Source of the DNA: Salpingoeca rosetta
Taxonomy: Eukaryota > Protista > Choanoflagellata
Direction: 5' to 3'
NCBI GenBank assembly: GCA_033442325.1
Contig: JAWQFM010000017.1
Coordinates: 803,639 to 867,638, forward strand
Length of the DNA: 64,000 nucleotides
Positions within the stretch are counted from its first letter, which is position 1, and each line of letters begins with the position of its first letter. This document shows, piece after piece, positions 1 to 64,000 of this stretch. Below the pieces are notes generated by a model, which had not been told where the DNA came from, did no database searches, and worked only from the letters and a program-made list of their open reading frames with translations. The position numbers were made by a program, and so were the translations under genes.

Positions 1-66
<66 letters not shown>

Positions 67-69
67 AAC
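1..69. repeat. (AAC)n microsatellite, intronic
   Basis: Direct reading. Confidence 0.95.
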
Positions 70-129
70 CATGCCCACGCCCGCCCAACCCCCTCACGGT
101 CTCGGCATCCAACCACCCATCCCCTCCAG

Positions 130-3100
130 GTGCACATGGGCATCAAGGGCGCTGTCACAGACGCAGCGACAGGCCTGCCCATTGCTGGCGCGTCGGTCAC
201 AGTTGTTGACCGCGAGAACACGGTTGTCACGACAGCAGATGGCGTGTACTGGCGCCTCCTCCTCCCGGGCTCATATGTGGTGGTGGTCACCGCAAACGGG
301 TACCGCGGCCAGCGCGTGCAGGTGTCTGTGCCGCCAAATGCAAACAACAAGCCGCCGCAGGCACAGCTTGTCAATGTGCAGCTTCACCCCGAAGGTGACG
401 ACGACGACACCAGCGGTGGCACTGACGACGATGGTGGTGATGATGACGATGCGGGGGTGATTGACCTGTCGACGGAAACCATCAATGCGCAGCTGCGCGA
501 TCTCGTGGACATTTCCCCGCACAACGTGCGTGTGTTTGAACTTCCCGGCGCAACGGTGCAGGGCACGGCCATCAAAGGCGTTGCGATTGGCAACAACATC
601 AACAGCGACGAGGCGATGACACAGCGCCCAAAGGTCGGCCTGTTTGCTGGCGTGCACGCAAACGAGGCGGGCGGCACGCACATGCTGCTGCAGTTTGCGC
701 AGAAGCTGCTGACAACGACGCAGGACACAGCTGTGTCTGCGCTGCTGCAGAGCGTGGTGGTGGAGATTGTGCCGCGGGTCAACCACGACGCCTTTGGTAA
801 CGCGGGGTACGGCGACTGCTTTGGCGATGATGGCGCTCTCAACGCGAACGGTGTTGATCTCCTCTACGACATCTCTGCAGCGTGGGCGAACAAGGCCAGC
901 CACGGTGCTGGCGATGGTGACGACGATGCTGGTGATAATGGTGGCGTTGATGGCATGCAGCCCGAGACGCTGGCGCTGCTGCGGTGGGTGGAGCAAGAGC
1001 GTTTTGCGCTCACGGCGTACTTTGGCGCGGGGCAGTACGGCGTGACGTGGCCCTTCACGGGCCCTCCGCGTGACAACGGCGACCGGAACCCGGCGCCGGA
1101 GGAGGCGCTCTTGCGCAATATTGCGGACAAGTTTGCGGCGGAGTTTGCGTCCTTTTCTCCGACGCTCGTGCCCATGGCACGTGGGTTCACGTGCGCCCAA
1201 ACAGATCCAAAGGACAGGTTTACTGAGGTTCGTTTGCACATTGCGTGCACGTCGGGCGTGTGGTGGTGGTGATGGCGGTGCAGTGTGATGGTAGCGGTGT
1301 GGGTGGATTCTGGCTGCAAGCAACGTGTTGTGCTTTTCCATAGATCTTGCTCCTCCACTGCCAGCCCCCTTGACACACACGCTCACAGACTCTCTCACTT
1401 CGAGCGCACACTCACACACTCACTCTCTCACTACAACCGCACTCTCACACATACACACATGATTCACTGACACTCGCACACCCGCACAGGACGACGAGCG
1501 CCCCGTGATCAGCGGCGGGAGCATGAACGGTTACGAGCTGTACTCGTCCACACACGAGGTCGACCCCTCCATCAACTTCTTTGGCGACGCCGTGTACACG
1601 CGACTCGGCACGCTCCACTTTGACGTGTACCTCGGGTGCTGTCTGTACCCGACCGCAGGTGAGATGGAGGACATTGCGGACGCGGGCTTCAATCCCACGC
1701 GCGATCTCGCCCTCGCTGCCCGCACAGCGCTCATGGGCCGCGTTGTTGTCAAGTCTGTCATTGTCGGTGGACCCACGGTTCCCATCGCAGATGCGACGGT
1801 GACGCTGATGCCGGCCGATGGCAGCAACACGCGTCCAACGGCGACAACAGCTGCTGACGGGCGCTTCGTGCGCCTGCTCGCCCCCGGCGCCTACACCGTG
1901 CGTGTGTCTGCCAGTGGATATGAGCCACAGTCGCAACTGCTCGACATCACGGCTTCCTCAAGCGCCAGCTACACCTTTGAGCTTTCCCCGGCCGTCAACC
2001 CAGTACCCGTGTCCACCTCCTCATCATCACCATCATCGTCGTCGTCGTCGTCGTCGTCGTCATCGTCGTCGTCGTCATCCACTCCAACAGGCAGCAGCGC
2101 TCCCCCCTCCACCACCACAACAGACGCATCCACCTCGGAGCTGGTGGTGCCGGCAACGCGGCCCCAGACACCGTCCGGGTTTTCGCTCGTGTTTGAAGGG
2201 CGCGCGCCGTTCAACAGTGGACCCGCGCTCCGCTTCACGTCCGCATTTGAGTCACCGGCGCGTATTGGCGACATCGCCGTTGTGGACGACGTGGACGCGT
2301 GCGCAGAGGAGTGCATTGCGCAATCGCTCTGCCGCGGGTTTGTTGCGTACATGCAGTCTGGACAGATGCACTGCGCCGTGCTGTCGGACCTTGGGAGCGA
2401 GGGCGGTGTGTCGACGTCGCTGTTTGCGCTCTCGTATCGCCGTCTTGCCGACGGTGAAACAACACCAGTGTCGTCGCACACACACACGAGCACAGCGGCA
2501 ACAGCAGGAGGAGGCGGCGCAACAACAACAACGACGACAACAACAAGGACAACGACGACACCGACAACAGAAAAGGAATCGACTCGCCCGCCGCCGCAGA
2601 GCTTCGACACGTCCGTGCACCCCGTCTCCACGACGACGACGACAACAGTGCCGGTGACGGCGCCACCGCCGCACTCCACAACAACAACGCGGAAGCAGCA
2701 CGTGACACCGGGCGCAGACGCAACGACAACGACGGTGGACAGCATCAGCAACGAGGAGCTACCCAGCTTGGACGACCTCAACTGCCCCCTCACCCTCGAC
2801 TTTGAGTGCGTTGCGGAAGAGAAGAGAAGAGAAGAGAAGGGGAGAGAAGAGAAGAGAAGAGAAGGGGAGAGAAGAGAAGAGGGGAAGGGGTAGCTTTCTT
2901 TCTTTGTGTGTGTATTTTGTTTGTCTGTGTGTGTGTGTGTTGTTTTGTTTCTCTGTATTTGGTTGGTTGGTTGGTTGGTCCATTGCCCATCACACACCCA
3001 AATTTGCTCATCGCTATTCTTCTCTTCCGCAGCCACCACGACGAGCAGCAAGTCCGCGAGTTCTTTGCATCTGCTGTCTCCCATTTCCCGCACCTCGCTG

Positions 3101-3959
3101 CAGCCTCAACCATCGGTCAGTATCACGGACAGAGCGTGTGTGTGTGTGCGTGTGTCTGTGTGTGTGCGTGTGTCTGTGTGTATGTGCGTCGCTTGTCCAA
3201 CTGCATTTCTCTGAGCCGTGTGCCTGTGCTGCCCACCTGCTTGCTTCTTTCTTTGACGCTTGTGCTTCTCCCTCCTCCACCTTGCGTGGTTTTTGATGTG
3301 GTCACGGCTCTGTTTTCCACTTCAGGCAAATCGGAGGAGCGACGTGACGTGTGGGCGCTGCAGGTTGGTGATCACATGCACACCCGCAATCATGGTTCCA
3401 CCATGATGCCTCGTAACTCGGTCAACGCCTGCTATTTGCCATTCTATGTTTCAACAGGCTTTACCACTTGCACTCGCATTCCCACTCACTCACTCACTCA
3501 CGCATTGACGGCTGCCTTAACATGTGCGCCATTCTCACTGGCGTGTCCATGCAGATCACGGACAATCCCTCCGAGATTGAAGCAGGCGAGCCGTTTATGT
3601 ACTACGTGGGCAACATTCACGGGAACGAGGTACCGTGACATTGTCTGTGGCTTGTGATGCCGTGTCAACCGTGAGGCTTGTGGCGATGGCACGTGTGCAT
3701 GCATACACTCTCACACACATACATGTACTTTGAATTACCAAATCACTCAATCAATCAATCAATCAATCACGCACACATTTACACACTCCGCCCACCGAAC
3801 TCACGCACACCCACGTCGCAGGTGGTTGGGCGGGAGTCACTGCTGCATTTCGTGCGGTTGCTGCTGTGCGGATATGAGAGCAGCAATCGCATTGCTCGCC
3901 TCGTCGACAACACCCACCTCTACGTTGTCCCGTCCATCAACCCAGGTAACATGCGCGCT

Positions 3960-3995
<36 letters not shown>

Positions 3996-4786
3996 TGTTC
4001 GTCTGTGCTCTGCTCTTTGTCTGATTATTTCAACTACCTCTTCACCTACTCCTGTGCGTATGTTTCCCGCATATTCTATTCCCTTGCGCTTGTGTGCAGA
4101 TGGATATGCCCGCGCCGCTGCAAATCCCTCCCGCAGCCACTGCACGCAATCGTGAGTGGCGAACACATCCCTGGCACATACTGCCCTGCTAGTTCAGCCC
4201 ATTAGCTTTCCAATGGTTGTGTTTCTCACACTCGCTCGCACTCTCATTCGCTCACTCAATCAATCAATGGCTCATTTGCTCACTTGTCCTGCTGGTTCAC
4301 CAACGTGCTGCCCGCCCCTCTAACTTCAGCTTTGACGGCGGTGTTGAGGGGCGCAACAACGCCAACGACTTTGATCTGAACCGAAACTTTCCGGACCAGT
4401 ACAAAGGCCAGATCACGCCCCTGCAACAGGAAACAAAGGTGCATCACCTGTTGTGATGTGTGTGTGTGTTGTGTGCGTGTGTGTGTGTGTGTGCATGTGT
4501 GTGCGTGTGTGTGTGCGTGCGTGTGTGTAATTTTCAGAGACAAGCAACCGCCGTAGTTATGTTCTGCGACCATGCCACACATCCTCTCATCCCAACGTGT
4601 GCACACGCATGCGACCCCCCCCCCGGCAAAACAATTGCTCACTATGATGTGCTTGTTTTGCTGCAGGTGATGATGTCGTTTGTGCAGCACCGGCCCTTCG
4701 CCCTCTCCGCCAGCCTGCACGGCGGCTCCCTCGTCGCCAGCTACCCCTTTGACGGAACGCCAAAGAAGTGCGGCAAAGTCACTTGC

Positions 4787-4849
<63 letters not shown>

Positions 4850-5241
4850 TGTGTGTGTGTGTGTGTGTGGGTGTGGGTGTGGGTGTGGGTGAGTGTGTGT
4901 GTGTGTGTATGTGTGTGTGTGTGTGAGTGTGTGTGTGTGTGAGTGAGTGACACCACCACAAGTTATTGCTGGTCCATTGACTCCCTCTCCCTGTCTCACC
5001 TCACATCGCCACCACCACTGCCACGTTGATGCCATCAGCCATTACGGGGTGTCGCGGTCCCCGGATGACGCGACGTTCAAGCGGTTGGCCAAGGTCTACT
5101 CCACCAACCACCGCAAGATGAGCACCACGCCAGTGAGTAGCAGAAATTGGATGTGTTTGCGCACATGTCTCTGTGTGTCTCCGTGTGTGCGTATATGTGC
5201 GTTCTGTCTGTCTGTCTATATATCTATCTGTCTGTCTGCCC

Positions 5242-5273
<32 letters not shown>

Positions 5274-7142
5274 GTCTGTCTGCCAGTGTGTGTGTCCGTG
5301 TCTGTGTGCAACTTTACAGCTGTGTCGCTAGCTTTGTCCTGACTGACTCGCGTACTCCTTTCCCTGTTGTCTGCAGTGCCGGCCTACGGACTATTTCAAG
5401 GACGGTATCACCAACGGCGCTGATTGGTACCCGCTGTACGGCGGATTGCAGGTGCGGGGGGCTGCTGTGCACACATGATGGCGCACATGCACATGCTGTC
5501 ACCATAGCACACCTGGCGTGTGTGCTTGCGTATGCATGAGTTGTTCACTGTCTGGGACATACACGCACACAACACACAACTAAACACAGCACACACTGTG
5601 CTCACCTCATTCATCCAACACACCACCGATGTAACCAACTCGTGTCCTTGCAACGGCTGCAGGACTGGACGTATCTGCACTCGAACAACATGGAGGTGAC
5701 GATGGAGCTGTCGTGCTGTAAATTCCCGCAGGCAAACGACCTCAAGCCGTTCTGGCTCGACAACAAGATGGCCCTCTTCGCATACGCTGAACACGTGCGT
5801 GGTGGACTGAGGTGGCTTGTAATTTGGCTTTGTGTGGTGAATGTGTGTGGGGGGGTGAGAGTGTGCATGTGTGTGTGTGTGTGTGGGGGGGGGTGAGAGT
5901 GTGTGTGTGAGTGAGTGTGTGTTGATCGCACGTACGACTATGAATGCTTTCATGTCGCTTCAGTCTGACACCAGATCTATGCCTTGTGTATTCCTCGCTT
6001 TTACACCGTTGCCACCACCGCCGTCTTGCTGCTGCCTTCCGTGTCCATCCCCAGGTGCACACGGGCGTGAAAGGTTTCGTGCGTGACGCGAAATCGAGCG
6101 ACCCGCTGCCAAATGTACTGATCACCGTCAGGGGAAACTCAAAGACAGGTGCGTGGCGGGCGTGGATGGGGCACGGGAGCCGGTGACGTGCTGCATGAGT
6201 GTTTTGTGCATGTGTGTGCATATGCATGTGTGTCTGTGTGTGTGTGTGTGTGTGCATGTGTGTGTGTGTGTGTGTACATGTGTGTGTGTACATGTGTGTG
6301 TGTGTGTGTGTATACATGTGTGTATACATGTGTGTATGTGTCTGTGTCTTTGATCGTATGCCATGCATGTGGGTCCCCGTTGCTCTCAATCAAGTCCTTA
6401 CACACGAATGCATACAAACGCACACAACACCCGTACAATCGTGCCACTTGCACATCACACCAACCAATGCGCCCTGCAGTTGTGTCCTCGTACCATGGTG
6501 CGTACTGGCGACTGCTGTCCCCGGGCACGTACAGCATCACCGCCTCTGCCCCCGGATATCAACACCAGACCAAAGCCGTGACTGTCAAGTGAGTCGCCTG
6601 CTCAACGTCACGTGTGTTTCTGTCAGGGTTGCTAGAGAGCTGACATGCGTTTGAGCCGTCACTGTTTCGTATGTCTGCTTGTCTGTGTGTATGCTTGTCT
6701 GTGTGTATGCTTGTCTCCTTGTCTGCTTGTATGCTTGTCTGCTTGTTTGCTTGTCTGCCTTTGGGTATGTGTTCGTTCACACATTCGCAAACTACTTGCC
6801 ACTAACACACACGCCAATCCCAATCCCCCTCCCTTCGCCTGCTGTGTCCGTGGTGTCGCAATCAGCTCCTTTGCTGCGTTCTCTGCCGTGATTCTGGACT
6901 TTCAACTCGATCGCGCGTCCGATTACGACGCGTTCAAGCACCACTACGTGCGTGTGCACAACTACGATGACATTCAAGCGGCGGAGTGGTCCGACGCCGC
7001 CGCTGCAGAGGACACCGGTTACAACCTGTCAAACAACGTCAAAGTTGGCATTGCCGTCACCTTTGTACGTTCAACATGCAAGGCGGTGGTGTGTGTGTCT
7101 GTGTGTGTGTGTGTGTGTGTGCGTGTGTGTGTGGGGGGGGGG

Positions 7143-7199
<57 letters not shown>

Positions 7200-7777
7200 T
7201 GCGTGTGTCGCATCTGTGAATAGTTTCACGTGTCTTGTGTGTGCGATGCTCTGTCCTTGATGGGACTCGTGCTGAACAAACCTCAATGCTTGCCTGCGCT
7301 GCCCCCTCCTCTCCAACATGACAGGCCCTTGTGTTTGGGCTGCTGCTGTTTGTTGCTGCGCGACGGCTGAAGCGACGCTGGCACTCGTACTCTGCCGTGA
7401 AGAACGCAGCTCCAGCAACAAAGGTGTGTTTGGGTGTGGGTGTGGGTGTGGGTGTGGGTGGGTGTGGGTGTGGGTGTGTGTGTGGGTGTGGGTGCATGAG
7501 TGTATGTGTATCCATTCATGTTTGTGCATGTCAGTGCGTGCGCGTGCATGTCAGTGCGTGCGCGTGCATGCACCTATACGCCTGTCGTTAACACAACCCA
7601 TGTCAAGCATTTCAACAAACAAGCTCACAACGCAACCCCCAACCCAACCAACCCACCACTGCCACCACTGCCACTTGTTGCGGTGCACAGGTCCGCTTCA
7701 GCCGCTTGACGGCGGAGGACAACACGTTTCTGATCAGCGATTCAGATGACAGCGAAGACGATGCTTTTGTCGTTTAG
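130..7777 (+). CDS. CPD: Carboxypeptidase D-like multi-domain M14B metallocarboxypeptidase, type I membrane protein; multi-exon, 5' end lies outside the window
   Basis: Spliced exons give: transthyretin-like (TTR) domain ([12 protein letters not shown]), degenerate CP domain (GVHANE), TTR domain, Ser/Thr linkers around a PAN-like module, intact CP domain ([72 protein letters not shown]), TTR domain, TM helix ([19 protein letters not shown]) and acidic tail. Stop TAG at 7775-7777. Confidence 0.92.
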
Positions 7778-8260
7778 ATCCATTCGATGCCATGCGACAA
7801 GATGCCATCGCGCTGCTGTCGTGTGATGTATTGTGATGTGTTGTGATGTGTTGACATGCCAACAAGGCACCTCCCTTTCCCCTGCCCAACCTGTTCCCCA
7901 CCCCCTTCTTTGCTTTTGAGAGCTGACATGAATGTAGCTTACTTCCTGGCATGTTTCGTGCCATTCGTGCCGTGTACAAAACGTTAGGCGCTTGTGTTTC
8001 TTTTTGTTCTGTTGTCACAAAGCGCGTGTTTCAATGCATGAAGCTTCGTATCCAGCGCAGCGTTTACATGCAGGCAGCGAACATGGCAAGCAAGGCGTAA
8101 CAAGAAGGGAAGGTACGCGATAAAAGAAATGAGCACCAGCAAGATGGGCACCAGCAAGATGAACAAGAACAACGGCGTGCACAAAACGGTTGCCATACCA
8201 TGTGGGCGTGAAGCATGGGCACACGTTGACGTCAACAGCAGGAAGCAGCGCAGATGGCTG

Positions 8261-16680
<8,420 letters not shown>

Positions 16681-17564
16681 CGCTGACGACAGTGGCGTTG
16701 AAGGTCGCACAATCGCAACACAAACGCAGCTGTCCTCCTCCTGCAAGCGGTTATGGGAAAATTATGTTGAATCATTCATCATTTTTCCACATTGCCTTGG
16801 TGTCAGCCAAAGAAGTTTTGGTGGGTGGCAACAACAACAACAACGACCCAACACAACGAACACCCTTCTGTCTTCTTGTTGTTGTTTGTGTGTTGCTTGT
16901 CGTTATGCTTTGATTGATTGCAGCTGCTCCCCTTGCCCCCACCCCACGCCCTCACCACTCACTTACCCTTGTTTTGCGGCACACAGTTCGTTGCAGTGGC
17001 CAGTTCGCTCAGCAACAGACAAACAGAGATCAGCTGATCCATACTACTCGCCGAGAGCCTCAGGTGAGCGAGCGAGCAGCAGCTGTCCTTGCGTGTTTGA
17101 GCCTACCGCTCCTCGCTGGCTGGCTTCTTCCACTTTGTCCTGTTGTTGATTATTGAGTTGCGTCGACAGTTGTTGTTCTTGTTGCTCTCACTTCCTTCCT
17201 ACCTTGCTTGTGTTGCTCGCTGCTGACACCGCCCCTCTCTCTTTTTGGATTGCCATGTCAGGTGATCGATCCCTTGCTGCTGCTGCTGGTGTTCCATCAC
17301 TTCTTGCTATCTGCTGCTTGTTCGTTTTGGTCGTGATTGTCTTTGTTTTCTGCGTGATGTGTGATGGAGGTGATTTCAGCAGTGGGCGTTCCTGCGACAC
17401 CATTCTCTGCCTCTGCGCATGCCTGTGTCTGTGTCTGTGTCTGTATCTGAGTGTGTGTGTGTGTGTGTTGTTGTCACCAAGCTGCACTGCAGTTTCATTT
17501 GTTTTGGTGTTGAAGATCGACGCACTCACTCCCCTATCTGCCAACCCTTCTTCTGTCACACGCC

Positions 17565-23219
<5,655 letters not shown>

Positions 23220-23262
23220 GCGCCACCAAGCAAGCAAGACCTGCTCTCTCTCTCTCTCTCTC

Positions 23263-24072
23263 NNNNNNNNNNNNNNNNNNNNNNNNNNNNNNNNNNNNNN
23301 NNNNNNNNNNNNNNNNNNNNNNNNNNNNNNNNNNNNNNNNNNNNNNNNNNNNNNNNNNNNNNNNNNNNNNNNNNNNNNNNNNNNNNNNNNNNNNNNNNNN
23401 NNNNNNNNNNNNNNNNNNNNNNNNNNNNNNNNNNNNNNNNNNNNNNNNNNNNNNNNNNNNNNNNNNNNNNNNNNNNNNNNNNNNNNNNNNNNNNNNNNNN
23501 NNNNNNNNNNNNNNNNNNNNNNNNNNNNNNNNNNNNNNNNNNNNNNNNNNNNNNNNNNNNNNNNNNNNNNNNNNNNNNNNNNNNNNNNNNNNNNNNNNNN
23601 NNNNNNNNNNNNNNNNNNNNNNNNNNNNNNNNNNNNNNNNNNNNNNNNNNNNNNNNNNNNNNNNNNNNNNNNNNNNNNNNNNNNNNNNNNNNNNNNNNNN
23701 NNNNNNNNNNNNNNNNNNNNNNNNNNNNNNNNNNNNNNNNNNNNNNNNNNNNNNNNNNNNNNNNNNNNNNNNNNNNNNNNNNNNNNNNNNNNNNNNNNNN
23801 NNNNNNNNNNNNNNNNNNNNNNNNNNNNNNNNNNNNNNNNNNNNNNNNNNNNNNNNNNNNNNNNNNNNNNNNNNNNNNNNNNNNNNNNNNNNNNNNNNNN
23901 NNNNNNNNNNNNNNNNNNNNNNNNNNNNNNNNNNNNNNNNNNNNNNNNNNNNNNNNNNNNNNNNNNNNNNNNNNNNNNNNNNNNNNNNNNNNNNNNNNNN
24001 NNNNNNNNNNNNNNNNNNNNNNNNNNNNNNNNNNNNNNNNNNNNNNNNNNNNNNNNNNNNNNNNNNNNNNNN
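23263..24072. other. Assembly gap (other gaps: 10590-10689, 31556-32181, 34432-34531)
   Basis: N runs. Confidence 1.
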
Positions 24073-24204
<132 letters not shown>

Positions 24205-24327
24205 TCCTCCTCTCGTCGCTGCCTTAAATCAACCCCACCAACCAACAGAACTCGTGCTGCCCTGTTTTGGGCGTCTTCACGCTTCTCTGTGCGCTGCTGC
24301 ACATCTTGTGTTATCATCGTTTGTTGC

Positions 24328-24366
<39 letters not shown>

Positions 24367-25372
24367 GTGGTTGTTTTGGTCTGTGGCGCCTGTACTGTTT
24401 TGGTTTTTTGTGTGCTACTCCTTTCCCTTCCCCTCCCCTCTCCTCTCTTATGTTGTTGGCACAAGCACCACCACCACCACCACCCTCTGCTTCCTGGCTC
24501 ACCCTTGTTGTTTTGACTCGTGTGTGAATGGGTCACATGCGCATGTCTGTGGAATGGTGAGACCTTCGCGCCAGTTTGAGGACACGCACGTGTTGTTCCC
24601 CCATGCATTCCTTGCTCGCTTGCTTGCCCGCCTTCCTTCCGTGTGTTTGCTGACTGGGTGCTTGTTATTGTCTCGTGTTGAGTCTCGTTTTGTTTGTTGG
24701 CTTTCGTCAGTGGTGCCACTCTTGTTGTTGCTTCTTCTCACCACCTCAGTTGCGCCTCATGTCCTGCATATCATTCCGTTCCTTCTTGTGTTCTTGTCGC
24801 TTTTTGTACGCCATCCCCACGATGCTTTGTGTGTGGCATTGTGTGATGAACATGAACCACGCCAGAAAAGCGGAAGGAGAAGGAAAAGTTGTTGAACGGT
24901 GTCGTTTACTCAAGTTGGAGCTGTTCATGATGATGGCGATGTGGAGCCCGATGAAATGAACTGGCCTTGCTTGCTTGCTTGTCCGAACCATAACACAACA
25001 CACACGCGCGCACAAGAGAGGGACTGATCAAAGTCGGGCAATACACAAGAACAACGGAGGAAGAAGGATCCACACGGATCCCGCCATTGAAAGACCAAGG
25101 TGCCAAGATGGAAAACCGCATCCACCCTCCACCACTTATGTTATTTCAAACACCCAAAGAGCTGGAAGAACAAGAAGAAGAAAGAGAACCAGGTATTAAG
25201 ATACATCAACCAACCAAAGAACGGCCACCTTGTGGCACATGCCTACGTCACGCTCACCGCCACCATCATCACACTCATCACCGCCACGGATTACAGCTCC
25301 TCCCTCCACCTCGCACGTGGCGCGTGCTTGTCCCTCTCCTTGCTTGCTTGCGTGTGCTCGCCTTGCTTCTGC

Positions 25373-26884
25373 TTACTTGCTGCCGTCGGACTTTCCCAGG
25401 GCGTTGGTGGCGTCGCGCTTCTTGATGTTCGCAAGCAGCGCCTGTCGGAGCGTGCTGCTGCTGATGGAGTGGCCGTACGCGCCGTCCTTCTCGTACATCT
25501 CGCCAATGTCAACGGCAAGACCCATGGTGGGCTGCTTGACGTAGTGCTTGTCATAGCACATCTTGCGGCAAATGACATCCACGCTCATGTAGCGCGGCAC
25601 GTACACGGGCAGGCCCATCTGCTCAAACACGGCGTAGTGCTTGTCGACGACGGCGCGCGTGCACACGCCCAGGATGAACGCCACCTCCGCGGTGATGCAC
25701 ATGCCGACGGCAATGGCCTCGCCGTGCAGCAGGGCGCAGTCCGACTCTGGCATGTGCAGGGAGAGAAACTCGACGGCGTGGCCGATGGCGTGGCCGTACT
25801 GCGGCAGCATCTCGTTGTAGTCGTTGGCAGTGTCACCGGAGAGGGTGGGCACCTTGTGGGCGATGGTCATGCGGATGATGTGCTCGAGGTAGGCGACGAG
25901 CTGGTCCTTGTCGTCGAGCATGTGGCGGTTCTGCAGCACGTAGTCCAGCATGTCCTGGGACTGCGTGATGGCGTGCTTGATGGACTCGCTGATGCCGTTG
26001 AGGAGGTGGCGGCGGCTGAGCGTCTGCAGGAGCTCCGGGTCCAGGATGATGGTGGTGGCTGGGTGATAGGCGCCCAGCAGGTTCTTGCCCTTGTGGTGGT
26101 TGACGGCCTGCTTGAAGTCGATGGCTGCGTCCACCTGGCCCATGGTGGTGGTGGAGAAGTGGACCAGGGTGATGCCGCGGTAGAGGGAGGCGGCGATGAA
26201 GCCGGCAATGTTGTTGACCACGCCCCCGCCCAGGGAGATGATGGCGCTGCGCTTGTCGATGCCGCGCTCCAGAATCTGGTCCACGCAGTCCGAGAACACC
26301 TTGAGGGTCTTGTGGCGCTCGGCAGAGGACTCGCCAGTCTCGTCCAGGGCATCGGCCGGGACGACAATCTTGTGGATGTCCAGGCCGGCGCTGCGCAGCC
26401 CGGACAGGATGCGCTCACCAAACAGCTCGTCGACGATTGTGTCGGTGATAATGTAATTGGTGGAGTCGTGGCAAATGGAGGGCATGACTTCCTTTCCGCA
26501 CTCGGCGAGGCGGCGGGTGATGCCGCGCTCCACGATGATCTCCGACTGCATCAGCTTGACGCGGTGGAAGCAGTTCTCGTAGCGCCTTGGTCCGTGCTGG
26601 CCGTTGGGCGCGGTGATGACGCCGGTGGGCAGGGAGAGGTCCCCGTCGTCCTCGGCCTGGCCTGATGAGTTGGAGCGCAGCTCGTCATCATCTTCGCTGC
26701 TGGCGCTGCTGGTGGCCGAGTCACATCGCGTTTTGCTGTGTGTGTCAGTGCATGAGCAAGCAATGTTTAGAGAGGTGGGGTGGGTGGTAGGTCAGGGGTG
26801 AGTCAGTGATGACACTGGAGAGAAAAACGAAGGGGAAAGAAGAAGGAATAGAAGGGGGGGGGGCATCAAGGCACACGAACTAGC

Positions 26885-26961
<77 letters not shown>

Positions 26962-27210
26962 GCATGCACAAGCAACCAATCACACACATACACACACACA
27001 CACAAGCAACCAACCAACCAACCACGCGCACAACATGCATGCGAGCAAGCACGCGAGGCAGCAACTGCGTGCTCACCTGCGAATAAAGGCCTTCTCGTCC
27101 TCGAGGGCGCGGAGATGCATGTCCTTGAGTTGACGGTCGGCATCCTTGATTTGGTCCTGATACTGCTCCTGGCGAGTCTGCTCAGTCGTGGCGTCCTCAA
27201 ACTTGGTCAT
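25373..27210 (-). CDS. Sugar-phosphate cyclase (dehydroquinate synthase superfamily), most like 2-deoxy-scyllo-inosose synthase (BtrC/DOIS); exons 27210-27077 and 26735-25373, about 498 aa
   Basis: In-frame GT-AG splice. Motifs GGGVVNNIAG, RGITLVHFSTT, DAAIDFKQAVN, GKNLLG, ESIKH, QYGHAIGHAVE, LLHGEAIAVGM. Superfamily is secure; the subfamily call is less so. Confidence 0.85.
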
Positions 27211-28665
27211 TGTGGCGGCAGTGACTTGAGGATTTGCCGAGACGTACTTGGCTGCTGCTGTGACTAACTCCTGTGTTGTGACTTGCAAAGCTTGAGTGCT
27301 GGTGGTTCCTGCGTGTCGTTTGCTCGTCTCCTTCCTGCTCCTGTTTCTTCTTCTTCTTAGCCTTGTCTTGCTTGCTTGGTCTACCGTGGTGACGTGAGTT
27401 GGGACAGGTGGGCGGGGATAAGGTCGGTCTTGTTCTCTTGCTGGTTATGCTTGGTTGGGGCTGAGGCCGAATGCTTGCGCCTGCTTGGGCCTTGTTGGTG
27501 TGGTTGCTGTCATGCGAGGTGGATGGTCGAGTTGGAAAATGAAGAAGACATGATGGGCTCTCCATCTCATACATCACCCCCCCCCCATCCGCATGTGTTT
27601 CTGGTATTGTCCACAAAAGCAAAGGCACACGGTGGGCTTGTTTCTCTCTGTCTCTCCTGAGTGGGCCAAGCGAACTGAATGTGTGAGTGGGTGTCTCAGT
27701 GATCATGGCCAATTCCGCTGCGTTCACACTTTCTGCTGTCCATTCTGTGTTCAGAGCTGCTGGCTGGTTTCTTGCGCCTTCTCTGCTGCTGCTGCTGCTG
27801 CTGCTGCTGCTTCGTGCCAGCCACGTTTTCCATTTCTTTCTTCCGCGTTCCCCAAAGGCCGCCCCGTGTGAAACTTAGGCAAAGGCTTGACGGTGATTCG
27901 CGAAACCAACCCCATGTCAGCCTAGCGAAGCAACATGCGTGGGGAATTTGCACTGGTGATGCTGCTGGTGGTGATGCTGGTGGTGGTGATGCACCCCCCA
28001 TCACAAGTTCACGTGGTTCGCAGACATCACACATCACATCACAACCGCCCGCTGCTGGGCAGTGCGCACCGCAACCCACGGCAGGCTGCGGGAAGTTTCT
28101 CTGCGCCTCTTCGGTCGACATTTAGGTATTTGTTGTGTCCACCGCCTCTTCTTGGGTTGATTGGTTTGTTTGTTTTTGTTTGCGTTGCCTACCTCTTGGG
28201 AGCTGTTTGGGTTTGTTGCGCTTGAACGAAGAAAACGGCCAACATCTTCGGCTGCTTGCGTCTCTTTGGATCTGGATGCTTCCGAGCGAGCGAGCGAGCC
28301 ACTTGAATGATGTGTGACAAGCCACGTGCTGCTGCTGCTGCATCTTGCTTGCTTGCTTGCTTGCTGGAAACTGGAAACTAAACGCGCGGTGCAGAAGAAA
28401 CGCTGATGAAAACATTGCAAATCGCACGCTGTTTGAAGAACAGAAATTTAGTGAAAGATGTCTGCAACTCTCCAAATCACACAGTCACGCCAGCCCCGGA
28501 ACGTTCCGAGCCGCGATGCTGCAATGGATGCGGGTGGTGGGTTGGCTGTGCAGTGCTGCAGTGCTCTTGGGCTGGATGGCTCGAAGAGAGAGCCACTTAT
28601 GATTGATTGTCCAGTAGCGTATGTCTCCTTGTCCAAGAGCAAAGAGAAAGGAAGAAGGAAGGAGG

Positions 28666-29173
28666 ATGTCGTCTGCTTCTGAAGAGGGAATTCCTTTGGT
28701 TGGCTTTGGAACCTTCAACGAGTAAGTCAGGCAAGCAGGCAGTGCGTGAGTGTGAGTTTGTGTGTGAGTGTGAGTGCGTGCGTGCGTGTGTGCGTGCGTG
28801 TGTGTGGGAGATAGAGACGAGAGAGAGAGAGAGAGAGTGTGTGTGTGTTGTGTGTGTTGTGTGTGCTGTGTGTGCTGTGTGTGCTGTGTGTGCGTGTGAG
28901 CTTGTGCGTGTGTGTGAGCGAGGATATGATGCTTGCTGCTTGGCTTTGGGTTGCACCCAGGCACGCAGGAGCACTTTGATGTCCTCACCCCCGTACCCCC
29001 GTACCAGTACCCCCCACCCTTCCAGCCTTGTCCTGACATTCACATCCCTCACCCGACAACGCTACGCGAGTGCCACAGGTTCAAGGACGAGGAGCGCGTG
29101 CGGGATGCGGTGAAGCACGCCCTGCGTATTGGGTACCGGCACCTGGACTGCGCTGCGCTGTACGGCAACGAGC

Positions 29174-29227
<54 letters not shown>

Positions 29228-29343
29228 CTGTGTGACTGTGTGTGTGGGGGGGGGACAGTGAAAGAGTGAAAAGCACAGCAGAGGGTAGCGTGCAGCGGAG
29301 GACGAGTTACCACGGTAGTGCTTTGAGTGTTAGATGCATGCAT

Positions 29344-29396
<53 letters not shown>

Positions 29397-30361
29397 CACG
29401 CACACACTCTCTCTTTCTCTCTCAATCTCACTCTCACACACTCTCTTTCTCTCTCAATCTCACTCTCACACACTCTCTTTCTCTCTCAAAGTCACTCTCA
29501 CACTCTCTCACACCCTCACTCTCACTCTCACATATGCACACATGTGCAAACACATGCACACATCCAACACTGCAGGCTGTGGGAGAGGCCATCAAGGCGA
29601 GCGTGGACGATGGCGCTGTGCGGAGAAACGAGGTGTACGTGGCCAGCAAACTGTGGAACAACCGGCACCGGCCACACCTGGTTGAGGACGCGTGCGCACA
29701 GAGCATGGCCGACCTTGGCGTGGACCACCTCGACTGCTACATGATGCACTGGCCGTGCCCTTGGACGCCAGAGTCTGCGCTCGTGAGCAAGGAGCTTGGC
29801 GGCAACTTCAAGTACGAACACGACATGGAGGTGAAGCTGGAGGACACGTGGAAGGCCATGGAACAGCTGTACCTGGACAAGAAGGTGCGGCATATCGGCG
29901 TGTCCAACTTCAGCATCCGGCAGCTGCAGGAGCTCATGGACGTGGCCAGCATCAAGCCCGCCGTCAACGAGGTGGAGCTGCACCCCTACCACCAGAACAC
30001 CAACCTGGTCAAGTTCTGCCAGAACAACGGCATCCACGTCACCGCCTACTCGCCGCTGGGCAAGATTGGCTACCGCAACCCGGGCGACCCGTGCCTGATT
30101 GACGACCCCGTGCTGCAAGATGTGGCCAAGCGCCACGCCAACAAGACGCCCGCGCAGGTGGCGCTCAAGTGGAACGTACAGCGCGGCGTGGGTGTGATCC
30201 CAAAGTCGCTCACACCAAGCAGGATCGAGAGCAACTTCAACCTGGACGACTTTTCGCTCACCGAGCGCGACATGCAGGAGATTGCTAAGCTAAACCGCAA
30301 CCATCGCTTTGTTCGCCCGCCATGGTGGTCGTTCCCAGACGACAAGCACGAGCTGCCATGA
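28666..30361 (+). CDS. Aldo-keto reductase; exons 28666-28721, 29079-29175, 29576-30361
   Basis: IPLVGFGT, GYRHLDCAALYGNE, SKLW, MHWP (D-Y-K-H tetrad intact), IGVSNF, VELHPY, AYSPLG, VIPKS. Confidence 0.95.
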
Positions 30362-30443
30362 GACTGTTTATTTGTGTGTTTGTGTGTGTGAGTGTGTGTG
30401 TGTGTGTGAGTGAGTGCGTGTGCATGCATGCGTGCGTGCGTGC

Positions 30444-30519
<76 letters not shown>

Positions 30520-30899
30520 GTGTGTGTGTGTGTGCGTGTGTGTGTGTGTGTGTGTGAGTGAGTCAGTAGTGAGGGAGTGTTTGTGTGAGTTTTGTCCTCA
30601 CTTGCGCCCTTTCGTGAATTTCTCCTCCCCTTCCCCCTCTTCTCCTGTGCACTCCTCTTCTGCCTTGTCTTCAGCGCCAAGGATGACTTGCACTCAGTGT
30701 GTGTGTCTATGTGTAACCGAACCGAACCAATACACAACGTTGTTTGCAAACGCATCACAGAACGTGCCAGCATGAATGTCGAAAGAGCAGGAACGACATG
30801 TGCATGTCGTCACATGCCTTCGTGTCAGCAATACGGATAAACAGCAGTAAGAAGGGGGGGGGGGAAGGGGAGTGTCAATTATGAGGGAGCATGCGCACA

Positions 30900-32181
30900 T
30901 CAATGAGAGAGGCACTGGTTCACGACTTGAAGCAGGTTTGGGTTTTCCAACGCCGCCGCAACGCGTTCCTTGTCACTCAACTGCTTGTTCACTGCGTTGC
31001 ACCGTTCATGTGTGTGCGTGTGTAGTGAATGAGAGAGTGAGAGAGTGAGAGGCGGAGGAACGGAGGAGGGACAAGAGCGCACACAAATATACAAACGAAC
31101 CAAGACAGGCAGACAGACAGAGAAACAGACAGACACACAGACAGACAGAGAAACAGACAGAGAAACAGACAGACAGACAGACATACACACACAGACAGAC
31201 AGACAGACAGAAACAGACAGAGAAACAGACACACCACACCACAGCACAGCACATCACATCACAGCACAGCACATACAAGCACCCACACCCACACACACAC
31301 CACACACACACACGACAGCGTACCTTGGTCACGCGATACGTGTGAGCCAGGGAAGATTTCCACGTCCACTTTGAAGCGACGTGGCAACGAACGAAGCAAG
31401 CGCACACGAATGCACAGGCCAATCAGCGTTGCCATGCTGCAATGGGGGATGGTCGGTGTAAATTGCACACGCACAGCGTTGCCGGTGTCGTCCACGTCAA
31501 TCTGGTCTGTGATTGCATGCGTGCGAGTGTGTGTGTGTGTGTGTGTGGGGAGGGGNNNNNNNNNNNNNNNNNNNNNNNNNNNNNNNNNNNNNNNNNNNNN
31601 NNNNNNNNNNNNNNNNNNNNNNNNNNNNNNNNNNNNNNNNNNNNNNNNNNNNNNNNNNNNNNNNNNNNNNNNNNNNNNNNNNNNNNNNNNNNNNNNNNNN
31701 NNNNNNNNNNNNNNNNNNNNNNNNNNNNNNNNNNNNNNNNNNNNNNNNNNNNNNNNNNNNNNNNNNNNNNNNNNNNNNNNNNNNNNNNNNNNNNNNNNNN
31801 NNNNNNNNNNNNNNNNNNNNNNNNNNNNNNNNNNNNNNNNNNNNNNNNNNNNNNNNNNNNNNNNNNNNNNNNNNNNNNNNNNNNNNNNNNNNNNNNNNNN
31901 NNNNNNNNNNNNNNNNNNNNNNNNNNNNNNNNNNNNNNNNNNNNNNNNNNNNNNNNNNNNNNNNNNNNNNNNNNNNNNNNNNNNNNNNNNNNNNNNNNNN
32001 NNNNNNNNNNNNNNNNNNNNNNNNNNNNNNNNNNNNNNNNNNNNNNNNNNNNNNNNNNNNNNNNNNNNNNNNNNNNNNNNNNNNNNNNNNNNNNNNNNNN
32101 NNNNNNNNNNNNNNNNNNNNNNNNNNNNNNNNNNNNNNNNNNNNNNNNNNNNNNNNNNNNNNNNNNNNNNNNNNNNNNNNN

Positions 32182-32235
<54 letters not shown>

Positions 32236-34243
32236 GCACGCACGCACGCATAAATCAGGTCTATGGCCCATGTGCATGAGGAGTGCCTGCTCCGCTGGGT
32301 GGACGAGCTCGACAGCAAGCCTTCCGATGGCGGCCGGTCCCCTCTCCTGTGTCCGCAGTGTGGTCGCCGCTACGCCATTGAACTGCCGCGCCCAGGCATC
32401 TTCTTGTCCCTGGGCAAGTTCTGCAGCCGCTTCTGCACGGAGGCCACCCCAATCATGGCCATGTTCGGCTTCTGCATGTGCTTGTGGTCCGGGCTTGCCC
32501 TGTACGGGGGTCTCGTCTACAGCACCACCTGCCGCATCCCGCTGCGCGCCATGATGACGTACAACTCGCCCAAGCGCCTCTTTGCGCTCCTGCCCATCAT
32601 CCCGCTCACCCTCGTGGGTGCCCACACCATCGCCCAGGTCCGCCTCCACGTCACCATCTCCACGCACGGCGTGTGGAACATTCACGTCATGCCTGCCGGC
32701 GCCCTTGCTGCCCGTCGCCGCCGCCGGCAACAACAGCAGCAACAACAACAGCAACAACAACAGCAACAACAGCAGGAACGACAACAGGAACAGCGACAGC
32801 GCGACCGCCATGATATTGTCGCCACTCTGATGCAGAATCGCCGCGTGCTTGCGCAGCACCAAGAACACCAACAACGGCCACAGCAACAAGAGCGACAACA
32901 GGCATCGGCACAGGCACAGGAGCAGCAGCAACTCGACATCAACGCTCTCCCTTACCACCACCGCCGTCACCTCCAACAGCAGCAGCAGCAGCAGCAGATG
33001 GAGGCAGATGCACATGTGCGTATGTGGGCTGCAGCAGCCCATCCCCATCGCGCCAACGTCAACAGCACCAGCAGTGCCGGTAGTGGCAGCGGCGATGGTG
33101 TTGCCCGCGCAATGGACGCACGCGTGCAGGAACGCCTGCGAGAGCTGAGACGCTTGGAAGCCGAATATGCGGCTCGCACATTCACCCAGCAACAGCAACA
33201 GGAGCAGCAGCAGGAGCAGCAGCAACAGGGCGGTGAGTTTGCACGCACCCACCGCGCCAGTGCTGCTGGTGACATGCGCGATGATGGTGATGGTGCAGGT
33301 CGTGAAATCCGCCACGCGGCCTACCTTGACGATGACGAAAGCGAGGAGGAAGAGCGGGCGATGTTTGGTGATGGGCAGGGAGGTGGACGCGCGGTCCGCT
33401 TCGCCTCTGTCATGACAACGAGGAACGGGCACGCAACAAATCGCAGTTCCCACAGCAGCACTCGCGAACGCGAAGGCGACCAAGGCGAGGGGCATGAGGC
33501 GTGGTGGAGCGAGGATGTGGCTGAGCCAGAGAGAAGTCGGCATCACCAGCAGCAACATGGGCAGCAACAGCAATATGAGCATCAGCGTCCGCAGCGTCAA
33601 CAGCAGCAGCACCACCACCACCAGCAGCAGCAGCGGCAGCAGCAGCACCGTCATCATTACATCGACCACTTTCACCACGTTGTTGGCGAGGCACAGCGTG
33701 GCCGGGACCAACCAGGTGAATTGCGCCACGACCAACTGCAGGTGGAGGACTTGATGGACAACTATCGCGAAGGGTTTTCGTACAGTGTGGGCGCATTTGG
33801 CTTTCACGAGTATGCAGATGGCAGTGACGGCGATGACGGAGATGATGAGCACCATATGGACTATGATGGTGCGTTTGGCGATGGGGTTGCGGGTGGCCAC
33901 AATGACGGCCGCGGTGACCACCGCCGCCGCATGGGGGCAATGGAGGAACACTATCACCTGGACAGGCTACACAATGTTGGAGACGAAGACTCAGATGACG
34001 CTGATGAGGATGATGAGGATGATGATGACGACGATGATGATGTGTTTGAGGATGAGGATGTGTTGTGGGAGATTGAAGACGAACTATACCCACACCGCCA
34101 GCTCCGCCCCTTTGATTTTCTTCAGATTGTCATTGGCAGTCTCACCCTCCCCTTCATCTCCACATTCGTTGGCCGCCTGTTCTTCTCAAAGCCAACGCGT
34201 CACCCGCTCGAATGCGTCTTCCTTGGCGGTCAGTTGTGTGTGC

Positions 34244-34330
<87 letters not shown>

Positions 34331-34749
34331 CCTGCCTGTCTGTCTGTCTGTCTGTCTATCCACAGACCTACCCCCTTTTCGTCCCTTCCCTCATAACCCG
34401 CGACTTGTGCTGCCCTCCCATCATCCTCCCCNNNNNNNNNNNNNNNNNNNNNNNNNNNNNNNNNNNNNNNNNNNNNNNNNNNNNNNNNNNNNNNNNNNNN
34501 NNNNNNNNNNNNNNNNNNNNNNNNNNNNNNNTGATTCGCATCTATTGTATATGCGTCACTTCCTACACTCTGTCTTCTATTTTTTTTTTGTTTTTTTATT
34601 CTGTTTTCTTTTGCAGTGCTTGTCCTCATCTTGTATCAAATACCACCATTTCACACGCACACACACACACACACGTACACACACGCATGCACACACACAC
34701 ATGCACACACACACACACACACACACGCATATGCACACACACACACGCA

Positions 34750-34814
<65 letters not shown>

Positions 34815-35006
34815 CACGCCAAGCTTACTCATTTGAACGACGTTGAGCTCCTCCAAGGTGTGTGGGTGTTCTGGGTCGTTGATGTCTCGAATGAGGTCAA
34901 ACACCTCCCGAGCATCAAAGGCGTCCACGACATCATCGTCATAGTCAGTCGCGCAAGGTGCACGGGCTTCCGCCTGCTTGTGCAGCTGTGGCGCAGCGTT
35001 CTCCAT
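30900..35006 (-). CDS. CIAO2B: Cytosolic iron-sulfur assembly component CIAO2B/FAM96B (MIP18); exons 35006-34829, 31506-31324, 30991-30900
   Basis: [73 protein letters not shown]. Exon phases are compatible. Intron 1 is inflated by gaps and a misplaced contig. Confidence 0.93.
32182..34431 (+). other. Gap-flanked near-identical duplicate of MARCH5-like exon 3 (offset 3452 bp); probable assembly artefact
   Basis: Translation matches 35715-37680. Bounded by N-runs on both sides. Lacks exons 1-2. Acceptor region is 2 nt shorter (taaatcaggtct vs taaatcaagggtct). Confidence 0.8.
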
Positions 35007-35121
35007 CTTCGCCTGTCGCCTGTCGCCTGCCTCGGTGTGGAAAAAATACACCTTGTCGTGTCGTTCTGCGTGTTTGCATTTCCAAGCCAGCCAGCCAGCC
35101 AGCAACTTCCACACCCTCTTG
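35007..35121. promoter_or_regulatory. Very short putative bidirectional promoter between CIAO2B and MARCH5-like
   Basis: Divergent ATGs at 35006 (-) and 35122 (+), 115 bp between them. Confidence 0.6.
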
Positions 35122-35597
35122 ATGATGGCGAGACAATGTCGCATCTGCCTCGGTGAGTGGGTCCCACCACAAGTACGGCTGTGCCACAGCCATGCGGTAC
35201 ATTGGCTGCTATCTGATCGTGTTGTCCTTGTTTACCGTCTGCTTTTGCCTTGCGTTTTGGTTTTGGTACATGCACATCATTTGCATGCACGTCCTTCTGC
35301 TTGTGTTTGCATTTCTCGATGTGACACACCCATGTTGTTGTCATTGCTGTCGTTGTCCGTTGCAGCGACGGAGGAGGAGGAGCCCAACATGCGCCTCGTG
35401 TCTCCTTGTGGATGCAAAGGTACATGTGTGCGCGCGTGTGTGTGGTTGTGTGTGTGGGCACACGCTTTGTTTTCTCTGTTGCTTGTTGCAGCATATCTGT
35501 TTGATGTATCTTGCCGCCAGAACCACAAGCACACACGCACAAGCATGCACGCATGCACGTGAGCCGTCCCTTTATCCACTTTTCTTTGCGCCTGCCC

Positions 35598-35685
<88 letters not shown>

Positions 35686-37680
35686 GCACGCACGCACGCA
35701 TAAATCAAGGGTCTATGGCCCATGTGCATGAGGAGTGCCTGCTCCGCTGGGTGGACGAGCTCGACAGCAAGCCTTCCGATGGCGGCCGGTCCCCTCTCCT
35801 GTGTCCGCAGTGTGGTCGCCGCTACGCCATTGAACTGCCGCGCCCAGGCATCTTCTTGTCCCTGGGCAAGTTCTGCAGCCGCTTCTGCACGGAGGCCACC
35901 CCAATCATGGCCATGTTCGGCTTCTGCATGTGCTTGTGGTCCGGGCTTGCCCTGTACGGGGGTCTCGTCTACAGCACCACCTGCCGCATCCCGCTGCGCG
36001 CCATGATGACGTACAACTCGCCCAAGCGCCTCTTTGCGCTCCTGCCCATCATCCCGCTCACCCTCGTGGGTGCCCACACCATCGCCCAGGTCCGCCTCCA
36101 CGTCACCATCTCCACGCACGGCGTGTGGAACATTCACGTCATGCCTGCCGGCGCCCTTGCTGCCCGTCGCCGCCGCCGGCAACAACAGCAGCAACAACAA
36201 CAGCAACAACAACAGCAACAACAGCAGGAACGACAACAGGAACAGCGACAGCGCGACCGCCATGATATTGTCGCCACTCTGATGCAGAATCGCCGCGTGC
36301 TTGCGCAGCACCAAGAACACCAACAACGGCCACAGCAACAAGAGCGACAACAGGCATCGGCACAGGCACAGGAGCAGCAGCAACTCGACATCAACGCTCT
36401 CCCTTACCACCACCGCCGTCACCTCCAACAGCAGCAGCAGCAGCAGCAGATGGAGGCAGATGCACATGTGCGTATGTGGGCTGCAGCAGCCCATCCCCAT
36501 CGCGCCAACGTCAACAGCACCAGCAGTGCCGGTAGTGGCAGCGGCGATGGTGTTGCCCGCGCAATGGACGCACGCGTGCAGGAACGCCTGCGAGAGCTGA
36601 GACGCTTGGAAGCCGAATATGCGGCTCGCACATTCACCCAGCAACAGCAACAGGAGCAGCAGCAGGAGCAGCAGCAACAGGGCGGTGAGTTTGCACGCAC
36701 CCACCGCGCCAGTGCTGCTGGTGACATGCGCGATGATGGTGATGGTGCAGGTCGTGAAATCCGCCACGCGGCCTACCTTGACGATGACGAAAGCGAGGAG
36801 GAAGAGCGGGCGATGTTTGGTGATGGGCAGGGAGGTGGACGCGCGGTCCGCTTCGCCTCTGTCATGACAACGAGGAACGGGCACGCAACAAATCGCAGTT
36901 CCCACAGCAGCACTCGCGAACGCGAAGGCGACCAAGGCGAGGGGCATGAGGCGTGGTGGAGCGAGGATGTGGCTGAGCCAGAGAGAAGTCGGCATCACCA
37001 GCAGCAACATGGGCAGCAACAGCAATATGAGCATCAGCGTCCGCAGCGTCAACAGCAGCAGCACCACCACCACCAGCAGCAGCAGCGGCAGCAGCAGCAC
37101 CGTCATCATTACATCGACCACTTTCACCACGTTGTTGGCGAGGCACAGCGTGGCCGGGACCAACCAGGTGAATTGCGCCACGACCAACTGCAGGTGGAGG
37201 ACTTGATGGACAACTATCGCGAAGGGTTTTCGTACAGTGTGGGCGCATTTGGCTTTCACGAGTATGCAGATGGCAGTGACGGCGATGACGGAGATGATGA
37301 GCACCATATGGACTATGATGGTGCGTTTGGCGATGGGGTTGCGGGTGGCCACAATGACGGCCGCGGTGACCACCGCCGCCGCATGGGGGCAATGGAGGAA
37401 CACTATCACCTGGACAGGCTACACAATGTTGGAGACGAAGACTCAGATGACGCTGATGAGGATGATGAGGATGATGATGACGACGATGATGATGTGTTTG
37501 AGGATGAGGATGTGTTGTGGGAGATTGAAGACGAACTATACCCACACCGCCAGCTCCGCCCCTTTGATTTTCTTCAGATTGTCATTGGCAGTCTCACCCT
37601 CCCCTTCATCTCCACATTCGTTGGCCGCCTGTTCTTCTCAAAGCCAACGCGTCACCCGCTCGAATGCGTCTTCCTTGGCG
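35122..37680 (+). CDS. MARCHF5: MARCH5/MITOL-like RING-CH E3 ubiquitin ligase; exons 35122-35152, 35366-35419, 35710-37680; 3' end missing
   Basis: [40 protein letters not shown]...CPQC (C4HC3). TM segments ..WSGLALYG.. and [35 protein letters not shown] resembles MARCH5 TM3 and the start of TM4. Confidence 0.82.
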
Positions 37681-37695
37681 GTCAGTTGTGTGTGC

Positions 37696-37830
<135 letters not shown>

Positions 37831-37831
37831 C

Positions 37832-38079
37832 GTGATCGCACAAAAGGAGCACGGCTGCATTGAAAAGAGACGAGACAATACACCCTGCTTCTTACCGGCA
37901 CGCGCTGCCCATTCTGCAAGTAGATGAACTGTTGGTGCGGCAGCAGCACCCCGAGCGCATCAGATCTATCCGCACGACAACAACAAGAAGACACGCGTTG
38001 ATGAGCCCAGTGATTGCACGCGTGTGAGTACAAGTCAGGCGGCAATAAACAATTGAACCACACGACGCACACACACAGA

Positions 38080-38137
<58 letters not shown>

Positions 38138-38366
38138 ACACACACACATACACACACACACACACACTGCACTGATCGCCTGACCGGATTGGGCGCCAGC
38201 CTGCATACAGCTCATCGCAATGGCGCAGCAGCGTCGTGTTCCTCGCAGCCTCACACGCAAGCGGTCCGCCCACAGCAACCAGAAGCACGCCCGCCACCAA
38301 CGCCGCCGCTGATGCCGACACCACGGCACGTCCAGCACCACAGCCTCTCACGATTCTCATCGTCAT
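37832..38366 (-). CDS. 5' part of an uncharacterised secreted or membrane protein, truncated at a microsatellite join
   Basis: ATG 38366, signal-like AAALVAGVLLVAVGGPLACEA. In-frame splice to SDALGVLLPHQQFIYLQNGQRVP (donor gtaaga) and a possible micro-exon PCSFCAIT. No stop exon found. Confidence 0.5.
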
Positions 38367-38754
38367 GGTCGTTGGTTGCCAGTGGCGAAAGGAACAATCA
38401 CAACTGACGCAATTCCTCAAGGCACCACGACACTCCTCTTTTATTTGTTGTCGCGTCGTCATGCACTACTCACCTCAATCCAATGCATGCTCGTGCGCTC
38501 TCTCCTCCTTCCTTCCCCTCGCCACTTTGGCTGCCCCTGTGCGCTTTCGTGTCTTTGTTGATGGTGTTGACGCAATGGGTATCTCTGAGAAGGGTGTGGC
38601 ACACAACAACGCAAAACACACACACACACACACACACACATAAAGGGGAAGCCCAAGATATCTCACGCGAAAGGGATCAGTGCATGCAGTTGAAAAGCAG
38701 GTCATTCACACACACACATACACAATACACATGCACGCATAAATCAGGCGCATC

Positions 38755-38814
<60 letters not shown>

Positions 38815-39079
38815 GCCACAACACGGGAGCGGTGGCAGCTGGGGATGAGAGAGGCGCTAACTGGCTGGAATAAAACACAAAATGGAGCCACACACTCCCA
38901 CACATATGCGCGTGAACAAACCCAAACACACAACACACAAAGAAAGCACTCACACACAAAGCAAGCACTCGCAAACACACACACACATCAACGGCCGTGG
39001 ATTGTCGTGCTTGCAGGCATCCCGAGCCAACAAAGATGGAAAATGCCACGACAGCCACGACTTCTTGACACTGCCTCAG

Positions 39080-39649
39080 CTAACGCTTGGAGAAGACCTT
39101 GAAGAAGCCCTTCTTCTTTGTGGAGGAGGTGGTGCTGCTGGCTGTGCTGCCTGCGTGTGCAGCGCTGTTCCCCTGAGCAGCGGAGGAGGCGGCAGTCGTG
39201 TTGTTGGCGGCCTCAAGCTCCTCCTCAGGCACGGGCGCAATGAAGTTGCCTGGCACATACCCCTGGCGCGCAGACTGGATGTGCTCGCACTGCAATGTAT
39301 GTATGTGTGTGTGTGTGTGTGTGCATGTGCGTACACGGGAGTATGCGAATGCACAAGGGAACATAGTACAGATGACTGGTACTGAAGAAGAAGGAAAGCA
39401 CCACCACCACCACCACCACCACCACCACCACCACCACCACCACCACATGTGCAACGCTTGCACAACCAGGCACACAGACAACAGCGCACCTTGAAGAAGC
39501 CGTCGTCGTCACGAGGCTCAACGACACGCATGAGATCGTGCATGTGGAAAGACAGCTCCTCGGCCTATTTGGAAGATGTTAGCAGACGGGGGTGAAGAGT
39601 CATCACACCAGGCGAATGTGAACAGGATGAAATCAAGAGCATGGTCACG

Positions 39650-39691
<42 letters not shown>

Positions 39692-40085
39692 AACACACGC
39701 ACACAGAGGTTTCACGGCATCGTACAATGTCATCGTTGGGCGAGAGCTCTTCGGGCAAGTAGTCGTAGAGGGCGCGCACGAGCGTGCCAACGCCAACATC
39801 CGCCTGCAGTGCAGCTGGAAAGGCAGAGAAGGGGAGAGAAGGACAGACGAAGAACGGGGGGCAGTCACGTGTCAGTCGTCCTGGTGGGTGCACGGTGCGA
39901 CAAGCCATTCCGACACACACACACACACACACACATACACACACACACACTGCGAGGGTAACTCACTTTCTGGCTCATCCTCGGCCTCCTGCACGTCTGC
40001 GCTGTCGGCCTGGCTCACAAAGTCCGCAGTCTGACCCGCAGGCAAAACCAAACGCAGAGAAATAAGCAGATAAGCATGATCGTGA

Positions 40086-40123
<38 letters not shown>

Positions 40124-42555
40124 ACACACACATACACACACACACACATACTCACTCACACATACACACATACACACACACACACGCATGCATGCACAAT
40201 TACATGCAGAACGCACGTCTGTGAATTCGGAGACAGTCTCTGGGTTGAGCTCCTCAACAAAGTTGGAGGGAACAAGACCCTGGCGGCCGTTGTGCTCTGC
40301 AAGGAAGAAGCCGTCCTCACCCACATCGCCCAGCACCTTGATCACCATGCCCTCCTTCAGCTCAAGCTCGTCCTCAAATGCGTCGTTTGGCGACATGGTC
40401 TCCGGGTCGTAGTCGTACAGTGCAACAAACAGCCGCACAGGTTGCTGGCCCTCCGCTGCCGCCTCCGCGAGCGACACCCCGGCATCGGCCTGCGCCTCGG
40501 GTGTGGGGCAGATGAACGTGAGCGGGCGAGAGGGCTCCGACTTTTCGCCCTCGTAGCCAACAGAGACAACCTGCACCGTGTACGTCTCGCCGGGCTGGTA
40601 CGCCTCCTCAATCTGGGCAATCGTGCACGTGGGGTCCACAATCTCCGCCACGTGCTGGTCGTTCATCTGCACGACATAGTGGTCCACGGGGTTGAGGTTG
40701 AGCGGAAGCTTCCACGTCACCACGGCGCAGTCGGGGCGGAGGTCGCTCAGTGCCAGCTCATCAGGGGGCAGCAGTGCATCTGCCTTCGCCTCGCCCTCGC
40801 CTTCTTTCTCTTCACCGGTCTGCATTGCCTCGTTAACGGCTGCAGAGCCCGTGGCGGCCGCTTCCTCCCCCATGAGCGCGCGCGCCTCCTCCTCCTCCTC
40901 AGGTGTCAGCTCGCCAAGGAAGTTGGAGGGAACAAGCCCGCGCTGCCCGTCCTCGTTCTCGCCAATGTAAAACCCATCCTCGTCCATCTCCCCAAACGTG
41001 CCGATGATGGTGCCGGCAATGAGCGTCAGCTCCTCGTCCGCCCCAAAGTCGTTGGGCGAGCTCACAAGCGGGTCGTAGTCGTACAGCGCGCGCCAAAACA
41101 TGTTCGGGCGCTGCGACGCGGGCGGCAGCTGCAGGGGTTCCACGACCTCCTCTTCCTCGTCCCGTTTGCGCTGTTCTTCTTCCTCCTCGCGCTTGCGCTG
41201 TTCTTGCTCCTCGCGCTCACGTGCAAGTCGCTCCTGCTCATCCTTCTCCTTTTGAATGCGTTCGGCCTCTTCCTTCTCCCTCTCAAGCCTCTCCTCCTCT
41301 TCCTTCTCCCTCTGCAGGCGCTCAGCTTCGGCCTTTGCCTCTTCCTCCTCACGCTTGAGCCTCTCTTCTTCCTCCTCGCGCTCGCGTTGCAGGCGGTCTT
41401 GCTCCTCCTTCTCCTTGCGAAGGCGCTCAGCCTCCTCTTCCTCTTCCCGCTTCCGCTTCTCTTCCTCTTCCCGCTTACGGGCTTCCTCTGCCTCACGTTC
41501 ACGTGCAAGCCTCTCCTCCTCTTCCTTCTCCTTCTGAAGCCTCTCTTCCTCCTCCTCCTTTTCCTTGCGGAGGCGCTCAGCTTCGGCCCTTGCTTCTTCT
41601 TCTTGACGCTTGCGCTTCTCCTCTTCCTCACGTTCACGCTGCAACCTCTCCTCCTCCTCTTCCTTCTCCCTCTGCAGGCGCTCAGCTTCGGCCTTTGCCT
41701 CTTCCTCCTCACGCTTGCGCTGTTGTTCTTCTTCCTCCTCGCGCTCGCGTTGCAGGCGGTCTTGCTCCTCCTTCTCCTTGCGAAGGAGCTCGGCCTCCTC
41801 TTCCTCTTCCCGCTTGCGCTTCTCTTCCTCCTCCCGCTTACGGGCCTCAAGCTGTGCTTTGTCTGCACAACCATGTCCACCATGACCAAAGCAAGAAGGG
41901 AAGGATGGGAATGAGCAAAATATCGTCTGCTGAGATGACGGCACGACAGCAATGCTGCGAACCCTTCCTCCGCGCACAGATAGAGGCAGCTCACAGGCGC
42001 GCAATAGCACAGACGGACGGACAGACAGCCAGACACACACACAATCACACAGGCAACCCTTGCTTGAGAACTGCTGAATGGTGTACCTTGCTTCAGCTTG
42101 GAGCCGCGACGGGCGCGTGCAGCAGCAACGGCAGCTGCAGCCGTCTCATCCCTGTGCGTCGGGCTCACGGGTGCCTCTTCCACCGTTGGTGAGACAGCGC
42201 CGGCAGCAGCAACAGCCTCGGCCTTGTCTGCCTCAGCCTTGTTGAGGGCAGCCTGCATGTCCTCAAGCTGCGAGCGAAGCGTGTCTGCCTCCTGTTGGGC
42301 GTCGTCGGCGCGCGTGTGTGCGGCCGCGCGTTCAGACTCTGCGCTCTGCAGCTGCTCCTCCAGCGATGCAATTTCGTCACGCAGGCGGGCCTCAGTCTGT
42401 ACACAGAAGGGGAGACGGGACGTTGGGGGGGGGGGCGGTGAGGGTGAGGGTTAATGCGTAAGGGGGATTGGAGGGAAGTTAAACAGCAGACGAATGGAAG
42501 GGTTGTTGCGAGTAGTTGTCGCCGACTGAGGCTGGATATGCAGCGACCACAATTG

Positions 42556-42586
<31 letters not shown>

Positions 42587-45445
42587 ACACACGCACACAC
42601 GCCATGTGAGCGCACCTGTGCAAGGGTGTCCTGAGCCTGCTGCCTGTCTTCGCTGGCCTTTGTCTCAGCAGCGGCAAGGTCGCCGTTCAGTGCGGCCACC
42701 TCATCCTCAAGCGCCGCAACCTTCGCCTCCAGTGCTGTCACCGTCTCCTGCTGGCTCGCGCCCTGCTGCGCCTCCTCCACAGCCTCTTCAAGCTGCTCAA
42801 CTGTCGCCTGTTGGGGGGGGGGGGGAGTGTGTTGCGCGTTGTGTGTGTATATTGTGTGTTTGTATGTTGTGTGTGGGTGTTTGGTGAGGGTGGGTGTTTG
42901 GTGAGTGAGCAACTGGGTGGAGAGCTGAGTCTGTGCGTGCGTGTGCGCAACGCGTTGAAGCCCAGAAAGCAGCGCACTCATCCCCACCACAGCACAAGCC
43001 AGTGTGTGGTTTGCGCACCTTGAGGTCTGCGACCTGTGCGGTGAGCGCCTCGTTCTGCTGCTTCAGTGGCGCAACGGCCGCCGCCTGCTCCTGCAGCCGC
43101 GACACATCCGCAGACAGTTCCGCATTGCGCGTCGCCAGCGTTGCGGTGTCAGCATCCTGCAAGCGGTTGGAGCGAGCATTGAGGGGGGGGGGGGGAAGCA
43201 AGGTGAGGTTGTGAATGGCACCGACTGAGCATTCACACGCGCACGCTCTGATGAACATTAGGACAGGAATTGCACACACACAAGCACTCCACGCATGTGT
43301 ACGTGTAACGCACCATGTCGACGGTCGCCCTGAGGGCGTCGTATTTGGACTGGAGGTCAACAATGGCTGCGCTGTTGGCCGGGTTGGCCCGCGCAAGCTG
43401 CGTAAACTGCTGCTGCGCCTGCACACACCCAAGGACGCAAGCAACGCAATACCAAAAAAATTATATAGGGAGGTGAACACACGCATTGTGGACGGCCATC
43501 ACGAACACGAATGTGAACGCGGCGAGAGGAAACAACACCAAGCAAGAAAACAGGAAAACAGGAAAACAGGCAGTCGGCCATCAACGGGAATAAGCCTGCC
43601 GCATATCGATGCCTCAACATACAACGCGATACACCACAACACCACCACCACCACCACCACAGCGTGCAGCCCCAACAACTGCCAAGGGCGATGAGCTAGG
43701 TGCGTACCTTGAGGAGCTCCCTGTTGAGCTGCCTGATGGTGTCCTCGTGGGAACGAATCATGGCCTTGAGGTCCGTCGCCTCTGCCCGCCGCGCTGCGCT
43801 CGTTTCCGCAGCCGCCTTCATGCTCTCAAGCTGCTTCATCGCCTTGGCCGCAGATGTCTCAGCCCTGACCACACGCGAGACACATTGGAGAAGGGGGGTT
43901 GAGGGTTGCATGACGTACCCGGAGGGTGAACAAAGAAGTGATGGTGGTGGTGGTGGTGGTGGTGGTGGTGGTGGTGGTGGGAAAGCAGCGAATGTCAAAC
44001 GCATGCGCGTTCAACATTTTCACACACACATCAAACACATACACACATACACACGCACACACACACACACACGAGGTGACGTACTGCTTGGCCTTGTTCT
44101 CAGCCGCCTCTGCGCGGGAGGCGAGACGCTTGTTGTCCGTGTCGGCCTTGGACTTGGAGCGACGAAGCGAGTCAACCTGCTCCGTGCGCTCGCTCAACAT
44201 CCGCTCAAGCTCAGCAACCCGCCGCTGTCGTCGTGGTGGTGGTGGTGGTGGTGATGATGGTGGTGTGTGTGTGTGTGTGTGTGTGAGCACAAAAGGAAGC
44301 ACACAAACAGCTGCAGAAACAAAGCACTGCACCAAGAACAACAAGAACAAGAACCACACAATCAGCAGCAGCAGCATGAACGGCACCTCGAGGCGCTTGT
44401 CCTCGGGCTGCGGCTTCGTTGGCGTGGGAATCTGTGTCTTCTTGGCTGTGACGTGTACACAACACAGGCAAACAACCGAAAGTGAGCGAGAGCAACCGAG
44501 AGCATGAGCGATCGCGAAGGGAAAAAAAAGGTAAAGCAAAACAAAACAAAACACGCATGCACATCAGACTGCTGATCCACGCAGAACCACATGAAAACAC
44601 AAGTACCACGACACTACACTACACGGCAAGCCAAACGACACACGACACAGGAATGATGCTCCATAGTGCACGCACAGCTCACCTCTTAGTGCACGTGCGC
44701 TCGACTCCGCCTTTTGCAAGAGCTGGCGCGTCTTCTGCAGCTCCTGGTTCACGGCATCGTTCTTGTTCTTCAACTTGAAGTTTTCGGACTGCAGGTCCTT
44801 GAGCTGCTGCTTGTCCCGCCGCAGCTGGTTGGTCAGGTTGCGCACCTTGCGTGTCAGGTCCTCCACGTTCTTGCCCGGGCTCGCTGCCGTGGACTTGGCG
44901 GGCGACACCGCCGCCACCGCCGCCTCTGCCCGCTGCTTCTCCAGCAGCGCCTCAAGCTCGTGCACGCGCGCGTTGAGGCGGCGAATGTCCCGCGCCTGGT
45001 CGCCGGCCTTGGCCTTGAGCTTCCGCAGCTCGGCCGCATCCGCCTTGCTCGGGGTGCGGGCGCGCTTGACAGTCGGGTCGGGCCCGTGGTTGGCTGGGTC
45101 GTACTGCCCAATGGCAGGCATGAGCTTCTTTGGCGTGCGCTTGCTCAGCGAATCCGCCGTCTTGTACCGCTGCATGTCCTCCTCAACCCGGCTCTACAAG
45201 CGGTTGCGCATGGGTGCATGTGTGTGTATGTGTGTGCAGTATGTAAGTATAGCCCTCAACCTCTCCCCCCCCCATTGCCTTTGTCTCGAACTCCCGCCCC
45301 TCCCCCTAAACACACATACACACAGGACTTGCGTATATGGCGCACCTTCTCTGCTGAGAGGCGGTCGTAGTTGCGGCGCAACGCCGAGAGCTCCGTCTGC
45401 AGATCCCGAATCTCCCGCTCCTTTTGCCGAAACTCAGACATCTGT

Positions 45446-45487
<42 letters not shown>

Positions 45488-46882
45488 GCACGGATCCACA
45501 TGCACGTGAAGGACGACAGGAGTCAGGCAATGGGATAACCGCGGCCATCATAGCAACGGCCACGACCACCATATATTGTGATCACCGCCCTAACCACCAC
45601 CACCACCATCGTCACCTCGTTCTTGAGGGAGGCGTTATTGTCCTTGCGGATCTTGTTGAGCTCCTCCAGGTGCTGCTGCCGCAGGTCCTTGATCTGCTCC
45701 GCCTTCTCCGCGTCGTGCTTGCACTTGGCGTCATACAGCCGCTCAAGCTGCACACAGTGTTTTTGAGTGTGTGTTGTGTGTTGTGAGAGTTGGTACATAA
45801 TTGGTTGTGTGCGCGCGTGTGATTGTTTGACAGACAACTCATCACCAGCACGCATAGGTTCGCGCCATGCCTACAAAAGCACAGCATATCACCCAGCACA
45901 CACGCACGCACACACACACACACACACACAGATCCCGAGCATGCGCGGCGTCTAACCCGTGCGAGCTGCTGTTCTGTGTCGAGCAGAGCGCGCTGGAGAG
46001 AGGAAATCTCGCCGCCAAGACGTGACTCAACCTCCTACACAGAGGCGACGGCAGCAACATGTCATCATCATCATCACCACAACGTATGAGAAAATGCAGC
46101 CGCTGAGGTAGTAGGGAATAGAATAGAGAACCACAGACAGGCAAACAGGCATGCAGATGGGCGGACAAACGCCAAACCAGAAACATACACACACACAGAC
46201 GCAAACCAAACACACACGCGCGCGCACACACAACGACGCCAAGGCAACGCACCGCTGCTGTCTCCTTCTTGACCTCCTCGCGAAGGGCATTCTCGGCCTC
46301 GAGGCGCTCCTGCTGCATCTGGCGGTGGCGGGCTGCCTCGGCCTCGTCGCGTTGCCGGATAATCTCCTCAACCTCGCGCTGGCGCTTGCGCTCCAGGTCT
46401 TCCTTCAGCCGCTTGATCTCCTGCGCGCGCTCCTTCAGCAGCTTCGTCTCCTGCTGCAGCAGGCGCTGGTTTTGCTCCATCTCAGATAGCTGCCGTGTCT
46501 CGTGGACAGCGGCAACTTTTTCCTTGTGCGCCTGCTGCGACTGCTTCTGCTCCGTGCGCAAAGCATTGCGGAGCTGCGTCGAGTTTACGCACGTGTGTTG
46601 TGTGTGTGTGTGTGTGTGTTGCGTGTGGGTACCCAATGCAACACACATGTGTGTGTCGCATGTACTGCGTGCAGTGCACAGTAGATATTGCGCTTCAAAG
46701 CTACCAAAACGCCACGGCACTACAGCAGGCGAGCATTCTGAGCTTCAATTCAGACACACCTCCATGATGCGATCCCGCATGGCCTGGTTGGAGCGCTTGA
46801 GGGATTCTGCGCGGTGCATGGAGTCCACCAGCGCAGTGCGCTCCACGATCGACGTGCGGTGCGAGCTCGCCGTCAGTGACAT
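39080..46882 (-). CDS. RIM-binding protein (RIM-BP)-like scaffold: long coiled coil, ER/K helix, SH3-FN3-SH3-SH3; multi-exon
   Basis: Three SH3 domains with the RIM-BP-type ALYDY...SPN insert (..[19 protein letters not shown]; ..[19 protein letters not shown]; ..DDDGFFK..GYVPGNF). One FN3 ([21 protein letters not shown]...[18 protein letters not shown]). Ends [12 protein letters not shown]. Start ATG is tentative. Confidence 0.8.
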
Positions 46883-46924
46883 GGCTGTGTGGTTGCTGGC
46901 GACACTGTTGGCAAGCACACGCAT

Positions 46925-46973
<49 letters not shown>
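46925..46973. repeat. (GAACAC)n hexamer repeat
   Basis: Direct reading. Confidence 0.9.
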
Positions 46974-46974
<1 letters not shown>

Positions 46975-47745
46975 GCACGCCTTGAGCTGGGTGAAGGATA
47001 GTGCTGGTGCACGAAAGACCCACAGAGGGGAAAGGCAAGGACATACACCTCAGACGAAAGCGCCCATGCTTTTCCTTTTTGGAGCAGTGTGCACCAAAAC
47101 GGGCGACGCACAGACAACAACAGACAAAAACCAGAAGCTGACGGCAAAGGAACCAAGGCACAAGCAGGAGGAAGGAAAGAACCACTGACAAAGAGCCGAC
47201 CTGGTTTGGTGAGACGGAGAGTTGCTGGTCCCAAGAACAACCGTGGTCGTCGAGGCTTGTTCACACGCGAGGTGCTGATATCGTGTCTCACGCACACACA
47301 CACACACGCGCGCGCGAAGCAAGAGAGCGACGAGCGAGCGAGTAAGCGAGCGAGTTCCAAACAACAAAACAACAACACCAGCACACAAGCACAAGCTGAC
47401 GTCTGCTGTTGTTGTGTGCGAGTGCTGTTTGGCTTCGCTTCTTGGGTTGATTGCTTTCACTGTGCTGGCTCGCTGCTTGGCGTATTTTTTTTTATTCTTG
47501 CCTTGGCCAAAGCGAAAACACGGAAGATTTAGCTGACTTTCCCGTACCCAGCCTGCAAAGCGCAAACTGCCTTGCTTGGAAGTTGAAGTGCTGCAATTGG
47601 CAAATCTCAGCGAATGCGCTGACAGCAAAGAAGGAGCAACCGCCAACACAGCAACACAGCAACTCGGCTTGGCTGTGGGTGTTTGCACCGTGTGTTGTGG
47701 TGTTGCTGTTGACACCCAGCAGAGCTTGGAAAGAGAAGACGGAGA

Positions 47746-47795
47746 AGAGAGACTACAGCAGAGAGAGACTACAGCAGAGAGAGACTACAGCAGAG
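47746..47795. repeat. 14-bp tandem repeat (AGAGAGACTACAGC) x3 upstream of the golgin ATG
   Basis: Direct reading. Confidence 0.85.
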
Positions 47796-47838
47796 AAGAC
47801 AGAAGAGAGGGAAGGAGGTTGAGTCGCACTCCACAAGC

Positions 47839-53837
<5,999 letters not shown>

Positions 53838-54222
53838 TGGCTGTGCTCCACTACTTCCAGGAAGGGCTGCGCGCGGGGACTTGAGAGAGGGAAGAGGGGT
53901 GCAGAAATTGATTGGTTGTTTGTCTACACAGTACAAAAGCTGCTTCTTGGTTTTGAATGTATATCAAGGTCAACAACGCAGAGAGACAGATGGGTGTGGA
54001 GAACGTGGCACAAACGGCCGCCATGGCACGGAGTAACATAGCAACAGAGCGCACATGTGGCTGTGGCTGTGGACCATGGTTTGGGCAGTAACAAGGTGGA
54101 AGGGAGGATGGAGAGAGGGAAAGAGCGCAATCCGTGCTTGCATGCACGCAATCACGCGTGTCGTAGATGACGTGCACCGAGTGATGGTAACGCGTGCGCA
54201 TGCAGGGCAGCGAGGTGGTTGG

Positions 54223-55960
<1,738 letters not shown>

Positions 55961-57267
55961 TGTGGTGGAGGGAGTTGGATCGGGGTTTTGGGATTAGGGA
56001 TTGGCAGCAGGACACGCCGTGCGAGCGAGCAAGCAAGCGCGTGGGTGACAGAGGACAGAAGGAAGATGAAGGAGAAGGAGGAGGAGAAGGAGGAAGAAGG
56101 AGGAGTGGAAGAAGAGCAATAAAACTGTGAGGTGATGAGGTGAATGCAGGGTTTGTTGTTGTTTTTGTTGTGTTTTGTGGTACTCTTGCCTCCCTGCTAT
56201 TGCCTCCTTCTTCTCTCCTTTTCTCTCTGCTGTTCTTCTGTCCTTCCCCTGCTTCTTGTTTGCCACCGCCGCCATCGCTGCCGCCAGTGACGACGACGAC
56301 TTGCCTCACTGATTGAGCAACCAGCCACTCGTCACACACAAACACACACACACACACGTTTTGCGATTGTTGATGGTCATCTTCTGTTATTTTTCCACTA
56401 TCACAACGCCACCCAACATCGCCAATATTCGCCACTGTTCGCTTCCTCTTGTGTTTCGTCAGCCAGGAAGGAATGTTTGCCTGGTGGCGAAAGAGCGAAT
56501 GCCTGAATGCAAAGCAAGTCCTTCTTGCAAGACAAGCAAAGCGAACAACATGAGTGCTGCTTGCTTGTTGATGACTTTGTGGTGGTCGTGTGGTTGCCAC
56601 CACACATTCACACACGCGAACACATCAAATGCCCACAAAGCAGAGAGAACCATCCCATCCCACTCACTCACTCAATCCCCCTTGCTTGCATGTGTGTGTG
56701 TGTGTGTGGTTGACAGCAATTGTTGCTTCAACTTGAAACCAGCACCAATACGTGCTCGTTTTCCTGACATTCATCCGTCACCAACCAGCCAACCGTCTCG
56801 CTGGCTGACTGTTCTTTCTGTCTCGCTTGCTGGTTGCTTGCACCTCCCTGCACACATCTACACACTGCTGCCCTTTCTTCTTCATTTCTTCATTTCATCC
56901 AACCACTCCAACCTTCAATGCAACAAAGCACCACACAGCTATCTCCGACAACGGTTTCCCCTTTCTTTCAACACGTACACACACAGTCATCAGTTACCCA
57001 GCGCGCCAAACCATCCATTCATCATCACACCACATCCCATCGATCAACGTCCACCCACCAATTCATCCACCCATCCATCCATTCATTCATTCATCGACAT
57101 CGGCATTGGCATCAGCATCAGCATTGGCATTGACGCCCATACCAGCCAGCCCGTTTGCTTGCCACATTCACATTGTTGCCGTGTCGCGCACGTGTGACGG
57201 ACAGACACATCAAGAGCTGCAAGCCAGCTGAAGCAACCACAACAGACAGCACCAACAGAACACAAAC

Positions 57268-58619
57268 ATGCGAAGCGTATGGCTGTTCACCACAACCACC
57301 GCCGTTGTCGCCAGTGTGCTGATTGCATTGCTGACAGCTCCTTCCGCCGCTGCTCGTAAGTCAAACGCACAGCATTCGGTGCGCATGTTCAGAACATGTG
57401 TTTGAGTGCGTCGTCGTGCGTCGTCGTCGTGTGATTGGCTCTGCTTCAGTCATGGTGTGCTGAAATATGATGCCGTGGTGAAACGTGAGGTAGTGAGGCG
57501 ACACTGTGTCGCATATCAACAAGTCACTCACACAGACACACATTCACACACACACACACACACACACATTCACACATTCACACACACGCGCACCACGACT
57601 TGACAGGCAACTACACGTGCTTCCGGACGTGTCCGCAGGGCAATTTGAGCGCGTGCGACACGGCGCTGGACAGCCAGCACGAGAACTGGTACATTGACGC
57701 CGCGCCAACAACCGCCTCCGTGCGCATTGCGGGCGACTGGCAGCACGTGGAGGATGATGGTGCGTCGCTGCAGGTGACCTCGTCCTCTGCGTATCTGGGC
57801 GGCTATTTCCTCGACGACAGGGACCAGGACAAGGGCGAGAAGAGCGTCACCTTCACCATGCGCGTGCCGCTGCCGGGCACCTACAAGGTCGTCCTGCTGC
57901 ACCCGGCGAGCGACGTTGCTGCCAGCGCCGTGCCCGTCGGCATCACCAGCTTCCAGGCCAACGACGTCGCCGTCGGCGTGGACCGCAAGGTTGACCAGCG
58001 CACACAGTCGCACCCAGACCTGGGCGGCACGTACCTGGGCACCTTCACCAACGTCTCCACCCACATCGTCGTCGCCGTCACCACCACCAACACCCACGTT
58101 GAGACAGACAACTTCCTCGGCAACCACGTGCTTGTGGACGGCCTTCTGCTGCAGCCCACCGAGGTCGACGTGTGCGGTCTCCTCACCACCACCACTACCA
58201 CAGCAGCATCGCAGAGCACGGGTGGTGGTGCGTCCACGGCAGGAAGAACTTCAACAGCGGAGGCGACGGCGGCGCCCGCAACAACCACGCGGCCTGGCCT
58301 GACGGCCGGTGGCAGCGCGACGTTCATTGAGTCTGACGCGTTCATCATCATCGCCTGCGCTGCGGGCTTCCTCATGGTGTGCGGGCTGATTGTGCTGGTG
58401 GTGATGTGGCGGGTCTCGCGCAACCGCAATGCCGTCGACGACAACAAGGACAAGGACGGCGACAAGAAGGCGCAGGGGGAGGGCGCGGTGGTGGAGGTGG
58501 ACGGAGAGCAGACGGGCGTCGTGCGCGCCGTCTCTGTTGCCATCATCGATGATGAGTTCCTGGACCAGGGCGCCATCTGGGAGTGGGATCGCGTCGACTG
58601 CAAGGACTCAAAGGCGTGA
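57268..58619 (+). CDS. Type I membrane protein with a golvesin/xanthan-lyase-CBM-like beta-sandwich ectodomain; exons 57268-57355 and 57607-58619
   Basis: Signal peptide exon spliced in frame. D..KGEKSVTFT...PGTYKV...VPV...VDQR...YLGTF...VLVDGL pattern. Thr-rich stalk, TM FIIIACAAGFLMVCGLIVLVVMW, short acidic tail. Confidence 0.75.
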
Positions 58620-59566
58620 TGTCGCCGCAGGGGTTTGAGTTGGGGAGACGAAAGACGGGAGTGTTCACTGGGTGGATTTTGGTGGTGGTGGTAGTGGTGG
58701 TGGTGGTGGTGATGGTTATGGGTGTTGGGTGGTTGTTGATGGTAGTGCGTGACAGTGGGTGATACTTGCTGTTCTGCTTTGATTTGATTTTTAATTGACC
58801 CTGTCTGTACATCACATTACATTACATGACATGCATGCACGTGTCGTACTTCTGCTTCTGTTAGTCTGTAGATGCGGTACATTCATCAGAGAACGCGTGT
58901 TGCTGTTTTATTTCAGGTGTGATGCATGTCTTCTTTCTCCGATAGATCTTGTTCCCGCAGCACCATGGCGTTGCGTGTGTATGCGGTGGATGGCACTGAA
59001 TGAACGAAACACACACAAGCAAGCGAAAGCAAGCCAAGCAAAAGTCGAAACACCAAAGCGAAGCCTGCACTGTCTCAATTGAGATGGCTTGGGCTTTTCA
59101 TTGTCGCTTGAGTTGTCTGGCCTGCTTCTCTCCCCATGGTGGTTGCCACCTCGTTTCTGTGAACACATCCACCTCTTCGTCCCTTGGCATCGTGTCACTC
59201 TTCGTGTTGAAGCAGCAGTGGTGTTCATTTGGTCGTTCACGTCAGCAAGGGAACCAGTTCAGAGTCGATCAAACAAACAAACAACCCAACGCCATGAGGC
59301 GAGCAAGCGAGCATGCACATGCGCATTATGCCACACAGACAATCGGTGAGTAGTGCCACGAACAACTCTACCACATGTACAGCCAGCCACAACGACACAA
59401 ACCCAGCACTACCAATGTACAGCCACAGGCATCATTTCAGTGGACACAACTCAAGTACACGCGTGTACACATGAACACACAAACATACACAAACATACAC
59501 AAACACCCCCAACACGTACACATACACACATGCGCACACAGATACGCACACACGCACACGCGCACA

Positions 59567-60502
59567 TCACACGTCGACGTCTTCGTCTGCCTCTGTCGGC
59601 TCAAGCTGGAACACCTGCTCTGCGCGCGGGCGGCTGTGCTCTTTCTTGCGGCGGCCACGAAGCGACAACTTGCGTTCAAGCTCTGCCATTGTCGGGCCAT
59701 CGTCGCCATCGTCACCCTCGTCATCTGCATCGCGCGATGACGTGATGTCGTCATTGTGGCGCCTGCTCCGGGATGATGGCGCTGTGGACTGCGAGCCCTC
59801 CTGAGGTTGTGTGGCGGTGCCGGTGGCGGCATTGCGTGCTTGCTGCTCTTCTGCGCCTTCGTCAGAGCCATGGTGGTGATGATGATGGTGGTGGTGATGG
59901 TGGTGATGCTCCTTGCTGCCATCATCATCCTCGTTGCCCTCGTGGCAATGGTGGTGGTGGTGGTGGTGGTGGTGGTGGTGGTGTTCCTCACCATTATTGT
60001 CACCATCATCATCATCACCTTTGCTCCCGCCTTCCACAACATGGACTTCCCTGCCTGCCTCGTGTGGTGGCTGCTCTGGCTGCTGTGCGGAGGTGTTGGC
60101 TGGGGCAGCCTCTTCTGTCCGCTTCGACCTGCTCCTTGACTTGTCCTTCTTCTCCTTCTTCGTGCTGCGGTCTGTCTTCTTCTTCTTCTTCCTCTCGGCA
60201 GCAGCAGCGTCCCCGTCCTTCGCTGACACATCCCTCCTGATTTCACTGGCGCTCTCTTCCTTCGGCGCCTTTGACGGTGTTGCCACTGCACCACCATCAC
60301 CAGCACCGTCACCGCCATCGTCAATGCCCGAGAACAGGTCGTCAATCAGGCCCGTCACCTCCTGCAGCCGCTCCGCGCCCTCAAAGCACAGCACCAGCAC
60401 AGAGATGTTGTCCGTGCTGTCAAGGAAAGGTGTCATGGATGTGTGTGTGTGTGTGTGTGTGGTGGTGGGGGGGGCACGGGATGAGTGCGCGCGTGCGTGT
60501 GC

Positions 60503-60533
<31 letters not shown>

Positions 60534-60992
60534 TGTATGTGTGTGTGTGTGTGTGTGCGTGTGTGCGTGTGTGCGTGTGTGCGTGCGTGTGTGTGTGTGT
60601 GTGTGTGTATGCGTGTGTGTGTGTGTGTTCGTGTTTGTGTTTGTGTGTGTGTGTGTGTGTGTGTTTATGTTTGTGTGTGTGTGTGTGTGTGCGTGTATGT
60701 GTGTGTGCGTGCGTGCAGGATACAGTAAATGTGCGTTGTGTGTATGTGGTGTGGAGGATCTGTGCCTTCGCCAGCACAGTCATCAATCACCCAATGCCAG
60801 TGCACGACACGTGCTCACCTCTTGCGGTACAGCGCGTCCTTGGCGACAACGCCCGCAACAGCAGATAGCGAGCGCTCGCCTGCATACATATGCGCACGTG
60901 TAGGGTAAGGGGTGAACGGCATGGTGTCATAACACAGGACAAGACAGCAGCCTTCGCAAACAACCCACTGCACAAGTACAACCCACTGCACA

Positions 60993-61073
<81 letters not shown>

Positions 61074-61715
61074 CCCAAACACGAGCAAGGGGCAACGCAA
61101 GCGTCATTCCGGTTGCCCTGAAAGGCATGCACGTACGGAGGAGGGCCTCGCGAACGAGGTTGATAACGGTCTTGGATCGCAGAACATCAAACACGCCATC
61201 GCAGGCGAGCGTGATAAACTCGTCGTACTTGTCCCGGCGCAGAATCGTCACGTCCTGGCACAGGATGGAGGGCGGAAGAGGCCACGGTGAGAGTTGGTGA
61301 AGGCGGAGGATGGAGCATGAGGTGGACGGTGAGAAGGGATCAGGGAGGGAAGCATGGGCGCACAGTGGCCCGCATACTGACACGTCCACACACGCACACA
61401 CACAAACACACACACGCACACACACGCGCGCGCACATATACACACACACACACATACTACAAGTAGCACACGAAAGCAACCCATGGCCCAACCGGGATGC
61501 ACGTGACGAGGTGTTCCTTGGGCAACTCCTCCGGGTCCTTGAACATGAAATCGCCAAACGCGCGGGAAACGCCCAGGACGGCACACACGCGATCGCCGGC
61601 GACAAATCCGCCGCCAGCCTCAATGCGCTGTCGCTCCGGTATCTCAGACGGTTTGTGGTCGTGCGTTTCAAACGCAAGATGCTGGCCCCGCGCTGCATAG
61701 GCAGGCGCGTTGTGT

Positions 61716-61771
<56 letters not shown>

Positions 61772-61790
61772 TGTGTGTGTGTGTGTGTGC

Positions 61791-61826
<36 letters not shown>

Positions 61827-62069
61827 GCACAGCGAGCAACAGAGCAAGCAACAAAGCAAGCAACAAGAATGGCAGCCTTCAGAGACGCACACACGTATGT
61901 ACAGAGGTACATGGAAGCACACGGTGCGTGGCGTGTACCGAGGAGGGTTCTGCTGTCGCCAAGGTTGACGATGGCCATGTGGTGCGGCAACACAATCACA
62001 CCCGTTGCCGTCGTTCCAGACTCCTCGGGGTGCATCTGAAACACGTGGCGTTCATGCATACACACACAC

Positions 62070-62142
<73 letters not shown>

Positions 62143-62486
62143 CGTACGTGTGGTTGTGAACGAGAATGCAAGAACAAGATCAGTGCAAATGAGTTGCACG
62201 CAGCGAACATACAAACAGTCTCTCCCACGTTAACGCGCGCGCACACACACACACACACACAACACAACGCAGCAAGAAGGTGTGGTCGCAGTTGTGTGCA
62301 TGTATTCTCACCGAGCCTTCCGTCCACCCCAGATCTTCACGCAGTAGTTCATCTGTCACATGTGCGCAGAGGGAAGAAGAGGCGACAACTCGGCGTCAGC
62401 AACGCTGTAAGTGCTTCGTGCACCCCATGCACACACAAACAAATGGCAAATAAAACAACACACACGCACGCAAACCCAGACAGACA

Positions 62487-62519
<33 letters not shown>

Positions 62520-63528
62520 ACAGGCAGGCAGGCAAACAGATAAACGGACAGACAGACAAACACACACAGAGACACACAAGCACATGCCAGAGCACACCCA
62601 CCGGTCTGGATGAATGCGTCCACGATGGCGGCGCGGAGGCGATCGGGAAACTCCGGCGTGTCTTCGCTGTCAGGCGACATCTTGTCCAAGCGCTTGCGGA
62701 GTTCGCGGGGCAAGTACCTTCAGCGTCAATGGTGGCGATGCGGGCAATGGAAGCGGTGGTATTAGGTGGCGTTGGCGTTGTTGTTGACGGTTTTGTTGGT
62801 GAGCGATGATGGTGTTGAGAACAAGTATGTGTGTGTGTGTGTGCGTGTGTGTGCGAGACGGGCAAGTGCCCCATTTCCGACGATAACACTTACGTTTTCA
62901 CAATTTGTGCGGCGGCCTCAGATCCGTGGCCGTCAAACACGAAGAAGGCGCCTGTTTCCTTATCGCCGTGGAAGATGCCAAACTGGGACGGAGGGGAGAG
63001 GGAGTGTGTGTGTGTGTGTATGAGTGAGGGAGTGAGGGAGAGACAGTGTATGTGTGAGACAGAGACAGACAGACAGACAGACAGACAGACGGAAGTTGGA
63101 GAACCTCTGTTGAGCTCTGCACAGCGCACAACTGGGATAGCGCGCGCACACACACACACGCACACACACATGGCACAGCCCCTTCCCTCTTCTTCTGCTC
63201 CCCTCACTTTCTTCCGCTTGCTTGCTTACCTCACACATGTCTTGATCTTCCATCGTGGCGCGGTATCCCTGAATGGCATATGTGCCACACCTGTCATGCA
63301 TCCATGCACACATATCAGACACGATCGGACGAACCTACGGCACAGAGTTCACAGCAGCACATGCCGTGGGCACACCACGATACATAACACAGCACACAGC
63401 ACAACACACACACACACACACACAGCACAGTGCACGGCTCACGAGAGCTTCTGGGATGGCGAGGCTGCCTCTGATTTCGCAGGCTTCTTTACAGGCCGCC
63501 GAAGCAGCTGAGAGCCTTGCTGACCCAT
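59567..63528 (-). CDS. Protein phosphatase 2C (PPM family, PPM1A/B-like) with a long low-complexity C-terminal tail; multi-exon
   Basis: MGQQGS start, [61 protein letters not shown]. Confidence 0.92.
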
Positions 63529-64000
63529 AACAGCGTGAAATCCAGATCGCAACAAAGGTATGGGGAAGAAAAAAAAAAACCAAACCGATCGGAGAATCTA
63601 AAGCGACCCCTCAACCGCCACAAGCAACTTGGGTTCCACCACCCACACGCTCGCACGCTCGCGGGTGGTTTCCTGCCACACACGCTCACACACGCTCACA
63701 CGCGCTCACACTCTCTCCCTCTTATCGCCCTCGCTCCCTCAGGTCGGGCCTGCACAATCGGGGTGAGCTGCAACGTTCTTGGATGCGGTGCAGGTTGCTT
63801 GCGTTTGTTTGCGTGTGATGGGCTTGCAGAGGATCAATTGAAGATATGGCAATTCGTCACGACTCCCACAGCCACAAACGCAAACAAAGGAAGGAAGGAC
63901 GTGCAAAAGGCGCACTGCTGTGCACTTGAGCTCCACTTGCGTTGTTATCGCTTGCCAGCCTCTCTCCCCCGCTTGACTATTGCTTCCCAATACGCCCACG

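What the first reader, a model, noticed from the sequence alone, without database searches (positions are those of the whole stretch)
25373..26735. DOIS-type fingerprints with a Glu-to-Gln change in the active-site loop: possible new sugar-phosphate cyclase subfamily, probably from HGT
Seen: GGGVVNNIAG (Asn where DHQS, EEVS and DDGS have Asp), KQAVN, GKNLLG, YGHAIGHAVE and HGEAIAVGM. These match my recollection of BtrC (GGGLTGNVAG, KQAVN, GKNLVG, EYGHTIGHAIE, HGEAIAVGM) better than DHQS (KTxxN, NLGHT), EEVS (D[FY]GHT) or DDGS (AYGHTWSP). Metal ligands E/H/H are retained. The residue before YGH is Gln rather than the catalytic Glu of DOIS, and DAAIDF replaces DSVLSI. Inference: the substrate or product may differ from that of known members. 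The catalytic domain is intron-free, consistent with bacterial origin.
Basis: partly seen in the sequence, partly recalled or inferred. Interest (0 to 1): 0.75.

Follow-up and report, generated by a model that had tools for sequence, protein, structure and literature searches.

The report
Unnamed cyclitol synthase with reductase partner
This Salpingoeca rosetta gene encodes an uncharacterised sugar-phosphate cyclase, sister to the antibiotic-pathway enzyme DOIS and always paired with a ketoreductase, so it probably makes an unidentified ring-shaped sugar alcohol in choanoflagellates, marine algae and bacterial capsules.

Summary
The BtrC motifs he recalled are correct.

It is not the shikimate enzyme. 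S. rosetta has a canonical AROM gene on another contig. This protein falls below the aroB cut-off and has Glu where DHQS has its carboxylate-binding Arg.

In a 58-row tree it belongs to a well-supported clade (100/99) that is sister to DOIS (99/96). The clade has an invariant signature: NN, DAAIDFKQAVN, NEMxPQYGH. The Gln is therefore family-wide, not a local substitution.

Eukaryotic members form one clade (100/99) nested among bacterial ones.

Function is inferred from partners. In bacteria a dedicated SDR sits next to the cyclase in every locus with enough flank, inside capsule or O-antigen loci. These often also carry an inositol-phosphate-cytidylyltransferase-like domain, a kinase and a DIPPS-like transferase. 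In eukaryotes a specific aldo-keto reductase is fused to the cyclase. In S. rosetta that reductase is the divergent neighbour (window about 28516-30361, plus strand).

Most likely the cyclase turns a sugar phosphate into a keto-cyclitol and the reductase makes the cyclitol. Substrate and product are unknown.

No RNA reads could be laid. I found no paper on this family.

The parts
25373..26737 (-). Exon 2 of the cyclase gene (residues 45-498 of P0001 plus the stop codon). It holds the whole DHQS-like fold: N-terminal NAD domain and C-terminal metal domain.
   Evidence: tblastn of P0001 is 100% identical. Pfam PF01761 and PF24621 match. The AlphaFold model has pLDDT 92.8 and a DHQS fold.
26738..27078 (-). 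Intron of the cyclase gene, rich in CA microsatellite.
   Evidence: It is the gap between the two P0001 segments, and GTGAGC follows exon 1.
27079..27210 (-). Exon 1 of the cyclase gene (residues 1-44). It encodes an acidic, low-complexity N-terminal extension with no domain.
27211..28515 (.). Region of about 1.3 kb between the two divergent start codons. It is a presumed shared promoter region, which was not tested.
   Evidence: Positions of the annotated start codons.
28516..28536 (+). Annotated first mini-exon of the aldo-keto reductase (MLQWMRV). The model is uncertain here.
   Evidence: The string occurs in the ORF 28345-28602 and at the N-terminus of P0121.
29026..29175 (+). Aldo-keto reductase exon (residues 8-57 of P0121).
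29576..30361 (+). Main aldo-keto reductase exon (residues 58-318 plus the stop codon). This is the partner reductase.
   Evidence: Pfam PF00248 at 2.6e-44. It is the best match in the genome to the AKR domain fused to the cyclase elsewhere, at 253 bits against 85 for the next hit. It falls in the same AKR subclade as the fused domains, SH-aLRT 100.

Best explanation
The gene encodes a member of a distinct, biochemically uncharacterised clade of NAD+- and metal-dependent sugar-phosphate cyclases in the DHQS superfamily. [quoted passage not shown]

Shown here: it is a second, divergent paralogue beside the organism's AROM DHQS. It keeps the metal ligands, the catalytic Lys and the phosphate-binding residues. 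It lacks the DAHP carboxylate-binding Arg, which is Glu247 here. It carries family-invariant residues: N113, N114, D145, F146, N246, E247, P250, Q251 and H336.

Inferred: like DOIS, it oxidises a (probably C6) sugar phosphate, eliminates phosphate and closes the ring by aldol condensation, giving a deoxy-inosose-type ketone. The Gln, like the Asn of DHQS, would leave the departing phosphate to act as the base. A dedicated ketoreductase then reduces the ketone to a deoxy-cyclitol. That reductase is the divergently transcribed AKR next door in S. rosetta, the same AKR fused to the cyclase in other protists, and a conserved SDR in bacteria.

In bacteria the cyclitol would be re-phosphorylated, CDP-activated and transferred into capsule or O-antigen polymers. 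In marine protists it is probably a free solute. The substrate and the exact product are unknown.
For: Clade position. The family scores 100/99, DOIS 100/99 and family plus DOIS 99/96 in a 58-row LG+C20 PMSF tree. The earlier 77-row quick tree gave the same topology.

Not DHQS. aroB TIGR01357 scores 226 bits against a cut-off of 305. A canonical AROM sits on contig C5, with a DHQS exon (GGGVVGDLAG, DSSIGGKTGVD) followed by EPSP synthase.

Fingerprint. See; the motifs are conserved in 114-117 of 120 homologues.

Reductase partnership in eukaryotes. AKR-cyclase fusions exist in P0015, P0022, P0026 and P0066. One of them is a continuous ORF on an 11-kb genomic contig. The S. rosetta neighbour is the genome's best match to that AKR domain. 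It belongs to the same AKR subclade as the fused domains, the Monosiga AKR and a thraustochytrid AKR that lies directly upstream of a cyclase fragment.

Reductase partnership in bacteria. An SDR that is 41-66% identical across phyla (full-length matches) lies beside the cyclase in every locus with enough flank.

Bacterial cassette. It resembles the di-myo-inositol-phosphate route: both nucleotidyltransferases hit the IPCT model (73 and 70 bits), the CDP-alcohol transferase hits archaetidylinositol-P synthase, DIPPS and PIP synthase, and there is an APH-type kinase.
Against: No enzyme of this clade has been assayed, so substrate, ring size and product are inferred only.

Both the family and DOIS sit on long stems (1.39 and 1.66). 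Long-branch attraction cannot be fully excluded, although two shared derived residues (N114, Q148) agree with the grouping.

The catalytic Glu of DOIS is absent.

The AKR is unlinked to the cyclase in Monosiga and is not within 10 kb in Porphyridium. The AKR subfamily is only moderately separated in identity from generic AKR1 enzymes (45-51% against 43-48%).

Expression and co-expression in S. rosetta could not be checked.

No EboD/DEIS, EVS or DDGS reference sequence was in the tree.
Confidence: 0.6

Rival explanations
1. It is simply a functional DOIS: glucose-6-phosphate to 2-deoxy-scyllo-inosose, with Gln doing the job of Glu243. The AKR would then give 2-deoxy-scyllo-inositol or a quercitol.
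For: It is sister to DOIS. It shares N114, Q148 and Y252 with DOIS and keeps the phosphate-binding and metal residues. One Porphyridium paralogue is auto-annotated as DOIS.
Against: The clade is separated from DOIS by long, fully supported stems. Nine active-site-region positions are invariant in the family and differ from DOIS, including the Glu that is (from my memory of the BtrC structural work) the DOIS-specific catalytic residue. No bacterial member sits with 2-deoxystreptamine genes, whereas the reference DOIS genes do (against 16, 17, 22, 23, 67, 68).
Confidence: 0.2
2. It is a C7 cyclase acting on sedoheptulose 7-phosphate (EEVS, EVS or DDGS type), or an EboD-like mannose-6-P cyclase.
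For: It has the same fold. Foldseek scores ValA (TM 0.77) as high as DHQS. Eukaryotic EEVS and DDGS genes are known (PMC4426668).
Against: The S7P cyclases form a separate 100/100 clade. They differ at the diagnostic sites: Asp in place of Q251, Met in place of K233 and Pro in place of H258. PDB sequence scores are lower, at 1e-29 and 3.5e-24 against 2e-35 for DOIS. No ebo-type neighbours (UbiA prenyltransferase and others) appear in any bacterial locus. EboD itself was not available for comparison.
Confidence: 0.08
3. It is not a cyclase but a plain NAD-dependent oxidoreductase of the DHQS/Fe-ADH/glycerol-1-P-dehydrogenase superfamily, acting on a polyol phosphate or NDP-sugar in glycopolymer synthesis.
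For: Weak PF13685 (Fe-ADH_2) hits occur in several members. The bacterial genes lie among CDP-alcohol and teichoic-acid-like genes.
Against: Scores to DHQS models are far higher (226 bits for aroB). All the residues that DHQS and DOIS use for phosphate binding and elimination are invariant: R125, K147, N157, K233, H258 and K335. The constant partnership with a ketoreductase fits a keto product.
Confidence: 0.07
4. It is a redundant or specialised 3-dehydroquinate synthase, as currently annotated.
For: The database name says so, and the best PDB sequence hits are DHQS (1.5e-38).
Against: It falls below the aroB equivalog cut-off. The Arg that binds the DAHP carboxylate is Glu, and Asn268 is Gln. 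It lies outside the DHQS rows in both trees. A canonical AROM is present.
Confidence: 0.03

Closest known systems
[quoted passage not shown]
   Same: It is the sister clade (99/96). It shares Asn in the GGGxxxN motif, Lys-Gln in KQAVN, Tyr before Gly-His, HGEAIAVGM, the metal ligands and the phosphate-binding residues.
   Different: Gln replaces the DOIS Glu. The family has its own N113, D145-F146, N246-E247, P250 and H336. It is never found with 2-deoxystreptamine aminotransferase, dehydrogenase or glycosyltransferase genes. It is partnered with a ketoreductase, and it occurs in eukaryotes.
3-dehydroquinate synthase (AroB; DHQS domain of AROM)
   Same: Same fold (TM 0.74-0.78), same NAD and metal chemistry, and the best PDB sequence scores.
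   Different: It falls below the aroB cut-off. Asp becomes Asn in the NAD loop, GG becomes DF before the catalytic Lys, Arg264 becomes Glu and Asn268 becomes Gln. The genome has a separate AROM.
Sedoheptulose-7-phosphate cyclases (EEVS ValA 4p53, DDGS 5tpr, EVS) and EboD/DEIS
   Same: They belong to the same superfamily. They include other SPCs that spread to eukaryotes by gene transfer (PMC4426668, PMC5133447).
   Different: They form a separate clade with different diagnostic residues. EboD works in the ebo operon with a prenyltransferase (PMC5133447, PMC12904256), a context not seen here. EboD was not compared directly.
Di-myo-inositol-phosphate and CDP-inositol pathway (IPCT/DIPPS)
   Same: The bacterial cassette carries IPCT-like nucleotidyltransferases and a DIPPS/PIP-synthase-like CDP-alcohol transferase. 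This implies a CDP-activated cyclitol phosphate.
   Different: [quoted passage not shown] The eukaryotic genes lack these parts.

Membership tests
Sugar-phosphate cyclase (DHQS-like) superfamily | DHQ_synthase N- and C-terminal domains and the DHQS fold | tested here: met
   PF01761 at 2.6e-32 and PF24621 at 1.9e-21. The model has pLDDT 92.8 and matches DHQS, DOIS and EEVS structures at TM 0.71-0.78.
Sugar-phosphate cyclase (DHQS-like) superfamily | Metal ligands Glu/His/His, the catalytic Lys and the phosphate-binding Arg/Asn/Lys/His | tested here: met
   E189, H254, H276, K147, R125, N157, K192, K233, H258 and K335 are invariant in 63 family rows and match the references.
3-dehydroquinate synthase (AroB, TIGR01357) | Score at or above the equivalog cut-off | tested here: not met
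   226.3 bits against a cut-off of 305.
3-dehydroquinate synthase (AroB, TIGR01357) | Arg that binds the DAHP carboxylate (A. nidulans R264) and Asn268 in NxGH | tested here: not met
   Here they are Glu247 and Gln251. The aroB references have Arg and Asn. The A. nidulans numbering is from my memory of the structure papers.
3-dehydroquinate synthase (AroB, TIGR01357) | Branches within DHQS sequences | tested here: not met
   It lies outside aroB, AROM and aminoDHQS. The family clade scores 100/99.
3-dehydroquinate synthase (AroB, TIGR01357) | DAHP-to-DHQ activity and aroB complementation | not testable with these tools
   This needs a bench experiment.
2-deoxy-scyllo-inosose synthase | Glu before YGH (BtrC E243) | tested here: not met
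   It is Gln in 63/63 family rows and Glu in 4/4 DOIS-group references and in 2d2x.
2-deoxy-scyllo-inosose synthase | Branches within DOIS sequences | tested here: not met
   It is sister to the DOIS clade, not inside it (DOIS 100/99). Only four DOIS-group references were used.
2-deoxy-scyllo-inosose synthase | Genomic association with 2-deoxystreptamine genes (DegT aminotransferase, radical-SAM or dehydrogenase, PIG-L deacetylase, glycosyltransferase) | tested here: not met
   These genes are present around the reference DOIS genes. Family members have no such 2-deoxystreptamine set beside the cyclase; the DegT genes elsewhere in some capsule loci look like ordinary sugar aminotransferases. 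The core module is an SDR, with or without IPCT-like, kinase and CDP-alcohol-transferase genes.
2-deoxy-scyllo-inosose synthase | G6P-to-DOI activity | not testable with these tools
   This needs an enzyme assay.
Sedoheptulose-7-phosphate cyclases (EEVS/EVS/DDGS) | Asp before [FY]GH, plus clade membership | tested here: not met
   The S7P cyclase references have Asp, and Met and Pro at two other sites. They form a separate 100/100 clade. The references are named by PGAP only.
[quoted passage not shown] | Membership of the ebo operon (EboA-F, with a UbiA prenyltransferase) | tested here: not met
[quoted passage not shown] | Sequence clade membership | not tested
   No EboD sequence could be obtained.

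The most novel reading that the evidence does not exclude
The cyclase-AKR pair is the missing, myo-inositol-independent route to the deoxy-cyclitol compatible solutes of marine protists. These are quercitol- or cyclohexanetetrol-type carbocyclic polyols, which are reported in diatoms and haptophytes without a known pathway (PMC5334607, PMC7998644). Choanoflagellates share this route. Its bacterial ancestor builds a previously unrecognised CDP-deoxy-cyclitol-phosphate unit for capsules and O-antigens. The two extra acidic residues in the pocket (D145, E247) might even mean an amino-sugar phosphate substrate.
Probability: 0.2. Interest if true: 0.8.

Novelty: new variant of a known kind. Interest (0 to 1): 0.62.

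Why it matters
Only a handful of reaction types are known in the sugar-phosphate cyclase superfamily: DHQS, aminoDHQS, DOIS, EEVS, EVS, DDGS and, most recently, DEIS. Each new one opened a class of natural products.

This clade is as deeply separated as those, and it has its own active-site signature. It occurs in the closest unicellular relatives of animals, in major marine algal groups, and in cultivable bacteria such as Rhodopseudomonas palustris BisB18, Paraburkholderia and Trinickia.

Three independent kinds of partner evidence point to a cyclase-plus-ketoreductase module: gene fusion, neighbourhood in eukaryotes, and a conserved operon in bacteria. That gives a directly testable two-enzyme pathway. 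It also gives a candidate for cyclitol osmolytes whose biosynthesis is unknown, and a likely new building block of bacterial surface polymers.

Finally, it corrects a widespread "3-dehydroquinate synthase" mis-annotation.

Tried and rejected
- **RNA evidence.** The later mapping of the AKR model used only 28897 onward. One local script used the whole window as a BLAST subject for a protein query.
- **Spliced models.** Exons were searched by reference, P0001 and P0121 are database proteins, and only one exon of AROM was used.
- **Direct IQ-TREE bootstrap runs.** They failed or timed out. The resumable careful run finished.
- **Foldseek against PDB.** It does not discriminate between DHQS, DOIS and EEVS.
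- **ESM Atlas feature search.** Uninformative.
- **AKR near the cyclase in other eukaryotes.** No AKR lies within 10 kb in Monosiga or Porphyridium.
- **Bacterial partner SDR in S. rosetta.** It has no orthologue there; the best hit is 36% identical.
- **Literature.** Searches on SPCs in choanoflagellates or algae, cyclitols in capsules, bradyrhizose and the CDP-2-glycerol genes found nothing on this family. PMC5400686, the survey of C7-cyclitol synthases, is not held.
- **CDP-2-glycerol idea.** I considered that the bacterial SDR, kinase and nucleotidyltransferase trio might be a CDP-2-glycerol pathway unrelated to the cyclase. I set this aside because the SDR also travels with the stand-alone cyclase where kinase and transferase are absent.

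Full report
**What is there**

The window is Salpingoeca rosetta DNA. The 392-aa ORF at 25373-26551 (minus strand) is 100% identical to an NCBI protein named "3-dehydroquinate synthase [Salpingoeca rosetta]" (P0001, 498 aa).

Mapping that protein gives two exons, 27079-27210 and 25373-26737, separated by an intron that starts GTGAGC.

His remembered BtrC motifs are confirmed residue by residue in the HMMER alignment to PDB 2d2x.

**Not the shikimate enzyme**

- The protein scores 226 bits on NCBIfam aroB, against a cut-off of 305.
- The same genome has a canonical AROM gene on contig C5. Its DHQS exon (GGGVVGDLAG, DSSIGGKTGVD; 166 bits on PF01761) is followed directly by EPSP synthase.
- PDB sequence scores are nearly equal for DHQS (1.5e-38) and DOIS (2.1e-35). 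They are lower for EEVS (1e-29) and DDGS (3.5e-24).

**A family with its own signature**

The word-index search found 965 relatives. The top 120 are 44-83% identical. They come from these sources:

- Monosiga brevicollis
- red algae (Porphyridium, three copies)
- a diatom
- pelagophyte, chrysophyte-like and chlorarachniophyte transcriptomes
- the haptophyte Prymnesium
- about 35 proteins of about 625 aa that carry an N-terminal nucleotidyltransferase

In 114-117 of these 120, the strings NN (after GGGxx), DAA[IL]DFKQA[VI]N and Q[YF]GH are present.

I fetched annotated references from plasmid records:

- Two DOIS genes validated by their 2-deoxystreptamine-type neighbours, from Sodalis and Burkholderia.
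- Two further DOIS-group Streptomyces genes.
- Three sedoheptulose-7-P cyclases.
- One aminoDHQS inside an AHBA cluster.
- Five aroB genes sitting in shikimate operons.

The alignment gave this fingerprint, in S. rosetta ORF numbering:

| Position | This family | DOIS | DHQS | S7P cyclases |
|---|---|---|---|---|
| N114 | Asn | Asn | Asp | Asp |
| Q148 | Gln | Gln | Thr | Thr |
| Q251 | Gln | Glu | Asn | Asp |
| E247 | Glu | Gly/Ala | Arg | variable |

- E247 is at the position of the DHQS Arg that, from my knowledge of the A. nidulans structure, binds the DAHP carboxylate.
- N113, D145, F146, N246, P250 and H336 are invariant in the family and found in no other class.
- The metal ligands, the catalytic Lys and the phosphate-binding residues are conserved in all classes.

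**Phylogeny**

A 77-row quick tree and a 58-row careful tree (IQ-TREE, LG+C20+F+G4 PMSF) agree. Support below is UFBoot/SH-aLRT from the careful tree.

| Grouping | Support |
|---|---|
| The family | 100/99 |
| DOIS group | 100/99 |
| Family + DOIS | 99/96 |
| S7P cyclases (outside) | 100/100 |
| All eukaryote-type members as one clade | 100/99 |
| Eukaryotes + nucleotidyltransferase-fusion bacteria | 92/96 |
| Choanoflagellates (S. rosetta, Monosiga, three unnamed) | 100/96 |
| The remaining (algal) eukaryotes, the sister group of the choanoflagellates | 82/95 |

- The aroB, aminoDHQS and AROM rows also lie outside the family.
- Stand-alone bacterial genes are more basal than the fusion bacteria.
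- The family and DOIS stems are both long, so their sister relation carries a long-branch caveat. The shared derived residues agree with it.
- GC3 of the gene is 0.91, similar to the neighbouring AKR at 0.86. Any transfer is therefore old.

**Bacterial context**

In MAGs of Gammaproteobacteria, Saccharibacteria/Patescibacteria and Magasanikiibacteriota, the fusion gene sits in a conserved block inside Kps-type capsule loci. The block reads:

1. a CDP-alcohol phosphotransferase-like gene
2. the nucleotidyltransferase::cyclase fusion
3. an SDR
4. an APH-type kinase
5. a second nucleotidyltransferase

NCBIfam places both nucleotidyltransferases nearest to L-myo-inositol-1-phosphate cytidylyltransferase (73 and 70 bits). 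It places the transferase nearest to archaetidylinositol-phosphate synthase, DIPPS and PIP synthase.

In Rhodopseudomonas palustris BisB18, Rhodopseudomonas AAP120, Paraburkholderia atlantica, Trinickia symbiotica, Burkholderia diffusa, Sulfurovum, and Chloroflexi and Bdellovibrionales MAGs, the cyclase is stand-alone.

The constant element everywhere is one SDR. Its full-length matches are 41-66% identical across phyla, and it lies within about 0-4.5 kb of the cyclase in all but two of the 19 genome loci and in the three metagenome loci checked. The two exceptions end too close to the gene.

**Eukaryotic context**

S. rosetta has no orthologue of that SDR; the best hit is 36% identical. Eukaryotes use an aldo-keto reductase instead.

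- Four homologues carry an AKR domain fused in front of the cyclase. In one the fusion is a continuous 676-codon ORF on an 11-kb genomic contig of a photosynthetic eukaryote.
- tblastn of those fusions against the window hits an AKR gene on the opposite strand at 29603-30355. An earlier scan note (s1-432422) had also flagged this pair.
- That AKR (P0121, annotated "2,5-didehydrogluconate reductase") is by far the best match in the 55-Mb genome to the fused domain: 253 bits and 51% identity, against 85 bits for the next hit.
- In an AKR tree it falls with its choanoflagellate orthologues (including Monosiga), the four fused domains and a thraustochytrid AKR. This 12-row clade (SH-aLRT 100) is separate from vertebrate and insect AKR1 and from bacterial aldehyde reductases.
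- In the thraustochytrid Hondaea, that AKR is followed 200 bp downstream, in the same frame, by the C-terminal half of the cyclase.
- In S. rosetta the two genes are head to head, with start codons about 1.3 kb apart. In Monosiga both genes exist but on different scaffolds.

**Interpretation**

Shown:

- It is a distinct SPC clade, sister to DOIS.
- It is not DHQS.
- The family's distribution across bacteria and eukaryotes was mapped, and the eukaryotic members are nested among the bacterial ones.
- There is a tight, repeatedly re-invented partnership with a ketoreductase.

Inferred:

- The enzyme performs the DHQS/DOIS type of oxidation, phosphate elimination and aldol ring closure on a non-carboxylated, probably C6, sugar phosphate.
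- The reductase turns the resulting ketone into a deoxy-cyclitol.
- Bacteria re-phosphorylate the cyclitol and CDP-activate it for surface polymers, by analogy with CDP-inositol chemistry.
- Protists probably keep it as a solute.

Cyclohexanetetrol-type osmolytes are reported in diatoms and haptophytes (PMC5334607, PMC7998644). A link to them is only a possibility.

**Limits**

- There is no assay.
- No RNA reads could be laid. I worked beside those places and sent none of their letters to any search.
- EboD, EVS and DDGS were not in the tree.
- Many "eukaryotic" rows are unnamed transcriptome or metagenome proteins. I placed them by their position among named eukaryotes.
- The structure model (pLDDT 92.8) confirms the fold but cannot separate the classes.

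Noticed in passing
L062:10412-12055 (Hondaea fermentalgiana BEYU01000009.1): The cyclase-type AKR is followed 200 bp later, in the same frame, by only the C-terminal half of the cyclase (QYGH and LHGE are present; the NAD domain is absent). This is either a truncated fusion or an assembly or annotation problem.
   Followed up: partly
L016:7256-8542(-) and 10001-11287(+); L015:10001-11290: Porphyridium purpureum has three copies of the cyclase. Two are adjacent and divergently oriented. No AKR lies within 10 kb.
   Followed up: no
L001:9252-14307 (also L003, L011, L012, L039, L041, L042, L044): A conserved five-gene bacterial cassette sits in Kps-type capsule loci of uncultured Gammaproteobacteria and CPR bacteria. 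It comprises a DIPPS/PIP-synthase-like transferase, an IPCT-like::cyclase fusion, an SDR, an APH-type kinase and a second IPCT-like transferase. It looks like a route to a CDP-activated cyclitol phosphate.
   Followed up: partly
L053:7992-10896 (Rhodopseudomonas palustris BisB18, NC_007925, about 4.66 Mb); also L051, L052, L055: A stand-alone cyclase, the partner SDR and a DUF5672 protein sit together. In L053 they lie inside an O-antigen-type locus (RgpF, GT4, ABC transporter, RmlD). This offers a cultivable organism in which to look for a cyclitol in LPS.
   Followed up: partly
G000:C5:758879-763094 (-): A canonical AROM-type gene (DHQS exon followed by EPSP synthase) shows that S. rosetta keeps at least the start of a fungal-type shikimate pathway.
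   Followed up: partly
window 28516-29175: The annotated N-terminus of the AKR (MLQWMRV / PCPDIHIPH...) lacks the usual AKR N-terminal strands, so the 5' part of the gene model may be wrong. Its first intron contains 28804-28896, which I did not examine.
   Followed up: no
window 17565-23219: An earlier scan note (s1-432433) describes a PKC-like kinase gene here with EF-hands in place of C1 domains. I did not examine it.
   Followed up: no
window 10590-10689, 23263-24072, 31556-32181, 34432-34531: Assembly gaps (runs of N) are flanked by CA/GA microsatellites. One gap lies 1.3 kb downstream of the cyclase stop codon.
   Followed up: no
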